Shown: positions 1-64,000 of the stretch, one piece after another
Layout of the letters: each line of letters begins with the position of its first letter
How positions within the stretch are numbered: the stretch's first letter is position 1
Assembly: GCA_965198235.1 (NCBI GenBank)
Contig: OZ240248.1
Span: 4,608,001 to 4,672,000 of the forward strand
Reading direction: 5' to 3'
Origin: Candidatus Poribacteria bacterium
GTDB lineage: Bacteria > Poribacteria > WGA-4E > WGA-3G
Length of the DNA stretch: 64,000 nucleotides
Position numbers and translations under genes: made by a program
The notes under the pieces: generated by a model
The model's database searches: none
What the model saw: only the letters and a program-made list of their open reading frames with translations
Told to the model about the DNA's origin: nothing

Positions 1-130
1 AAAAGCAAGTGCTTCTCTATGTCAAGTCTCCGAATGGACAGGGTGGCGGGTATGTGACGATAAAGATTTCCACATCAGACAGATAATTAACAAGGTGGAC
101 CCACTATATTGTGTGTTCACGGATTAATGC

Positions 131-159
131 TTGACGGATAGTTGTTTTTGTGATATACT
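131..159 (+). promoter_or_regulatory. sigma70-type promoter TTGACG-17-TATACT
   Basis: Near-consensus -35/-10 with 17-nt spacer ~30 nt upstream of the dehydrogenase ORF. Confidence 0.7.
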
Positions 160-189
160 CCTCGAAAACAACTATCCTTTATTACATTA

Positions 190-1209
190 ATGAGGTTCAT
201 GTTGGAGATGAAGGGACAACGGGTTGTTTGGCCCGATCGCGCTAAAGTTGACGTTGAGACGTTTATGCTACCACCTATCGGAGATGATGACGTTCTTGTT
301 GCAACAGAATGCACACTCATCAGTCCCGGTACGGAACGCGCGTTTTTATTAGGGCTCCCGAATGCACAAGGGAGATACCCAACCCGTCCGGGTTATAGTA
401 ATATCGGCAGAGTGGTGGACGTTGGAAAGGCAGTCACTGATTGTAAGGTAGGTGATCGCGTCGCTTCAACACAGGGACATACCAGCCACTTTGTAACCTC
501 GCCAAGTCGCTTGCTAAGGATAGCTTCCGCCGATGTTCCAGCCGAAGAAGCGGTTTTCTTTAATCTCGGCGCGATTGCCCTGCAAGGTGTCCGCAAGGCG
601 CGAATTGAATTGGGAGAAGCGACACTGGTTTTGGGGCAGGGGCTTATCGGCTTGTCGGCGATGCAACTCTCTAAATTGAGTGGAGCCCTACCGCTTATTA
701 CTGCGGATCTCACTGATAGTCGTCTTGAACTCTCTAAAAGAGTGGGAGCAGACTACACCTTCAATCCAGAAGATGCTGATTTCTCCGAACAGTTAGGTGA
801 TGCCACCAAAGGCGATGGACCAGCAGTTGTTATTGAGGCAACTGGACACCCAGACGCAATCAGCACCGCTTTAGATGTTGCGGGACGGGGCGCGCGGGTC
901 GTGTTGCTGGCGAGTACCCGTGGGGAAACACCGAGTGTGAACTTCTATCGCGATGTGCATAAAAAAGGGCTCATTTTGTACGGTGCACACAATTCTATCC
1001 GCCCGCGTCAAGAGTCTTCACCAAATTTCTGGACGCTTGAAGAGGATAGTCTCTTGCTGCTATCGCTCATCACACAGAAACGGTTCAACGTTATTCCGTT
1101 GATTAGCCATCGCGTCCCCGGAGAAGATGCAGCAAAAGCATATCAACTCCTCATGGAGTGGAACCCCGGCTTACTCGGTGTTGTTCTTCAATGGAACGAC
1201 AGCATGTAG
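190..1209 (+). CDS. MDR-family zinc-binding alcohol dehydrogenase-like oxidoreductase
   Basis: ISPGTE, PGYSNIG, GQGLIG Rossmann motif, VVIEATG; start may be 199 or 208. Confidence 0.85.
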   Translation: MRFMLEMKGQRVVWPDRAKVDVETFMLPPIGDDDVLVATECTLISPGTERAFLLGLPNAQGRYPTRPGYSNIGRVVDVGKAVTDCKVGDRVASTQGHTSHFVTSPSRLLRIASADVPAEEAVFFNLGAIALQGVRKARIELGEATLVLGQGLIGLSAMQLSKLSGALPLITADLTDSRLELSKRVGADYTFNPEDADFSEQLGDATKGDGPAVVIEATGHPDAISTALDVAGRGARVVLLASTRGETPSVNFYRDVHKKGLILYGAHNSIRPRQESSPNFWTLEEDSLLLLSLITQKRFNVIPLISHRVPGEDAAKAYQLLMEWNPGLLGVVLQWNDSM

Positions 1210-1458
1210 ATTTTCTAACGATTGCTTCTGAGCTGCTGTGTTCTGCTGCTTCGCAGTGAGAATGCAGTATTCTAATCGTGAAAAAACTATTGATAACCCA
1301 GAAACGGTTCGACTTAACCAAAAACTACCCTTTTAATATACCAAAGCACGCAGCCTAAAACGAAGTGGAAGGGTTTTTGCTTGGGGGTTTCTTCAGATTT
1401 GCGGAAGGGAACGTGAAAGCCCAATCCACGCACCTTAACCGCAAGGAATAATTAAAAA

Positions 1459-3615
1459 ATGGCACGCGAATATCCAATTGAAAACGTGCGCAATATCGGC
1501 ATTGCAGCGCACATTGATGCTGGCAAAACAACCACGACTGAACGGATTCTTTTCTACACCGGTAAAAAGCATAAGATCGGGGCAGTGGATGATGGTACTG
1601 CTGAGATGGATTGGATGTTACAGGAACGAGAACGCGGTGTAACGATTACTGCTGCCGCGACGACCTGTTTCTGGCGAGAACATGCAATTCACCTTATTGA
1701 CACACCCGGACATGTCGATTTCACAGTGGAAGTGGAACGATCCTTGCGGGTTTTAGATGGTGCGATTGCCCTATTCTGTGCTGTCGGGGGGGTCGAGCCA
1801 CAGTCAGAGACGGTTTGGCATCAAGCCGAACGCTACGATGTACCACGCATCGTCTTCGTTAATAAGATGGATAGGGTTGGCGCAAATTTCACTCGCGTTC
1901 TGGAAATGATGCAGGAACAGTTAGGTGCCAACCCCCTACCTCTCCAATTGCCGATGGGTGAAGGTGCCGATTTTGTTGGTGTCATTGATCTCGTGACGCA
2001 GAAGGCGATGCGCTGGGACGCCACCGACCTCGGACAGACGTATGTGGAGGCAGAGATTCCACCTGAATTTCAAGATGAAGTGGCACAAGCACGGGAAGCC
2101 CTCTACGAGAGTGTTGCTGTCGAAGATGAAGTTTTGCTTGAAAAATATTTGGGTGGTGAAGAAATAACTCATGCCGAGTTACTAACGGTTATCCGCGCAG
2201 CTACGTTGCGAGGAAAACTCTTTCCCGTGCTTTGTGGAAGTTCTTTAAAGAATCAAGGCGTTCAACCTCTATTGGATGCGGTAATTGATTTTCTGCCATC
2301 CCCTGTTGACGTTCCTCCTATTGAAGGGACTGTATCACATCCCGCTTCTGGTGGTGAGCGTTCCAAACGCGCGAAAAATGCATCCGCAGAGCAGGATATA
2401 GTGACACGCACCGCAAATGATAATGCCCCGTTTTCGGCGTTGGCATTTAAAGTGGCAAACCATCCAACGGTGGACAAACTCGTATACTGTCGTATCTATT
2501 CTGGTGTGCTCAAGCGCGGGGAGGTCGTCTATAACGTCCGTTCCGAAAAACGGGAACGCATTAACCGTATCTTACAGATGCACGCCAATAAAGAGGCAGT
2601 CTGTGACGCAGCTTACGCCGGTGATATTGTTGCGCTCGTTGGACTTAAGGATACCAAGACCGGAGATACTGTTACTGATCCGAGAGAGCCTATTCTGTTA
2701 GAATCCATCACCTTCCCGGATCCAGTGATCTCAATTGCTATTGAACCTGAGCGCGCGAGCGATGCGGATGCCTTGGAGGAAACACTCGAAAAATTGATGG
2801 ACGAGGACCCAACCTTCACTGTGGGAATCGACAAAGAGACCGGACAACGGATTATCTCTGGTATGGGTGAACTCCATTTAGAGGTTCTCACAGACCGCAT
2901 GATACGCGAATTCGGGGTCAACGCTCGGGTAAGCAAACTGCAGGTAGCGTATCGTGAAACTATCAGTACGCTTGCAGAGGCACGCGGGACACATATCCAT
3001 AAAACAGATGAAGAAGGTATATACGGTGATGTACTGTTAACAGTTGAACCATTAGCGCGCGGTGAAGGATTTCAGTTTGAGGATAACACAGACGAAACGC
3101 AAATTCTGCGGCAGTACGTCCCGTTTATCGAGAAGGCGTTGGAAGGTGCTATGGGGACAGGTCCCCGCATCGGATATCCGATGCAGGACGTAAAGGTTAC
3201 GCTCACGGGTGGCTCCTACCATCCAACGGATTCTTCGGAAGTAGCGTTTGAAGCGGCAGCAGTCTTGGCGTTTGAAAATGCGACAAGAAAGGCGAATCCT
3301 GTGTTGTTAGAACCAATTATGCGGATGCATATTACTGTCTCTGATGAGCATGTTGGTAAAGTCATTGGTGACCTGAATTCACGTCGGGCACAGATTAATG
3401 AGAGCACAACCCAAGATGCATCCGATACAAGACATCTGTCGCAATTGACTCAAAACGTCATCAATGCCTTTATACCGCTTTCAGAGACGTTTCAGTACAC
3501 AACGCGGCTTCGATCAATGACCCAGGGACGTGGGGCATTTACATTGGAATTTTCACATTATGAAGTCGTGCCGTCGTCTCTCGCCCCGGATCAGAATCGT
3601 GTCAGTTCGGCTTAG
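1459..3615 (+). CDS. fusA: elongation factor G (paralog outside the str operon)
   Basis: [54 protein letters not shown]. Confidence 0.95.
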
Positions 3616-3620
3616 CGTGT

Positions 3621-4802
3621 TCAATGTCCGTATGCTTTCATCACCTTTTGCAGCTCCGCCAACGGAATCGCGTACATCGTTCTGCCGTTGCGCCCAGTGG
3701 TTGTAGTTGCCATTGTCATGGAATTGACGATAGCCTCCTCTGTGGCTTCAATAACTGCTTGAAAGAGTGAATTTAGCCGTCCGTTTACGAGCATCTGGAT
3801 TTGGAATGTGCCGGTTTCGGTCCGACTTGGAAAAATGTTCGCGGTGGAAAACGCGATGACGAATTCACCGCTACCGTCAGTACTCGGTGTTCCCGTGCGA
3901 GCGAGCCCATGCGTAGCACGAATCGCTAACTGTTTCAATTGGCGATGTGTCAACGGGGCATCCGTCGCGATAACAATAATGAACGAACCATCTCTACGGG
4001 GTTTCGGTGGGGATCCGATAATTTCCTTACCGACAGGGACACCATCAATTCGCAGTTGCGAACGACGACCCCCGTTGGAATTAACAAGGACACCCACTGT
4101 CCATCCACCACGTTCTTCAGGTAGGACGCGGGAGGCGGTGCCGATACCGGCTTTGAAACCGTAGCATCGCATGCCAGTGCCGCCGCCAACGCATCCTTCG
4201 GTTACGGGACCACCGGTGGCGTTCTCAATCGCTTCAATCGCATGCTGTGCTGTGACATGTAGTCCGCTGATGTCGTTCAAACCACCATCGTAGCACTCCG
4301 CTACAATTGGTAGCACGATGTTGTTGTCTGGATACCGTTTCACAATGTAACGCACAACGCCGTCATGGACTGCCCCAACACTGAGCGTATTTGTGAGCAA
4401 AATGGGAGATTCAATCCACCCGGCTTGATTGATACGGGCGATGCCGGTTGCTTCACCATTGCCGTGAATGATATGTGCCGCGCCAAATAGGCGTGCTGTC
4501 CAAATATCATCACTTGGAAGGATAGCAGTAACACCGGTACGAATTGAATCGCCTTCGTTCAGGGTAACGTGTCCGACTTTCACACCCTCTACATCAGTGA
4601 TGGCATTGTGTGTGCCGGTTGGAATGGTACCGATCTGGATACCGATGTCGCGTCCCCGCGCACGATGGTTTAGATCTGCGCCTTCAGCATCGGTGCTACA
4701 TAGAGGATACGTCCAAAGAGCACCAGTGAGAACGACGAAGAACAGCGTTTTTGCGTAGTGCAAGGATCTGAGACCTTGCATCTTTTTAAGAAGTTTCTGC
4801 AT
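3621..4802 (-). CDS. P1/S58 family peptidase (DmpA-like L-aminopeptidase/D-esterase) with signal peptide
   Basis: NAITDVEGVKVGH, TGVTAILP, EGCVGGGTGM, KAGIGTASR, GSFIIVIATDAP, DGSGEFVIAFST. Confidence 0.9.
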   Translation of the reverse strand: MQKLLKKMQGLRSLHYAKTLFFVVLTGALWTYPLCSTDAEGADLNHRARGRDIGIQIGTIPTGTHNAITDVEGVKVGHVTLNEGDSIRTGVTAILPSDDIWTARLFGAAHIIHGNGEATGIARINQAGWIESPILLTNTLSVGAVHDGVVRYIVKRYPDNNIVLPIVAECYDGGLNDISGLHVTAQHAIEAIENATGGPVTEGCVGGGTGMRCYGFKAGIGTASRVLPEERGGWTVGVLVNSNGGRRSQLRIDGVPVGKEIIGSPPKPRRDGSFIIVIATDAPLTHRQLKQLAIRATHGLARTGTPSTDGSGEFVIAFSTANIFPSRTETGTFQIQMLVNGRLNSLFQAVIEATEEAIVNSMTMATTTTGRNGRTMYAIPLAELQKVMKAYGH

Positions 4803-5334
4803 TTTCTAATTGATTCCTATAGATTCTGCGAATGTGGTTAAAAATAGCGATATATGTTGGTAATCGGTAATCGGGATAACTCCACTCCCAGGGTTGGAAC
4901 GTTTTGCGATAGAAGCGGAGTGTGATTTCGGCATAAATACCGTCGCTGAGGTAGATACGATGGGCATGGTCTTTCGTTGACGCAAGCACCAATTTTGCCA
5001 AGCAGATGTAACCTGCGTCTAAATTGACACGCCGCGCGTCTCCTTCGGACTTTTTTATAGCAAAAGCTTGCTCCACGTTATTTGTGAACAACTTCATTTC
5101 TGCCAGTGCACCGGCATCGATAAGTCTTTCAAAACTGATAAATTGTCGTTGGATGTCTGGTCCCATTTCAGCCTCGTAGTAGGCTGTGCTCGTGAAAGGC
5201 ATCAATTCACTTGTGTAATCAATGGGTCCAAGGCGATGTGTCAGTTCAGTATAAACGGTTGGCAGGAGGGTGGGTTCCGCTATTAGCACGCCGATGATTG
5301 CTTTAACCGATAGCGGTGTTGTGATGGCTCCCAT
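4786..5334 (-). CDS. DUF4416 family protein
   Basis: YYEAEMG, RRVNLDAGYI, LVLASTKDHAHRIYL, WSYPDY; start moved to ATG at 5334 (GGAGG RBS upstream). Confidence 0.8.
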   Translation of the reverse strand: MGAITTPLSVKAIIGVLIAEPTLLPTVYTELTHRLGPIDYTSELMPFTSTAYYEAEMGPDIQRQFISFERLIDAGALAEMKLFTNNVEQAFAIKKSEGDARRVNLDAGYICLAKLVLASTKDHAHRIYLSDGIYAEITLRFYRKTFQPWEWSYPDYRLPTYIAIFNHIRRIYRNQLENAETS

Positions 5335-5550
5335 GTTATCCTCCGTAGTCCAAAATCCATCGTACAACCTTAAAATCCACGTCCTGATCCTCGATAGTGT
5401 GAACTTCAAGTTCATCAAGTATAGCGAATTGCGTTTAACACATCAACGCTTCATTTATTACTATAAAATTCTATAAAAATTGCGGTTTTGGGGATCAGTC
5501 TCCTACATTATTGCATTAAATTGAAAAAAAGTGGTTTTTTTATTTTTTTC

Positions 5551-5579
5551 TTGACATTTTACGAAATATAATGTATAAT
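5551..5579 (+). promoter_or_regulatory. perfect consensus sigma70 promoter TTGACA-17-TATAAT for rpoBC, with upstream A/T tracts (UP-element-like)
   Basis: Exact consensus hexamers at 5551-5556 and 5574-5579. Confidence 0.85.
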
Positions 5580-5694
5580 ATTCTGTTATGCTATGTCACC
5601 ATATTAAGACGGAAAAAGCAGTTGAGGAAGCAGGCTTTTTCAAAAGTCTATTTGTAAACTGCGTAACCACCGCCAAGTAGGGAGACTCCATTCA

Positions 5695-8600
5695 GTGAAC
5701 AAAAAGCCCATCCAGAAAAATGTGAGGATGTCTTTTGCCAAAACGCAGGTTCGGACCCCACTCCCGAACCTCATAGAGACCCAAAAACTTGCATATGATG
5801 CCTTCTTACAACAAGATATCCCACCTAATGAACGTCCGGATACTGGCCTCCAAGCGGTGTTTAAGGAAGTATTTCCGATTCGCGATTTTTCGGAGGTTAA
5901 CAGTCTTGAATTTGTCAATTACAGCCTTGGCACACCGAAATATACTCTCCAAGAATGTGTTGCGCGCGGTGTAACATATCAAGTATCCCTTACTGCCCGT
6001 ATTATGCTTGTCCTGCGTGAAGCAGACTCGGATGCAGATGAACCTCACGTTGTGGATATCCGAGAGTCCGATGTATATCTCGGCGAAGTTCCTTTAATGA
6101 CTGAAAATGGCAGCTTCATTGTCAATGGTAGTGAACGTGTGATCGTGAGCCAGCTGCACCGTTCGCCGGGTGTTATTTTTCTTGAAAAGGCATTGCCGAC
6201 GGGACGGCGTACACCGACTGCCCAAATTATTCCCTATCGAGGGGCTTGGGTCGAATTTGAAATAGACACCAAAGATCAGATTTATGTGCGCATTGACAAG
6301 CGTAGAAAACTGCCGGCTACTGTGCTTCTTCGTGCACTCGGTTGGGAGTCGGACGCAGATATCCTGAAGCTTTACGCCAAGACGGAACGACTTGTACTTG
6401 CCGGGTGGCAGGTTACGCATGTAGAAGGACCAGCAAAGAAAATCACATCTGGTGATTTGTTGGATGCTGCGGACTTTCGACAAGCCAGCAGAGACTATCC
6501 TGACCTTGAGGTAGAGAAGAGTTATCGTGTTATAGAAGTAACTGATAAGGACTGCCCACTGGAGATTGGACAAGCACTCACATATAAGAATCGGACGAGC
6601 CTTCGCAGAAAATGGAAGGGCTTTGAAACTGAGCTTCTTCGGCGTGTTGTTGACACCCACAATAGTGGGTGTGAGCTCATTCCCGAACAAGTGCTAACAA
6701 ATTCGGAATACGAAGAGGGGCGTGCCCGCTACGGAAGCAAAGCATTCGCAGCTGAACAGATTTTGTCCCAAGACAGCCAGGAAAGTGTCGGTAGGGTCTG
6801 CGCTGAAGACGTTATCAACCCAGAAACTGGCGAAGTGCTCCTCACAGCGAATACGCTGCTCACCGAAACGGAATTGGAACGTCTCAGTGAGACTGGTGTT
6901 GAGGCACTTACAGTACTGGATGAGGAAGATTGCCAGCACATCCGATTTTTGCGTAATACATTGGAGCGCGACCGACAGGCGGACTATGAGGAACCCTATA
7001 CTTTACAAGATGCCGCACTGCTTGAGATTTTCCGCACGCTGAGACCCGGAGATCCTGCTGGTATAGAGAACGCTCGTAAACACCTTTCATGGTTGCTCTT
7101 TGACCCGCACCGATACGATTTAGGTGTAGTTGGACGGTACAAACTGAATCGAAAATTCCAGAATATTCCCGTTTATGGTGAGCCACCTGAAGAGACTTTG
7201 CGCACGCTCCGTCCCGAAGATATTGCCGCTACGGTAGATTATCTTCTTAAAGTCCACAACGGGATTGCTCCGAAAGACGATCTTGATCATCTCGGTAATC
7301 GCCGCGTACGTGTTATCGGTGAGTTACTCGAAAACCAGTTCCGAATGGGTTTATTCCAGATTCGCAGAACTACGCGCGAACGCTTGAGTACCAACAATGA
7401 TATTGCGAAGGTCGTCCCGTCTTCGCTCATAAATCCGAAACCGCTGATGATGGCACTCCGGGAATTTTTTGGATCGAACCAGCTGTCGCAGTTTATGCAA
7501 CAGATTAATCCGTTGGATGAATTGACGCATAAGCGTCGTATCTCAGCAATTGGTCCAGGTGGGCTTCACCGAGATAGAGCAACGGCAGCCGTTCGGGATG
7601 TACATCGAACGCACTATGGACGTGTCTGCCCCTTGGAGACACCTGAGGGACCATCCATCGGTCTTATCGTTTCTTTGGCGTGTTATGGACGGATAAACCC
7701 TTATGGTTTTATAGAGACCCCTTATCATAAGGTTGAGGACGGTTCGGTGTTGGATCCAGTGGAATATCTGACAGCAGATAGTGAGGATACTGCTTACATT
7801 GCTGCAAAGGCGATCTCGAACGATGCCGAACAAGCTGGAAATGGTGAGGCATCGGGGTTACAAACCCCTCCTACAGAGCAGATGCTGCCTGTACGCAGTG
7901 GGGAGGATGTGCTGTCGCTTCCGATGGAAAAAGTGGACTATATCGGTGTTTCTCCACAGCAGATAGTCGGCATTTCTGCTGCGTTGGTTCCGTTTCTGGA
8001 ACATGAGGACGCAAACCGGGCATTGATGGGTGCTAATCACCAACGTCAGGCTGTGCCGCTTGTCCGTCCAGAAGCACCGCTCGTCGGAACGGGGATGGAA
8101 GCCCCGGCGGCACTGTATTCAGGTGCACTCATCACCGCTAAGCGAGCTGGTACCGTCACAAGTGTTTCCGCCGATGAGATCCTCATATATACTGGCGAAA
8201 CACTTCATCATGACAAGGGTGAGAATACGTTCAGCGAAATGGGCTACGATGTTTACAAACTCCAAACATTCAAACGGAGTAATAGCGGCACCTGTATTCA
8301 CCAGCACCCCATCGTTGCAGTGGGCGATAAAGTTGAAGCCGGACAGGTTATTGTGGATGGCACCTCTACAGAGAGCGGTGAACTCGCTCTTGGGCGGAAT
8401 GTGCTGTGCGCTTATATGCCGTGGGGCGGTCACAATTACGAGGACTCTATCCTGATAAGTGAGACACTCATCAAGGAAGATATCTTCACCTCTATCCACA
8501 TTGAAGAATTTGAAGTGGAGGCACGTGAGACGAAAGTGGGCCCGGAGGAAATCACCCGTGATATTCCGAACGTTAGCGAGCAGCGGCTTACACAACTTGA

Positions 8601-10938
8601 TGAAGAGGGTATTATTCACGTTGGGAGCGTTGTGGGTGCAGGAAGCATCCTCGTCGGAAAAATTACACCGAAAGGTGAAAGTGAATATGGTCCGGAAGAG
8701 AAGCTCCTACGCGCAATCTTTGGTGAAAAAGTCAAAGAAGTAAGGGATGCTTCGACTTATGTACGCCCCGGAGTTGAGGGTGTCGTTATTGATGTAAAAG
8801 TATTCTCCCGTAAGCCGGATGCTGCCTCCCGTCGTGGAGGTTGGGCACAAGGCGACTCAGGGTTATCGATGGCTGACAATTTGCGATATGAATCGAAACG
8901 CAAAGAGATTGAAGAGACTTCGCGTGAGCAGATCGCTTCTATCCGTCGCCGAAAAATCGAAGAGATTCGCAAAACACTCATAGGATGTGAACTTGCTGAT
9001 TCGCTTTACACGGTTAATGGAACTAAAGGTGATACTGACGCTAAACTCTTCGCTAATGCTGGTGATACCCTGACAGCTGAGGTTTTGGACGCTTATATTT
9101 CCGGTTTCACTGCAGATGAGTACCACTTGGTAACCGAAGATACAAACTCTGAAGTTTTTACCGCTGAAGCGTGTTATAGGGTAACAGACGTACCTGAATC
9201 AATTCCTACTATTGTGGTCTATCCTTCGGATTCCTCAGCAGTGCAAGGATACCTTAGCGAAGTGTGCAAACCGATTTTGGGAAGTACTGAGCCATTCTTG
9301 CAGGAAACGGAATCTGTAGATGGGGACTTAGAAGATGCTGATGTTGTGCTTCAGGGTTACGATAACAGTGTGATTGCTATTGCTGTGTGTGAAGACGCTC
9401 ACACTGACGATGAGGATGCTGAAAACGGGTATCATTCCGAGCGTCTGATGGAGATGCTTGCTGCAACAGGAGCACGATTTGGTGTATTGGTACCTGACGG
9501 TGAGCCAGAACCCGATAACTGGGATTTCTATGAACTCGTAGATTTGACCAGCGACTCGCCTCCGACACAAGACTCAGAAGCACGAGTCGCTGATCAAACT
9601 GTGTTGCAACTGTGTGAGCGTTCTGAGTTTGAGACTGGAATTACCACACAACTTGAAGCAACTGGATGCCCTGTCGTTGAGACACAGAGGCTCAACGAGG
9701 AAGAATGGACGAACTTCAGTCAGACTTATCCGGGTTTACAAGCCGAGTTATTTTGGCAAATTAAGGAAGTTTTCGACCCCGCGTGCCCCTTGACCGAAGG
9801 ACAAGAACTCTCCGATACCGACTATCTGCGAATGTCCAGAGATTTTCCTGCACGTCCTATAGCAGCGGGTCAACGACTGGCTGCGGATGAACTGGCATCA
9901 TTTACCCGGACCATCAAGGATTTGAAAATCGACAGCGTCTGGCACATTACCGTTGTTTTTGACCCAGAGTGTACACTGTCTGCTGGAGAATATGTTTCTG
10001 ATGCCGACTATCAAGAGGCACGTAAATCATGTAGCTTGACTTTCTCAGACATCCATGTTACCAATGCCAATGCCAGAGAGCATATTCAGCGTGTTGAAGA
10101 GATGGCGCAAGGCAGGATAACCACTTACACTGAGGAGAAAGAACGAGCACTTCAGCAGTTAGAGATGGGTGATGAGCTAAAACCAGGAGTCATCAAACGC
10201 GTCAAAGTCTATGTCGCAAGCAAGCGTCCGATTTCCGTCGGCGATAAGATGGCGGGCCGCTACGGCAACAAAGGTGTTGTTGCCAAAATTTTGCCTGCTG
10301 AGGATATGCCCTATCTGCCGGATGGTACCCCGGTTGAGTTGGTACTGAACCCGTTAGGTGTGCCCTCTCGAATGAACGTCGGTCAAATCTTGGAAATTCA
10401 TCTCGGATGGGCGTGCCATGAACTCGGTATCCAAGTGGAATCCCCTGTATTTGATGGTGCAACAGAGGGAGAAATCTTTGAAATGCTTGGTAAGACCGAG
10501 CTCCCAGAACGCAGTAAACAGACCGGTAAGAGCATTCTCTTTGATGGTAGAACCGGTGAGGCATTTGCCCAGGAAGTAACGGTGGGTTACGTCTATTTCC
10601 TCAAGCTGAACCACCTTGTTGCTGATAAGATGCATGCTCGCTCAACGGGACCTTATTCTCTTGTTACACAGCAACCGTTGGGAGGCAAGGCACAACACGG
10701 GGGCCAACGGCTCGGTGAGATGGAGGTCTGGGCATTGGAGGCTTATGGTGCAGCCCATACGCTCCAAGAAATGCTCACGCTCAAATCAGATGACGTTCTT
10801 GGTAGAAGAGAGATTTACGAGTCGGTTGTGAAAGGGTTAAATCCTGAACCGCCCGGTACACCGGAATCATTTAAAGTCTTGGTCCGCGAACTCCAAACCC
10901 TTGGACTTCATGTATCCCTCGATAAGGATGAAGAATAG
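5695..10938 (+). CDS. rpoB: DNA-directed RNA polymerase subunit beta with large lineage-specific insertions (1747 aa)
   Basis: [67 protein letters not shown]; GTG start with AGGGAG RBS. Confidence 0.98.
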   Translation: [1747 protein letters not shown]

Positions 10939-10971
10939 CTGACCGCTGACCGCTTAAAAAAAGGAGAACTG

Positions 10972-13900
10972 ATGAACACGGCATTTGACAGCATCTCCAT
11001 AAAGATAGCCTCGCCCGATCAGATTAAAGACGAGTCGAAGCAGACCAGTTGCAAACGTCGGAAGCCCGCCCAAGAAGCGGATGCACCTTTTATCTGCCCC
11101 GAGAAAGGGACATGTAGTTGTGGCGAGGTCAAGAAGGCGGAGACTATTAACTACCGCTCCTTTCGTCCTGAAGCGGAGGGCCTCTTCTGTGAGGCTATCT
11201 TTGGACCACAAAAGGACTGGGAGTGTAACTGTGGTAAGTATAAACGGATTAAACATAAAGGGATGATATGTGACCGCTGTGGTGTTGAAATCACACAACA
11301 GCGTGTTCGCAGAGATCGACTCGGATATATTCAGCTTGCCGCACCTGTCTCTCATATATGGTACTTCAAAGGAATTCCTTCTCGCATCGGCACCTTCTGT
11401 GAACTCTCCTCACGTGATGTTGAGCGTGTGCTCTATTTTGAGGGGTTTATCGTCGTTGAAGTGACTGACCCAGATTGTCCTCTTGAACGTGGGCAGGTGT
11501 TAACCGAGATTGAGTACATAGAACACAGCAACAAGTACGGGGATGGATTTCGGGCTGGCACCGGTGCAGAAGTCATTCGCGAATTACTCAGCGATATTGA
11601 TCTTGAGGCGGAGATAGAGAAGTTAACCACAGAGTTGGAGGAAACAACGAGCCATCAGAAAAAGCTGAAGATCGCCAAACAACTGAAACAGATAGCTGAC
11701 TTTGCAGAAGTTGGTCAGCGGCCCGAGTGGATGATTTTGGATGTTATTCCTGTCATCCCACCAGATTTACGACCTCTTGTTCCGCTTGAAGGTGGACGTT
11801 TTGCTACCAGCGACCTGAACGACCTGTATCGCCGTGTTATCAATCGGAACAACCGACTGCGTAAATTGATACAGCTCCGTTCCCCCGAAGTCATTCTCCG
11901 TAACGAGAAACGGATGTTACAGGAGGCAGTCGACGCATTCTTCGACAATGGACGGCACGGTAGGCGTGTCACCGGTCCGGGTAACCGTCCGCTCAAATCC
12001 CTTGCTGATGTTCTCAAAGGTAAGATTGGGAGGTTCCGTCAGAATCTGCTCGGTAAGCGGGTTGACTACTCTGGACGGAGTGTCATCGTTGTTGGACCTG
12101 AATTGGGGTTGCATCAGTGTGGGATCCCCAAACGGATGGCTGTAGAGTTGTTTAAGCCGTTCATTATTGAGCGACTTCAAGCGTATGGGTATACGCAGAC
12201 AATTAAGCGTGCGAAGCATATTGCTGAACACGTTGATTCCGATTCTCCTGTATGGGAAGTCGTAGAGGAAGTGATTGCGGATCATCCAGTTTTACTCAAT
12301 CGCCCGCCAACTTTGCACCGGCTCGGCATTCAGGCATTTTTGCCTGTCTTGGTAGAGGGCAAGTCGATCCGGATTCCGCCACTCGTCTGTAAAGCGTTTA
12401 ACGCTGATTTTGACGGTGACCAGATGGCAGTCCATGTACCACTCACCGTGGAAGCCCAAGCTGAAGCGAAACTCCTAATGCTCAGCAGTCATAACATTCT
12501 CAAGCCCTCACATGGCGATCCTATCGCTGTTCCGGAGCTTGACATGGTACTCGGACCCAGTTTCCTGACAAAGGTGTTGCCAGAGCACGCTGCGGATGCG
12601 ACACTTCTGCATGATGCTTATACAACAAGCGATCCTTCTGCTTTTGATGCCCTCCGTGAAAAGCCATGGTTCCATCGTCGCTACGCACACCCAGAAGAGG
12701 TGCTTACCGCTCATGCAGCGGGTCAACTTAAACTGCACGACAGCATCCAGCTTTTCCGTGCATCTAATGGGGATGATGGGAAAACCACGGAACCAATTCT
12801 AACGACAGTCGGCAGGGTAATATTTAACCAAGTACTGCCGTCTGGTTTAGAGTGGGAGGATGCAAATTCTCAGCAGCGTATTTCGTTCTTCAATGCTGAA
12901 GCTGGAGGCAGAGAACTGTCTAACCTGATCCACCGTTGTTTCAACGAATTGGGCACACGTGCCACGACTGAAGTGCTTGAGAAAGTACAGAAGCTTGCTT
13001 TCGAGTATGCAACGCTGAGTGGTGTTTCGCCCGGTATCATGGATTACATTACTCCTGAGAATCGCGATGCTTTGGTGAGCAAAGCACAGGCAGAAATTGA
13101 CACCCTCCTTGGCAATGTCACGGCGACCGAGCGCGAAGAACATGAAAACGAGCAGATTCGTATCTGGTTGGATGCGATTACAGCCGTTGAGAACACAATG
13201 TTCTCGATTTTGCCCCAGTTAGAGACCTCTCTCGTTGAGCGCGGTGACCCTCGAAAGATTCATCCGTATGTTGATCCCGATGGGTTAGAGGTACGCGACA
13301 GAACAGTAGAAGGCTTCAGTCCGGTACATATCATGGCAGATAGTGGCGCACGAGCACGGAAGAATCCATTTATGCAAATCAGTGCTGTTATCGGGTTGAA
13401 AGCCAAGCAGAGCGGTGAAATTCTCATTCCGCCGATTACCACCTCTTATCGTGATGGTCTGGACGTACTTGACTACTTCAACTCTACTTATGGATCCCGT
13501 AAGGGTCTCGTGGATACGGCGATGAAAACCGCCGCGTCCGGTTACCTCACTCGAAAGCTTGTGGATGTGGCTCAAGATGTTCGTGTCACTACTGAAGACT
13601 GCAGCACGCTTAATAGCATCCAAAAGTTCGCGACAGAGGGGGGCGACCTTGCTTTTAAGATTAGCGGACGCACTGCTGCCGAGGATATCCTCAATCCAGA
13701 GAGCGGGGGCCTGCTTGTTCCATCGGGTACTGTCATATCGGCGCAGATGGCGGACCAGATTGACGCACTTGGCATAAGAGTGGCGAAAGTGCGCTCTGTG
13801 CTCACGTGCCAAACCGATGATGGAGTCTGCGCAAAATGCTACGGTAACGATTTGACGACGAATGATCTTGTCAATGTTGGCGAAGCTGTGGGCATCATTG

Positions 13901-16671
13901 CTGCACAGTCTATCGGTGAACCGGGTACGCAACTTACTATGCGGACGTTCCACACCGGGGGTGCTGTTGAAGATGTTTCAGAAGCGCGTCAGCGCAGAAT
14001 TTTGTCTAAAGTCAGTGGCACCGTGTATTTCCGAGATTTCCAACCCAGTCGGACGGTCAAAGAAGAGGGCGAGCTCTGGGTCGCAACCGAAAACAGAACG
14101 AATCTTGATGAACCTGCCTACAAGGTTATACGAGTTAACAATCCTCACTGTCCATTGCGAGAGCATGAATTACTCAGTGAGAAGCAGTACATGGAAAACG
14201 CGGAGCGCTATAAAGGTTTTGATACAAAGACGTGGCAGTATCAAGTCACAGCTGTCTTGGATAGCGACTGCGACTTGAATGTGGGGGGGCGACTGTCTCA
14301 GGCAGAATACGTCAAGGCACAGATGGAATATAGCTTCCAGCGATTTGTGACCCCAAAATACCGAGTGGCGCGGGTGCAACATCCTAAGCTTCCATTGACT
14401 GTTGGCACCGAGCTCACTGAAGAAGAGATAGAGCAATTGAGAACTGATATCCGGCAAGGGATTAACGGAGAATGGCATTACTTAGATGCAGAAACAGGCG
14501 AGCGTATTGCTATTGAAAGCCTTACAGCAGTTTCAGGTAATGCTTCTTCTGAGCGTCCGAACGGTTCCTCTGATAATCCCGATACTGCGAATGCGTCTGG
14601 GCGAGATGCGAGTTTTAATCGTGTGTATTGTATAACCGAAATAGATAAGCAGACAAGCAAAGACTTCGGATTTAAGGTAGGAGACGAAGTTGCACCAGAA
14701 GAAATTGCTCCGTTGCTTAATCCATTTGAGATGGAGATAAAGCCCGTTTACGTTGTACATACAGAGGTTGCTGAATTTACAGTTAGTCAGACATTAACGT
14801 CCCGTGAGTACGAGGACGCTCGCACAGAGTATCAGCAACTTGAACGCGCATTTAAAGTTGAAAAACAGGATGATGAACGACACTATGTGACAGCTGTGTA
14901 TCATCCCGAATGTCCTTTTGAAGTGGGTGAAGAATTGAGCGAGGCAGCCTTAACCCGTGCACGCAAGCGATTTCCAGGTTTTGATGCACCGCCCCTACGA
15001 CACCGTGTAACGCAGGTGCATCATCTGGACTGCAGTCTCAAACCGAGAGATCTACTTACTGAGAGTGAGAAAAAACAATTCGATGAGAGTTACCCTGGAT
15101 TCGTCACTTCTCAAAGTAAGAGCACCGCGGGTGGCTTTGCAGGAGAACGGTTATACCGTGTTACATCGGTCAATCATCCTGACTGCCCATTAGAAGTTGA
15201 TGGTCTCTTGACGCAAAAGGAATCATCTGCAAACCGCCGACACTACAAGGGTTTTGAAGTTGCACGTCATTATGAAGTGACACACATTGAAGATGAAACG
15301 ACAGCGTTAAGTGTCGGTCAGCGTCTCACCGAGATCGAGTATAAAGCACTCCGCAAGACGGATGCTTCGTTACCTGAGAAAGTCAAAGGACTCTATCATG
15401 TCATTAGCGTCCATCACCCTGAATTGAACCTGGAGGTTGGTGCTGAATTGAGTGAAGACGAGTATAAGACGTCCCATCGCCAGTTCAAAGGATTTGATGT
15501 TGAGCTGGTTTACCAGGTAACTGTGGATACGCGGGATGTTGATGAACTACTTGAGGTTGGGACTATTCTACCCTCGAAGGAATACCGGGCTCTTGAGAAA
15601 GCAAACTTGCGGGTGACCCATACCGTCACCGAGGTTCATCATCCGAATTGCAAGTACGCTGTCGGCGACGAATTGTCCGAGGAAGTATACAATGAGGCAG
15701 CGAGACGGTATCCCGGATTCGAGATCGATGAATTGTCATTGCGGATGCGTATTGAGGTAGAAACATCGGATGGGAGTCGGGTGCCGCATGTCATTCCTAC
15801 GGGTTACTCCTTCTCTTTGACAGAGGGTGATAGCATTCAGAAGGGAGAAACGCTGGCAGAGCTCTATGAGAGGACAGCGAACCGTGACATTGTTGCTGGT
15901 ATTCCGCGTGTCACTGAATTGTTTGAAGCGCGCCGCCCGAAACGCGGTGAAGCCGCAGAAATCGCTGAGATTGAAGGTTACGTCCAATCTGCAGGCACGA
16001 AGTCAGGTATTCCTACCTACCGCATTGAGCACGAGGGATATCAGAGTCGTCTCTATCAAATACCTGATGAGAAGCGACGCGTCGCTGAAGGCGATTGGGT
16101 GAATGCCGGTGAACCCCTCACCGATGGTTATCTCAATCCGCACGATATTTTGAGTATCGGACGTACGACTATTGAAGGTGTATCGGTTGAGGGTGAAGAG
16201 GCGGTCTGGTCATATCTCGTCGATGAAGTCCAGAAAGTCTACGGCAAGGGGACTATCAACGATAAACACGTTGAGGCAATCGTCCGACAGATGTTGACTA
16301 AGATTCGTATCACCGAGCCGGGCGACACAAACTTCTACCCGAACGATGAAGTGCAACGCAAGCAATTTGAACGCGTTAACAGTGAGATTGAGGAAAAAGG
16401 TGGAACGCCTGCCTCGGGTGAACCGATTCTCCAGAGCATAAGTAAAGCCTCCTTGAGTACAGATAGCTTCATCTCAGCTGCATCCTTCCAGCAGACGACG
16501 AAGGTGCTAACGGATGCTGCTGTCGGTGGGCAAACCGATAGACTCTTTGGGTTGAAGGAAAACGTTATTCTCGGTAGACTCATACCAGCGGGAAGTGGAT
16601 TCTCCAGTTTCCAGGACTTAGAGATATCCTCCATTGAACCAGAAATAGGCGAAGCTGGTGATGACGATTAA
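10972..16671 (+). CDS. rpoC: DNA-directed RNA polymerase subunit beta' with a 641-aa trigger-loop insertion (1899 aa)
   Basis: CNCGKYK/CDRC Zn ribbon, LLGKRVDYSGRSVI, catalytic NADFDGDQMAVH, GEPGTQLTMRTFHTGG, SAASFQQT, GLKENVILGRLIPAG. Confidence 0.98.
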   Translation: MNTAFDSISIKIASPDQIKDESKQTSCKRRKPAQEADAPFICPEKGTCSCGEVKKAETINYRSFRPEAEGLFCEAIFGPQKDWECNCGKYKRIKHKGMICDRCGVEITQQRVRRDRLGYIQLAAPVSHIWYFKGIPSRIGTFCELSSRDVERVLYFEGFIVVEVTDPDCPLERGQVLTEIEYIEHSNKYGDGFRAGTGAEVIRELLSDIDLEAEIEKLTTELEETTSHQKKLKIAKQLKQIADFAEVGQRPEWMILDVIPVIPPDLRPLVPLEGGRFATSDLNDLYRRVINRNNRLRKLIQLRSPEVILRNEKRMLQEAVDAFFDNGRHGRRVTGPGNRPLKSLADVLKGKIGRFRQNLLGKRVDYSGRSVIVVGPELGLHQCGIPKRMAVELFKPFIIERLQAYGYTQTIKRAKHIAEHVDSDSPVWEVVEEVIADHPVLLNRPPTLHRLGIQAFLPVLVEGKSIRIPPLVCKAFNADFDGDQMAVHVPLTVEAQAEAKLLMLSSHNILKPSHGDPIAVPELDMVLGPSFLTKVLPEHAADATLLHDAYTTSDPSAFDALREKPWFHRRYAHPEEVLTAHAAGQLKLHDSIQLFRASNGDDGKTTEPILTTVGRVIFNQVLPSGLEWEDANSQQRISFFNAEAGGRELSNLIHRCFNELGTRATTEVLEKVQKLAFEYATLSGVSPGIMDYITPENRDALVSKAQAEIDTLLGNVTATEREEHENEQIRIWLDAITAVENTMFSILPQLETSLVERGDPRKIHPYVDPDGLEVRDRTVEGFSPVHIMADSGARARKNPFMQISAVIGLKAKQSGEILIPPITTSYRDGLDVLDYFNSTYGSRKGLVDTAMKTAASGYLTRKLVDVAQDVRVTTEDCSTLNSIQKFATEGGDLAFKISGRTAAEDILNPESGGLLVPSGTVISAQMADQIDALGIRVAKVRSVLTCQTDDGVCAKCYGNDLTTNDLVNVGEAVGIIAAQSIGEPGTQLTMRTFHTGGAVEDVSEARQRRILSKVSGTVYFRDFQPSRTVKEEGELWVATENRTNLDEPAYKVIRVNNPHCPLREHELLSEKQYMENAERYKGFDTKTWQYQVTAVLDSDCDLNVGGRLSQAEYVKAQMEYSFQRFVTPKYRVARVQHPKLPLTVGTELTEEEIEQLRTDIRQGINGEWHYLDAETGERIAIESLTAVSGNASSERPNGSSDNPDTANASGRDASFNRVYCITEIDKQTSKDFGFKVGDEVAPEEIAPLLNPFEMEIKPVYVVHTEVAEFTVSQTLTSREYEDARTEYQQLERAFKVEKQDDERHYVTAVYHPECPFEVGEELSEAALTRARKRFPGFDAPPLRHRVTQVHHLDCSLKPRDLLTESEKKQFDESYPGFVTSQSKSTAGGFAGERLYRVTSVNHPDCPLEVDGLLTQKESSANRRHYKGFEVARHYEVTHIEDETTALSVGQRLTEIEYKALRKTDASLPEKVKGLYHVISVHHPELNLEVGAELSEDEYKTSHRQFKGFDVELVYQVTVDTRDVDELLEVGTILPSKEYRALEKANLRVTHTVTEVHHPNCKYAVGDELSEEVYNEAARRYPGFEIDELSLRMRIEVETSDGSRVPHVIPTGYSFSLTEGDSIQKGETLAELYERTANRDIVAGIPRVTELFEARRPKRGEAAEIAEIEGYVQSAGTKSGIPTYRIEHEGYQSRLYQIPDEKRRVAEGDWVNAGEPLTDGYLNPHDILSIGRTTIEGVSVEGEEAVWSYLVDEVQKVYGKGTINDKHVEAIVRQMLTKIRITEPGDTNFYPNDEVQRKQFERVNSEIEEKGGTPASGEPILQSISKASLSTDSFISAASFQQTTKVLTDAAVGGQTDRLFGLKENVILGRLIPAGSGFSSFQDLEISSIEPEIGEAGDDD

Positions 16672-16676
16672 ATAAT

Positions 16677-16710
16677 ATAGGGCGGGTATCCTTACCTGCC
16701 CTATTTTTTT
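16677..16710 (+). terminator. intrinsic terminator after rpoC (likely also serving convergent fumC)
   Basis: ATAGGGCGGGTA-TCCT-TACCTGCCCTAT hairpin followed by a T-run. Confidence 0.85.
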
Positions 16711-16721
16711 ACCTGTACTAC

Positions 16722-18110
16722 CTAACCTAAATTCGGTCGCGTCATATTCCCTGGCAAAACAAGTTTATCAAACGCCTCACCTGTCAGCACCTCAAGGGCA
16801 ATAGCCGCTTCGCGCAGTGTGCTTCCGTGTTCATGCGCATATTGCGCAACTTTTGCCGCCTTATCATATCCAATATGCGGGGTCAACGCCGTCACAAGCA
16901 TCAGTGATTCCGAGAGGTGCCTCCCTATCGTTTCAGTATTTGGCACGATGCCTTCAACACAATTCTCGCGGAATGACTCACACGCATCGCCGAGGAGTTG
17001 TATAGATTGTAAAGCGTTATAGGCAATCACAGGCATAAACACATTCAGTTGCAATGCCCCATTCGCCCCCGCGAATGCCAAGGTTGTATCATTTCCTATC
17101 ACCTGTGCACACACCATCGTAACGGCTTCACATTGTGTTGGGTTCACCTTTCCCGGCATAATCGAGCTTCCGGGTTCCATCTCAGGTAACTGCAATTCAC
17201 CGAGTCCACACCGTGGTCCCGAAGCGAGCCATCGGATATCATTTGCAATCTTAAATAGGGCAACTGCCAGTGTTTTCAAGGCACCACTTGCACTAACAAC
17301 GGCATCCCGACACGCAAGTGCCTCAAATGCGTTTGGTGCGCGTTTGAGTTCATAGCCTGTTGTTTCCGATAGCTTCGCGACAACCCGTGCTGTATAGTCG
17401 GGATGTGTATTCAAGCCCGTCCCGACAGCCGTTCCGCCAATTGGGAGTTCAGAGAGATGCGGCAGCGAGGCATTGATGCGTTGTTTTGCGGCGGCGAGTT
17501 GTTGTGTGTAAGCACTAAATTCCTGTCCGAGTGTGAGGGGTGTCGCATCCATCAGATGTGTTCGTCCAATTTTAACAATCTCCGCAAACGCGGAGGCTTT
17601 TTCTGCAAATGCCCCTTGCAGCGCGCTCAGACGCGGTAAGAGATGCTCTCGGATCTGTCGGACCATTGCCAAATGGATAGCAGTTGGGAAGACATCGTTT
17701 GTGGATTGGGACTTGTTGACGTGGTCGTTCGGATGGATCGGATCTTTACTGCCCAACTTACCGCCAAGCATCTCAATTGCCCGATTCGAGATGACTTCAT
17801 TGACATTCATGTTTGTTTGGGTTCCACTACCTGTCTGCCAAATACGGAGTGGGAAGTGATCGTCTAATGTTCCATTGATAACTTCTTGTGCTGCGTCGCT
17901 GATTGCTTCAGCAAGCCGGTTTTCGAGCAAATCGAGGTCTGCGTTGACGTGCGCGACCGCCTGTTTGATAGTGCCGAGTGCCCATATCGCGGCACGTGGC
18001 AAGCGCTCTTCACCGATCTTAAAATTTTGGAGTGCACGTTGTGTTTGTGCCCCCCAATACCGGTCATCTGGGACGTGAAGTGTCCCCATACTATCTGTTT
18101 CAGTTCGCAT
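16722..18110 (-). CDS. fumC: class II fumarate hydratase
   Basis: [53 protein letters not shown]. Confidence 0.97.
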
Positions 18111-18227
18111 TTTTTTAACTATGGGCCTCCAATCATCGTTTCAAATGTAAAGCAAAGACAAATTATGCCATTTAAGGAAACCTAATTTCATTTCACGATG
18201 GTTTTTGGTGAATTCCAAGTAGTAAGT

Positions 18228-18550
18228 TTCATGATAACCTTCCGCATCAGGTCCACGATATACGTTTCATCATCCGCACGATTTGGGTCATTCACGATGC
18301 CACTCCGCCTATCCATTTTTATTCGATACTGAATCTACTACCCACTCCAACGCTGAACAATACTTCAATCGATACCCAAATCTCTCACTGGGATCCATAA
18401 CGGTAGATTGTTTTGACCGGCATAGTGTTGGAGAAGTGTCGCGAAGGCGAGTCGGACTTCAGTTTCATTTGTTGCGCCGAGGCTTTCGTATTGTTTAAGT
18501 TCGGCGTAGAAGTTTATTATCGGTTTGTGTGTCGATTTGATGTTTTGCAT
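18228..18550 (-). pseudogene. collapsed type ISP restriction-modification gene (N- and C-terminal remnants only)
   Basis: N-terminus NIKSTHKPIINFYAELKQY...ETEVRLAFATLLQHY followed directly by frameshifted C-terminus SALEWVVD/QYRIKMDRRSGIVNDPNRADDETYIVDL (18356-18228). Confidence 0.7.
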
Positions 18551-18810
18551 CGCTCTATTTTCGCCCTAAAATAATAAATATATGTCAAATATTATACACA
18601 AATTCACAATAGATTGCAAGTGAAGGAGGTAGAGAAACAAAAACGAAATGTCTTGAATATGCTAAAAATTTGCTATTTCCTCTTAGACATGGTATAGTTA
18701 AAAGACAGGCAAGTCGTTGAGGTCTGCAGACCACACGATACACTAACTTTAATCCCAGAAGAATAGTTGTCAGGACGTTTTTTTAAAACCTTTCAATCTG
18801 CCTCACAGTG

Positions 18811-18873
18811 AGAGTTGTCAGAAAAAGACGAACGGACTATCACAGTCCTCTTTAACTGATAACTGACAACTCT
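18811..18873. repeat. heptamer-built palindromic repeat (AGAGTTGTCAG...CTGATAACTGACAACTCT)
   Basis: Perfect 11-bp terminal inverted repeat; same family as 20126-20233 and 20939-21010. Confidence 0.65.
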
Positions 18874-19073
18874 TAAAGCATAAGCCTGAAACGGAGTGAA
18901 GTTCTGCGCAAACCTCTATAGGAAACTTGCGGGACAATGCGAAGCATCTACACAGAGGCACGTGAAGGTCCCTGGGGGAAACACCGGATTTAGTCTGGGA
19001 ATAGACTAAATCCATTCCTTGTATTACATTGCAAAAACACCAACGTTACTTAACCGCAAGGAAAATTAGAAAA

Positions 19074-20126
19074 GTGGATTCAACATTAACCAATCCGTAT
19101 CTGACAAATGCTTTAGCAGCACCGCCGCCGCAAAGTTATCGCTACGAACACTGGCGAGAGCGGGGGTATCACTCCGACCTGCGTCCGATTTCACCAGACA
19201 GCGAATGTGGGACGCTGATAGGACAGATGGGCTGGGTCGGCGCGCATGCGCACGCTCACGAATATTTGTGGGCGACTGCTGGCAACATGGGCGCAGTTTT
19301 AGCTGAAACAGTTGAGGATACCTGTCTCATCCCTTACAATGCATCGCCGCGCTACCAATTACCACCGCAGATTGTTGTTAAAGGGTTAGCGGGACGACAC
19401 GTCCTGCTCACAAAGTCGGGTTCACGTTTGGATATGATTGGTATTGAACATCCTGCTCTCAATTTAACGCTCATTGAAGTTGAACCTGATGGTGTGCATT
19501 ATCGCATGCGCTTCGGCACGCCGGATCAGGCGACCTTAGGTTTAAATCGAGAGGGTATCGCGCCGCCAGCACCGACAAGTGAGATGTTCCACTACCTTCT
19601 TATTTTTGAGCAGTTAGAAGGACTCGGGTTTAATGCGCTTGTGCATTTGCAACCGAAGTTTTTGAATCTAATTTCTCGTACAGAACACGGTGCTCCCGAT
19701 CGGTTTTACAACTTCCTCAGAGGGTATGAACCGGAAACGCCTATTATATACGATGAATCCAGTGGCATCGGGTTCGTGGAAGAGAGGGCACCTGGCATCC
19801 CAGAATTATCTTATGAGAGTTTACGGCTTTTCCAGAATGGTGGGAATGCGGAGCGGCATATTCTTTATTGGGTAGGGCACGGAACGTTTTCGCGCGGTAA
19901 AGATCTCCTTGATGCTTACAAACACGCAGAATATTTTGAAGCCGCAGCAAGGATGGCATGGGAAGCAAATCAACAACGTGTTGATGCCCAAGCCTATACG
20001 GAGGAGATAGTCAGTTGTATCTTACGCGAATTTAACGCGAATCGTGAGGCATCTGCCCAACCAGATACTGGTTTTGAGGATGTCGATACACCGGTGCAAT
20101 CTGATAACGTCTATAATTATCCGTAA
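19074..20126 (+). CDS. class II aldolase/adducin-like protein (rhamnulose-1-phosphate aldolase-like)
   Basis: PTSE, ALVHLQP, YEPE, PGIPEL, WVGHGTF, AYKHAEYFEAAA; probable GTG start at 19074 after the conserved leader motif. Confidence 0.7.
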   Translation: MDSTLTNPYLTNALAAPPPQSYRYEHWRERGYHSDLRPISPDSECGTLIGQMGWVGAHAHAHEYLWATAGNMGAVLAETVEDTCLIPYNASPRYQLPPQIVVKGLAGRHVLLTKSGSRLDMIGIEHPALNLTLIEVEPDGVHYRMRFGTPDQATLGLNREGIAPPAPTSEMFHYLLIFEQLEGLGFNALVHLQPKFLNLISRTEHGAPDRFYNFLRGYEPETPIIYDESSGIGFVEERAPGIPELSYESLRLFQNGGNAERHILYWVGHGTFSRGKDLLDAYKHAEYFEAAARMAWEANQQRVDAQAYTEEIVSCILREFNANREASAQPDTGFEDVDTPVQSDNVYNYP

Positions 20127-20233
20127 TGGCTGTCAGCAGCCGGAAATCGATAGGGGCAGGAGGTCTCGCGCCTGCTCAATTGGGTATTCACAAGGGATAT
20201 CCCTACAGCCGACTGCCGATAGCCGATAGCCAT
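20126..20233. repeat. heptamer palindromic repeat (ATGGCTGTCAGC...GCCGACTGCCGATAGCCGATAGCCAT)
   Basis: Tandem GCCGA(C/T)(T/A) heptamers inverted against the left arm. Confidence 0.65.
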
Positions 20234-20254
20234 AGAAACGGAGGAACAACATAC

Positions 20255-20926
20255 ATGCAAGATCCAATAGATGTCCAAGACTTGGAGCATGACAGTGTGG
20301 AAACTGAGACAGAGCCAGCGCGAGATCAACTGGAGGCACACCTCCGTGACAGCATAGTCGGTAGGTATATCAGGAGTTACAACAAGCGCTTGCGCACTCT
20401 CAACCAAGAATTAGAGGACATACGACAGCAGGTTGATGACAAACTCACTCGTATAGATCGACACGTTTCCCAGGAAATAGCAGAGGTCAAAACTGATATT
20501 CGCAGCCTTTCCGCCAAGCTTGGGGGCGAAGATTTAGGGTTAACGTTGGAAAAAATTGAGGGACTCATTGACGCGAAGCTTAATGCAAGGCTTGATGGGA
20601 TTACCGCACGCAGCGAGGCGGACCTCCAGAAATTGTCAACACTCATAAACGATTTCGCCAGCGAGTTCCAGAAGCAAATCGATCAACTCACTAACGAAGT
20701 GAAACTCTTGCGAGAGCAAGCGCGTCGGAATCAGGAGTCTCTACGCACAGAGTTAGTTTCTGAAACCGAAACGCTTGAAACTACTAAAGTCGATCGGTTA
20801 ACCTTAGCCGAAACCCTCATTATGCTCGGGATGAAATTGAAAGACGATGACTTGCTGGATGAATTCGGAATAAATCTGGACTTCGATGAAGTCTTAGATG
20901 GAAACTCGGAAAATGACGAAAGTTAG
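20255..20926 (+). CDS. hypothetical acidic coiled-coil protein
   Basis: Heptad-rich helical sequence; ATG at 20255 with GGAGG RBS (the longer start lies inside a repeat). Confidence 0.7.
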   Translation: MQDPIDVQDLEHDSVETETEPARDQLEAHLRDSIVGRYIRSYNKRLRTLNQELEDIRQQVDDKLTRIDRHVSQEIAEVKTDIRSLSAKLGGEDLGLTLEKIEGLIDAKLNARLDGITARSEADLQKLSTLINDFASEFQKQIDQLTNEVKLLREQARRNQESLRTELVSETETLETTKVDRLTLAETLIMLGMKLKDDDLLDEFGINLDFDEVLDGNSENDES

Positions 20927-22088
20927 ATATACTGTTATAGCCGTCAGTTGTCAGCCATCAGTTGTCAGTAGAATAGCGGTCAGAAAGAGAACCTCTTTGC
21001 TGATAGCCATTCTTATGATGATCTTCGGTGGAATTACTGGGCGAATCGCAGCGGATGAATCAGTTTCCTCAGGCGAGATTTCAGTTCTTGTTGTTGGTGA
21101 TATTACTATCGGTAGCCGAATGACACCGTTGATTGAAAGCAAAGGTGCCGGTGTATTTTTTCAGGGAACTACTGACCTGATTCAATCCGCGGATGTCGCG
21201 ACCGTTTCCCTGAACGCGAGCATATCGGAAAGAGGCGAGCCGCGGTACGGCATTGAACACCCCTTTCGGGCGGCACCGGGACTCGGTAGAGCCATTGCAA
21301 ATGCCGGATTTGACGTTGTCTCCTTAGCCACCCCACATGTAATGGACTTCGGTTTTGAGGCGTTAGAGGATACGATCACAGAACTGGAATGGTATGATGT
21401 CAAACCGGTCGGTGCTGGTATGAGTGCGGAAACCGCGAAACTACCGGCATGGGTACCAGTCAAACTAAGTGAAACTGAGACTGCACAGGTTGCGTTATTA
21501 GCGTATTACCGTGTGAATGAATTCGCACGGTACACCGAGGATCCGCTTGCTTATGCCGTTTATAGTGAGATGACAAATGCTGTCGAGCAGATACGAACGA
21601 AAGCGGCACTCGTGGTTGTCTGGTTACACTGGGGAGGCAGAAGTCGTTCTATGGATGAGGCAATCGGACGACAACGGCTTTTTGCCCATGCCCTCATCGA
21701 CGCAGGGGCGGACATGATAATGTGTCAGCAACTACATACGTTTGGTGGTATTGAGTTGTATCAGGGCAAACCGATTGTTTACAGCCTCTCAGATTTTATC
21801 TATGATGCTTACGATAAACAGCATTCGCATATAGTTATCCCGAAGGCAACGTTTGACGCTAAGGCTCTGAAGTCAATTGAGTTAATTCCGATTTTGACAG
21901 ATCCACCGAAGACCCCGGTCCGCTCTGGAAAACCTGCGGAAACCTCAGCAACACCTGAAGTTGCGAACCAGTTTCCGAGCATCCTAACCGGAAAGGCGGC
22001 GGTAGACACCTTACAGGACTATCAGCGACGTTGTGCAGAATTGAAAACGGAGGTGTTCATAGAGGGCGAACGCGGGTGGATTCGATAG
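20898..22088 (+). CDS. CapA-family (poly-gamma-glutamate synthesis-like) metallophosphoesterase-fold protein
   Basis: VVGDI, FDVVSLATPHVMDFG, LHWG, ALIDAGAD, IELYQGKPIVYSLSDF; several usual metal ligands altered; start uncertain. Confidence 0.8.
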   Translation: METRKMTKVRYTVIAVSCQPSVVSRIAVRKRTSLLIAILMMIFGGITGRIAADESVSSGEISVLVVGDITIGSRMTPLIESKGAGVFFQGTTDLIQSADVATVSLNASISERGEPRYGIEHPFRAAPGLGRAIANAGFDVVSLATPHVMDFGFEALEDTITELEWYDVKPVGAGMSAETAKLPAWVPVKLSETETAQVALLAYYRVNEFARYTEDPLAYAVYSEMTNAVEQIRTKAALVVVWLHWGGRSRSMDEAIGRQRLFAHALIDAGADMIMCQQLHTFGGIELYQGKPIVYSLSDFIYDAYDKQHSHIVIPKATFDAKALKSIELIPILTDPPKTPVRSGKPAETSATPEVANQFPSILTGKAAVDTLQDYQRRCAELKTEVFIEGERGWIR

Positions 22089-22116
22089 ATAGTCGGAGTA
22101 GGAGCAAAAGTCAGAT

Positions 22117-24075
22117 ATGACAGACAATACGGGAGATGTAGCGCGCAGCTTGTTCAGAGGTGAACGTGGGTTAACACCTAAAGCATTTCTCATCGCAATG
22201 CTTCTGATTCCTCTTAACGTTTTCTGGATTATCGAGCTGGAGGTTGTCCGTTATACACATCCGACGCTAATTCATCCGTTGTCCAATGTCATCTTCATAA
22301 TCTTTTGGCTGATGGTGTTCAGTGCAGTGTTGGGAAAATTATCTCCAAAACTGCGGTTGACACCGGCGGAATTGCTCACAATCTATGTCATGTTGTGCAT
22401 CGTATCTTCACTCTGTTCGCACGATATGATGGAAATCCTTGTCACTATCCTCGGGCATCCATTTCGGTTTGCAACGTCCGAGAATGAATGGCAGCAGCTT
22501 TTTTGGAAGGAGCTTCCGACATGGCTAACCGTTCAAGACACGAGCGTCTTGTCGGGGTATTATGAGGGGCAATCCAGTCTTTACCGAAAGGCACACCTTA
22601 CCGCTTGGGCGGTTCCTGTGGTGTGGTGGACAGTTTTTATCCTTGTGTTGATGCTTGTTATGCTGTGCATCAACACGCTGCTCCGTATCCAATGGACTGA
22701 GCGAGAACGACTGACTTATCCAATTATTCAACTTCCGCTCGCGATGACGGAGCCGAATACAAGTTTTTTCAAAAATAAACTGATGTGGTTGGGGTTCAGT
22801 ATTGCCGCAGCCATTAGCATCCTAAACCTACTGAATTCGATTTATCCAGTAGTTCCGTATCTACCTGTTAAACGGCAAAATATCCATCAATACTTCACCG
22901 GTCGTCCTTGGAATGCGATGGGGGGTGTGCGTCTCTCGTTTTATCCTTTTGCAATTGGGATTAGTTTCCTGATTCCACTGGATCTGCTTTTTTCGTGTTG
23001 GGCGTTCTATTGGGTGTATAAATTTGAGTTAATGGCAGGTAGTATTTTTGGGGTACGGAATTTACCGGGCTTCCCCTATGCGGATGCGCAGAGTTTCGGG
23101 GCATATATGGTGCTTCTCGGGAGCGCTGGATGGGTTGGAAGAACGCACATCAAGCGCATTTTTGCCGGGGTCATAAATGGGTTCCGAGGCACGTCTGAGA
23201 TGGAGATGCAGCGTGAGCCGATGCCTTATCATATTGCTTTCCTCGGCATTGTGAGCGGGATGCTGTTTTTGACTGTGTTCTCCTATAAAGCAGGAATGTC
23301 TCTTTGGGTAATTCCCATCTTTTTCGGGCTCTATTTTCTGCTCGCGACGATGATTGCCCGACTTCGGGCGGAATTAGGATTTTTAGTTCACGATTTGCAC
23401 AGAGTCGATCCACACGGGTTAATCGTGACAACATTCGGCACCCAGCGTTTAACGACGAGTACAAAAACGGTTTTTTCGTTGTACATGTTCTTTAATCGGG
23501 CATATCGAGCGCACCCGATGCCGCAAGAATTGGAGGCGTTGAAAATTTCAGAGCGGCGGCAGATCCGTCCACAGCACACCGCCGCGGCAATTCTCATCGC
23601 AACTCTTGTGGGTGCCATTGTTATATTCTGGTTACTTTTAGACAGTTATTACAGACATGGGGCAGAGACTGGCTATTACGGTCCTTGGGCATTAGGGTTC
23701 GGCAGAGGCGTTTATCGACAACTTGAAAATTGGTTGAATTATCCACAAGGCACAGATGTCCCGGCACTCGCCTTTATGGGGGGTGGTGCGGGGGTCGCTC
23801 TCGGACTCATGTTATTGCGAACCCGTTTTCTCTGGTGGCCCCTGCATCCACTCGGCTATGCTATGGCAAACAGTTGGGGCATGTACAACCTCTGGAGTTG
23901 TATCTTCGTGGCATGGATAGCGAAGGCGGTTGTATTGCACCAAGGAGGACTCAAAGCCTACAGACGTATGGTACCGCTCTTCCTCGGACTTGCCCTTGGA
24001 GACTACATAAGTGGAAGTTTGTGGAGCATCGGTAGCGTTCTTGCGAATACCACGCTGTATCAATTCTGGCCCTGA
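22117..24075 (+). CDS. multi-pass membrane protein (DUF6785/DUF6784-like)
   Basis: Many TM segments, AELLTIY, QWTERERLTYPIIQLP, WWPLHPLGY, FLGLALGD. Confidence 0.7.
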   Translation: MTDNTGDVARSLFRGERGLTPKAFLIAMLLIPLNVFWIIELEVVRYTHPTLIHPLSNVIFIIFWLMVFSAVLGKLSPKLRLTPAELLTIYVMLCIVSSLCSHDMMEILVTILGHPFRFATSENEWQQLFWKELPTWLTVQDTSVLSGYYEGQSSLYRKAHLTAWAVPVVWWTVFILVLMLVMLCINTLLRIQWTERERLTYPIIQLPLAMTEPNTSFFKNKLMWLGFSIAAAISILNLLNSIYPVVPYLPVKRQNIHQYFTGRPWNAMGGVRLSFYPFAIGISFLIPLDLLFSCWAFYWVYKFELMAGSIFGVRNLPGFPYADAQSFGAYMVLLGSAGWVGRTHIKRIFAGVINGFRGTSEMEMQREPMPYHIAFLGIVSGMLFLTVFSYKAGMSLWVIPIFFGLYFLLATMIARLRAELGFLVHDLHRVDPHGLIVTTFGTQRLTTSTKTVFSLYMFFNRAYRAHPMPQELEALKISERRQIRPQHTAAAILIATLVGAIVIFWLLLDSYYRHGAETGYYGPWALGFGRGVYRQLENWLNYPQGTDVPALAFMGGGAGVALGLMLLRTRFLWWPLHPLGYAMANSWGMYNLWSCIFVAWIAKAVVLHQGGLKAYRRMVPLFLGLALGDYISGSLWSIGSVLANTTLYQFWP

Positions 24076-24277
24076 TGTGTGTCCCATAGTGTTCCGTTAT
24101 CTATTCCTAACCAAGGGATGATATAGAGACTATATGTCTATAGGAGACCGATATTCGATCAAAAGGTAATCGTAGCAAATGACCATCGCAAAAAACATCT
24201 GAAATCGCATTAAAAACTGACGATTAACCCAGCGAATCAATCGTAACGACACATCTATTTTAAAAAGGAGAAAAAAC

Positions 24278-26695
24278 ATGGAAACCAAAGAGAGAGAAGA
24301 GGAAAACAGAGACGAGAATACCACTGAAGAAGAACTTGTACAGGAACTCCCACTCCTCCCCTTAGATGACCTCGTCGTTTTTCCGTACATGCCACCGGTG
24401 CCACCATTTCCGCCACATCACGTTGCACTCACTGGAAAGATGGCAACTACGGCAGTTGAACATGCTATGGAAAATGAGAGGGTGCTTTGCATTTTTCGCC
24501 CAAAAAAGGATCTCTCTAAAGAGGATATCAAGGCTCTTAAAAAGAGTAACCTCAGTCCAATCGGGAGTTTAATACACATCCTTCGATACAAAACTGACGA
24601 TGAAGATGTGTTGTTTCTTGCACATGGTCGTGAGCGCGTCCAAATCGAGGAGATTTTGCATACAGAACCTTTCGTCAAGGTTCGGGTTAATGTCATTAGC
24701 GGTGATAATGAAGATCCTATTGGTAACCCAGAGATGGATTTGGAGGTGGAGGCACTCGTCCGCAGCAACGATGAAATGTTCCAGCGCATTGTTCAGATGT
24801 CATCACGCTATCAAGAGGAATACGGCAGCCTAACCAAAACAATGATTGATGAACCGGGTCGGCTTGCCGACTATATCGCCGCTATGCTGGATTTAAAGCC
24901 GCACGATAAACAGCGCGTTTTGGAGGCGGTATCTGTCCATGAACGCTTGAATACACTCGCTGTCATACTCGCTAAAGAACTCGATCTCCATGAATTAGAA
25001 AGCAAAATCCAAAATAACGCGCAAGCCGTCATTAACAAAGGGCAGCGTGAATATTATCTCAGAGAACAACTCAAAGCTATTCAGACCGAACTTGGTGAAT
25101 CGGATGATCTTGGACTTGAAATTGATGAAATGCGGGAGCAGTTGAGCGAAACTGAAATGCCCGATAAAACGAAACAAGCAGCGGAAAAAGAACTGAAACG
25201 ACTCTCTAAAATGCAGTCTTTCTCGCCGGAATCAACTGTTTCTCGAAACTATTTGGACTGGTTGTTAAATCTGCCTTGGTGTGTCAGTACGGAGGATGCT
25301 TTAGATATTACCGCGGCACAAGAAATTCTTGATGCGGATCACTACGATTTGGAAAAAGTCAAAGAGCGGATTTTGGAATATCTTGCTGTCCGCATGCTCA
25401 AAACCGATATGAAGGGACCTATCTTCTGTTTCGTTGGACCACCGGGTGTCGGAAAAACCTCCCTCGGCAGGTCTATCGCCCGCTCGATGAACCGAAAATT
25501 TGTGCGTATTTCGTTAGGTGGTATGCACGATGAAGCCGAAATCCGCGGACATCGACGCACTTACATCGGTTCAATGCCAGGGCGAATTGTCAAAGGGCTC
25601 CGACAAGCTGAGTCGAACAACCCTGTCTTTATGCTTGATGAGATTGACAAACTCGGATCTGATTTTCGGGGTGACCCGGCTTCCGCACTTCTGGAAGTCC
25701 TCGATCCGGAACAGAATCATTCATTTACGGACAACTACCTTGATGTCCCTTTTGATCTTTCAAAGGTTATGTTTGTCACGACAGCCAATCAACTCCACAC
25801 TATTCCACCAGCCTTACGTGACCGGATGGAGACTATAGAACTTCCCGGCTATACTGCCAACGAGAAGCAAATTATCGCCAAACAGTATCTGATACCGCGT
25901 CAATTGAAAGAGAACGGGTTGGAAAATGAGCTGATTGACATCAAGGATACCGCGCTTAATAAAGTCATCAGCGAGTATACTCGCGAGGCGGGTGTGCGAA
26001 ATTTAGAGCGCGAACTCGGCACCCTCTGCCGAAAAGTCGCACGTCGTGTTGCCGAGGGGAATACCGATCCAACAACCATCGCGACGCAGGACATCCAAGG
26101 TTATTTGGGACCAGCGAAGTTCGATTCTGAAATCGCGAGTCGTAAAGCCGACATCGGCGTTGCGACGGGACTATCTGTCACACCTGCGGGTGGTGAGATC
26201 CTCTTCATTGAGGTAGCCGCTACCAAAAAAGCAAATGCCCGTACAGAACTTCATATCACTGGTCAGATCGGCGAGGTCATGCAGGAATCCGCACAAGCAG
26301 CCCTCAGTTATGTCAAATCTCAGGCGAAGGAACTCAAGTTTGATTCGAGTGTATTAGAAGACGACATCCATATTCATGTCCCAGCGGGATCAATCCCTAA
26401 GGACGGTCCTTCGGCTGGTATTACAATTGCGACTGCACTCGCTTCAATTGCTACGCAGCAACATATCAGTCCTGAAATCGCTATGACAGGTGAACTGACT
26501 CTCAGGGGAAGGGTGTTACCTATTGGCGGCGTGAAGGAAAAAATCCTTGCCGCGAAGCAAGCAGGCATCAAGAAAGTCATCATGCCACACGGCAACAAAA
26601 AACACTTTATTGAAGTCCCCAAAGACATTCAAGCCGGTGTTGAGTTTCTATTTGTAGAACATGTAACCGAAGTTTTCACGGAGGTCTTCTCATGA
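24278..26695 (+). CDS. lon: ATP-dependent Lon protease (endopeptidase La)
   Basis: GPPGVGKTS, IRGHRRTYIG, LDEIDK, PKDGPSAG, GGVKEK. Confidence 0.97.
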   Translation: METKEREEENRDENTTEEELVQELPLLPLDDLVVFPYMPPVPPFPPHHVALTGKMATTAVEHAMENERVLCIFRPKKDLSKEDIKALKKSNLSPIGSLIHILRYKTDDEDVLFLAHGRERVQIEEILHTEPFVKVRVNVISGDNEDPIGNPEMDLEVEALVRSNDEMFQRIVQMSSRYQEEYGSLTKTMIDEPGRLADYIAAMLDLKPHDKQRVLEAVSVHERLNTLAVILAKELDLHELESKIQNNAQAVINKGQREYYLREQLKAIQTELGESDDLGLEIDEMREQLSETEMPDKTKQAAEKELKRLSKMQSFSPESTVSRNYLDWLLNLPWCVSTEDALDITAAQEILDADHYDLEKVKERILEYLAVRMLKTDMKGPIFCFVGPPGVGKTSLGRSIARSMNRKFVRISLGGMHDEAEIRGHRRTYIGSMPGRIVKGLRQAESNNPVFMLDEIDKLGSDFRGDPASALLEVLDPEQNHSFTDNYLDVPFDLSKVMFVTTANQLHTIPPALRDRMETIELPGYTANEKQIIAKQYLIPRQLKENGLENELIDIKDTALNKVISEYTREAGVRNLERELGTLCRKVARRVAEGNTDPTTIATQDIQGYLGPAKFDSEIASRKADIGVATGLSVTPAGGEILFIEVAATKKANARTELHITGQIGEVMQESAQAALSYVKSQAKELKFDSSVLEDDIHIHVPAGSIPKDGPSAGITIATALASIATQQHISPEIAMTGELTLRGRVLPIGGVKEKILAAKQAGIKKVIMPHGNKKHFIEVPKDIQAGVEFLFVEHVTEVFTEVFS

Positions 26696-26944
26696 GACGC
26701 ATATTGAGGAACACAGCGTGTGGTCAACCCGTCTCGCGCTTAATCCGTCGGTTGACTACACTTGCTGTCGCGTTTTTGTTTGTAATACCATTCACGGCTC
26801 ACGCAAACACGACCGACAGCACGAATACGGTGTCTACAACCGCATCCTCTGAAACCGGTGAAGTTGACGAACCGGGGTCCCCACCCGTTACTGGGAAGGG
26901 GGAACCTACTGTTAAGTTTTTGAAAGATGTCGCACCTATACTTG

Positions 26945-27110
26945 GTGATAGCACCCACAACCTAAAGGTTGGGGCTTCGGTTTCATAGCAACTGCGGTTT
27001 TCTCTAAGAGATGACCGTCTAACCGTCGCTCCACCCGCGGGCAATTGTCTGCTATTGGAACAGATTTATCACGTTTATGTCGTGGCTATCCCTGCCCGCA
27101 AAATGTTTAT
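26945..27110 (-). ncRNA. TnpB omegaRNA (reRNA) scaffold overlapping the tnpB 3' end and right end
   Basis: Position relative to tnpB and right-end hairpin; 5' boundary approximate. Confidence 0.55.
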
Positions 27111-28187
27111 AGCAGCGTTAATGTCTCTATCGTGGGGTGACCCACATTCGGGACATGTCCACTGCCTATCTGAAAGAGAAAGGGTTTCGTTGTGAAAACC
27201 ACAATCACTACACGGCTTTGTCGTTGCCGTCCATTGACCGACTTGACGCAACTCACGCTTATGTTTGCTACACTTATACTTCAATATCTCAACAAACTGG
27301 TAGAAAGCAAGGTCAGAGACCTTACGTCCCCACAAGCGTTTCATACCGTCAAGGTTCAGTGTTTCAATGGCGATTCTATCGAACCGCTTGCAGAGTTCAG
27401 AGGCAAGTTGCCAGTGAAAGTCTGTGCGTTGGTTCGTGATTTTACGATACAGACGGGCAAGTTGCCGAACACAACGCCACCAGCCGTGAGAACCTTTTAT
27501 CTTACGACTCAAGTCCTTGTTGAGACTACGGAGTTTGGTCAAGGAGTGTTTCAAAGGTTGTGGGTGTTGCTTCTTTTCACCCGTGCTAAGTGTCAAGTAA
27601 GCGTCTTTCATACCGAAGTCCGCCCCAACGCTTTCACCTGTTGTTGGCAGACGTTTCATGTCTGTGTAGTTCGTGGTGATACAGAGCCAATAGTCACCAC
27701 AGGTATCACGCTTGAGTGTGATACGATGGATAGAGCCGTGCCATTGGCGGTGTTTATGGAAAGTATAAGGCACACGATCAAATCGCCATTGGCCATTATT
27801 CCATTTTCTAAAGGTGAGTGTAATACGATTGTTTTTCAGTTCCCAACCCGCTTGTCCCGGAAAGGTGATAGACTTGAACTTATGTCTCGACTTGATATGC
27901 GGTCTACCCCCAAGTTTTTTGAGAAAACGCTGATACGCATCATCAATACGCCGCAACTCTTGTTGAATCGATTGGCTCGGCAAGGCGTTCCAATGCGGGT
28001 GCGTCGTTTGTTTCAACTCGGTAAGGTGAGCAGACATGGCGTTATAGTTCGCATACGGCAAGCCATCTTTATATCGCTGACGTTGCCACTTATGGAAGTA
28101 TTCATGCACTTGCCACATATCGTCAAACAGATTACCAATACGAATACAATTGGATTGGTGCCCAAACGGATATTTATAGGTTTTCAT
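27075..28187 (-). CDS. tnpB: RNA-guided endonuclease TnpB
   Basis: RuvC GADFG, IAIETL, CSDC/CPEC zinc finger, HDRDINAAINI. Confidence 0.95.
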   Translation of the reverse strand: MKTYKYPFGHQSNCIRIGNLFDDMWQVHEYFHKWQRQRYKDGLPYANYNAMSAHLTELKQTTHPHWNALPSQSIQQELRRIDDAYQRFLKKLGGRPHIKSRHKFKSITFPGQAGWELKNNRITLTFRKWNNGQWRFDRVPYTFHKHRQWHGSIHRITLKRDTCGDYWLCITTNYTDMKRLPTTGESVGADFGMKDAYLTLSTGEKKQHPQPLKHSLTKLRSLNKDLSRKIKGSHGWWRCVRQLARLYRKITNQRTDFHWQLASELCKRFDRIAIETLNLDGMKRLWGRKVSDLAFYQFVEILKYKCSKHKRELRQVGQWTATTKPCSDCGFHNETLSLSDRQWTCPECGSPHDRDINAAINILRAGIATT

Positions 28188-28284
28188 GGTCTATCACACA
28201 TCACACCTTTAACCCCGTTGAAGTGGGTAGGCAGACACGTAACCTTGCGATTACGCTTCAACTGTCTGCCAGTGTGATATGAAT

Positions 28285-28313
28285 ATTATACCACATTTTT
28301 AGGTAAAAGTCAA
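28285..28313 (-). promoter_or_regulatory. tnpB promoter TTGACT-17-(TGG)TATAAT
   Basis: Near-consensus hexamers with extended -10 inside the left end. Confidence 0.75.
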
Positions 28314-28751
28314 ATCTTTTTTGGCTTTCAAACGCAATGCCCGCCTACATCCCGCAAGCTAAAGCATGGGGTCTTGGCGGGAAGATTGATAAAAAATTAA
28401 AGAGTTCCAGTGGATCGCTTAGTCGTTTGTTCCAAGCAGAATTTGACAATCAAGAACTTGTTACCGAGTTGTACCTCAGCACGTTAAATCGGTTTCCGAC
28501 GGATACGGAACTTGAAACGGCTGAAGCATATATCGCTGAGAGCCCGGAGCGTCGTTCAGGGTCTGAGGATCTCCTATGGGCACTCATCTCATCAAGAGCA
28601 TTTCTCTTTATCCAGTAAACTAACACTGGATAATCCTTATGGTGAGGCATCGAAGCCTTACCATTTCCACCCCATAAGTTATAGAGCGAGGTCCTGTCCT
28701 CGTGTCTTGTAATCGTGTAACTCTCAACCAGAATCAACAACGGAGGACATA

Positions 28752-29546
28752 ATGATGATACACTTCAGGCGTTATTTCACATTTAGTTTTTCTGTGCTGT
28801 TCCTGCTCGGAAGCCTCGTAATGCCAGTGTTGGGACAGGGAGAAAAAAAGGAAGATCTGATTGGACATTGGACTTTTGAAAAGGGTGCCGAATTGGAGGA
28901 CCTGACAGGTCACTTTAGCGAGATTGATCTCTTAGGTGCCGATGTGAAGGACGGGAAATTACGCATTGGCAGCAATAAGTGGGCAATGACTACAGGCTAT
29001 AAAGGACCTGACATCGGTCCAGACAAAACATTGGTAACGTGGATCTATTTAGATGATCTAAACGTCACAAGAGGTGCCACGCTGGCGGTCAATAAAAGCA
29101 GTGGGGATACCTTTGACGCGATCGTCTATGCGGAACGCCAACCGAAACGTTGGATGGCTGGTAGCAGCCACTTTAGACGCACCCAGGATGCGAACCCCGG
29201 ATTTGAGGAAAAACAGACCGGGAAACTGATTCAACTGGCGATTTCGTATGAAGATGATGGTGGGAACGCGAAGATTACGATATACCGCAATGGCGATGTC
29301 ATCGGTGATTATACGATGGGACCGATTGTCTCTTGGGAAGCCGGTGATGTGGAAGCACTTTTCGGTCCGCGTGCTCTCATCGGTGGCACCGCCTACGGTT
29401 GGGTCGTCGCGCGCGTGGAAGATGCGAGAATCTACAACGCCGTTCTCGACGAGAAAGAAATTAACAGTTTAGTTGAGAACACTTTGGATGTTGAAGCCCA
29501 TGGTAAACTCGCGGCGACGTGGGGAAGGTTGAAACTTTCCAAATAG
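28752..29546 (+). CDS. secreted LamG/concanavalin-like protein with conserved C-terminal motif
   Basis: Signal peptide, LIGHWTFE, ARIYNAVL, C-terminal VEAHGKLAATWGRLK. Confidence 0.8.
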   Translation: MMIHFRRYFTFSFSVLFLLGSLVMPVLGQGEKKEDLIGHWTFEKGAELEDLTGHFSEIDLLGADVKDGKLRIGSNKWAMTTGYKGPDIGPDKTLVTWIYLDDLNVTRGATLAVNKSSGDTFDAIVYAERQPKRWMAGSSHFRRTQDANPGFEEKQTGKLIQLAISYEDDGGNAKITIYRNGDVIGDYTMGPIVSWEAGDVEALFGPRALIGGTAYGWVVARVEDARIYNAVLDEKEINSLVENTLDVEAHGKLAATWGRLKLSK

Positions 29547-29562
29547 GGGCTTGATAGAAGGT

Positions 29563-29608
29563 AAAACGCCGTGGGAAGAGATTATTGCATCTCATCCTAC
29601 GGCGTTTT
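29563..29608. terminator. bidirectional hairpin terminator between convergent genes
   Basis: AAAACGCCGTGGGA...TCCTACGGCGTTTT. Confidence 0.7.
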
Positions 29609-29624
29609 GTCTGTTTTTGTGACC

Positions 29625-30164
29625 TTACGATTCACCGTTCTTTGTTAACCGTGCAACGATTTCTTCCACGGCACCCTCTGCACGCTCCCGAATCTGATCC
29701 GCTGTCAGACTCTGGATCGGATGCGGGACGGTGAGTGGTTCCAATTCACTGTGACCCAGGACTCGCGCTTGCACTTTACCTGCAGCGAAAAAGACTTCCG
29801 TACAAACCGCGACGCTTGGGACTCCACGTTCCTCTAAGGCAGTTCCGTCGTGCATACTGCACGATATACAGGATCCTCAGTCGGCAAGCCCTTCAATGAC
29901 GAAATCTGCCTGCTCCGCCAGTTCAACGAGCAATTCCGTCGGCGCGGGACGCGAGAACGTCGGTTTTTTAACGTGAATTACTTCGGCAAGATCAAATCGT
30001 TCCTGCATTAATTCAGCAATGCGGTCGAGGAAGATATCACTGCCGTTTTTCGTGATGTTCAGTAAGCCCATCACTTTTCCATCAAGGCTATCGAGCCTCG
30101 GCGAGAGAAATTTCGCAGATGCATCGCCTTGAGAGGTTGGATCGAGTAAAGTAGTATTTGGCAT
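29625..30164 (-). CDS. UGSC-family thioredoxin-like selenoprotein (in-frame UGA at 29877-29879 read as Sec; 179 aa)
   Basis: The two track ORFs are in frame across TGA giving ...EGLAD-U-GSCISCSMHD...; SECIS-like hairpin 12 nt downstream. Confidence 0.85.
29848..29864 (-). promoter_or_regulatory. candidate bacterial SECIS hairpin
   Basis: TCGTGCA-GTA-TGCACGA perfect stem starting 12 nt after the UGA, G in the loop. Confidence 0.6.
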
Positions 30165-30188
30165 TATGAAAACCTCAACAGTAAGAGA

Positions 30189-30521
30189 TTAGGTAGATGA
30201 ACCGGATGCTTCCATCTGCAACTCCTGCGACTTTGCCATCGCATCTTCTGCTTCTTGGATCATCCCTTTTCGTTGGTAACACATAGATAGACTGGTATAC
30301 ACAAGCGGATCCTTCGGGTTGATTTCTATCGCCTTCTGGATCGCCTCAATGGCTTCATCGTATAGACTCATCCGTTCATAGGCGTGTCCCAACCCAAGGA
30401 ATCCTTCGATATAGTCTGGGTAAATCTCAATCAATTCTTTAAAAGCATTAACAGCCGCTTCGAGGTCGTTTTCAGCAAAATGAGTGAGCGCGGCATCGTA
30501 AAGTTCCGCTTCGGTCGGCAT
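30189..30521 (-). CDS. tetratricopeptide repeat protein
   Basis: TPR pattern (LGHAYE...AIEAIQKAIEINPKD). Confidence 0.85.
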   Translation of the reverse strand: MPTEAELYDAALTHFAENDLEAAVNAFKELIEIYPDYIEGFLGLGHAYERMSLYDEAIEAIQKAIEINPKDPLVYTSLSMCYQRKGMIQEAEDAMAKSQELQMEASGSST

Positions 30522-30608
30522 CTTTTGCGTCCTTTGAGGTGAAGGTTTGACAAAATTCTATCAGAAAAGGCAGTAAATGTCAAACATAAAATAGTTCTGA
30601 AAAATCGA

Positions 30609-30637
30609 TTGCACACCGATCCGTTTTGCGATATGCT
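30609..30637 (+). promoter_or_regulatory. sigma70-like promoter TTGCAC-17-TATGCT
   Basis: Hexamers with 17-nt spacer upstream of the M14 peptidase. Confidence 0.5.
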
Positions 30638-30681
30638 ATGCGTATATTCTTTGTTAATCTCTTATTAAGGAGCTCCGAAGT

Positions 30682-31422
30682 TTGCACAATTACGCCGAAA
30701 TTATTGAACGCTTAAAACACTTAGACATGCCAATAGAACTACTCGGCACTGCCCACACCAAAGAAAATTTTAATTGGCCGATATATCAGATCCACTTAGC
30801 ATCTTCGGTAGAGACACCGAAACACGTTCTTATCACTGGTGGTCTGCACGGCGATGAACCCGCTGGTGTTGAGGCAGTTTTACAGTTCCTTGAGCGTGAT
30901 AACACCGCACTCCTGAAAGATTTCTCGTTTTTAGTGATCCCGTGCATTAATCCCTACGGTTACGTTCATAACACGCGTGAGACGCTTAACGACATAGACA
31001 TCAATCGCGCTTTTGAAACAGAAGATGTTGCCGAAGTCGCTATCGTCAAAAAAGCCCTCGGTCAGATCCGATTCTCACTCGCGATAGATTTCCACGAAGA
31101 CTACGATGCAACTGGGTTTTACCTCTACGAGGGCAAGCGGGACGAGCAATATATAGGTCCAAAACTCGCCATCGCTGGCAAAGCAATTGGCGCAATAGAT
31201 CCCGATGATCCCGGTGAAGATGCTCCCGATCTTGCTGAAGGTGTCTACAAAGTTGCTACCTCGTGGGGAACGCAAGGCTTGGCTCCTTACCTGTTGCATT
31301 TTCATAGTGAACATGTTATTATCTCCGAGACACCGACAGTCTGGCAACTTGAAAAACGTGTCGCGCTTCATTTAACCATATTGGATACTGCACTCAATAC
31401 TATATCAGAGAAGGGAGTATAA
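30682..31422 (+). CDS. M14 family metallocarboxypeptidase (AstE/AspA-like)
   Basis: GGLHGDEPAG, NPYG, DINRAF, DFHED; TTG start with AAGGAG. Confidence 0.85.
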   Translation: MHNYAEIIERLKHLDMPIELLGTAHTKENFNWPIYQIHLASSVETPKHVLITGGLHGDEPAGVEAVLQFLERDNTALLKDFSFLVIPCINPYGYVHNTRETLNDIDINRAFETEDVAEVAIVKKALGQIRFSLAIDFHEDYDATGFYLYEGKRDEQYIGPKLAIAGKAIGAIDPDDPGEDAPDLAEGVYKVATSWGTQGLAPYLLHFHSEHVIISETPTVWQLEKRVALHLTILDTALNTISEKGV

Positions 31423-32682
31423 ATGGAAGATCAACAGATACTATCGAATGTCAGGACTGCTTCTCAGCCTTCGGCACTAAAAATCACTGACATGCGTATT
31501 GTCCGAACCCAAACAGGCGGACCTATCTTGAAACTGGACACAAATCAAGGTATTCACGGTCTCGGTGAGGTCCGCGATGGTGCGAGTCCGACGTATGCCT
31601 TGATGCTCAAAAGCCGTATTATCGGCGAAAATCCGTGTAACGTTGATAAAATCTTTCGACAGATTAAGCAGTTCGGTCACCACGCGCGGCAAGGCGGTGG
31701 TATCTGCGGGATTGAAATGGCACTGATGGACCTGGCTGGTAAGGCGTACGGGGTGCCGTGCTATCAACTCGCTGGCGGTAAATTCCGGGACAAAATCCGA
31801 TGCTATAGCGATACTCCCTCCCTCAGAGATCCCGAAGAGATGGGGAAAGTCCTCCAAGAACGCATTGACAGGGGGTTCACCTTCCTGAAAATGGACATCG
31901 GCGTTGGACTGCTTCGCGGGACTCCCGGCACAATCTCTGCACCAGCGGGAAATTTAGAAACCTCTAATCTGATGCACCCCTTTACCGGCATCCGTCTAAC
32001 CGAAAAAGGTATTGCTATACTCTGCGAATACGTCGAAACGGTTCGCGACATTATCGGTTATGAGATTCCGCTCTCGGTCGATCATTTTGGGCATATCGGT
32101 ATCGAGGACTGTATCCGTATCGCGAGGGCATTGGAGAAATACAATCTCGCGTGGTTAGAGGATATGGTGCCGTGGCAGTATACCGACCAGTATGTACGTC
32201 TCTCAAATTCATGCGCCACCCCTATTTGCACAGGCGAGGACATCTATTGCAAAGAGGACTTTATGCCGCTGTTTGAGAGCCGCGGGATTGCTGTGGCTCA
32301 CCCAGATATCGCGACATCGGGTGGGATTTTGGAGACGAAAAAGATTGGTGATTTGGCGGAAGATCACGGCATTGCAATGGCACTCCACATGGCAGGTACC
32401 CCTATTTGTGCAATGGCGAGCGTCCACTGTGCCGCAGCGACATCAAATTTCTTGGCGCTGGAAAATCACTCCGTTGACAATCCGTGGTGGGATGAAATGG
32501 TGACAGGCTTACCGAATCCGATCATCCAAAACGGTTATATCAATGTGCCAGAGACACCGGGTTTAGGTATTGACCTCAACGAAGAGGTCGTTCGGGAGCA
32601 TCTCCATCCAGAGGAGACAGATTACTTCGCACCGACAACAGAATGGGATTCCGAACGTTCGCATGATAGGTTGTGGAGTTAG
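31423..32682 (+). CDS. mandelate racemase/muconate-lactonizing family enzyme (sugar-acid dehydratase-like)
   Basis: GLGE, KMD, WLED, TGED, GGILETKKI, PGLGIDLN. Confidence 0.9.
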   Translation: MEDQQILSNVRTASQPSALKITDMRIVRTQTGGPILKLDTNQGIHGLGEVRDGASPTYALMLKSRIIGENPCNVDKIFRQIKQFGHHARQGGGICGIEMALMDLAGKAYGVPCYQLAGGKFRDKIRCYSDTPSLRDPEEMGKVLQERIDRGFTFLKMDIGVGLLRGTPGTISAPAGNLETSNLMHPFTGIRLTEKGIAILCEYVETVRDIIGYEIPLSVDHFGHIGIEDCIRIARALEKYNLAWLEDMVPWQYTDQYVRLSNSCATPICTGEDIYCKEDFMPLFESRGIAVAHPDIATSGGILETKKIGDLAEDHGIAMALHMAGTPICAMASVHCAAATSNFLALENHSVDNPWWDEMVTGLPNPIIQNGYINVPETPGLGIDLNEEVVREHLHPEETDYFAPTTEWDSERSHDRLWS

Positions 32683-32696
32683 GGATTTTGTTTATA

Positions 32697-32720
32697 AGGG
32701 CGGACCTCCATATCCGCCCT
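32697..32720. terminator. hairpin/REP-like element between convergent genes
   Basis: AGGGCGGA...TCCGCCCT. Confidence 0.5.
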
Positions 32721-32794
32721 ACCTCAAACAAGTTGCAGCGTCCGGCAGATCGTTGAAAACCTGGATGTTACAATAATGCCCCATATCCCATCTA

Positions 32795-33568
32795 CTACAT
32801 TTTCAGATTCGCCCACATTGTTGTGAGCTTACCATCTGCTTCGATAGCAGCAAATTCTTCAACATGGAACAGCAAATTCTCCATGAAAAGTTTTGCCATA
32901 TCTTTCGTATTGTCATCGTTACCTGCGATATAGTATTTATCAGGGGCAATTGCCATCATCAGGAACTTACCTTTCCCGAATTCTGCTTCCATAATGACAG
33001 GTTCCCCTAAACTTTCCATCAGCACGTCAAAGCCCTTTTGAGAAGCGATGACTTCCCAGACAGTAGGCCAGCCCTGATGTCCCCAACCTTCAAACGTTTT
33101 TTGATCCATACGGTTTGGTTCGTTAAAGAGCTGATGGTCGGCTTGCAGTATTTCAAAAATTGGACTATCACGGTCACTCCGAACACAACTCAATCCAGGC
33201 GGCAACCAATCCACATTCGCTTCGTTCTGATCAGCTTGGGTCGGTTCCCAGACGATACCACCATTTTCGACGAAATCCTGAATCACCTTTGCATTCTTGT
33301 CGAGATTTTGGTGCAATCCAGCATTGTTAGTCAGCATGCTACCAATTAAAAAAATTTTATTTTCTACTTTGAGAGGTAGTTTTCCACCTTCAAGTGCCTT
33401 TGTCAGATCATCGTACTCAACTTTGAACTCATCCAGGGTCTGACGCAACGCATCAACCTTTGTCCACTCGTCAGCAAAATCAATAACAGCAATTTTAGCA
33501 GCTTCTACAGCCATTACACTCAAAACGAGAGTCAAAATACAGAGCCATGCAAACAAACGGGGATACAT
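32795..33568 (-). CDS. secreted hypothetical protein with conserved C-terminal motif
   Basis: Signal peptide; C-terminal IEADGKLTTMWANLKM; AAGGAG RBS. Confidence 0.75.
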   Translation of the reverse strand: MYPRLFAWLCILTLVLSVMAVEAAKIAVIDFADEWTKVDALRQTLDEFKVEYDDLTKALEGGKLPLKVENKIFLIGSMLTNNAGLHQNLDKNAKVIQDFVENGGIVWEPTQADQNEANVDWLPPGLSCVRSDRDSPIFEILQADHQLFNEPNRMDQKTFEGWGHQGWPTVWEVIASQKGFDVLMESLGEPVIMEAEFGKGKFLMMAIAPDKYYIAGNDDNTKDMAKLFMENLLFHVEEFAAIEADGKLTTMWANLKM

Positions 33569-33660
33569 AAGTTAATCTCCTTACGTGTAACACGTGTTTT
33601 CATGATTTGAAGGGTTTTTTGCTCAATTGGTCCTATCAGGCCTCACATAAACATTATAGC

Positions 33661-34065
33661 GTGATAGACCTCACCCTAAAGGACGAGGCTTCTGCTAAAT
33701 AATTGCAGAAGCTTTCGTGCGATCAACGACCGTTGCTTTCTTACGAAAGTCTTACACAGCCTACTGCAACAGACGCTACCCCGACTGCGACACACAAAGT
33801 GTCCTTACGAAATTTATTTTGAGACGTATATTTCAAATGGGATTCAGCATGACCTGTCTTTCCCTACTAACGTCTGTAAGCTACTACTTCTTGACCTTTA
33901 CTTTAGAGCTTTACACTATGGGAGTTTGATCAATAGGCGAGTAACAGCCCTCCATAGCAACCTTACACTCTGAAAGTATTATAGCAGATTCAACAACATA
34001 TTTCAAGGAAAAGCAGCGTCTACATCTCCATGCTAAAGCATGGAGTTTTGACGCTGAAGATTATG
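33661..34065 (-). mobile_element. ORF-less IS200/IS605-derived mini-element (ends + promoter + omegaRNA-like region)
   Basis: Left end after TTTAT (CATAATCTTC...CTCCATGCTTTAGCATGGAGATGTAG) and right end CCTCGTCCTTTAGGGTGAGGTCTATCAC resemble the 26945-28388 ends; internal TTGAAA-17-TATAAT at 34006-33978. Confidence 0.8.
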
Positions 34066-34268
34066 ATAAATCCAAATTTGGAAAAAAACACACACACAGG
34101 TTGGCGCGCGAAACAGACAGCGATAAACGCCATCAAAAGCAGATGTAACTGCCTGCACTCCGGGTTGCGAATGGACTTCAAAGTCAAAAGCATTAAGTGT
34201 TTGAGTAGCATTGACTTACCATGTGTGATGGCTGAGCCACTTGCTATAGCCGGTCGGCGAAGGAACAT

Positions 34269-34835
34269 TCAAAAAGCGTTTGCCACAGCCACCAAATCCA
34301 AAATATTGACGATCCCATCACCGTTAACGTCTGGTGCATCTGTGCCGAATCCACTGGCAACTGCCACCAAATCCAGAATGTTGACAGTCCCATCACCGTT
34401 GACATCCGCAGGTGTTCCGAGCCGTTTGAGATAGATTTCACCGTCTAAATCCGCGACAGTGTGAAGCGTGTTGCGCAAACCACTTTCTACACCTGTTGCC
34501 TGCTCTGATAGACGAATTTCTTGCGGTTTCCCACTGCGATTATAAATTGCCCAACTGTTGGTGAATTCTCGGATAAAGAGTCCTTCTATATTGCGATAGC
34601 GTTGCGCTTTTTCGCCGATAGGTTGTCCAAGATCGGCACTCCAGAAGTCATAATAGTAATGTTGATGTTGATGGTCGTGGATTTCACCACGGGTATGTTC
34701 GGCTGAATGCCCTTTCCAAATTTCATAGACATGAGTATGTATTGTACTACCGATACCAGACACATACTGGACATAGCCATCGGAATGTGTCAGACTTAAA
34801 GTCGTAAACAGACGCATCCAACGGCGGTTCGTTGT
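34269..34835 (-). pseudogene. C-terminal fragment of a secreted protein with dockerin type I repeats
   Basis: Two DVNGDGxVNILDLVAVA repeats; no N-terminus or RBS. Confidence 0.7.
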
Positions 34836-35388
34836 TAACACATCCCTCCATGGTGATGCCTGATCCAGAGTCGCGCACCTCAACAGACCAGAGGGTTTGA
34901 TCTTTCTCGCGAACGCTCAGTGAAATCTGCATTTCAGCGTCTGAGGTATCGGTGAAACGTATCAGGTCTGAAACGGAGCTGAGATCAAAACAACGAATGA
35001 GTTGATTGCTGAAAATTTCAGGAGCGTTGAGGACAGATTGCAGCTGGGCGCGTATCTTTTGAGGTAAATCTGAGAATTTGTACGGTAACGCATCTTTCCA
35101 TAGTTTTTCGAGAATTGCCCTAATTTCTTCCTCCTTGTCGTAAGCCGGCAACCCACGTCGTGTTAATCTTAAGTCCAAAACATCATGGTGAGACCAAGGA
35201 AATCGTGAGAAACCAGCAAAACTACTGTACAATGCATAGATGAGTGCTGCGAGATAGGTCTTACCGGTATTGCTCTCACCGACGAACACAGTCAGTGGGC
35301 GTAGATCTATCTCTGCCTTCTCTATCGGTCCGAAGTTTTGCACCTCGATGTGGACGTTGGTGGGCTGTATGTCTCTGACTTCGTTCAC
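34836..35388 (-). pseudogene. N-terminal fragment of AAA_15/AAA_21 (AbiEii/OLD-type) ATPase
   Basis: NFGPIEKAEIDLRPLTVFVGESNTGKT Walker A; no Walker B; runs out of frame into the dockerin fragment. Confidence 0.7.
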
Positions 35389-35471
35389 TGTTTTGTCTCC
35401 CGCGAGTGGTGGATTTAAGTCCAATTATACACGTATTTGTAGCCGACTGCAAGGAAAAGGAACTTTGATAA

Positions 35472-35593
35472 CAGGGTCATTCAATTGTAGGTTTTTTGAG
35501 CGTTTTCGCCAAGGCATCGCGAGCTGGAGCTCGCTCCTACAGAAGAGGGAGTTTCAACGACCGACCGAAAATATGGAGAATTGAATGGCCCTG
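35472..35593. mobile_element. MITE with CAGGG ends and 10-bp target duplication (ISAs1-like)
   Basis: TIR CAGGGTCATTCAATT/AATTGAATGGCCCTG; direct repeat ACTTTGATAA at 35462-35471 and 35594-35603. Confidence 0.8.
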
Positions 35594-35652
35594 ACTTTGA
35601 TAAGATATAACAGAAGGCGGCCACAAAACCTCGAAACAATCCATAATGATAC

Positions 35653-36780
35653 CTACGGAATAACGGCAACGTAAACCTGCGAATGCCCTGAAACATCTGA
35701 TGTATACACAACAGCTGTCTCATCAGGACTGAATGAAGGATGCGGGTGCGTCCACTGCGGTCCGTAGACCGTGTCCACCTTCATCTCCATCCAACTCAGG
35801 GATTTCTCTCGATCGCCTGCTTGCTGTGCTGCCGCCCAATCCTCAGCGAGTGCATACCGGTCGGTTTTCCACTGACTGCCGCTGGACGAACTCTGCGGAT
35901 AACAGATCGGCGTATGTTCGCCTGTCTCCACGTCAATAAGCCGCAAACCGATATCGGGATGGACGGTGTCGCACAATACTTTCGACCCGTCGCGATTGCT
36001 GGCAATATGCCACGCGTTGAAATCGGCAATCGTCTGCATCTGTAGGGTTTCCAGAGACATACGTCGAAGTGCATAGGGCCAATGTGTCACGATCAGTTCA
36101 TCCAACGCACCAAGGAAGGTTTCGTGGACGAGAAATTCGTTATTATCGTGCTGATAGAGCGATCGGTTTTCTGTGCCGTTCCGCTTAATAGTCCACATCC
36201 GAGGTGCCGGATCCCCGGAATACGCGATGAGATCAGGGTATTTCGGATGAAACTGGGGATGGATAATCGTCTGATCCGGGGAGGTGTAGATGACCTCGCC
36301 GCCGTTGCCATCGGTAGCGGTTACGGCGATGTGCGATTTGTCGTCGCGCTTCATCGCCGTTACGATATACCATTCGTCTGCACTGACGCTACACTCACCG
36401 AGGCTTCCACCGGGGAATTCTGCAAGTACACGTTCCTCAAGGGTATTGAGATGGATCGCTTTTATGGTGTCTGCTTGCGTGTAAAAGAGTTCAGTGCCGT
36501 CTTTGGAAATCACGCCGGAATAGCCGTGAACCTCATCGGCATCTGTCAACTGGACGATGTCGCCATTAGGGAATTCCAACTTGAAAAAATTCGGATTTCC
36601 TGAACGGTAGGAGGTGAAAATGAGATGTTCTTGGTCGGGGGTGAACGAAGATGTTAGGAAGTAGAGGTTATGGTTGATGGAAGTATCGTTTGTGAGTTGA
36701 TAGATGTGTGTGCCTGTTTGATTGTCTTGAAATTCGCGTAGTTCTGAAGGATGAACGGACGCTTTGGCGTAGTTTGGCAT
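35653..36780 (-). CDS. oligogalacturonate lyase-like beta-propeller protein
   Basis: NHNLYFLTSSFTPD, HPQFHP, HETF, THPHPSFSPD, YTSD. Confidence 0.8.
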   Translation of the reverse strand: MPNYAKASVHPSELREFQDNQTGTHIYQLTNDTSINHNLYFLTSSFTPDQEHLIFTSYRSGNPNFFKLEFPNGDIVQLTDADEVHGYSGVISKDGTELFYTQADTIKAIHLNTLEERVLAEFPGGSLGECSVSADEWYIVTAMKRDDKSHIAVTATDGNGGEVIYTSPDQTIIHPQFHPKYPDLIAYSGDPAPRMWTIKRNGTENRSLYQHDNNEFLVHETFLGALDELIVTHWPYALRRMSLETLQMQTIADFNAWHIASNRDGSKVLCDTVHPDIGLRLIDVETGEHTPICYPQSSSSGSQWKTDRYALAEDWAAAQQAGDREKSLSWMEMKVDTVYGPQWTHPHPSFSPDETAVVYTSDVSGHSQVYVAVIP

Positions 36781-36816
36781 ACTTTGCTCCTCGTAAGTCT
36801 GTTGATGAGATAAATT

Positions 36817-37650
36817 TTACGAATTGAATAGGTAGTTTAACAGATGTGCGCTTTCGCGGAAATCGGGGATGATGATGTCTGCACCGGCGCGAATAAGACG
36901 TTCCCGTTTGTCGGCATTCATATTGTACATATTGTCCTCAACAGACGCGACACCGACAGCGATTGCTCCCACTTCTTTGGCGTTTTCGATTTCCACATAG
37001 CCGTCTCCAACGATGAGCAGTTCGCTTCCGCTAAGGTTGAAATCCGTGATGATCTTCTGGATGACCATGGCTTTGGAAAACTTCTTATATTCCCGCAGTG
37101 CGCCGAAAATGCCACCGTTAAGGTATTCCGCAACACCGAGGAGTGCCGCTTCGTTTTTGACGAATTCGACGTCTGTACCGCTGGCGAGATAGCAGCTTAT
37201 CCCTATCTCGCGCAGGCTTTGAAGAAATTCGAGGGACATCGGCACGCGAAGTGGATCAGCAGACAGCGTTCCCGCCGCGAGTCCAGCAATCCGTTCCTTA
37301 ACAACGGGCAGCAGTCGGCGATTATATTCATCTTTATACGCGAGTGGATCCTTCGGTGTCCCGCCACGTTTCTCGATCTCCTCGCTTAACTGGATCATCT
37401 GATAGATAGTTTGCTTACCGGTCAGCCTGTCCACAAATTCAACAACAATTGCCTCAAGTTGTTCCTGCGTTTCTGTGGTATCTGTTTCCGTTTGAAGGCA
37501 TTCAACCATCATCGGGACCATTACATTCTGCCAACCGTCTCGGATGAGGGAGATTGTCCCGTCAAAATCGAAGACAACATGACGAATATTTCCGGTTTGG
37601 ATTTCACGATGGATTTCAATTGCGGTATTATCCAAAAAAATGTTCTGCAT
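36817..37650 (-). CDS. HAD family hydrolase
   Basis: FDFDGT, LASGT, VGDGYVE. Confidence 0.85.
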   Translation of the reverse strand: MQNIFLDNTAIEIHREIQTGNIRHVVFDFDGTISLIRDGWQNVMVPMMVECLQTETDTTETQEQLEAIVVEFVDRLTGKQTIYQMIQLSEEIEKRGGTPKDPLAYKDEYNRRLLPVVKERIAGLAAGTLSADPLRVPMSLEFLQSLREIGISCYLASGTDVEFVKNEAALLGVAEYLNGGIFGALREYKKFSKAMVIQKIITDFNLSGSELLIVGDGYVEIENAKEVGAIAVGVASVEDNMYNMNADKRERLIRAGADIIIPDFRESAHLLNYLFNS

Positions 37651-37765
37651 ATTTTTAACTATGACGTTTTGCTATGATCTGACCGTTGGCCAGGTCATCG
37701 TTTTCTGATTAAGTCTGTAGGGGCACGTAAAAGACTACATGCCATGCGGGAGTCGCTTACAGTCT

Positions 37766-37889
37766 CAGAGATATTCAATTCTCCCGTAGGAGGGATCTCC
37801 AAATCCCGACTTCGTCTTCTGTAGGGGCGATCTCCTGATCGCGACATTCTGCACAAAACGGGTAGAGAACCGAAAATTGAATGGCTCTG
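37766..37889. mobile_element. second, inverted and more degenerate copy of the ISAs1-like MITE
   Basis: CAGAGATATTCAATT/AATTGAATGGCTCTG; flanks TTACAGTCT vs TTATAGCCT; internal GTAG REP-like palindromes. Confidence 0.65.
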
Positions 37890-38128
37890 TTATAGCCTAA
37901 AAAGGCATTGATTTCCCTTCTCTAATCTGATAGTATAATAGCGTTCAGGGTGTTAAGCAAGCATTTTTAATTATACCTTGCGGTTCGGTGAGATGGGTTC
38001 GGAGCATAAATGTGCTTCTCCGTAGACCCGCTCTCCATTACATTACGAGCTACGCGCCTGAGTTTATCAGAGCAGTTTGAAAGGCGTATCGCTCTTAAAA
38101 TTGCCCAAACTTTAATAAAATAAAACTG

Positions 38129-39004
38129 ATGAACGAAAAAGAGATACTTAAAAAAATCCAACGCATTGAAATATTTACCAATCGCCTTGTTAACACTGTC
38201 TTTGCCGGTGAGTATGAAAGCGTCTTCAAAGGACAGGGGATTACCTTCGATGAGGTTCGGGAATATCAGGTAGGTGATGAAATCCGGACGATCGATTGGA
38301 ATGTCACCGCACGCATGGGGCAAGCCTACATCAAGAAGTACGTGGAAGAGCGTGAACTCGTCATGATGTTGGTTGTGGATGTGAGTGCTTCGACCAGTTT
38401 TGGCAGTATCGCTGAGACGAAGGCGGAAATTGCTGCCGAGATTGCAGCACTCCTCGCCTTTTCTGCCATCAAAAACAACGACAAAGTTGGGCTTATCTGT
38501 TTTACGGACACCGTTGAACATTTCGTCGCGCCGCGGAAAGGGAAAAGACACGTTTTACGCGTCGTTCGGGATATTCTCCATTTTCAGCCGAAACAGCCCG
38601 GGACGAACATTGAAACGGCATTGGCGTTCGTCGATCGGGTGCTCAAGCCGCACAGTGTTGTGTTTCTCATCTCAGATTTCAAAGATACGGGGTATGAAAA
38701 GCAGTTACGCTTGAGCAGTAAACAGCACTCACTTATTGCTATTACCTTACAGGACAGGCGCGAGGTGGAATTGCCGGATGTCGGACTCATAGAACTGGAG
38801 GACGCGGAGAGCGGAGAGACGGTTATTGTCGATACACGTTCCGAGGAAGCACGGCAACTCTATACGGAACTTAATCAGCGTGTAGATGCGGAACGCCGAC
38901 AGGTTTTCCGGGCAAATCAAGTGGATTCTATTCATATCAGAACAGATGAACCGTATGTGAAACCGCTTATCCAATTTTTCCGTCAGCGTACCGCCCGACG
39001 CTAA
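38129..39004 (+). CDS. DUF58 / VWA domain protein (MoxR-associated)
   Basis: FDEVREYQVGDEIRTIDWNVTAR, VDVSAS, FLISDF. Confidence 0.9.
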   Translation: MNEKEILKKIQRIEIFTNRLVNTVFAGEYESVFKGQGITFDEVREYQVGDEIRTIDWNVTARMGQAYIKKYVEERELVMMLVVDVSASTSFGSIAETKAEIAAEIAALLAFSAIKNNDKVGLICFTDTVEHFVAPRKGKRHVLRVVRDILHFQPKQPGTNIETALAFVDRVLKPHSVVFLISDFKDTGYEKQLRLSSKQHSLIAITLQDRREVELPDVGLIELEDAESGETVIVDTRSEEARQLYTELNQRVDAERRQVFRANQVDSIHIRTDEPYVKPLIQFFRQRTARR

Positions 39005-39024
39005 AATAAAATTCTTGTAGGCTT

Positions 39025-39795
39025 ATGAGAAGATTAGAGGTAAAGAATTTAACACAAACCTTTGCTCAAAAAGGCGACCCATTACGAGTCCTGGAGGGTT
39101 TAAACCTCGCTGTTGACGATGGGCAGTTTGTCGCTTTGTTGGGTCCCTCCGGGTGTGGCAAAAGCACGCTTTTTAATATCGTTTCTGGGCTTCTTGTACC
39201 AGACACCGGAGAAATTTACCTCGACAGTGAGCGTATCTACGGCAACACAGGGGATTTCGCCTACATGCAACAGAAGGACCTCCTTTTACCGTGGCGGACG
39301 GTCCTTAGGAACGTACTCGTCGGACCAGAAATTCACAACGAACCGCTTGACACCGCGAAGGTAGAGGCACAACGGCGTTTAGCACAACTCGGATTGAGCG
39401 GATTTGAAAATAGTTATCCGATGCAGCTTTCGGGAGGGATGCGGCAACGCGTCGCGCTCGTCCGGACACTCCTGTTTCGGAAGAGAATTCTGCTATTAGA
39501 TGAACCCTTCGGCGCACTGGATGCAATGACTCGGACCGTCATGCAGTCTATTCTACTCGACATCTGGTCAGAGAGCCGACAGACTGTGCTCCTCATCACC
39601 CACGACGTTGAGGAAGCTCTTATACTTGCTGATAAAATCTACGTGCTGACAGCCAGACCCGCAACGCTAAAAGCAGAAGTCCCTATTCCTCTGTCTCGTC
39701 CGCGGAGCATCACGGATGTCTCCCTCATTCGCCTGAAAAAAGAACTTTTGGCGTTATTACAGGTCGAAATGTCACAGGTTTTCGATGTAGGTTAA
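39025..39795 (+). CDS. ABC transporter ATP-binding protein (NitT/TauT type)
   Basis: GPSGCGKST, LSGGMRQR, LLLDEPF, ITHD. Confidence 0.92.
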   Translation: MRRLEVKNLTQTFAQKGDPLRVLEGLNLAVDDGQFVALLGPSGCGKSTLFNIVSGLLVPDTGEIYLDSERIYGNTGDFAYMQQKDLLLPWRTVLRNVLVGPEIHNEPLDTAKVEAQRRLAQLGLSGFENSYPMQLSGGMRQRVALVRTLLFRKRILLLDEPFGALDAMTRTVMQSILLDIWSESRQTVLLITHDVEEALILADKIYVLTARPATLKAEVPIPLSRPRSITDVSLIRLKKELLALLQVEMSQVFDVG

Positions 39796-39886
39796 CTCTG
39801 TTTAGGGTCCGAATCCTTTGTCAATGTTCTCTAAAACGAATGTGATGGGCGGTTCATCAAAGTTTACGGATTGGAAACCCCGTGTT

Positions 39887-40912
39887 TTAGTGCGGGGAGG
39901 AAAATCCGCTCCTGTAGTTAAAGTTAAGGCGTGTTAGCACCTTAAAATCCGTAGTTTTTGCTTTTTGAGTGAGGCGTTTACCTTCCAAGGAATATAACGC
40001 TATACCGTGTTTACCGAAGCCACTGATACGTGTAAGACCATATTTGATATGTCTAACCAAAGTATTTTTTACCAATCCATTCCATGTTGTTCCTCCATAA
40101 CGCGGGCGTTTCCCGCCTTTCTGTGGGTTCTGTCTGTGGAGTTCACGTCTCCGTATCGGGATTGGCGATATACAGAAGATTGAAGTATTGTCGACAATAG
40201 GTTTCCCGCCGATTGTCTGATATGCCAAACACCAACTATCGACACAATGTGCGTCAAAATGTTCTGATAGTTTGTTAGACGACTTCTTGAGTCCTAATCC
40301 GTCTCGTATCTCTTTTGTTTCCCACCCTTGAAGTGTCCGTAGTTGCCAACGCTTCTGAACTTCAGAGTAGAACCACTGCTTACCGACTTCCAGAGGACTA
40401 AAGGATTGATTCCACTTTTTCGCATGTTCTATAGTCCGTGCTTTAATATCTTCAACACATACATGCGTGATTGGATACAGTTTGGATAACCAGTCTAATA
40501 TACGCAACTTCCAATCCCATCTTGCGCGTGTGCCTGCGGGGATACGCTCTCTGTTCGTAAGACGATTCGTCCTATTTTTTCGGTTCGGACACTTCCGTGA
40601 ACGCCGTCCTCTACGCAACTCACGTCTCTTTTCAACTTTCTTACTGACTTTGCTATGGGCATCCGCTTGCACATTCAGATAAGTGTGTGATTCACTCTTA
40701 ACCGTAAAGCCTTCTTTCTTACTGCCAGGGTCTATGCCTACAGCAATCTCTTGCTTGTAATAGCGTTCTGCCACTTCTTTGTTAAGCCTGATACAGAAAA
40801 TACCATTATCCCAATAAGGCGTGGCTTCTCCGCTTTTAATCAAATGCCTCGCTACAGGTGGAATCGTAGGCATTAACTGTTCGCCTTCTTTACTCTTTAC
40901 TGATACAAACAT
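39887..40912 (-). CDS. isrB: RNA-guided nickase IsrB (IscB homolog lacking HNH)
   Basis: PLMP-like QLMP, GIDPG, Arg-rich bridge helix RRELRRGRR, VEDI, HCVDSW; ~341 aa; no HNH motif. Confidence 0.85.
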   Translation of the reverse strand: MFVSVKSKEGEQLMPTIPPVARHLIKSGEATPYWDNGIFCIRLNKEVAERYYKQEIAVGIDPGSKKEGFTVKSESHTYLNVQADAHSKVSKKVEKRRELRRGRRSRKCPNRKNRTNRLTNRERIPAGTRARWDWKLRILDWLSKLYPITHVCVEDIKARTIEHAKKWNQSFSPLEVGKQWFYSEVQKRWQLRTLQGWETKEIRDGLGLKKSSNKLSEHFDAHCVDSWCLAYQTIGGKPIVDNTSIFCISPIPIRRRELHRQNPQKGGKRPRYGGTTWNGLVKNTLVRHIKYGLTRISGFGKHGIALYSLEGKRLTQKAKTTDFKVLTRLNFNYRSGFSSPH

Positions 40913-40919
40913 TGTAATC

Positions 40920-41122
40920 AACTCCCTTTCGGGGTATATGTTGCCCCATCCAGATCACAGGCTCAGAGAGGTATCAGACTTGGGGAGCATCCGATACATT
41001 ACTTTGGCTACCACGCCAAGAGACCGCGATATATTACTGTAGTCAATGCTTTAACTTGTGAAGTGGACGTTTGGTATACGCTTTGCACAAGTTTCCTCCT
41101 CTTTTAGGAGGAGGTCACTGAC
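40920..41122 (-). ncRNA. omegaRNA (HEARO-like) scaffold upstream of isrB
   Basis: GTCA...TTGAC stem, GATGCTCCCCAAGTC, CCCCGAAAGGG hairpin ahead of the RBS. Confidence 0.75.
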
Positions 41123-41143
41123 GTTGTCAAACATCTAGCACGA

Positions 41144-42658
41144 TTATGCTACCGTTGGTGTCATTGTCCATGCGTCTAAACTGTTTAAAATTGCCGCACC
41201 GCCGTGTGCGAAAATTGAGACACCGACGCTGTCCGCTCGCGTCGGGTAGATGCGCTGGGTTAGACATAACCGGCTATTGACAAAAACTTCCAGCACCGAG
41301 CGGTCTAAGAAGATATGAAGTTTCAGGGATTCTCCTTCAACCAGTTTGAAGGGTGCCTCCTGTGAATTTGTATAGCGTTCTCCGCCGTCTTCGTCTTGTG
41401 GTGTCAGACGCGGATATTTTACTTCGTCATCCAAAGTTGATTTCGTGAGATCGATTTTAAGGAATTCGCCAGATGGCGAATGGACAATGGTGGTTTCCTC
41501 CTCGCCATTTGGGGACTTGCGAACCTTCACACCGAATTCTGTAGCACCTCTCGGATCAATTTCCACCTGTAGTTCAAGGCAATCGCCGTTTACATCTTCA
41601 ATATCGATCTCTGTATCTGCATCGAGTCGGGCTGTTTCTTGGTGGTAATGCTTAGCGCGGAGTTTTTCGAGTTCTGGAACGGGTTTGATACAAAGACTTC
41701 CGTCTTCACTCAACGATAGGATCCGCGGCAATGTCATCACGGAAGCCCAGCCGTATTTCTCCCACGGACGAGCTTCGCGAATCCAACCGAAAAAGATACG
41801 TCGTCCGTTATCGTCAAGGAGCGTTTCAGGTCCAGAGAGTTGTCCACCTTGCCAGTTCATACGTCCATGTATTTCAGGATAGAACTGCTCATCTTCGTAA
41901 CGTCCGAGGTAATAATGTGCCATACCGTAAGGGCGGTGCCCATGCATCAGAAGCATATATCTATCGCCGAGCAGAAAGAAATCGGGACAGGCGCAATCTT
42001 CAACCTCATCCGTCCAACGCCGCGAAGACTTGTAGAATGGACCGAGGTATTCCCACTGAATACAGTCGTCCGAACGGAAAAGACTGGTCGTGTCGCCTTC
42101 GTATCCCGGTCGGCTATTTTTGTTGCCTATAAGCGCATAGTAGGTGCCGTTTTCGTACCAGGCACACGGATCAAAAACGTGGTACTCTTGTGGTTCGTCT
42201 GGTATCGGAATGACCGGGTTTGCAGGCGAGGGTGTCCAGTGAATCAAATCGTCATCTTCGCTGGTTGCGATGCAGGTTCCTTGATTCGGCACGTGATAGA
42301 TGAAGGTTGGAAGCGGTGCGTTCTCAATAGCATCTCCGCTATATATGCCGCGTGGCATTGATCCATCAGTGGCAGGTTTTATTGCCGGTGGATGGTGTAT
42401 CCAATGCACCAGATCGCAGCTGGAGGAGTGGTCGAGCACCGGCAGCCATTCATCTGCGTTTGGATTTGGTATTCGCCCAAGATAAAAGACATGGTATCGC
42501 CCATTGAAAAAAATGGTACAGTTTGCATCATTAAAAAACCCATCGGGAGGGAGTAGGTGATAGCGTGGACGGTGGGGGTCGGCCGAGAGATATTCTCGCA
42601 ATTCACGCGCATCCCCGATGCGTTTATGAAGGTTTTCAATTGTAATTGCTGAATTCAT
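41144..42658 (-). CDS. glycoside hydrolase family 32
   Basis: FFNDAN, YSG, FDP, CACPDFF, IFLDRSVLEVF. Confidence 0.9.
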   Translation of the reverse strand: MNSAITIENLHKRIGDARELREYLSADPHRPRYHLLPPDGFFNDANCTIFFNGRYHVFYLGRIPNPNADEWLPVLDHSSSCDLVHWIHHPPAIKPATDGSMPRGIYSGDAIENAPLPTFIYHVPNQGTCIATSEDDDLIHWTPSPANPVIPIPDEPQEYHVFDPCAWYENGTYYALIGNKNSRPGYEGDTTSLFRSDDCIQWEYLGPFYKSSRRWTDEVEDCACPDFFLLGDRYMLLMHGHRPYGMAHYYLGRYEDEQFYPEIHGRMNWQGGQLSGPETLLDDNGRRIFFGWIREARPWEKYGWASVMTLPRILSLSEDGSLCIKPVPELEKLRAKHYHQETARLDADTEIDIEDVNGDCLELQVEIDPRGATEFGVKVRKSPNGEEETTIVHSPSGEFLKIDLTKSTLDDEVKYPRLTPQDEDGGERYTNSQEAPFKLVEGESLKLHIFLDRSVLEVFVNSRLCLTQRIYPTRADSVGVSIFAHGGAAILNSLDAWTMTPTVA

Positions 42659-43309
42659 TTGCCGTGAACTCTCCTCAGTCTTCAGTGCTGCTTATGGTTT
42701 TCCGATTTTTTAATTATGGGAATCTGGTCATCGTTCCACGATGGTTCCTGGTTAATTCTAACCGAATTAGGGATATGTACACAATGAACGCCGACAAACC
42801 AAATCACAGTATAGCATATTAAGAGAGAAGTAACAAGAGAAATCGAGACACGTCAAACCTGTTTGGATATATCTATGAAGACGTTTTTCCTTGAGGTTTT
42901 TTATGCGGTTTGGTATACTGCCCCATAGGTGTCAATTTAGTGCTGTAGAGAATGATGCGTAATTTCAGAGTATTCAGAGTAAAATCGGAAAAATGGGGAT
43001 TTGGAAACGGGCTATAAACCTATGCAATGACTGGGTTTTGGACGATTTTCATTCAAAGGTTCTTGAAGGTTTACTCTGAAATTTTATATCAGAGCCGTCA
43101 GTCACCAGCACGACCGAAAGCAGAGCTAATTCTACAGAAGCGGACAGTTGGAACGAGTTATCGGCATTTGTAGATGAATCGGTGTGGTTTCAATACATTC
43201 TGTTAATATAATTTTACTATATTGTTTTTTCACGGAGACAGTGAATTTTCGCTTCCGAGAACCCACGGACCGCCTGACCCGAAAAAATCCTCCGTGAAGC
43301 CTCCGTGAA

Positions 43310-43498
43310 TTGTGCCTCTTGGAACATCGCAAGCCCAGCTCGCTGCATCTGACGATGCTCGTTTTTGGGACGTTTGGTGCAGAAATCTTGTTGCGGGAAG
43401 ATTTTGAGGCAGATGACTTTGAGTTCGGAACGTTTGCTGTTCAACCTGAAGGAAAACTCGCGACAGCATGCGGACATCTGAAGTTAAATAGTTGGTAA
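43310..43498 (+). pseudogene. collapsed secreted-protein remnant (signal-peptide end + C-terminal motif)
   Basis: LVFGTFGAEILLREDFE followed almost directly by AVQPEGKLATACGHLK. Confidence 0.55.
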
Positions 43499-43516
43499 AC
43501 AGAAAGGAATTCAGTT

Positions 43517-44497
43517 ATGCAAAAATGTGCACTTATCAGCGGTAGAGGCATGGGGTTGATGCACGGTGGAAACTTCCACAGCCATCCAAACGCAGAAGTG
43601 GTCGCTGTGTGCGATATGGACCCGGAACTCCTTGCGAAGGTAGAGGAGCAATTTGGGGTCCCCGGGTATTCAACAATTGAGGATCTTTTAGCAAATTGTG
43701 ATGCAGAACTCGTACTTCTCATTGTCAATGAGACCCGGCGCATCCCACCGTTGCGGCAATTGCTTGAAGCCGGGCGAAATGTATTCACAGAGAAACCCCT
43801 CTGTGGATTGGAAGGACAAGATCGGTTGCGTGAAGAAGACCTCCAAATCGCGGCACCTGCTATCGCAACATGGCGCGACTCTAATCTTAAGTTCGGGATC
43901 GATTTCAACTACCGATTTATGCACCATTTCCGTAAACTGCATGATGATGTTGCCGAAAATCGGTTGGGTGAGATCAGAATGGTACACGCGCGGGCACATT
44001 TCAACTGTTGGTCCCATGTTATCGATCAGATTCTCTGGACGGTAGGGAGACCGGAATGGGTGAGTGTTGTCGGAGACCCGAATGAAGCCGGGGGTTGGGG
44101 ACGTTTAATTCATATCGGTTGGGAGAATGGTGTCATCGGTTCCCTGAGTGGCACAAACCTATGGGGTTACGACGATCATCCGCTTCGAGTTAAGGTCCTT
44201 GGCGATGAATTTTATGCGGAGGCAAAAGGATTGGAAGGCTCTTACTCCCGCAGAAAAGCGAATAGCTCTGAAATAGAGGAAGTCTGGGAAGCCGAGGCTG
44301 ACAATCCAGAGATGCCTGAGTCTTTCAAACGGATGGCTGATGGTGTGATTAAGGCAATGCATGCCGACACATCTTTCCCCGCTGATGGTGAAGCGGCATG
44401 GAACGAGCTGCTGTTTGAGGCGGCGGTCCACAGGTCTGCCTTGCAGAACAATGCCCGCGTATTTCTGAAAGATGTTGAAGAAGAAGCAAGTGCCTAA
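43517..44497 (+). CDS. Gfo/Idh/MocA family oxidoreductase
   Basis: VVAVCD, VFTEKP, FNYRF, SHVID. Confidence 0.9.
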   Translation: MQKCALISGRGMGLMHGGNFHSHPNAEVVAVCDMDPELLAKVEEQFGVPGYSTIEDLLANCDAELVLLIVNETRRIPPLRQLLEAGRNVFTEKPLCGLEGQDRLREEDLQIAAPAIATWRDSNLKFGIDFNYRFMHHFRKLHDDVAENRLGEIRMVHARAHFNCWSHVIDQILWTVGRPEWVSVVGDPNEAGGWGRLIHIGWENGVIGSLSGTNLWGYDDHPLRVKVLGDEFYAEAKGLEGSYSRRKANSSEIEEVWEAEADNPEMPESFKRMADGVIKAMHADTSFPADGEAAWNELLFEAAVHRSALQNNARVFLKDVEEEASA

Positions 44498-44506
44498 GGA
44501 GACTAC

Positions 44507-44529
44507 AGGCGCGGTTTTCAACCGCGCCT
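44507..44529. terminator. hairpin between convergent genes
   Basis: AGGCGCGGTT-TTC-AACCGCGCCT. Confidence 0.55.
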
Positions 44530-44554
44530 ATATCTCAGGAAATGGTATCACGTT

Positions 44555-45607
44555 TTAGGCAGCACTGCCTTTGATAGCGATCTTAATCGCGTCCTTTCCA
44601 TCTAAGTGGTAACTGCCGTGAAGTGCGTCGAAACCTTTGGACACATCCTCTAATGGAAGAATGTGGCTGACAAAACCTTCAAAGAGTGAAGCGTGTTTCT
44701 CAAGCATCGGTATGGCGCGGAGGAAATGCTTCCTTTCAAATCCCCATCCGGCTTCCAATCGGAGGTTTTTGCGCATTAGCATCTGGTTCGGATTGCAATC
44801 AAAAGAGCCAACGTCCACGAAATGCCCGTATACGACGTAAGTTCCACCGTACCTGATGTAGTCCAACCCTTCTGGGATAGCGGCGAGGAAACCGGTGCAT
44901 TCGTAAACAACATCCGCACCATTGCCTTGTGACGTATTTTCTCGGACAATCTGCTTGCGCTCTTCGGGATCTGACACTTCGGCGATATCAATAGTAAGAT
45001 CTGCCCCTAATCTTTTTGCCATCTCAAGCCTTCCGGGGGGCCCGCCGACGACGATAAGTCTTCCGGCACCAGAGACCCTTGCCCAATTAAGCGCAAGCAG
45101 ACCGATGGGACCGGTTCCTTGAATTACAACCGTGTCCCCGAATTCGATTTTGCCGCGTGACACACAGTGTGCGGCACAGGAAGCCGGTTCCGCGAGCACA
45201 GCGACTTCCGGTGATAGATCGGTTTTAAGAAACATATTAGTTGACGGGTTTGACAGATAGATGTACTCGCTGAAGCCACCACGCAGATACGGTGCTTCTT
45301 CCGACGGGGAAAAGCCGAGTCCTCCGCTGGGGGACAGCACTATCCTGTCGCCTTCTTTGACTGGGTTGCCGAGGTAGTCTGTTTCAACCCCCTCGCCTAA
45401 AGTCTCAATCACGCCGACGTTCTCGTGTCCGAGGATAATGTCGTGGTTGATACGCTGAAACTCCCAGTTATGAAGGTCGGTACCGCAAATACCCCCTAAC
45501 TCCTGACGTACGAGTACCGTACCGGGTGCGGGATCAGCTATCGGATACTCTCGAACTTCAAAATTTTTGCCACTCATCACGGTGGCGCGTGCGGTTCTGG
45601 TTCCCAT
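44555..45607 (-). CDS. zinc-binding dehydrogenase (MDR family)
   Basis: GICGTD, GHE, GTGPIG, VYECTG. Confidence 0.9.
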   Translation of the reverse strand: MGTRTARATVMSGKNFEVREYPIADPAPGTVLVRQELGGICGTDLHNWEFQRINHDIILGHENVGVIETLGEGVETDYLGNPVKEGDRIVLSPSGGLGFSPSEEAPYLRGGFSEYIYLSNPSTNMFLKTDLSPEVAVLAEPASCAAHCVSRGKIEFGDTVVIQGTGPIGLLALNWARVSGAGRLIVVGGPPGRLEMAKRLGADLTIDIAEVSDPEERKQIVRENTSQGNGADVVYECTGFLAAIPEGLDYIRYGGTYVVYGHFVDVGSFDCNPNQMLMRKNLRLEAGWGFERKHFLRAIPMLEKHASLFEGFVSHILPLEDVSKGFDALHGSYHLDGKDAIKIAIKGSAA

Positions 45608-45720
45608 TGTAAAACTCCTTTTAGAAACTCAGCCAAGGTGTGTAAGCACAACAACGGCTGTGCTGGATATATGAAATGTGGCATTTTTGCCAAGACATCC
45701 TCAATAATCCGCTAAGAACG

Positions 45721-46710
45721 TTAAGCAACTTTGACGACTATCTTACCGAGTTTTTCACCTGTGAAAAGCGCGATAAACGCCTTTGGCGCATTCTCTAATC
45801 CCTCTATGATCGTCTCTTCCCACTGTATCTTGCCTTCAGATATCCACTGCCGCATATCACGGTAAAACTCAGAGTTACGCTCCATGAAGTCAGTGACGAT
45901 AAACCCTTGTAACCTGATTCGTTTACCGATAGCAGAACTGAGGTTTGTCGGACCTGGGGTAGGTTCAATATCGTTGTATTGGGAGATCATACCACACAGT
46001 GGGATACGTCCGTGCATATTCATCACTGCGAGCGCGGCTTGTAGGTGTCTGCCTCCCACGTTTTCAAAGTAGATGTCAAGTCCATCGGGACAGTGTTCCC
46101 TGAGTTCAGCTTCCAAGTCATCGACATTTTTATAGTTAAAAGCCGCATCAACGCCAGCTGTCTCCAGTAGCCATGCGACCTTCTGATCGGAACCAGCACT
46201 CGCAACGACTCGGCATCCTTTGATTTTTGCGATCTGGCATACGATTGAACCTACCGCACCTGCTGCTGCGGAGACAAAAACTGTTTCTCCTGCTTTGGGC
46301 TGACCGATCTCCAGAAATCCGAAGTAGGCGGTACGTCCGGGCATACCGACAGCACCTAAAAACGACTGGAGCGGTGCAATCGTTAGATCAACAGCGGTCA
46401 CGCTTTCTGCCGGTGCGATGTAATGATCCCGCCATCCCTGCATACCTGTCACATAATCCCCAGCTTGAAACTGGTCGCTGTTCGATGCCACAATCCGACC
46501 GGCGCATCTACCTTCTAAGGGTTTACCGAGTTCAGCGGACCGCATACCGCCGCGCATATACGGGTCTACTGACGTGTAAAGGTTTTCGACTAATACCTCC
46601 CCTGCTGCGGGTGCAGGGAGCGTCGCCTCAACGATTTCAAAATCACTTTCTTTGGGCATACCGACGATTCGGTTTTTAAGGCGAATTTGTCGGCTTATAG
46701 TGTTCGGCAT
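45721..46710 (-). CDS. NADP-dependent oxidoreductase (CurA/prostaglandin reductase-like)
   Basis: SVDPYMR, GMPGRTAYFG, SAAAGAVG, YFENVGG, CGMISQYN. Confidence 0.92.
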   Translation of the reverse strand: MPNTISRQIRLKNRIVGMPKESDFEIVEATLPAPAAGEVLVENLYTSVDPYMRGGMRSAELGKPLEGRCAGRIVASNSDQFQAGDYVTGMQGWRDHYIAPAESVTAVDLTIAPLQSFLGAVGMPGRTAYFGFLEIGQPKAGETVFVSAAAGAVGSIVCQIAKIKGCRVVASAGSDQKVAWLLETAGVDAAFNYKNVDDLEAELREHCPDGLDIYFENVGGRHLQAALAVMNMHGRIPLCGMISQYNDIEPTPGPTNLSSAIGKRIRLQGFIVTDFMERNSEFYRDMRQWISEGKIQWEETIIEGLENAPKAFIALFTGEKLGKIVVKVA

Positions 46711-46830
46711 TTTCTTCTCCTATCGGCTTACGATTCGATTGATTTAATTGGTATTGATGCAATGATAGCATATCTGAAAAAAAAGTCAAGATCAGGGATC
46801 TTTGGAATGCTCTGATGCTTTGAAATCCGT

Positions 46831-46859
46831 TTGACATTTGTTTGTAAATATGGTATAAT
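46831..46859 (+). promoter_or_regulatory. perfect consensus promoter TTGACA-17-TATAAT with extended -10
   Basis: Exact hexamers; ~210 nt upstream of the methyltransferase pseudogene. Confidence 0.75.
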
Positions 46860-47071
46860 TAGTAGGGTGTAAGGATGAACTTGCACAAGTACATTCTCTC
46901 TTCATATCCTTGAATCAAGTCAAACTCAACGGCGCGAAGCGCATATTACACTGATCGCGCTTACCTATCCAATTATCTAACTGAATATCTATAGTTGTTT
47001 ATGGCGGACCCCTCTGCTAAAGTTTCTGATTGAAAGCTTATATTGTCTGCTGCTCATTTTAGGAGGAAAGA

Positions 47072-47645
47072 ATGAACGCTCCCTCTAATGAATTTCTTAG
47101 AACAGATTTCGGACACGAGGTATATGATACGTGGTATCTTGAGCAGGGAAGATACAATTTTGAGACAAGAGATTGAATTTATCTTGGGCGACTATAATGA
47201 AATGAGTTTTGAGGAGAGGTTTTCTGTTATTTTCTTCGAGGGCTCATTTTTTTATCAATCCAAGGAGGGTTTAGTGTCGCTCTTAAACCGAATCCATAAA
47301 GCACTTACGCCTAATGGTAGGGTTTACTTTGTGCACCCAAATCATTCAATACGGAAAAAGCAATTTCCAGTGGTTAATTGGAGTGAAATTAAGAAAAACG
47401 TGTTCGTCCTGCAGAACGGAGAATATGACGAAAGTGAAGATATGGAAAGATGCACTTGGCTTAAGATAGATTTAGAGACACAGAAACATTACAAGTGCGA
47501 CTATTCTGTTATGCACCTCCCCCCGGACGAACTCAAGAACTGTCTTGTGGCGGCGGGATTTTCGGATTTCCATTTCTACAAGAAGCGTAGACTGGAAGAC
47601 TTCCATCTGGGGAATGATGGGTTTTCTGTGGTGGCTGTAAAGTGA
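47072..47645 (+). pseudogene. class I SAM-dependent methyltransferase, internally deleted and frameshifted
   Basis: AGGAGG-ATG at 47072 (MNAPSNEF...) shifts frame into EFILGDYNEM...IHKALTPNGRV; motif I (GxG) missing. Confidence 0.6.
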
Positions 47646-47784
47646 GTGTATGCCTGTCCCCATAAATACTTTTATCCACTTGGGAATATTGCATTTACAT
47701 TTGTCCAAAAGAGTGCTAAAATAGGGAATAGGTCATCAGGTACAGGAGCCCTGCCCATTAGAATTTTGGAGGTTATTTGCAGTT

Positions 47785-48624
47785 ATGAAAGTCGAAAAAC
47801 CGAAAGAAAAATATGATCAATTAATCGCTGATGGTTACTGTGTTGTAGAGAGTGTTTTGAAGGAAGAGATGCTTACTCGACTTCGTTCAGTAACCGATGA
47901 ACTGCTTGACGCACAGACAGAAGATGAACGTGCCGCCCATCGCTCATCCGGTAGTATGATCAGTGTGTATATGCATCCGCTGTTCGCTGAGCTGGTCGCT
48001 TATCCGCGGGCACTGCAGGCTCTTGAAGCTTTAGGTTTCTTGAGACCGAAATGGTCGGCGGGGTATGTCATCAGCAAACCGCCCCAGAGTCCACCCCTAT
48101 TTTGGCATCAGGACTGGTGGGGTTGGAACGATCCGTGTAGCTACACGGCATTGCCTCAACAGTTGTTCCTTATGTACTATTTGGTTGACACAGTGCCTTA
48201 CAACGGATGCCTCCGTGTGATCAAAGGTTCGCATCTGAATCGACATCCGCTGCATGATATATTGCCCAATGCCCACGGCGAAGCACTCCAGCGCGTCAAT
48301 GATGCTAACCATCTCGCCTATCAACACTTTCCGGGTGAAGTTGACATACCGGTGAAAGCAGGGGATTTGGTTATCGGCGATTCTCGGCTGTTACATGCTT
48401 CACACGGTAATCAATCAGATGAACGTCGGACTGTGATTACGCTTTGGTATCATCCATTTTTTGCGCTGTTACCTGCAGAAATGCAAGCACATATCGGGAG
48501 GCTCCGGCAAAGTCTCGCTTGGTCGGACGCGGATTGGGCGCAAATTGCTGAACTCGCGCCGGTCTGTGAAAGCGACGTTGAACCGTTAAAATGGGATCGG
48601 AATCCGGGACCTGAACTGAAATAA
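47785..48624 (+). CDS. phytanoyl-CoA dioxygenase (PhyH) family protein
   Basis: WHQD, NGCLRVIKGSH, LLHASHGN..R. Confidence 0.9.
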   Translation: MKVEKPKEKYDQLIADGYCVVESVLKEEMLTRLRSVTDELLDAQTEDERAAHRSSGSMISVYMHPLFAELVAYPRALQALEALGFLRPKWSAGYVISKPPQSPPLFWHQDWWGWNDPCSYTALPQQLFLMYYLVDTVPYNGCLRVIKGSHLNRHPLHDILPNAHGEALQRVNDANHLAYQHFPGEVDIPVKAGDLVIGDSRLLHASHGNQSDERRTVITLWYHPFFALLPAEMQAHIGRLRQSLAWSDADWAQIAELAPVCESDVEPLKWDRNPGPELK

Positions 48625-48827
48625 CCAAATTCCGATATAGCAAGATTTAATTTGAAAGAGATTGTATCTCATGATACACTAATATAACAGAAACTTTATT
48701 GTGTGGCACAATGATACAGAGGAAAGCCAGATTATTCTTGCTGCCTCAGTGACCAATACCTATCGGGCGAGACTCATTTTTGAATAATAGCCAGTGGATA
48801 ATTCGCTGACTAAGGAGGTAATAAAAG

Positions 48828-49625
48828 ATGAAAACCACAGTCACAAGATTAAAACTATTATGTGTCAGTTTAACGGTTATTAGCCTGATGTTTGTAGGTA
48901 TCAGCTCTGCTGAAGTTGACTTTGGAGATTGCGTCGGAATGTGGCTCTTTGATGAGGGACGTGGTAACAAAGCCGAAGACTCCTCTGGGACGGGCAATGA
49001 CGGCAAGATTGAGGGTGGTGCTAAATGGGTTGATGGCAAGTTTGGTAAGGGTTTGAGTCTTGACGGCTCGGATGCTTACGTGGAAATTGCTCATGATGAT
49101 TCTTTAAATGTTGGAGGCGAACACACGATTGCCCTTTGGTTTAAATTAGATAAGCCTCCCGGGGGTGGCACGGCTGTTGTGACCAAAGATGATTGGGCTC
49201 CCGGATTTTGGTGGGATGCGGGTAGAATCCGACATCACACGCATGACCCAGGCGGCACGCTTCACTTTATAGATGCACCTTGGAAACCAGACACAGACTG
49301 GCATCATGTTGCCGTTACTTGGGACGGCGAAGCCTTCGGCGTATATATAGACGCTGATCAGATTGGCGAGGGTGTAACGACACCGAACTTAGGAAGGAAC
49401 CCGTTAACCGACAAACCCGTTTTAATAGGTATCTACTTAGCCACCGGACAACATGGTCAGTGGGGCCAGTTTTTCGCTGGAATCATTGACGACGTTGTCA
49501 TCTTCAATGTGGCGTTGACCGATGATGATCTTGAAACCATCATGACTGAAGGATTAGAAAAAGCAGCTGATATTGAACCTTCAGGTAAACTCGCAACGAC
49601 CTGGGCTGCCATTAAAGCCGATTAA
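48828..49625 (+). CDS. secreted LamG domain protein with conserved C-terminal motif
   Basis: WLFDEG, WVDGKFGKGL, WHHVAVTWD, GIIDDV, IEPSGKLATTWAAIK. Confidence 0.9.
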   Translation: MKTTVTRLKLLCVSLTVISLMFVGISSAEVDFGDCVGMWLFDEGRGNKAEDSSGTGNDGKIEGGAKWVDGKFGKGLSLDGSDAYVEIAHDDSLNVGGEHTIALWFKLDKPPGGGTAVVTKDDWAPGFWWDAGRIRHHTHDPGGTLHFIDAPWKPDTDWHHVAVTWDGEAFGVYIDADQIGEGVTTPNLGRNPLTDKPVLIGIYLATGQHGQWGQFFAGIIDDVVIFNVALTDDDLETIMTEGLEKAADIEPSGKLATTWAAIKAD

Positions 49626-49830
49626 CCTACTCCCAAATCTAAAGATTGCGTTGGTTGGCGATTTTCCGATGTTTGCGGGTAAACCCCGGGCAACCGAGCA
49701 GGGAGTTCTTATTTAGCGGTAGGCGGATTTTTGAAATCCGTCTCTATATTGGTGGTGACAGGACTGAGTGTGGTTCAATACTGAGCCTCCTCGGTCTTGT
49801 CGAAAGTATCACTAAACGGGAGGAGTTTTT

Positions 49831-50589
49831 ATGTCACAACCCCCGATTTTTCATGCCTACACGTTTGGTGAACAGGAGCGAAGAGTGTTGGATAGCGATG
49901 GACATTTCGTTTTCCCTGGCTTGCTCACATCGGATGCACAGGAAAATCTGACCCGCTCACTGTCGTATATTCATGAACTCTCGCGCACACCGAAGGAAGG
50001 ACATGAGCCGAACCGATTTTCCGCAGAATACGACAGTTATCTCGAAAGCCTGATTGCACACCCGCAGATGCTTAAACTCGCACGGCAGGTTTTGGGTGAA
50101 GATATCCGATACGATCACTGTGTCAGTCTCAATCGACCGGGCGGCAATCGTGGCATTGGATGGCACAGCCACGGATACTCCGATGACGACCCGCGTTTGG
50201 GCTTCGTCCGTATCTTTTTCTACGTTAACGGATTTGACCCGGACGATGGTGGTTTGAAGGCTGTTCCCGGAAGTCATCTATATCGGGACACAAATATTCG
50301 TGGGCAGTCCAATGCAGAGCTGCAAGAAAATTGGTTGGCAGGAAAAACGCATCCAGAAACGGGTGAACCGTTAGAGATTGAAGCATTATCTGCACCCCCC
50401 GGCACGGTCGCGTTGATGTGGACGCATGCTGCGCATGCAGTTAATCCGAGAAAACCGAATAGCGATACACGCTGGTGTGTCGTTTATGCCTATCGTAACC
50501 CGGGCAAACCCTCCGGTGCCCGATGGATTACATCCGAATTCGAGCAAAAATCCATCCCCGGCGCAGAAGGATTAATGTCCCTTTACTAA
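49831..50589 (+). CDS. phytanoyl-CoA dioxygenase (PhyH) family protein
   Basis: WHSH, GGLKAVPGSH, AHAV...R. Confidence 0.8.
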   Translation: MSQPPIFHAYTFGEQERRVLDSDGHFVFPGLLTSDAQENLTRSLSYIHELSRTPKEGHEPNRFSAEYDSYLESLIAHPQMLKLARQVLGEDIRYDHCVSLNRPGGNRGIGWHSHGYSDDDPRLGFVRIFFYVNGFDPDDGGLKAVPGSHLYRDTNIRGQSNAELQENWLAGKTHPETGEPLEIEALSAPPGTVALMWTHAAHAVNPRKPNSDTRWCVVYAYRNPGKPSGARWITSEFEQKSIPGAEGLMSLY

Positions 50590-50624
50590 AGCAGGAGGCA
50601 CATGCCGTCTGCCATAACGTAGCT

Positions 50625-52049
50625 ATGTCACAAGATAAACCGCATATTCTATTCCTCATCAACGACGAACACCGTCCCGATGTCCTGCCGATCGAAGGGG
50701 ACACCGCTATCCGCACGCCGACACTTTCTCGGTTTATGGATGAGGGAATCTACTTCCGCAACGCTTATACCCCCTCACCTATCTGTGTTCCTGCTCGGCA
50801 GAGCTTTCTTTCAGGACTCTATCCGCGTAACTGTGGGAGCCTCAACTTCGGTGATCCGATGCCCACAGAGGTCCGAACGATTCCAGGACAATTGGGAAAC
50901 TATGGGTACTACACCTGTTGTGCAGGCAAAATGCACTTTGTCGGGACTGATGTGATGCACGGGTGGCAGGAACGAGTGGGACGCGATATTGTTGGTAACA
51001 ACGGCTATCCTTACCCACCTGTTAAGGATGAGCACTACGCACGAACCGAATCGGAATCCGGTACGGGTCCGAAGCAGAGCAAGGTGATTCAGGAAGTCCG
51101 CGATGCCCAACCCGGTTTAGGGCGTTGGATGCTCAATGACCAATACAATGTGGACGGTGCGCTGCTGTTCCTTGAGGAATATTTTGTTGATGCTCCTTAT
51201 GACCGTCCGAGATCAAATCCTCTTTGTATGGCGGTAAGCCTTATAGCACCACACTATCCGTATCAATGTCCACTGGATCTGTTTAACTACTACATGCAGC
51301 GAGTGAAGCCGATTGTTGAAGAGCCTAACGAGCAGTTTGGATACGACAATTTTTTCAGGGTCCGAGTCGGTCAAGATGTTACCTACCGTCAGGCGCACCG
51401 GGCGACCGCGGCATACTACGGAATGATTGAGTGGATGGACGCACAATTCGGTCGGGTCATTGAGAAACTGGAACATTTGAACGTCTTAGACGATTTTATT
51501 ATCGTTTTCCTCTCTGACCACGGTGAGATGCTTGGCACGAAAGGGCTTTGGGAGAAACAGAGCTACTTTGAGGCTTCGGCACGGGTGCCGCTTTCTATCT
51601 GGTATCCGAAACGGTTTGGACGAGAACCGAGAATCGTTGAGCAGAATGTTTCGTTGGTCGATCTGTTTCCGACTGTATGTGAATTAGCGGAAATCCCCGC
51701 ACCGGATGAGCTTGATGGACGTTCGTTCCTGCCACTTATTGAAGGAGATACAACAGGATGGCATGATACCGTTTATAGCGAACTTTGGCGCGCCCAGAAT
51801 GGGCCCTCTGTGATGGTCAAAGAGGGAAGTTTGAAGTATTTCAGATTCGACAACGATAAGGGGTGGCCCGAACAACTCTTCGATCTCTCCGAAGACCCGG
51901 ATGAACGGAACAACCTGATTGACACATCTGCCTACGCCGACGCACTCTCGAAACTACGCGCAAAAGCCGACGCATTACCTCCGCCGCGCCGAAAGGATGA
52001 GAATAACAGGTTCATTGACCCATATCGCCCGATTATGTTGTCGAGTTAA
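50625..52049 (+). CDS. sulfatase (choline-sulfatase-like)
   Basis: PHILFLINDEH, CVPAR formylglycine motif, GKMH, SDHG; start at ATG 50625. Confidence 0.9.
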   Translation: MSQDKPHILFLINDEHRPDVLPIEGDTAIRTPTLSRFMDEGIYFRNAYTPSPICVPARQSFLSGLYPRNCGSLNFGDPMPTEVRTIPGQLGNYGYYTCCAGKMHFVGTDVMHGWQERVGRDIVGNNGYPYPPVKDEHYARTESESGTGPKQSKVIQEVRDAQPGLGRWMLNDQYNVDGALLFLEEYFVDAPYDRPRSNPLCMAVSLIAPHYPYQCPLDLFNYYMQRVKPIVEEPNEQFGYDNFFRVRVGQDVTYRQAHRATAAYYGMIEWMDAQFGRVIEKLEHLNVLDDFIIVFLSDHGEMLGTKGLWEKQSYFEASARVPLSIWYPKRFGREPRIVEQNVSLVDLFPTVCELAEIPAPDELDGRSFLPLIEGDTTGWHDTVYSELWRAQNGPSVMVKEGSLKYFRFDNDKGWPEQLFDLSEDPDERNNLIDTSAYADALSKLRAKADALPPPRRKDENNRFIDPYRPIMLSS

Positions 52050-52149
52050 GTTCGCATTGTGCTGCAGCCGTCTTGAAAACCATCCAAGCGAATCCAGTTC
52101 TGTTTCACACCACTGAAGTTTGGGGGTTTCCGTTCATTCGATGGACCGA

Positions 52150-53565
52150 TCAAAACAGGTCGTTTACCTCGATGAGAAACACGCCTTCTTTTTCTGCTCT
52201 CTGTTTGAGTGCATCCGTGAAACCATTAGCAGAAAACAGAATATATCGCGGATTACGTTTCCATTTATCGGTGACTTTCATAGCGTTTTCGATGAGATGG
52301 TTTAGGACGTTTTCACCGACTGGAGCGTTCCACCATTTGCACTCACCAAACCAGTGGCTTTTGTCAACATTTTCTGTCAATACATCAATTTCAAAATCTG
52401 ATTCCCAATGTCCCCCAACTTTTTTAGGGGCAATCTTTAGTTTTTCTTCCCAATAGTGGCTGATATATTGGCGGCAAATTCCTTCAAAAATTTCTCCCAT
52501 ATAGTGTGAGAGGTTCGGAGCAATTATCTGCTGGTATACCAAATCAATGTTCCCAGATTCGATGAGACTTCGATTGGGTAGCACAAACCGAAACCAGAAT
52601 TTGACATAGTTATCTTCAATTTTATAAAGTCCCCTTTTGCTTTTTTGAGGTGCGCGTTCGGTTACCCGTGTTTCACGCTTGACTAATCCCAATTCTCGGA
52701 GCACGTTGAGATATTTGTTCACATCTGTCGGATTGAGTCCAACCCGTTGGGCAATTTCATTCAATCGCGTCGCGCCGGCGGCGATTGCCTGTAATATGCT
52801 TGCATACGTTCTGGGTTCCCTGAGTTCCATACGTAACAGAAAATTGACCTCATCAAACAGGTAACCTTGAGGTGTAAGCAATTCATCTTTGATACGTTGT
52901 TGAAATGTCTTTTGGGGTGCATCCGGCGAGCGGTTCAAAGGATACAGCGCAAATCGGTTGAGGTACGCCGGAATACCACCCAGGATACCATAAGCAATTA
53001 GTTTCTGCTTGACAGAATATTCTGAAAAGAAATACCCGCTGTCGCGGTAAGACAGCGGCATTAAGCGAAGTTGACCAGTGCGCCGTCCATATAACGGTGA
53101 CCTTTCCGCCAGTACCTCTCGCTCCATGAAACTCACCTGCGATCCGCACAAAATCAAGAAAAGTTTACTGTTTTTTCCGTGTAGGTCCCAGAAGCGTTGG
53201 ATCAGTGATGGGAGTGCAGCGTTATCTTCACAGAGATATTGAAACTCATCGAGTACCAGAATAAGTCTTTCTTCTTCTGCCTGTTGTGCAAAATAGATGA
53301 ATGCAGATTCCCAATCATTAAAGGCAAGGCTTTGCAGCAGTGGATCATTGATGGTATGCCGTGCGATTTCAGTAAGTTGCCGGAGATGATCTCGTTCTTT
53401 CAACTGACTGGCAAGAAAATAAATGCTTCTTTTTTGTTTACAGAACTGCGACAAGAGTTCAGTTTTCCCAATCCGTCTTCTGCCGTATAATACGAAGAAT
53501 TGTGCCATTTCTGACTGAAACATTTGCTCTAAAGCTGCCAGTTCTTGGTGTCTATTAATAAACAT
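52150..53565 (-). CDS. archaeal-type ATPase with wHTH and C-terminal DUF234/PD-(D/E)xK domain
   Basis: FINRHQEL, YGRRRIGKT, LDEFQ, CGS, GGIP, EIDV...GECKW. Confidence 0.88.
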   Translation of the reverse strand: MFINRHQELAALEQMFQSEMAQFFVLYGRRRIGKTELLSQFCKQKRSIYFLASQLKERDHLRQLTEIARHTINDPLLQSLAFNDWESAFIYFAQQAEEERLILVLDEFQYLCEDNAALPSLIQRFWDLHGKNSKLFLILCGSQVSFMEREVLAERSPLYGRRTGQLRLMPLSYRDSGYFFSEYSVKQKLIAYGILGGIPAYLNRFALYPLNRSPDAPQKTFQQRIKDELLTPQGYLFDEVNFLLRMELREPRTYASILQAIAAGATRLNEIAQRVGLNPTDVNKYLNVLRELGLVKRETRVTERAPQKSKRGLYKIEDNYVKFWFRFVLPNRSLIESGNIDLVYQQIIAPNLSHYMGEIFEGICRQYISHYWEEKLKIAPKKVGGHWESDFEIDVLTENVDKSHWFGECKWWNAPVGENVLNHLIENAMKVTDKWKRNPRYILFSANGFTDALKQRAEKEGVFLIEVNDLF

Positions 53566-53588
53566 AAGGTTTCTCTCCTTAAATGCGA

Positions 53589-53631
53589 TTTAGAGTATTA
53601 TACTCTAAAGTATTATACTCTAAAGTATAAT
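53589..53631. promoter_or_regulatory. palindromic/tandem operator-like array upstream of the ATPase gene
   Basis: TTTAGAGTA-TTA-TACTCTAAA inverted repeat with tandem AGTATTATACTCTAA copies. Confidence 0.55.
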
Positions 53632-53911
53632 TAAAATCTAATAAAATTCTCGCGGTGTCACAATCGTTGAGTTTTTGGTTTCCGGGCTCCGCTCAAGACC
53701 TCTTTCCAGTAGAAGCGATCTCCCGGTCATGACTTCTGACTGATTGCTGACATCCGATAACTGCCTGCTGCTGGATACCGCGAGATTTTCCTTGCACATA
53801 TTTCGCTTTAAATGATATATTATAGTAAACAATCCTTGAGGATAATAGGACTTACATTGATGTAGGGAGCTGACATCGCCCGCACAGAAGAAATGGAGGA
53901 AAGTTTCTATA

Positions 53912-56900
53912 ATGTCCCAGACACAGTTATCACCTTTAGGTACTTTGATATGGTTTCGCACTGGCTGTATGAGTCTTATGGTACTCTTGTTAGGACTCGC
54001 TATTGTACTACAACCTGTCTATGCCGAGAAGCTTCAATTCGACCGTGATATTCTGCCGATCTTGTCAGATAAATGTTTTGCGTGTCACGGTCCCGACCCC
54101 GCGGTTCGGCAAGCCAATCTGCGGCTTGACACAAAGGAAGGTGCGTTCTCCGCACCAAGTGGTTATCCAATTATCGTGCCGGGTGAACCGGAAAACAGCG
54201 AATTGGTCCTACGCATAACACACGAAGACATTGACCAAAGGATGCCGCTACAGATCTCCAATCGGCAACCGACACAAGAACAGATCGATACGCTCATTCA
54301 GTGGATTGCTGAAGGTGCGGAATGGGAAGATCACTGGGTGTACAATCTGCCCGAACGGGTGGATCCGCCAGTTGTCAAGGATACATCTTGGGTCCGCAAT
54401 CCTATCGACGCATTTATACTCGGAAGATTGGAAACGGAAGATCTCATGCCGTCGCCAGAAGCGGACAAACGGACGCTCATTCGCCGCTTATATTTCGATC
54501 TTACCGGACTGCTGCCTACGCCTGCTGAGGTGGCGCGTTTCTTGAGGGATGAAACCCCGGATGCCTATGAATCACTTGTCAATGGACTTCTGTCTGAACC
54601 GCAATACGGTGAACGGATGGCACTGTACTGGCTTGATCTGGTGCGCTATGCGGACACGAGCGGTTACCATGCTGACGAAAACGTGAGCATCTGGCCCTAT
54701 AGGGACTATGTGATCCAAGCATTTAATGATAACATGCCGTTTGATCAGTTTGCAATCGAAAATCTTGCAGGCGATCTCTTACCGAATGCCACAGTTACAC
54801 AGAAGATCGCTGCCGGTTATAACCGTCTGAATCAGACAACCTCAGAAGGAGGTGCACAGGCAAAAGAATATCTCGCGATCTATGCTGCCGACCGGGTGCG
54901 GACGACTGCCTCCGTCTGGTTAGGTGCGACGCTCGGCTGCGCACAGTGCCACGACCACAAGTTTGATCCGTACACCGCAAAGGATTTTTACAGTTTCGCC
55001 GCGTTTTTCGCGGATGTCAAGGGACCTGGCGTATACGGTGGTGGAAGTAAATGGGAACCCGTCGTTATGCTACCGACACCCACACAGAAGTCAACACTCC
55101 AGGATATTGACGATGAATTGACGAAACTGCAACAGGTATTCAAGGCATCATCCCCCGGATTAGAAGCAGAACAGACGGAGTGGGAGAATGAGGTGCTTTC
55201 CCTGCTCGAATCAACAGAGCCGACCGACTTCGCGTGGATAGACGACGCACAAGCAAACGGTGGTAGGACTGAAGGCACATGGGTATTCGTTGACAAAAGT
55301 GAAGCCCCCGTTTTCAGTAAGTTATACTCACGAAAACAAACAGCGGAAGCAGGAAAGACAATCCAGCATGCTTTCCGTGGCGCGAATCGAAAGTTCACCG
55401 TAGCAGAAGGTGACCGACTCTTTGCCTATATCTGGATTGACCCCGAATCACCTCCAGAAACAGTCATGCTCCAGTGGAACGATGGAAATTGGGATCATCG
55501 TGCTTTTTGGGGTGAAGACAAAATTAACTTCGGCGAGATTGGAACTGATACACCTGCTCACAAGCCGATGGGACTGCTGCCAGCAGTCGGCGAATGGATG
55601 CGTCTTGAAGTAGATCCAGCAGACGTTGGATTGGAGCCGGGGAGTGTCCTGAATGGGATAGGTTTCGCACAATTTGGTGGCACCGCCTATTGGGATATGG
55701 CTGGCATCGCAACAACTCTCGGATCGTCAGTAAAACACACGCATACGGAACAGGTTATCGCAGCAATTCGGGTGGATACCTCTGTCAGGACGACAAGTCA
55801 GCGTGAGCAGATCGCAGCGGAGTATCGCCGCATCACACCTGCGCTTGATGGTATCCGGAATCAGATTGCGGATTTACAGAAGCAGAAAGGTGAAATCGAA
55901 GCACAGATTCCTTACTCACTTACCACTGCGTCTACACAACCTCGCACAACACGCGTGCTACCGAGAGGCAACTGGATGGACGATTCGGGTGAGATCGTTG
56001 AACCGATGATACCGGCTTTCCTTGGCGATCTCGGTATCAAAAACCGCCGACCGACCCGTTTAGAGCTTGCACAGTGGATCGCGTCAAAGGACAATCCACT
56101 AACTGCCCGTACGTTTGTAAATCGACTTTGGGCACTCTACTTCGGGACAGGATTATCCCGCGTCTTGGATGACCTTGGCGCACAAGGCGAATCGCCGGTA
56201 CATCCTGAACTGCTTGACTGGCTCGCTGTCGAATTTGTGGAGAGCGGTTGGAACGTTAAGCATCTCGTAAAGCTCCTCGTCACTTCAAATACTTATCGTC
56301 AATCCTCGAAATCAAACGAGGTATTGGAGGAGAAGGATGCTTACAATCGCTTGTTGGCACGTCAATCACGCTGGAGACTCGATGCAGAGGCGGTCCGCGA
56401 CAACGCGTTGATGCTGAGTGGACTTCTTGTTCCCAAAATCGGTGGTCCGAGCGTGAGGCCGTACCAGCCGAAGGGTTATTACTCAAATCTAAACTTCCCG
56501 AAGCGGGTTTATGTGCACGATGCTGGGGAGAATCAATATCGCCGTGGGCTTTATACGCATTGGCAGCGCACCTTCTTGCATCCGAGCATGATGGCGTTCG
56601 ATGCACCGAGTCGTCAGGAATGTACTGCTGAGCGTGCAACCTCTAATACCCCAATGCAAGCTTTGACGCTACTCAACGACCCAAGCTACGTTGAGGCGGC
56701 GCGCGTCTTCGCATCACGGATCGTCCAAGAGGGTGGTGAATCCGTCGCTGAGCGTATCAGCTGGGCGTACCAATGGACATTGTCTCGGATGCCACAGCCA
56801 AAGGAATTAGAGATTATGACTTCTCTCTATGAGAAGCACCAAGCCGAATATACTGCTAATCTTGATGCTGCCAGTACTCTCGTCGCAACGGGTGAAACAC

Positions 56901-56995
56901 CTATGACAGAAGGCGTTGAACCTGACGAATTGGCGGCGTGGACTTCTGTGGCACGGGTAATATTGAATTTGCATGAAACGATTATGCGATATTAG
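53912..56995 (+). CDS. PSD1/DUF1549/DUF1553 protein with planctomycete cytochrome c domain
   Basis: FDRDILPILSDKCFACHG, WLDLVRYADT, CAQCHDHKFDP, HPELLDWLA, TPMQALTLLN. Confidence 0.92.
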   Translation: MSQTQLSPLGTLIWFRTGCMSLMVLLLGLAIVLQPVYAEKLQFDRDILPILSDKCFACHGPDPAVRQANLRLDTKEGAFSAPSGYPIIVPGEPENSELVLRITHEDIDQRMPLQISNRQPTQEQIDTLIQWIAEGAEWEDHWVYNLPERVDPPVVKDTSWVRNPIDAFILGRLETEDLMPSPEADKRTLIRRLYFDLTGLLPTPAEVARFLRDETPDAYESLVNGLLSEPQYGERMALYWLDLVRYADTSGYHADENVSIWPYRDYVIQAFNDNMPFDQFAIENLAGDLLPNATVTQKIAAGYNRLNQTTSEGGAQAKEYLAIYAADRVRTTASVWLGATLGCAQCHDHKFDPYTAKDFYSFAAFFADVKGPGVYGGGSKWEPVVMLPTPTQKSTLQDIDDELTKLQQVFKASSPGLEAEQTEWENEVLSLLESTEPTDFAWIDDAQANGGRTEGTWVFVDKSEAPVFSKLYSRKQTAEAGKTIQHAFRGANRKFTVAEGDRLFAYIWIDPESPPETVMLQWNDGNWDHRAFWGEDKINFGEIGTDTPAHKPMGLLPAVGEWMRLEVDPADVGLEPGSVLNGIGFAQFGGTAYWDMAGIATTLGSSVKHTHTEQVIAAIRVDTSVRTTSQREQIAAEYRRITPALDGIRNQIADLQKQKGEIEAQIPYSLTTASTQPRTTRVLPRGNWMDDSGEIVEPMIPAFLGDLGIKNRRPTRLELAQWIASKDNPLTARTFVNRLWALYFGTGLSRVLDDLGAQGESPVHPELLDWLAVEFVESGWNVKHLVKLLVTSNTYRQSSKSNEVLEEKDAYNRLLARQSRWRLDAEAVRDNALMLSGLLVPKIGGPSVRPYQPKGYYSNLNFPKRVYVHDAGENQYRRGLYTHWQRTFLHPSMMAFDAPSRQECTAERATSNTPMQALTLLNDPSYVEAARVFASRIVQEGGESVAERISWAYQWTLSRMPQPKELEIMTSLYEKHQAEYTANLDAASTLVATGETPMTEGVEPDELAAWTSVARVILNLHETIMRY

Positions 56996-56997
56996 GG

Positions 56998-57108
56998 GTG
57001 AATGGCGTTACCGCAACGTTTCACCGTCCCCATAATCAAAAAGAAGCACGTTCCTACCAAGTGAAGGATGCCCGGCGTTTTCTGGAGGAGGCAGGAATAA
57101 TTCCATGA
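56998..57108 (+). pseudogene. C-terminal remnant of HicA toxin
   Basis: NGVTATFHRPHNQKEARSYQVKDARRFLEEAGIIP*, stop overlapping the next start (ATGA). Confidence 0.65.
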
Positions 57109-57581
57109 AGTACAAGGGTTATAGTGCACATATTGAGTACAGCGAAGAAGATAGATGTCTTGTCGGTCATATTGCAGGAATTACTGACATCGTCGGGTTT
57201 CACGCGGACACTGTTCCTGAACTTCAAGAGGCTGCAGTTAGATTAGGCGTTATGGACCCCGAAGACGTACGGCGACTGACCGTCGAAGACGCACTTGTTG
57301 ATACCGGCGCAACCGGGCTCTGCTTATCGATTCCGCTTATCGAACAACTCGGACTTACCCCACTGAGAGAGACTCGCGCGCAAACCGCCAACGGTATTGT
57401 GACGCGTACCATTTATTCAGAGGTGGAATACACTGTCTTGGAACGAAGCGACTCTATCCGGGTAACAGATCTTCCTCCGGACATGCCTATCCTCTTGGGA
57501 CACATGATTTTGGAAACTCTCGATCTCTGTGTTGACATGAAAGAAGGATTAATTCATAATCCAGCACATGGTGGGGCATAG
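57105..57581 (+). CDS. chimera: HicB antitoxin N-terminus fused to a clan AA aspartyl protease domain
   Basis: MKYKGYSAHIEYSEED...VGFHADTV (HicB) then ALVDTGAT...ILLG (retropepsin-like); possibly pseudogenic. Confidence 0.65.
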   Translation: MKYKGYSAHIEYSEEDRCLVGHIAGITDIVGFHADTVPELQEAAVRLGVMDPEDVRRLTVEDALVDTGATGLCLSIPLIEQLGLTPLRETRAQTANGIVTRTIYSEVEYTVLERSDSIRVTDLPPDMPILLGHMILETLDLCVDMKEGLIHNPAHGGA

Positions 57582-57659
57582 ATGATAAAGATCCTCTGAG
57601 AACGAAAGGCACCCATACCCTTTCCAAACAGGAGAAATTATTGACGGGAGATATCAAAT

Positions 57660-59099
57660 ATGGTTATGGATATTCATGAAGAAACCAATCGTCGCCTCAC
57701 GAGGCGCACTTTTTTGGGTAAAAGCGTGCGTGGTATCGGATCGCTTGCGCTTGGCTCCCTGCTTGCACCATCGCTGCTAAATGCCGCACCGGAAATTGAG
57801 CGGTGGCAGGGAATTGTTACCACACCACATGTACCGCCGAAAGCGAAATGCATTATTCATCTCTGTATGGCGGGTGGTCCTTCGCACTTAGAGACTTTGG
57901 ACTACAAGCCGCAACTGGCGGAACTCCATGGACAATCGATGCCGAAGTCTTTCACTGAAGGGCAGCCGATTGCGCAACTCCAAGGACAAGCGGATTCACT
58001 CAAATGCCTCGGTCCAACACATGAATTCAAAAAGTATGGAGAATCGGGGCAGGAGATGAGTACGGCGTTTCCACATATTGGAAGCCTCGCCGATGATATT
58101 TGCATCGTGCGTTCCCTGCGCACTGAGCAAATCAACCACGATCCAGCGCACACTTTCATGAACACCGGTACTGCAATCGCTGGTAGACCGAGCATGGGTT
58201 CGTGGCTGCTTTATGGGCTTGGCAGTGAGAATGAAAACCTGCCGGGTTACGTCGTCCTCACCTCTTCTGGCGGCGGACAGGACCAGCCGATTGCGACGCG
58301 GCAATGGCATAGCGGGTTTCTCCCAGGTCAGTTTCAAGGAGTCCAGTTCCATCCGACCGGCGATCCCGTTCACTATGTCACCAACCCTGACGGTGTCAAC
58401 ACTGAACAACAACGGGACGTTGTAGATGCTGTACAAACCCTAAACGGTATGTTCAACGAGACCGTAGACGATCCAGCAATCGCGACGCGGATTAGTCAGT
58501 ACGAGATGGCGTTCCGAATGCAGACGAGTGTCCCTGAGTTGACGGACATCTCGGAAGAACCGCAGCACGTTCTGGATGCGTACGGTGCAAAGCCTGGTGA
58601 CGGATCCTATGCTTCAAACTGTCTCCTCGCGCGACGGTTAGCCGAACGCGGGGTGCGATTTATTCAACTCTACCACCGGGGTTGGGATCATCATGGCGGC
58701 ATTGAGAACGCCATTAAGACAACCGCTGGCTATGTTGATAAGGCGACCGCTGCTCTTGTCAACGATTTGAAACAGCGCGGCATGTTAGACGACACTTTGG
58801 TCATCTGGGGTGGCGAATTCGGTCGGACACCGATGGCACAAGGCACTGGGCGCGATCATCACATCAAAGGATTCTCGATGTGGATGGCGGGTGGTGGCAT
58901 CAAAGGTGGTATTAGTTACGGAAACACCGATGAGTTGGGGTATAATGCTGTTGAAAATATCGTGCATGTCCACGATTTCCACGCTACGATGCTTCACCTG
59001 TTCGGAATTAATCACGAAAAACTCGTCTACCGCTTCCAAGGACGAGACTTCCGTCTCACAGATGTCCACGGGCATGTCGTCCGTGACATTTTGGCTTAA
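57660..59099 (+). CDS. DUF1501 domain protein with Tat signal
   Basis: TRRTFL, GGPSHLETLDYKP, RRLAERGVRF, WGGEFGRTP. Confidence 0.92.
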   Translation: MVMDIHEETNRRLTRRTFLGKSVRGIGSLALGSLLAPSLLNAAPEIERWQGIVTTPHVPPKAKCIIHLCMAGGPSHLETLDYKPQLAELHGQSMPKSFTEGQPIAQLQGQADSLKCLGPTHEFKKYGESGQEMSTAFPHIGSLADDICIVRSLRTEQINHDPAHTFMNTGTAIAGRPSMGSWLLYGLGSENENLPGYVVLTSSGGGQDQPIATRQWHSGFLPGQFQGVQFHPTGDPVHYVTNPDGVNTEQQRDVVDAVQTLNGMFNETVDDPAIATRISQYEMAFRMQTSVPELTDISEEPQHVLDAYGAKPGDGSYASNCLLARRLAERGVRFIQLYHRGWDHHGGIENAIKTTAGYVDKATAALVNDLKQRGMLDDTLVIWGGEFGRTPMAQGTGRDHHIKGFSMWMAGGGIKGGISYGNTDELGYNAVENIVHVHDFHATMLHLFGINHEKLVYRFQGRDFRLTDVHGHVVRDILA

Positions 59100-59239
59100 C
59101 GGTAGTAGGCACACGCTGTGTGATGTCTTTGCCGCAAATTGTCTCAATTGACTGACAAACAGAGGGTCAGATACGGAAGCACTGGAATCTGAGAGAAGAA
59201 ACTGCCCTACAGAAATGGTGAGGTTGCAGAGTGACTTAT

Positions 59240-60523
59240 ATGAAAAAAGCGGACAGGATTTTAGTACACATCTCGTTCTTGTTAGTTCTAACAGTATCTG
59301 CCTTCAGTCACGAGCTCCCTATGGTGGAGCCTGAAGCGGTTGGACTTTCTACCGAAAGGCTCTCAAGAATTGATAAAGTAATGGAACGGCACATCGCTCA
59401 GCAGAAAATCGCTGGCGGCGTTACATTGCTTGCTCGGCACGGAAAGGTCGCACATCTGGGCACTTACGGTATGATGGATGTCGAAACGGGAAAGCCAATG
59501 ACACCCGACACCATTTTCCGTATTGCATCAATGACGAAGCCGATCACGAGCATCGCTGTAATGATGCTCTATGAAGAGGGGCATTTTCGGTTGCATGAGC
59601 CGGTCTCAAAGTTCATTCCCGCTTTCAAAGAGATGCTTGTGCTGCCACAGGAAGATGCTGAAGATTCGGCATCACCTGTACCCGCGACACAACAGATTAC
59701 CACTTGGAACCTGCTCACCCACACGTCTGGTCTAACGTATCACTGGAATGAGCGACTCGGTCCGCAATACAACGATGCGGGTATCACCCACGGGCTTCTT
59801 CAGGATGAGAGCACCCTTGAAGAGAAGATGAAAGTGTTGGCGACTATTCCCTTGTTGCATCAACCGAGTGCCGATGTTGAGTACGGTCTATCAATAGATG
59901 TACTCGGTTATCTCGTCGAAGTCGTGTCGGGGATGTCCCTTGATGCATTTTTCTCTGAGCGTATCTTCAAACCGCTTGGCATGGAAGACACACATTTTTT
60001 TATCCCTGAATCGAAACGCGAACGGATCGCAACAGTGTACGAGCGAACCAAAGATGGACCCATAGTGCGAAAGTCCCAAGAACCGACAGTGGAGGGTTCG
60101 CTGACCTACTCAACTGACTATCCTTACAATGGTCCGCGAACCTATTTCTCTGGCGGAGGTGGGTTAGTATCCACCGTCTCTGATTACGCCCGCTTTGCGC
60201 AAATGATGCTCAACAGTGGAGAACTTGACGGTGTCCGATTGTTGAGCCGAAAAACCGTTGAATTGATGACTACGGATCAGCTCGCCGATATGGATGTCGA
60301 CTACGGATTCGGTTTGGGCTTTGGCGTTGTCCGAGACGAATCGGATCTTAAGGAGGTCGGATCAGTTGGGAGGTATGGTTGGAGCGGTTTCTTCTTTACC
60401 AGTTTCTTCATTGACCCTCAAGAACAGATGATTGGCATCTTCATGTGCCAATTGCATCCGAGCGGCGGTTTGGATCTCGGAGAGAAAATTCGCATCCTCT
60501 GCTACCAAGCAATTGCCGACTGA
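59240..60523 (+). CDS. serine hydrolase (beta-lactamase family)
   Basis: FRIASMTK (SxxK), LLTHTSG, YG, GGGLVST; ATG 59240 or GTG 59231. Confidence 0.9.
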   Translation: MKKADRILVHISFLLVLTVSAFSHELPMVEPEAVGLSTERLSRIDKVMERHIAQQKIAGGVTLLARHGKVAHLGTYGMMDVETGKPMTPDTIFRIASMTKPITSIAVMMLYEEGHFRLHEPVSKFIPAFKEMLVLPQEDAEDSASPVPATQQITTWNLLTHTSGLTYHWNERLGPQYNDAGITHGLLQDESTLEEKMKVLATIPLLHQPSADVEYGLSIDVLGYLVEVVSGMSLDAFFSERIFKPLGMEDTHFFIPESKRERIATVYERTKDGPIVRKSQEPTVEGSLTYSTDYPYNGPRTYFSGGGGLVSTVSDYARFAQMMLNSGELDGVRLLSRKTVELMTTDQLADMDVDYGFGLGFGVVRDESDLKEVGSVGRYGWSGFFFTSFFIDPQEQMIGIFMCQLHPSGGLDLGEKIRILCYQAIAD

Positions 60524-60748
60524 AATTTTTTAATTTATGAGCACCTGGGCTGCCCTCCACTGCGTTACGGGCAGGTTTCCGATTAATTCACAACTGGTTT
60601 TGAGAAGACAGTCCGTTATTTAAGAGTGCTTTAATAGAAACGTTATTACCGGACTATAGTAAAATCTACGATTACTGAACAAGCAGGGAACTACTACGCG
60701 TTCATGCGGCTTTAAGCTACAAATAACATAGGAAGGAAATTAACCAAT

Positions 60749-61780
60749 ATGCTAAGAGAACTCATTGCACCGGCACAAGAGCAGGTCGCTTTCCGAGAAT
60801 ATGAAAGCCAACCGTTGCAAGCGAATGAAATTCGGGTCAAGAGCCAGTTTGGTGCAGCCAAACACGGTTCAGAGATGGCATCATATAAGGGTTATGCAGG
60901 CCCACGCGGTGGCTACGATTCAGAATATAAGGTCTTTCAAGCGAACACCTCCGGCATGGTGAGCTATCCTTCAGGACTTGGGAACATGTGTGTTGGCGAG
61001 GTAACTGAGATTGGCGCGGACGTTACCGAATTTGAGGTCGGAGATCGCGTTTTTCGGCACAGCTCCTTTCGCGAGGAAAATGTTTGGGGTGCAGCAGGTG
61101 TCCGGAAACTTCCTGATGGTGTTCCTTGGCAGGCAGCCGTCTGTTTGGATCCGACAGATTTCGCCTTGGGAGCAGTGCGCGACGGTCATGTCCGTATTGG
61201 TGATGCCGTGGCAGTCTTTGGAATGGGTGGAATCGGACTGATGGCACTGCAGCTTGCCAAGTTGGCGGGTGCCTATCCTGTAATTGGTATTGATCCACTT
61301 GAGTTGCGCCGCAACGCTGCCCTTAAATGTGGTGCTGATATTGTTATTGATCCTACAACAGATGATGCCGGTTTGGAAATTAAAAAGGCTACCAACAAAC
61401 GTGGTGCCGATGTTTGCATTGAATATAGCGGTCATCATACGGCACTACAAGCGGCTATCCGCGGCGTGACGTATTTAGGAACAGTTGTTGCTGGTGCATG
61501 GCCCGGTATCTATCCAACGGGATTAGACCTCGGTGCCGAAGCGCATTTCAACCGACCGACTATTATCTTCTCACGCGCTTGCAGTGAACCGAATCCCGAA
61601 TATCCAAATTGGAATGAAGGTAGACTCTTTGAAATCAGCTGGCGGCTACTTTGCGACGGCAGTCTGAAATCTGAACCGGTTATCCATCCTGTTGTTGATT
61701 TTGAGGACCTGTTGGACGAGTATCCGAAGATCGCGACGCATCCGGGTGAGAATGTAAAATTAGGTGTCCGGTTCGCGTAA
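60749..61780 (+). CDS. MDR-family zinc-binding dehydrogenase-like protein
   Basis: GDRVF, GMGGIG, IEYSG. Confidence 0.85.
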   Translation: MLRELIAPAQEQVAFREYESQPLQANEIRVKSQFGAAKHGSEMASYKGYAGPRGGYDSEYKVFQANTSGMVSYPSGLGNMCVGEVTEIGADVTEFEVGDRVFRHSSFREENVWGAAGVRKLPDGVPWQAAVCLDPTDFALGAVRDGHVRIGDAVAVFGMGGIGLMALQLAKLAGAYPVIGIDPLELRRNAALKCGADIVIDPTTDDAGLEIKKATNKRGADVCIEYSGHHTALQAAIRGVTYLGTVVAGAWPGIYPTGLDLGAEAHFNRPTIIFSRACSEPNPEYPNWNEGRLFEISWRLLCDGSLKSEPVIHPVVDFEDLLDEYPKIATHPGENVKLGVRFA

Positions 61781-61888
61781 CCGCGATTTTCAAATGATTG
61801 CCTATTTCTTTTTGGAGAGGAATCCCCTTGACACGATACTGCCTCAATTTTTGGAGGTTGTCGCGTCAAGGAGGGTGCTTTTCTTAAG

Positions 61889-62878
61889 TTATTTCAGTCC
61901 CGCTGCCCGCAATACCGTTTCTTGAACTGTGAACTCGTGGTCGAGGGAACGATCAGGGGATTTCTCACCACGGATATCAGCGACAAACGCTCGAAGGCTT
62001 TCGACGTAACGCGGTCGCCGTTCCACAGGCACTGTCTGCCAGCCTTTCGCATATCCGTCCCGCGCCTCGTCAAGACACAACCGCAACTCTGGGGGTTCAA
62101 GCGGCTCAAGAATTGCGCTACCGCGTGTCCCATAAACTTCCAATCGTCTTGATTTCCCCGAATCAACTTCCAACGCCGTTGACTCAAGAATCGCCAATGC
62201 GCTCGGATATTCAAGGACAGCCGCTGTATTGTTCCGATACCATGGCACATCATGTCCATCGTGTCTCGAAAAGGGTGTTACCCGTGTGGGTCGTCCTAAC
62301 AATGCCACGATAATATCGGTGAGATGACAGGCGAGAATAAACATAATGCCGCCCGAATGTTCACCGAGCGAATCCCAGCGTTGCCAATGGGCATCGCTTG
62401 AAGGTCCTGATGAGATTCTTGCCCGAACAGAAAAAATTTCACCGAGTTTGCCTGAGTTCACCCAATCAAGGATAAACTGAAAGCCGGCATTGTATCGGAA
62501 CATATAACCGAGTTGAACGAGCAGCCTCCTGTCTCGTGCAATGTCCAAAACCTCTCGAAATTCATCAAGATTATCACCCGCAGGTTTATCAAACCAAACA
62601 TGCTTGTTGTGTTCAAGAATCTCCCGTGCAAAGGTGAGATTCTGCGACACACGTCCCTGCGCCGCGACCCCAACGATTGTTTCGTCCTCGAGTATTTCTT
62701 CTTTGGACGTAAACCAGTGAACGCCTTCGTAGACCGGGCTTTGACCAAGGGTCTCTCGGACTTCTAATGATGGCTCAAAGACACCGGCGAAGTCAATGTC
62801 GTCACTTTCCTTCATCACGCTGGCTTTTCCCGAAGCGTGGTCGTGGGAAATACCGTATTGTGCGAGTCTCATTTTCAC
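61889..62878 (-). CDS. Gfo/Idh/MocA family oxidoreductase
   Basis: KHVWFDKP, GYMFRY, GGIMFILACH, EVYGTRG. Confidence 0.88.
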   Translation of the reverse strand: MKMRLAQYGISHDHASGKASVMKESDDIDFAGVFEPSLEVRETLGQSPVYEGVHWFTSKEEILEDETIVGVAAQGRVSQNLTFAREILEHNKHVWFDKPAGDNLDEFREVLDIARDRRLLVQLGYMFRYNAGFQFILDWVNSGKLGEIFSVRARISSGPSSDAHWQRWDSLGEHSGGIMFILACHLTDIIVALLGRPTRVTPFSRHDGHDVPWYRNNTAAVLEYPSALAILESTALEVDSGKSRRLEVYGTRGSAILEPLEPPELRLCLDEARDGYAKGWQTVPVERRPRYVESLRAFVADIRGEKSPDRSLDHEFTVQETVLRAAGLK

Positions 62879-63175
62879 GTCTTTTCTCCTTAGATAGTAT
62901 CATGCTTGAAACCTATGATTGCCAAAAACATCGGGTAAGGTCTAAGATAATTCTATCATATAATCCATATTGGCACATGTAAAAAGTGAGTGCGATTTTT
63001 GGGGACTTGTGCTAAACTCTAAAGTATGGAAGCTTTTTTTGATAAACGTCACAGTCCTCAATACCAGCGTACTTAACTGGAAACCTGCCCGAAATGAAAT
63101 TATGTTTCCTTAAATGGCATAATTTGTCTTTGCTTTATATTTGGAGGGCAGATCAGAGGCACATAATTAAAAAAG

Positions 63176-63454
63176 TTGAAAACCGAACCGATACAACTCC
63201 AGTTCTACACGAAACCGGATTGTCCGCTCTGCGACGAGGCAAAAACAGTGCTGCAGAGTATCGGAGAGAAGACATCATTTATTGCGGTAGAAGAGATTGA
63301 CATCACGAAGAATCTCGGACTATTCACGAAATATAAGCATCTGATTCCTGTGCTTGAGTTGGATGGACACAGGCTTTTTGTGCATCGCACCACCCGCTGG
63401 AAGTTAATCTGGCAGTTGCGATGGCATCGGTTTTGGAGGATTTTAGCGAATTAA
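63176..63454 (+). CDS. glutaredoxin-like protein (DUF836 type)
   Basis: YTKPDCPLCD, EEIDIT, IPVL. Confidence 0.8.
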   Translation: MKTEPIQLQFYTKPDCPLCDEAKTVLQSIGEKTSFIAVEEIDITKNLGLFTKYKHLIPVLELDGHRLFVHRTTRWKLIWQLRWHRFWRILAN

Positions 63455-63486
63455 AACTTGCTGTAGGAAATAACAAGGAGGTAAGT

Positions 63487-64000
63487 ATGGCTTTTCCATC
63501 ATACGGTACAACACACCGATCCACTGTAACGGGTACACGCGGAATGGCGACAAGTGCGCATCCGCTTGCAAGCCTTGCTGGTGCACGCATGTTGCTCGCT
63601 GGCGGTAATGCGTTTGATGCAGCAGTCGCAGTGGCTTCGACACTCAATGTCGTTGAGCCTTATATGTCGGGTATCGCTGGCAACGGGTATATGTTGCTCT
63701 ATAGTGCGAAGGAAAAAACACACCGCGTGATAGACTATTTGGGCACCGCACCTTACGCCGCGACGCTGGATGTCTATCCAACACTCGAAAGCCAGCAGGT
63801 TGGCATTCGTGCGGGTATGGTCCCCGGTGGATGCGGTGGCTGGCTGGCACTCTTAGAGCACTATGGGAGTATGGATCACGCAGATGTCTTTACTCCGGCG
63901 ATTGAATTGGCAGAAAATGGATACGCCGTCACCGTCAAGAATGCGGAATTCATCGCAGGCGCGCTGCCTTATTTCTCTAAAAGGGCTGAAGAGGTTATCG
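63487..64000 (+). CDS. ggt: gamma-glutamyltransferase, N-terminal part (truncated by window end)
   Basis: SAHPLASLAG, GGNAFDAAVA, VEPYMSG, VPG, PAIELAENG; AAGGAGG RBS. Confidence 0.85.
   Translation, partial: MAFPSYGTTHRSTVTGTRGMATSAHPLASLAGARMLLAGGNAFDAAVAVASTLNVVEPYMSGIAGNGYMLLYSAKEKTHRVIDYLGTAPYAATLDVYPTLESQQVGIRAGMVPGGCGGWLALLEHYGSMDHADVFTPAIELAENGYAVTVKNAEFIAGALPYFSKRAEEVI

Follow-up and report, generated by a model that had tools for sequence, protein, structure and literature searches.

An inactivated, acidic HSDR_N_2-derived nuclease-fold domain nested in the beta-i9 insert of Poribacteria RNA polymerase

We report a PD-(D/E)xK nuclease-fold domain, derived from the HSDR_N_2 family and stripped of its catalytic motif, inside the beta-i9 (SI2) insert of the RNA polymerase beta subunit of a Poribacteria bacterium, a sponge symbiont. 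The domain lies in a window of 64,000 nucleotides (positions 4,608,001 to 4,672,000 of contig OZ240248.1), whose positions are used throughout. The analyses below establish homology, motif loss, an acidity peculiar to this copy, purifying selection, retention across the genus and position on the beta-i9 arm, and on these grounds we propose that the beta-i9 copy persists as a disarmed, acidified pseudo-nuclease that offers a surface for docking or spacing and has no enzymatic role, a reading to which we assign a probability of roughly 0.55. The prevailing view is that the lineage-specific inserts found in bacterial RNA polymerase consist almost exclusively of BBM2/BEAN and SBHM/HABAS modules. 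Full-text literature searches returned no description of a nuclease-fold domain in beta-i9, and the accessible main text of the 2024 survey of BEAN and HABAS domains contains 0 occurrences of the terms nuclease, restriction or Poribacteria.

Architecture of the enlarged beta-i9 insert

The rpoB gene (5695..10938, + strand) encodes a beta subunit of 1747 aa, identified from its open reading frame and from Pfam Rpb2 domains 1, 2, 3, 45, 6 and 7. The 452-aa lineage-specific insert that the earlier note had placed between VKVFSR and GDELKPGV is exact on the translation of 8812..10167 (+ strand; beta residues 1040-1491), where E. coli has 105 aa. Since its flanks align on either side of the E. coli beta-i9 site (window beta 961-1041 with E. 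coli beta 858-938 before the insert, and 1465-1560 with 1012-1107 after it), the insert corresponds to beta-i9/SI2, and it falls, as beta-i9 does, between shared regions b13 and b14 (E. coli 938-1042). Its length sets it apart, with 428-467 aa in 24 sequences of the genus against the 105-143 aa given for 307 sequences in a 2010 paper (PMC2939025).

The arm itself retains the organization of E. coli beta-i9 (dispensable region II, PDB 3tbi), with two long ladder helices at the same site and additional material solely in the distal hook. Ladder helix 1 (insert residues 16-56; 8857..8979, + strand) is predicted in an AlphaFold2 model of the whole insert with pLDDT of about 83-90 and agrees with the beta-i9 of sister genera, and ladder helix 2 (residues 419-451; 10066..10164, + strand) is a predicted helix that aligns to E. 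coli beta 1012-1038. The modelled ladder superposes on E. coli flap-beta-i9 (3tbi_B residues 941-1038) with VIA-align Z 8.9 and rmsd 2.3 A over 98 residues, 3tbi_B being one among many matches of the whole insert, which are dominated by generic helical hairpins. The E. coli insert shares with ours an acidic surface and the confinement of extra material to the distal hook, and the beta-i9 site is described as permissive and flexible, with insertions only in the hook, in the same paper (PMC2939025). Unlike that of E. coli, the Poribacteria hook carries three additional folded modules, one of them the nuclease-fold domain.

The ancestral hook's N-terminal portion (residues 57-94; 8980..9093, + strand) is conserved in cassette-free sister genera, in which the hook reads ...AGDTVTAELLDT|PG... 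at the cassette junction, and the cassette is flanked on both sides by hook residues conserved in those genera. Predicted secondary structure and the comparison with sister genera thus bear out the nesting that had been proposed, namely a cassette within the hook, within the beta-i9 ladder, within beta. The insert sequence is present in RNA libraries, whose contigs span it without joints. An intein or intron was considered and rejected, given these continuous contigs, the absence of a Hint domain in Pfam scans and junctions that vary among the 24 sequences.

The inserted cassette comprises ~313 aa (insert residues about 95-407; 9094..10032, + strand), was not found in four rpoB genes of sister genera and is collinear with the N-terminal half of an 851-aa protein, P0003 (BLASTP E 3e-32). 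It opens with a beta-strand meander (residues 98-136; 9103..9219, + strand; predicted strands 99-107, 116-126 and 133-136) bearing two strands of the type GFTxDEY / FTAEAxYRV; strands of the same kind (FTxEExYKV) also precede HSDR_N in P0003, in P0048 and in the second cassette of genome G019. The meander is followed by one HSDR_N_2-type PD-(D/E)xK domain (residues 137-285, beta 1176-1324; 9220..9666, + strand), which hhalign and a profile search of the window's own genome support, and by two BBM2-like repeat units (residues 286-348, 9667..9855, and residues 349-410, 9856..10041, both + strand), assigned from internal repetition, similarity to the beta-i4 site and repeating predicted secondary structure.

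BBM2/BEAN modules are insertional domains of RNA polymerase beta, with a bracket-like alpha-beta-beta fold, that Iyer is said to have described in 2004. The units of the cassette resemble the window's own repeats at the beta-i4 site (beta 238-345; E 4e-9), and in relatives they match repeats both upstream in the rpoB frame and in a neighbouring frame of ~1,900-2,000 aa, the size of beta-prime (E 1e-4 to 6e-6). Further repeat copies downstream of the domain had been noted, and units 2 and 3 are indeed 40% identical (E 5e-16). The whole-insert model, in which the units were folded together with the rest of the insert, predicts a repeating strand-helix-strand-strand-helix pattern, and neither Foldseek against the PDB nor VIA-align returned a structural match for the units from that model. 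By the same predicted secondary structure the segment following the domain opens the next complete unit, and the suggestion that the domain splits one repeat is not confirmed. BEAN domains outside RNA polymerase are already on record in the accessible text of PMC11515920. What distinguishes the cassette repeats from known BBM2/BEAN modules is that they travel with a nuclease-fold domain as one unit.

Homology and inactivation of the nuclease-fold domain

The relationship of the domain to the HSDR_N_2 / PD-(D/E)xK family is firm at the level of sequence comparison. An hhalign alignment of 47 rpoB-only domains with 26 stand-alone Poribacteria PF13588 proteins covers 108 columns (Prob 98.6, E 1e-15). 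Searched against 1.84 billion representatives, the rpoB-only profile returned 78 matches at E<=1e-3, and PF13588 was found at E<=1e-3 in 27 of the 30 of these that were scanned with Pfam. In the opposite direction, an HMM of the stand-alone domains matches all 47 rpoB domains, and when the window's own genome is searched in six frames with the stand-alone profile, three matches emerge, including rpoB at 9325-9534 (E 7.3e-6). The domain also matches P0004 by BLASTP (E 4e-10), and P0004 scores 36.5 bits against PF13588. The sequence motifs quoted in the earlier note are found in the translation, and the resemblance to HsdR N-terminal domains from which it argued is true homology, with PD-(D/E)xK/HSDR_N profile matches obtained from both search directions.

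Direct searches returned little. PF13588 recognizes none of the 47 rpoB domains at E<=1, Pfam scans of the whole insert and whole beta gave no match to the domain, and NCBIfam and PADLOC scans of insert or domain gave none either. A single-sequence search of the PDB produced 0 matches, a profile search only two unrelated ones (E 0.33 and 0.47), and Foldseek against the PDB no match at E<=1e-3 for either the domain model or the whole-insert model. The predicted order of elements, alpha-beta-beta-beta-alpha-beta-beta (model pLDDT 72.7-79.8), fits the PD-(D/E)xK core. The best VIA-align neighbours of the model are restriction-endonuclease-like, with flavodoxin-like folds at Z 5-6, all Z values lying within the range that the tool calls common. 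Best or near-best among them are DUF820/Uma2-type proteins (1wdj, 3ot2) and type IIG or type I nuclease domains (BpuSI 3s1s, DrdV 7lo5, HsdR fragment 3h1t), with Z 6.6 for 1wdj, 6.4 for 3s1s and 5.2, 5.0 and 4.7 among the other three, all in the common alpha/beta range; unlike the type IIG and type I domains, the rpoB domain has neither helicase or methylase context nor the catalytic motif. An ESM Atlas 'named' search, with scores <=0.79 that serve as a lead only, lists Mrr_cat, PDDEXK_3, PDDEXK_11 and Flu_PA in several rows. In 7 of the 47 members a partial PP-binding match appears (profile positions 6-45 of 67; best E 2e-5); these matches were dismissed as a chance motif in an acidic extension that the window's copy does not have.

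Replacement of the catalytic positions, as the earlier note had read them, holds across the 47 unique rpoB sequences. The first catalytic Asp is kept as Asp177 (9340..9342, + strand; D in 42/47 rpoB and 26/26 stand-alone sequences). In place of E-x-K the window has V192-C193-E194 (9385..9393, + strand), the Lys being retained in 19/47 and the Glu in none (V 21, M 15, L 9, I 2), against E and K in 26/26 stand-alone proteins. R211...E214-M215 (9442..9456, + strand) likewise replaces Q...S-Y, with Gln in 21/47 and Ser and Tyr each in 0/47 rpoB sequences; the stand-alone proteins have Q in 25/26, S in 26/26 and Y in 26/26. The D...(D/E)xK set of an active PD-(D/E)xK nuclease is thus incomplete in the rpoB domain. 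The stand-alone proteins (PF13588), which NCBI names 'type I restriction enzyme HsdR N-terminal domain-containing protein', have a homologous core and share the motifs ADxxL, xIAIAxx, LxxxLxAT.xxFG, W.FYE and FE with the rpoB copy, but they have preserved D, ExK, Q and SY (25-26 of 26) and are near neutral, whereas the rpoB copy is without E, S and Y in 47/47 and strongly acidic.

Distribution and origin of the cassette

Of 65 genomes in the genus, 62 have matches to the cassette in the rpoB frame, with that frame kept open although insert identity falls to 51-85%; the three lacking a match are 83-84% complete. The comparison with sister genomes proposed in the earlier note was informative: the cassette was not found in four rpoB genes from sister genera of the same family, whose beta-i9 measures 142-189 aa, a distribution that points to acquisition in the ancestor of one Poribacteria genus.

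A collinear cassette of FTxEE strands, HSDR_N and BBM2-like repeats also sits at a second site in beta in two Poribacteria lineages, with nuclease motifs intact, and in membrane-TPR proteins. The first domain of the second cassette, in which the motifs are intact, spans rpoB residues 873-983 in G019 and residues 498-611 in P0118. These occurrences argue for insertion of a ready-made cassette, which probably moved as a unit. The domain tree unites the beta-i9 copies in a single clade (SH-aLRT 99), which groups with degenerate second domains of other cassettes at SH-aLRT 91 only; because of its long branches and only 115 columns, we did not use this tree to infer the direction of transfer. Third-position GC content is 0.383 in the domain and 0.46-0.48 in the core, a signal too weak for foreign origin to be argued from it.

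The earlier note's picture of a domain captured by RNA polymerase therefore survives in part. Derivation from HSDR_N_2/PD-(D/E)xK, catalytic loss and nesting stand, but stepwise, Russian-doll accretion around a split repeat inside rpoB is not supported as it was put, given the same collinear cassette at the second beta site and in membrane-TPR proteins. Nor is an origin from a defence gene shown, the nearest relatives being stand-alone or fused HSDR_N_2 proteins and not HsdR subunits; their fusion partners are OB fold, DprA/ShosA-like, tubulin-like, HHH and TPR domains, and only one fusion class resembles a known defence protein.

A bolder, speculative view, which we consider rather unlikely, would treat the HSDR_N-plus-BBM2 cassette as a mobile module at the level of domains, with at least three in-frame entries (beta-i9, second beta site, membrane-TPR protein). 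The motif-intact polymerases of the two lineages might then couple transcription to DNA cleavage in defence or repair, and the beta-i9 copy would be a domesticated acidic remnant acting as decoy or regulator of such nucleases.

Charge, constraint and possible function

In the reading that we favour, a ready-made cassette of ~313 aa would have entered the distal hook of the beta-i9 arm in the ancestor of the genus. Its nuclease-fold domain would have remained folded but become disarmed, the metal-binding Glu giving way to a hydrophobic residue and the conserved Ser-Tyr being lost, while almost all of its Lys and Arg were replaced by Asp and Glu. Tethering to the polymerase a module that binds and cuts DNA would presumably do harm, and selection may for that reason have removed both catalysis and DNA affinity. 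The remnant would be a surface module, acidic and repelling nucleic acids, carried by a flexible arm about 65 A long; most plausibly it gives lineage-specific factors a surface for docking or spacing. The analogy we favour is SI1, a lineage-specific insert that serves as a docking surface for PcrA/UvrD and binds PcrA according to the accessible part of PMC8318588, although SI1 is another insert with another fold.

The charge of the domain is specific to this copy. The richness in Asp and Glu that the earlier note had remarked on amounts to 23.5% D/E and 3.4% K/R, against 13.2% and 10.6% in the window's 25 long ORFs. Net charge is about -30 (range -37 to -22 in 47 sequences) compared with -3.2 in stand-alone domains, and within the same HMM envelope the beta-i9 copies carry -19 to -25 against +4 to -11 in other cassette copies. 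Purifying selection acts on the domain, with dN/dS of 0.30 compared with 0.16 in the BBM2 units and 0.03-0.05 in the beta core, values taken from 128 of 528 pairs that are not independent; relative to the core, constraint on the domain is relaxed about 7-10-fold.

The cassette could instead be a neutral passenger in a permissive surface loop, lasting because clean in-frame loss is rare and selected only against misfolding and residual nuclease activity or DNA binding. We regard this as possible, though unlikely. The accessible text of PMC2939025 reports E. coli beta-i9 to withstand both large insertions and deletion in vitro; the domain has the highest dN/dS of all parts of the gene; its loops vary in length (1 to 18 and 9 to 18 residues) and in some species accept a short palindromic element; and its conserved residues are mostly fold determinants common to the stand-alone family, which fits constraint on folding alone. 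A mere passenger sits less easily with a frame kept open in nearly the whole genus despite the divergence of the insert, with a dN/dS well under 1, and with acidity held in 47/47 sequences even in loops that turn over.

DNA mimics such as Ocr, ArdA and sigma region 1.1 space surface carboxylates like DNA phosphates. An acidic pseudo-nuclease derived from a DNA-binding fold, with a net charge of -30 on about 150 aa and containing the 60-aa segment that is the most negative in beta, might in the same manner occupy the polymerase's DNA-binding surfaces or trap DNA-binding proteins such as nucleases and phage factors, and the arm that carries it is long and flexible in the available account of beta-i9 (PMC2939025). 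We find this doubtful: according to the same partial source, E. coli beta-i9 and beta-i4 are acidic too and are not known mimics, and the modelled position of beta-i9 lies away from nucleic acids, and the acidity also fits simple neutralisation of a DNA-binding module.

Many PD-(D/E)xK nucleases act as dimers. The dead domain might accordingly pair with active stand-alone HSDR_N_2 proteins (those with OB-fold, DprA/ShosA-like or tubulin-like fusions) and recruit them to the transcribing polymerase; such paralogues are numerous in the genus, with two in the window's own genome, which has an HSDR_N_2 protein of 196 aa. We judge this distinctly improbable, since rpoB and stand-alone forms diverge in the Ser-Tyr motif and at many surface positions; a complex prediction for the rpoB domain with the stand-alone HSDR_N_2 protein of its own genome gave no answer (score 0.00), which counts neither way. 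Residual nuclease activity through other residues is very improbable, for while the first Asp is frequent, the Lys occasional and acidic residues that could bind metal are many, the Glu position is hydrophobic in 47/47 and a Lys/Arg content of 3-4% is poor for DNA binding. Chance resemblance to HsdR-N domains, which the failed direct searches (Pfam, NCBIfam, PADLOC, PDB sequence search, Foldseek) might suggest, is barely credible against profile, BLASTP and hhalign evidence that agrees from both search directions.

As a disarmed surface module, the beta-i9 copy would represent a rare case in which an essential enzyme takes in and disarms a DNA-cutting module. Its history can be read, since the source family occurs in the same genomes, the insertion point is precise, and the beta-i9 copy alone has lost catalysis and reversed its charge, with sister copies that still look active. 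The Poribacteria polymerase may thus offer a system for asking by what means a dangerous domain, once captured, is tolerated and neutralised in an essential enzyme, and what purpose beta-i9 serves.

The beta-i9 insert of rpoB and its distribution

The RNA polymerase beta subunit is encoded by rpoB, a 1747-aa open reading frame (5695-10938, + strand) in which Pfam detects all Rpb2 domains, followed downstream by rpoC (1899 aa; 10972-16671). Exactly 452 residues, encoded by 8812-10167, separate VKVFSR from GDELKPGV and, since the flanks align to E. coli beta 858-938 and 1012-1107, this segment corresponds to beta-i9, a lineage-specific insert (SI2, E. coli 938-1042). As described by Opalka et al. 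2010 (PMC2939025), beta-i9 consists of two long 'ladder' helices and a connecting distal hook, spans 105-143 aa across 307 sequences with all length variation confined to the hook, and constitutes a flexible, acidic element with a reach of ~65 Å, located away from nucleic acids in that paper's model. The segment in the window is a beta-i9 by site and ladder, but it is 3-4 times larger and falls far beyond that range. In its treatment of beta inserts, a 2024 survey of RNA polymerase insertional domains assigns them to the BEAN class and describes 'type 4*' forms that carry additional multidomain insertions; its main text contains no occurrence of nuclease, restriction or Poribacteria (PMC11515920). 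Full-text literature searches for the fusion of a nuclease-type domain within RNA polymerase beta returned nothing relevant.

Four genomes from three sister genera of the same family possess a beta-i9 of 142-189 aa, comprising only the ladder and a small hook. Comparison with them sets the insertion point between ...TAE(V/L)LD(A/T) and (PG)xxLSxIxVT, thereby delimiting an inserted cassette at insert residues about 95-407, made up of a strand meander, a nested nuclease-fold domain and two BBM2-like repeats. Of 24 other genus genomes sampled in one draw, 23 contain the insert; a second draw gave 62 of 65 (by row count), the three genomes without a match being 83-84% complete, and a query with the insert found no match in 16 genomes from three other families of the order. 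Among species genomes there are 36 related loci, at 51-84% identity. The host organism is uncultivated; in four metatranscriptome libraries from one sponge study, 70-94% of sampled words from window positions 8600-10400 were recovered, with DNA carry-over a possible contributor. Contigs from run X1 span the insert (30/30 bins) in pieces covering 8600-9275 and 9246-10116, each differing by one letter, and the metatranscriptome contigs over the insert show no joints and no indels.

A short palindromic element with core GGGGTTACAAACCCC lies at 7852-7871 in rpoB (beta about residue 720), where its in-frame translation is (E)SGLQTPPT; the genome holds 42 copies (0 for the reversed control), and both other species and contigs from RNA libraries have it within the insert, at loop positions that vary (strain variants at about 9312, 9330 and 9392). 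It is akin to the in-frame palindromic elements of Rickettsia. In rpoC, Rpb1 domain 5 is spread across residues 829-1786, as would be expected if it held a very large insertion, and the beta-prime-sized frames (~1,900-2,000 aa) adjoining rpoB in relatives contain BBM2-like repeats resembling those of the beta-i9 cassette.

Homology, catalytic loss and acidity of the nested domain

The earlier note had likened the nested domain (9220-9666) to the PD-(D/E)xK domain at the N-terminus of HsdR. Pfam reports no family in the insert and matches 0 of 47 unique rpoB domain sequences, NCBIfam and PADLOC scans of the insert and domain gave no match, and PDB sequence searches gave no relevant one. When relatives' whole genomes were searched with the insert, matches also arose outside rpoB. 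One of these, the 188-aa protein P0004, aligns to the insert (E 4e-10), fits PF13588 (HSDR_N_2) over its gathering score (E 5.8e-9) and reads ADIVL...IAIAECK...QLQSYLCATGGEFGV, the very pattern to which the earlier note had compared the domain. The profile match sought for the domain was obtained with hhalign, by comparing an alignment made only from the 47 rpoB domains with one of 26 stand-alone Poribacteria PF13588 proteins (Prob 98.6, E 1e-15, 108 columns). The rpoB-only profile returned 78 matches at E<=1e-3 from 1.84 billion representative proteins; PF13588 was identified (E<=1e-3) in 27 of the 30 scanned with Pfam, the others being two rpoB fragments and the 938-aa protein P0048, which is recognised only by an HMM built here from stand-alone domains. 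This HMM matches all 47 rpoB domains, and the window's own genome, in six-frame translation, yields three matches to the stand-alone profile, including 9325-9534 at E 7.3e-6. That genome encodes two stand-alone HSDR_N_2 copies, and the source subfamily is expanded in the genus (P0050-P0113; L014:407-1906(-); L081:1369-1959(-)), with fusion partners such as an XseA-type OB fold plus coiled coil, DprA/ShosA-like, Tubulin_2, HHH or TPR domains.

The predicted structure appears consistent with a PD-(D/E)xK assignment, but is not decisive. AlphaFold2 models from rpoB-only alignments, with a pLDDT of 72.7 when the domain is modelled and 79.8 when the insert is modelled in full, predict the order alpha-beta-beta-beta-alpha-beta-beta, and neither model has a Foldseek match in the PDB at E<=1e-3. 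For the domain model, VIA-align lists TT1808 (1wdj; Z 6.6, rmsd 3.6 Å, 109 residues) and the nuclease domain of BpuSI (3s1s; Z 6.4, rmsd 3.7 Å, 110 residues) at the top, Z values under 8 being common; the 50 rows include further restriction-endonuclease-like chains (9y1l, Z 5.7; 3ijm, 5.3; 3ot2, 5.2; 7lo5, 5.0; 3h1t HsdR, 4.7), and flavodoxin-like folds score 5-6.

Stand-alone proteins conserve D, E, K, S and Y in 26/26 sequences and Q in 25/26. Among the 47 rpoB sequences the first catalytic Asp persists in 42, whereas the ExK Glu (V in 21, M in 15, L in 9, I in 2) and the Ser and Tyr of the QLxSYL helix are absent from all. Lys is retained in 19 (otherwise E in 24, A in 4) and Gln in 21. The suggestion that catalytic positions had been replaced is confirmed. 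We term the nested domain a pseudo-nuclease derived from the PF13588 family and, functionally, no member of it: it constitutes a derived homologue that scores below the family HMM threshold and is missing the catalytic residues. We regard it as almost certain that it is a dead HSDR_N-derived domain.

The domain is also, as first described, very rich in Asp and Glu, with 23.5% D/E and 3.4% K/R for a net charge of -30 (range -37 to -22), against -3.2 and 12% K/R in the stand-alone domain and 13.2% D/E and 10.6% K/R in the window's 25 long ORFs. Within a common HMM envelope, beta-i9 copies carry -19 to -25 and other cassette copies +4 to -11, so acidification is specific to the beta-i9 copy. Separately, an acidic ~30-aa extension (...DSDEDEN..FEELGISS...) precedes the domain in L019:1149-1712(-) and six other aligned members and is absent from the window's clade; its partial PP-binding (PF00550) matches in 7/47 members, one over the gathering score (25.1 bits, positions 6-45 of 67), probably reflect a chance motif.

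Probable mobility of the cassette

The cassette also occurs elsewhere. P0003 (851 aa; L013:2562-5117, - strand), encoded by one member of the genus, and its relative P0048 share an architecture of FTxEExYKV strands, a motif-intact HSDR_N domain, a degenerate second one and 3-4 BBM2-like repeats, followed by a transmembrane helix, a coiled coil and TPR repeats; such repeats therefore exist outside RNA polymerase in the genus. The N-terminal half of P0003 aligns collinearly to residues 98-445 of the insert (E 3e-32). In another genus member, G019, the 2352-aa rpoB (L015:1719-8777, - strand), for which the database's precomputed Pfam list includes PF13588, contains a second cassette at residues about 700-1250, located after ...GFIETPYRKVE, with the two-domain arrangement of P0003 and 38% identity to it. 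An independent rpoB on another contig, P0118, has the same cassette (50% identity across it), which rules out an assembly artefact. In both, the cassette lies after ...GFIETPYRKVE/HEV, and its first HSDR_N domain keeps D, E-C/F-K (ECK in G019), Q and S-Y; next come another, degenerate domain and BBM2-like repeats. A short-domain tree places the beta-i9 copies beside the degenerate second domains (SH-aLRT 91, long branches). This distribution across beta-i9, a second beta site and P0003/P0048 suggests that strands, nuclease-fold domain and repeats moved together, and the collinear cassettes argue against the stepwise 'Russian-doll' accretion inside beta-i9 that had been put forward.

The further repeats noted after the domain are borne out: the two downstream units are clear repeats of each other and resemble the window's own beta-i4-site repeats. 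Because every unit starts with a CP(V/I) segment in predicted secondary structure, the segment following the domain would be the start of a whole unit, rather than the second half of a broken repeat; in the order of the model's elements, the preceding strands come next to a helix of the ancestral hook.

Retention and possible role

Nei-Gojobori dN/dS, computed over the 128 of 528 non-independent pairs with core dS of 0.05-1 and all regions estimable, rises from 0.03-0.05 in the beta core to 0.11 in the ladder helices, 0.16 in the BBM2-like units, 0.22 in the strand meander and 0.30 in the nuclease-fold domain. The domain evolves under constraint and, within a single genus, is old. Its GC3 is 0.383, compared to 0.46-0.48 for the rpoB core.

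We favor, at slightly better than even odds (about 0.55), a disarmed pseudo-nuclease held as a folded, acidic surface module on the beta-i9 arm. That the domain is a neutral passenger is the most serious competitor, though an unlikely one: its dN/dS is the highest of the regions compared, and it is nonetheless constrained. A role as DNA mimic, raised by the earlier note, would suit the acidity and is rather doubtful for an arm modelled away from nucleic acids. Recruitment of active paralogues, which the genus does encode, is improbable; persisting nuclease activity is highly improbable, with Asp mostly kept and Glu gone throughout; and a chance resemblance to HSDR_N, despite the empty Pfam scans, is scarcely credible beside the profile matches.

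For the surface module, we count homology, motif loss, charge reversal, constraint, retention and position as established, and infer the remaining steps. Fusion of a nuclease and DNA-binding module to the polymerase would have been harmful, and the module may have been neutralised by exchanging the catalytic Glu for a hydrophobic residue and basic residues for acidic ones. SI1, as described in PMC8318588, binds the PcrA Tudor domain and illustrates a lineage-specific insert serving as a docking site. The neutralised domain would now be retained as a folded, nucleic-acid-repelling module on a mobile arm, probably providing a docking or spacing surface.

Follow-up and report, generated by a model that had tools for sequence, protein, structure and literature searches.

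The closest described counterparts of the locus analysed here are insertions in the trigger loop of the RNA polymerase subunit beta'. SI3-class insertions are described as consisting of SBHM/HABAS domains only, two to five in number or, in cyanobacteria, nine (bioRxiv 2021.01.27.428476; PMC11515920). SI3 from E. coli (beta'In6, beta' G-G' insert) has 188-193 aa with two SBHMs and separates the arms of the trigger loop from each other. It is described as an acidic surface domain (Opalka 2010, PMC2939025). In the Si3 of cyanobacteria and plastids, nine SBHM/HABAS domains are nested in such a way that the split first SBHM carries the rest (PMC10802570, PMC11515920). Si3 of S. elongatus, with 645 aa, is referred to as the "largest known" (PMC10802570), and the cyanobacterial lack of Gre/DksA has been linked to Si3 (Qayyum et al.).

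Two further systems involve small repeated or repeatable modules. [quoted passage not shown] 2024, PMC11515920). According to the same source, rare extra sLC, BEAN (CATH 3.90.105.10), or HABAS insertions are situated in bD2, bD4, bD5, and bD7, and the trigger-loop (beta'-uD5) insertions are HABAS only. In the beta subunit, BBM2 repeats have been described (two in beta-i4 of E. coli, two in beta-i5 of Firmicutes), with "one to six tandem repeats" predicted for beta-i4 (PMC2939025, bioRxiv 2022.01.17.476619).

The trigger-loop insertion of beta'

The window, a stretch of 64,000 nucleotides, contains rpoC, the only copy in the genome (a genome-wide search returned one match to PF00623). The host is a bacterium of the Poribacteria type, and of the sponge-symbiont type. 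The coordinates of all features are collected in Table 1.

Its only beta' carries a lineage-specific trigger-loop insertion, which occupies the same site as SI3 (beta'In6) in E. coli. Exactly 641 translated residues are flanked by TMRTFHTGG and DIVAGIPRV, and the same flanks bound the 193-aa SI3 in beta' of E. coli K-12, where the N-terminal arm motif ends at residue 939, immediately ahead of SI3. The insertion point is thus the one which characterizes SI3/beta'In6, after ...TFHxGG and before D[IV]xxG[IL]PR. An initial sequence-only reading had described an insertion of 641 aa within the trigger loop and had likened it in size to the cyanobacterial insert; both statements proved to be correct, the Si3 of comparison having 645 aa (PMC10802570).

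Compared to SI3 from E. coli, the insert is 3.3 times longer, is devoid of the first SBHM, and has about 540 aa of non-SBHM modules nested within the remaining SBHM; both are acidic, with a net charge of −35 in the case of the insert. With the cyanobacterial Si3 it shares the site, a nearly equal size, and the nested split-SBHM design, but its filling is of the sLC/BBM2 type rather than SBHM. Also, beta' is a single polypeptide of 1899 aa here, whereas cyanobacterial beta' is split in two. The inserts of relatives reach 1053 aa and thus exceed the size of the Si3 which has been called the largest known.

An AlphaFold2 model of the insert has a mean pLDDT of 77.8 and a pTM of 0.37, the latter leaving the orientation between modules uncertain, and hence also how far the array reaches and what shape it has.

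Table 1. Features of rpoC and of the beta subunit gene (positions in the window; residue numbers refer to the insert unless beta or beta' is stated).
Feature	Position	Strand	Residues and sequence	Evidence
Extra segment of beta at the E. coli beta-i4 site, three same-family modules	6376..6789	+	beta 228-365	BLASTP, module HMM
rpoC, beta' subunit of RNA polymerase	10972..16671	+	1899 aa	open frame, translation, Pfam Rpb1 domains 1-5
beta'-bD2/sLC element of the same protein, apparent parental type of the repeated module	11440..11562	+	beta' 157-197, ...FIVVEVTDPDCPLERGQVLTEIEY...	HMM, hhalign
Trigger loop, N-terminal arm; retains the Met/Arg/His positions known from E. coli	13909..13962	+	...GEPGTQLTMRTFHTGG	direct sequence reading
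Trigger-loop insertion, whole	13963..15885	+	641 aa, net charge −35	translation, AlphaFold2 model
Split SBHM/HABAS domain, N-terminal half	13984..14082	+	8-40	predicted strands 8-14, 19-23, 33-35, 38-40; VIA; BLASTP
Modules M1-M3, three clear	14113..14472	+	51-170	leave-one-out HMM 31.5-40.9 bits; pLDDT blocks 76-91
Beta-hairpin and low-complexity, low-confidence linker	14473..14613	+	171-217, SGNASSERPNGSSDNPDTANASGRDAS	pLDDT <50 at 189-216
Degenerate units M4d (atypical) and M5d	14614..14874	+	218-257 and 258-304	HMM −0.3 and 15.3 bits; predicted strand and helix elements
Modules M6-M10, five clear	14875..15504	+	305-514	leave-one-out HMM 19.2-59.1 bits
Degenerate module M11d	15505..15615	+	515-551	HMM 5.2 bits, within shuffles; predicted strand/strand/helix pattern as in clear modules
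Module M12	15616..15732	+	552-590	leave-one-out HMM 49.0 bits; nearest is M6
Split SBHM/HABAS domain, C-terminal half	15733..15873	+	591-637, ...HVIPTGYSFSLTEGDSIQKGETLAEL	predicted strands 595-600, 606-611, 630-637; BLASTP; VIA
Trigger loop, C-terminal arm	15886..15933	+	DIVAGIPRVTELFEAR	direct sequence reading

A split SBHM forms the base of the insert

As the sequence-only reading had proposed, both ends of the insert together make up one SBHM/HABAS domain when modelled by AlphaFold2. When the full model was compared to 993 chains using VIA-align, 238 had Z≥5. Single SBHM/HABAS domains were aligned over 57-81 residues spanning model residues 8..636 (Z 7.0-8.7). These include the region of the E. 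coli SI3 crystal structure which covers the second SBHM (2auk_A 83-189; Z 7.4, rmsd 3.1, 81 aligned residues, 24% identity), Si3 of T. elongatus (8emb_D 437..979; Z 8.0), and Thermus beta' 246-309 (Z 8.7), together with the small domain of cytochrome f (Z 7.3-8.5). BLASTP agrees, with insert residues 13-35 being similar to the start (E 0.019) and residues 596-639 to the end (E 2e-5) of the second SBHM in an SI3 from a different family within the order. The second SBHM of E. coli SI3 aligns with the base in sequence as well as in predicted structure.

The insert therefore contains an SI3-related SBHM/HABAS domain, as is typical for the SI3 class, but it does not consist of such domains only: it combines one SBHM with about 540 aa of strand-strand-helix modules. 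With one SBHM in a single frame, it also differs from the cyanobacterial Si3 with its approximately nine SBHMs and split beta'. It is likely that the base is the counterpart of the second SBHM from the two-SBHM SI3 found in two other families of the order (f2 and f3), and that the first SBHM is gone.

The nested array consists of beta'-bD2-type modules

Nested within the split SBHM is an array of modules of about 40 aa, a clear module being predicted to comprise two strands, the second of them short, followed by a helix of 10 residues. Leave-one-out testing, in which an HMM of eight clear modules was applied to the ninth, recovered all of them (9/9, 19-59 bits); the top score of 1000 shuffled modules was 6.5 bits. 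Ten modules are backed by sequence (HMM), an eleventh by its predicted secondary structure only, and the twelfth element is atypical. Of the approximately 12 repeat modules originally counted, ten are thus confirmed by sequence, the remaining two having the more limited status just described. Structure prediction, the check proposed along with that count, returned strand-strand-helix modules which are not SBHMs (AlphaFold2 model).

For the identification of the modules, an HMM was derived from about 1,100 module instances drawn from 120 inserts. It matches beta'-bD2 of the same protein (beta' 161-196, 7.3e-12). In all three beta' proteins from other families which were scanned, it matches the N-terminal bD2 alone (1.5e-11, 5.5e-11, 6.8e-5), and residues 153-173 of E. 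coli beta' are matched weakly, as are residues 152-173 of beta' chains in the PDB (E 0.077, 0.46 for the latter). An hhalign comparison of the module profile with the bD2 elements of E. coli beta' and of five beta' proteins from other families resulted in a probability of 98.4% (E 5.8e-15, 38 columns).

A model of three modules, which is of moderate confidence (pLDDT 71), was used for fold comparison. All matches listed by Foldseek are RNA polymerase entries, mostly with 39-42 columns and 26-33% identity; the rmsd is 1.6-2.7 Å and the probability up to 0.99, but E is 0.35-1.3. VIA gave Z 4.2-5.0 to beta' of E. coli (1257-1311), Thermus (1371-1428), and M. tuberculosis (1159-1214), where Z<5 falls inside the stated noise of the tool. 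The E. coli match agrees with beta'-bD7, the sLC paralogue assigned to beta' 1255-1298 in Table 2 of PMC11515920. As the fold comparison yielded weak matches throughout (E≥0.35 with Foldseek, Z≤5.0 with VIA), the fold assignment leans on the sequence profiles.

These profiles indicate that the modules are paralogues of beta'-bD2 ("sLC", CATH 3.30.60.280), and neither SBHMs nor a new fold. The building block had been considered to be different from the SBHM, which holds; it is not novel, however, since the hhalign result assigns it to a known polymerase element. BBM2 is a label which we tentatively apply to this type of module. While sLC elements are single in known beta', 10-12 copies are found here in a trigger-loop insert.

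The same module in the beta subunit

The alignment of beta encoded in the window with E. coli beta (BLASTP) stops at 227/224 and restarts at 366/294. The intervening segment occupies the beta-i4 site, and the module HMM detects three members of the same family as in the trigger loop (beta 239-274, 6.9e-6; 277-313, 9.8e-12; 317-347, 1.7e-6). Among the trigger-loop modules, M8 is most similar to the beta module at position 277. As the same module type has also been multiplied in beta of the same organism, duplication within rpoBC is the most likely origin of the array.

The BBM2 repeats of beta share the general design, tandem small beta/alpha modules forming a lineage-specific surface insert, but their host site is the beta lobe rather than the catalytic trigger loop of beta'. 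HMM, hhalign, Foldseek, and VIA gave no direct match, in sequence or in fold, between the module described here and the crystallised BBM2 pair from beta-i4 of E. coli. In E. coli beta, the module HMM found nothing at iE<5 except for one match of 1.0 at 1008-1018; hhalign of the module profile against the single E. coli beta-i4 sequence (beta 225-343) gave a probability of 0.5%; and no beta chain is among the matches listed by Foldseek or VIA for the three-module model.

Distribution, constraint, and the question of a specific role

The insert is a shared trait of one family. Across the phylum, it was found in 105 of 109 other genomes of this Poribacteria-type family but in none of 58 genomes from eight other families. 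A search within the family found it in 108/112 genomes and all six genera, down to about 40% identity and with frames open throughout. It is present in 18/18 congeners and in 0/12 genomes from three other families of the order. Five genomes from outside the family were inspected and have trigger-loop inserts of 193-212 aa, in one case 369 aa, all without such modules. Because other families of the order have inserts of 193-369 aa which are devoid of these modules, the insert has originated independently from the cyanobacterial Si3, as the sequence-only reading had assumed.

A parallel to cyanobacteria is that Gre/DksA were not found in the genomes of the order which were searched. GreA_N was detected in 0/31 genomes (controls being positive in 9/14 genomes) and the DksA zinc finger in 0/5; the GreA C-domain is absent from the genome under study and had a match in one of five genomes overall, located within a 1346-aa frame. 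The absence is not tied to the large insert, as these factors were also not found in families with an ordinary small SI3.

Contigs from four metatranscriptome runs (one study) span positions 13500-16400 without joints or indels, and records from three runs bridge the 5' insert junction; contigs from RNA libraries may contain DNA, and the overlap at the 3' junction is only 29-30 nt. The dN/dS values, determined for three congeners, are 0.18-0.22 for the insert versus 0.09-0.12 for the flanking core. Mean identity among 96 homologues is 70% (insert) versus 88% (core), the insert evolving at about twice the rate of the core, and many of its residues are invariant in 52 aligned sequences. These data indicate that the insert is under purifying selection and, as judged from its sequence, is translated in frame.

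The approximately twofold rate fits a loosely constrained appendage, and so do the differing module numbers (10 to 16) of the 12 relatives which were examined. It might even be argued that a permissive SI3 loop has gathered in-frame module duplications, and nuclease domains in relatives, with selection retaining whatever is folded and harmless. The range of insert lengths (625 to 1053 aa in 119 inserts), the segmental duplication in relative P0053, and the nuclease-like domains found at two different points in the inserts of relatives (e.g., PF18741 in the gap following the third module of P0125) would all be accommodated. Such tolerated expansion without a specific role is nevertheless unlikely in view of the near-universal occurrence of open frames in the family, the low dN/dS, and the many invariant residues. 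Moreover, judging from work on SI3 (PMC11077087), some 70 kDa attached to the mobile catalytic part of the sole beta' could not be mechanically neutral.

A role in metal binding had been suggested for the recurring H-P-x-C, which, singly or paired between neighbours, might ligate zinc or another metal in a string resembling zinc fingers. Across 52 aligned sequences, several modules do indeed have an H-P His or a loop Cys, or both, which are invariant or nearly so (C63, C103, H140, H314/C317, H354/C357, H405/C408, H485, H560). Module 1 of the small, three-module model weakly matches zinc-binding B-box, ZZ, and RING domains in VIA (Z 2.4-4.5), including B-box1 of TRIM28 (Z 4.5, rmsd 2.1, 36 aligned), but Z<5 is within the stated noise of the tool. 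Both His and Cys occur in only 4/12 modules (M6, M7, M8, M12), and C563 is kept in 38 of 52 sequences. No module has more than two fixed ligands, an invariant His plus an invariant Cys, as compared to the three or four of a zinc finger. The other His positions alternate with Tyr, which argues for aromatic-type positions rather than ligands. Finally, four of five beta' proteins inspected from other families of the order carry the P-x-C-P-L turn in their one copy of beta'-bD2 as well (in E. coli, this bD2 has a shorter loop and no Cys). Metal binding is not supported by these observations, and we consider it to be quite improbable.

From the SBHM base, and from the nesting, which resembles Si3 (8emb_D 437..979), it might be argued that the array consists of SBHMs as in cyanobacteria, their divergence being such that the eye no longer recognizes them. 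SBHMs are all-beta and longer, however, while the modules are strand/short strand/helix units related by profile to beta'-bD2, and the fold matches of the three-module model are elements of the bD2/bD7 type and not SI3; there is hardly any probability left for this interpretation. The same applies to a segment outside the mature enzyme (intein, intron-like element, or assembly artefact), for which no support was found: inteins start with Cys/Ser and end with His-Asn followed by Cys/Ser/Thr, but the junctions are G|AVED... and ...TANR|D (Ala at the start, Asn-Arg and then Asp at the end), beta' has no Hint or intein family (Pfam, E≤0.01), and over 100 genomes have an uninterrupted frame, which is under purifying selection and contiguous in the metatranscriptome records.

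Implications for the polymerase of this family

A trigger-loop insertion as such is a known kind of feature; what is new is its filling with polymerase modules which are not SBHMs. In this family, one small module type may have spread to three sites, with 10-16 copies in the trigger loop of beta' and further ones at both beta-i4 and beta-i9 of beta. It is conceivable, though rather speculative, that these together form a lineage-specific outer scaffold or arch which couples trigger-loop movement to the beta lobe and the rim of the secondary channel, replaces regulation by Gre/DksA, and serves as a docking and insertion platform, the latter idea being due to the in-frame nuclease-like domains within the array of relatives.

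We consider it probable that the insert is SBHM-based, that the loop of the remaining SBHM hosts about a dozen bD2-type modules of about 40 aa each, and that it is coupled to the trigger loop in an SI3-like manner. The mechanism is proposed by analogy of position with SI3 and Si3, the functions of which have been described (PMC11077087, PMC10120043, PMC10802570). Most likely, the insert would act as an acidic surface domain of about 70 kDa which is mechanically tied to both arms of the trigger loop. Being so long, the array could extend along the surface of the polymerase or cover the rim of the secondary channel, in an organism for which neither Gre nor DksA was detected. Folding and unfolding of the trigger loop would have to move the insert, which may thereby tune nucleotide addition and pausing in this family.

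The rpoBC genes and their neighbours

An ORF scan of the window revealed two long open frames, rpoB and rpoC, which are listed in the table together with the features discussed below. Profile PF00623 has one match in the entire 5.17-Mb genome, and the rpoC gene of the window is thus the sole rpoC there. The genes upstream of rpoBC code for an EF-G-type GTPase, an S58 peptidase and a DUF4416 protein, the latter two on the strand opposite to rpoB, and further for a zinc-type dehydrogenase (window 1-5694); a fumarase is encoded downstream. The usual upstream partners of rpoB, the ribosomal protein genes rplJ-rplL, were not found within the 5.6 kb 5' of rpoB (window 1-5694). An antisense frame of 222 aa within rpoC has no family match and is probably spurious.

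The beta subunit has 1747 aa (1342 in E. coli). A relative of beta, P0191 (2352 aa), carries a precomputed Pfam assignment to PF13588 (HSDR_N_2, an N-terminal nuclease-like domain of type I restriction R subunits). Judging from P0191, beta too may hold nested nuclease-like domains. [quoted passage not shown] Three genomes from other families have an additional weak match to the beta' catalytic region (36-40% identity to residues ~361-533, in frames of 1042-1096 aa), which could represent a beta'-like paralogue.

Features of the rpoBC locus and of related proteins (window numbering unless a genome or protein is named)
Feature	Location	Strand	Remark
rpoB	5695-10938	+	1747 aa
Extra ~138 residues of beta at the E. 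coli beta-i4 site	6376-6789	+	three modules of the trigger-loop module family
440-aa insert of beta at the beta-i9 site	8812-10131	+	more modules (beta 1323-1444) and a long acidic stretch
rpoC	10972-16671	+	1899 aa
Trigger-loop insert of beta'	13963-15885	+	641 aa
PF18741 in relative P0091	residues 1158-1259		nested in trigger-loop insert
PF18741 in relative P0125	residues 1328-1421		nested in trigger-loop insert
PF18741 in relatives P0028, P0046, P0068			nested in trigger-loop insert
Second beta'-like match, other family	G026:C1:3970989-3971456		
Second beta'-like match, other family	G022:C2:1843545-1843970		
Second beta'-like match, other family	G020:C1:3674731-3675210		
PF01272 match (L012), other family	G022:C2:100423-103635		open frame of 1346 aa

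A single split SBHM as the predicted base of the insert

In the translated sequence, the trigger-loop insert occupies 641 residues between the motifs TMRTFHTGG and DIVAGIPRV. These motifs also bracket SI3 in the beta' subunit of E. coli K-12, where they are separated by 193 aa. The insert was modelled with AlphaFold2 from an alignment of 51 homologues (mean pLDDT 77.8, pTM 0.37). The modules are locally confident while their mutual arrangement is not, and confidence is low for insert residues 26-49 and for a low-complexity linker (189-216).

The sequence-only reading had proposed that the two ends of the insert are halves of one SBHM, the barrel-sandwich-type domain (SBHM/HABAS) of E. coli SI3 and cyanobacterial Si3. 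This is supported because structural comparison and BLASTP concur. Foldseek with the whole 641-residue model gave no match at E <= 0.001, and the base was recognised through a later VIA-align comparison, in which 57-81 residues spread across 8..636, thus from both ends jointly, fit single SBHM/HABAS domains. Z reached 5 or more for 238 of the 993 aligned chains and 8 or more for seven of them. Among crystal structures of trigger-loop inserts, E. coli SI3 matched at Z 8.1 (4iqz_E) and Z 7.4 (2auk_A 83-189; rmsd 3.1 A, 81 aligned residues, 24% identity), and T. elongatus Si3 at Z 8.0 (8emb_D, 437..979). Other matches include Thermus beta' 246-309 (Z 8.7), E. coli beta' 1151-1214 (Z 7.2-8.3), domain 2 of T. 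maritima NusG (Z 7.9) and the small domain of cytochrome f (Z 7.3-8.5). By BLASTP against an SI3 of 198 aa from a different family of the order, insert residues 13-35 correspond to 109-131 and residues 596-639 to 151-195; the insert also weakly matches E. coli SI3 88-110. The matched SI3 regions open and close the second SBHM. The split SBHM of the insert corresponds to the second SBHM of the two-SBHM SI3, and the first SBHM is missing. We are highly confident of the overall anatomy of the insert.

The modules within the insert

The same reading had described about 12 repeat modules between the two halves, and the repeats proved to be genuine. They are units of ~40 aa, and a clear module is predicted to consist of a long strand, a loop with an H-P-x-C-P-L turn, a short strand and a ~10-residue helix. 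When HMMs built from eight clear modules were applied to the ninth, all nine were recovered (19-59 bits), compared to a top score of 6.5 bits among 1000 shuffled modules. Of the degenerate units, insert 258-304 scored 15.3 bits, 515-551 scored 5.2 bits, which is within the range of the shuffles, and 218-257 scored -0.3 bits. Because of these scores relative to the shuffles, ten modules have sequence support. The only backing for an eleventh is its predicted secondary structure, and the twelfth element (218-257) is atypical.

Judged by sequence, the modules are neither SBHMs nor a new fold. The HMM of the trigger-loop modules matches a conserved N-terminal element of the beta' subunit itself (residues 161-196; E 7.3e-12). 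It also detects three modules in beta of the same genome at 239-347 (best E 9.8e-12) and others at beta 1323-1444. In all three beta' proteins scanned from other families, the HMM finds only the N-terminal element (1.5e-11, 5.5e-11 and 6.8e-5). An hhalign comparison of 949 distinct module sequences with the element from E. coli and five other-family beta' proteins resulted in a probability of 98.4% (E 5.8e-15, 38 columns). The N-terminal element is beta'-bD2, which has been grouped with beta'-bD7 as the 'small left claw' (sLC, CATH 3.30.60.280; Alvarez-Carreno et al. 2024, PMC11515920).

Fold searches were made with a three-module model (pLDDT 71). Foldseek returned RNA polymerase entries in all rows among the matches listed, at weak E-values (0.35-1.3); most rows cover 39-42 columns with an rmsd of 1.6-2.7 A, 26-33% identity and a probability of up to 0.99. 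VIA-align gave weak scores (Z 4.2-5.0) for E. coli beta' 1257-1311, Thermus 1371-1428 and M. tuberculosis 1159-1214, and its wide search peaked at Z 4.9 with nothing at Z >= 5. The VIA-matched regions coincide with beta'-bD7 (1255-1298; PMC11515920 Table 2). Weak as they are, these searches with a predicted model point in the same direction as the sequence evidence for sLC. The profile of nine modules matched beta' chains among PDB sequences at E 0.077 and 0.46 only. Its top matches, engineered OspA repeats that have '...ELSEK...' in common with the modules, were rejected as spurious.

In older literature, BBM2 ('beta-beta' module 2') is the name for what makes up the beta-i4 and beta-i5 inserts (PMC2939025; bioRxiv 2022.01.17.476619), and according to one review, Iyer et al. 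proposed two BBM2 insertions also in beta' (PMC1586193). The modules at beta 239-347 are located at the beta-i4 site, and the module is therefore BBM2-type by position. For the module of the insert, we tentatively take sLC and BBM2 to be the same unit. Neither HMM nor hhalign matched the module directly to crystallised E. coli beta-i4; against single sequences, hhalign probabilities were 0.5% for E. coli beta-i4 and 0.1% for beta'-bD7.

It had further been suggested that the recurring H-P-x-C could bind metal. In several modules, neither the H-P His nor the loop Cys varies among 52 sequences, but both residues are present in only four of the 12 modules, and further His positions alternate with Tyr. 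In addition, four of the five aligned other-family beta' proteins already have the Pro-x-Cys-Pro-Leu turn in their single-copy beta'-bD2. The motif thus seems to have come down from the parental module and not to have arisen as a set of ligands, and we consider metal binding very improbable. At Z 2.4-4.5, the weak similarity that VIA found between module 1 and B-box, ZZ and RING domains is within the stated noise of the tool.

Distribution and origin

The insert was found in all 18 congeners and in none of 12 genomes from three other families of the order. Within the family, it was detected in 108 of 112 genomes and in 6 of 6 genera, down to ~40% identity, and the open frames measure 1868-2511 aa; four genomes lack a match and are 81-90% complete. 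Phylum-wide, the count is 105 of 109 genomes for the family versus 0 of 58 for eight other families. The trigger-loop inserts of other families measure 198, 193, 203 and 212 aa and resemble SI3 in sequence, and one family has a 369-aa insert with helical filling. The nearest named homologues over the insert region (66-85% identity) are labelled Candidatus Poribacteria, one of them bearing a sponge name.

Both flanking motifs are present in 119 of 121 beta' sequences, which enclose inserts of 625-699 aa (n=109) or 786-1053 aa (n=10). The longer inserts reach as many as 16 detectable modules by segmental duplication or contain a nested PF18741 domain (REase_MTES_1575, restriction-endonuclease-like), which in some relatives is located in frame after module 1 or module 3. 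The insert described here is devoid of PF18741, and its disordered low-complexity linker occupies the spot after module 3.

Module M8 is closest to beta 277-313, M1 is, after M8, closest to beta'-bD2, and M6 and M12 are mutually closest. This similarity pattern would fit an origin of the array by duplication within the rpoBC genes.

When the insert was searched against 1.84 billion representative proteins, just 21 matches were obtained at E <= 0.001; those inspected are beta or beta' proteins or fragments and one TPR protein (6e-4). A second lineage with such an insert was not found among these proteins, a single-sequence query being weak for 40-aa modules. Neither phmmer against PDB sequences (no match at E <= 1) nor an ESM Atlas search with insert 51-590 (no usable match) identified further relatives.

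The insert as a probable part of the working enzyme

The frame of the insert is intact in more than 100 genomes. Relative to three congeners, dN/dS is 0.18-0.22 for the insert and 0.09-0.12 for the core (~760 flanking codons); mean identity among 96 homologues is 70% and 88%, respectively. Metatranscriptome contigs from four runs of one study span 13500-16400 free of joints and indels (30, 28, 28 and 28 of 30 bins), with the proviso that RNA libraries may include DNA. The contigs bridge the 5' junction of the insert; at the 3' junction, they overlap by 29-30 nt only and no record spans 31 nt on both sides. Pfam revealed no Hint or intein family in beta'. An intein was rejected for lack of this family and because the junction residues are not intein-like.

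Both its position and its SI3-homologous base suggest that the insert is a surface domain attached to both trigger-loop arms, and folding of the loop into trigger helices would be impossible without displacing it. SI3 of E. coli modulates pausing and elongation (PMC11077087; PMC4227799). The 645-aa Si3 of cyanobacteria swings as the loop folds, makes an arch together with sigma and surrounds the rim helix, the would-be binding place of Gre and DksA (PMC10120043; PMC10802570). By analogy, the Poribacteria insert may be an SI3-like mechanical modulator with extended reach, a reading to which we give even chances. The insert is acidic (net charge -35), which would make nucleic-acid binding unlikely. 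Complex prediction for the insert with beta 215-440, which includes the modules at the beta-i4 site, resulted in run values of 0.43, 0.01 and 0.00, which speak neither for nor against a contact between the two.

The N-domain of GreA/GreB (GreA_N) was found in none of 31 genomes of the order, while nine of 14 control genomes were positive; the GreA C-domain and a DksA-type zinc finger were not found in the genome of the window. Among five genomes, the sole match to PF01272 (GreA/GreB C-domain) is L012, from another family and in an open frame far longer than a Gre factor. The absence of Gre and DksA is order-wide and therefore not tied to the large insert. The order resembles cyanobacteria in that secondary-channel factors were not found.

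Significance

In the literature covered, trigger-loop insertions are described as SBHM/HABAS only (bioRxiv 2021.01.27.428476; PMC11515920 section 2.4), and rare extra sLC, BEAN or HABAS insertions are placed elsewhere in beta' (PMC11515920 section 2.4). No published account of the insert was found in the literature searched, and 'Poribacteria' does not occur in the text of PMC11515920. Cyanobacterial Si3 is built from SBHMs, whereas the modules of the similarly sized Poribacteria insert are not SBHMs. Compared to E. coli SI3, the insert is far longer between the same motifs and lacks one of the two SBHMs.

The insert shows that the trigger-loop site can bear a long array of a module other than the SBHM, which was probably recruited from the polymerase itself. 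After cyanobacteria, it is a second, independent case of a very large trigger-loop insert in a lineage where secondary-channel factors were not found. It represents a natural experiment on how much mass a catalytic loop can drag, and a clean family-level marker within an uncultivated phylum of sponge symbionts.
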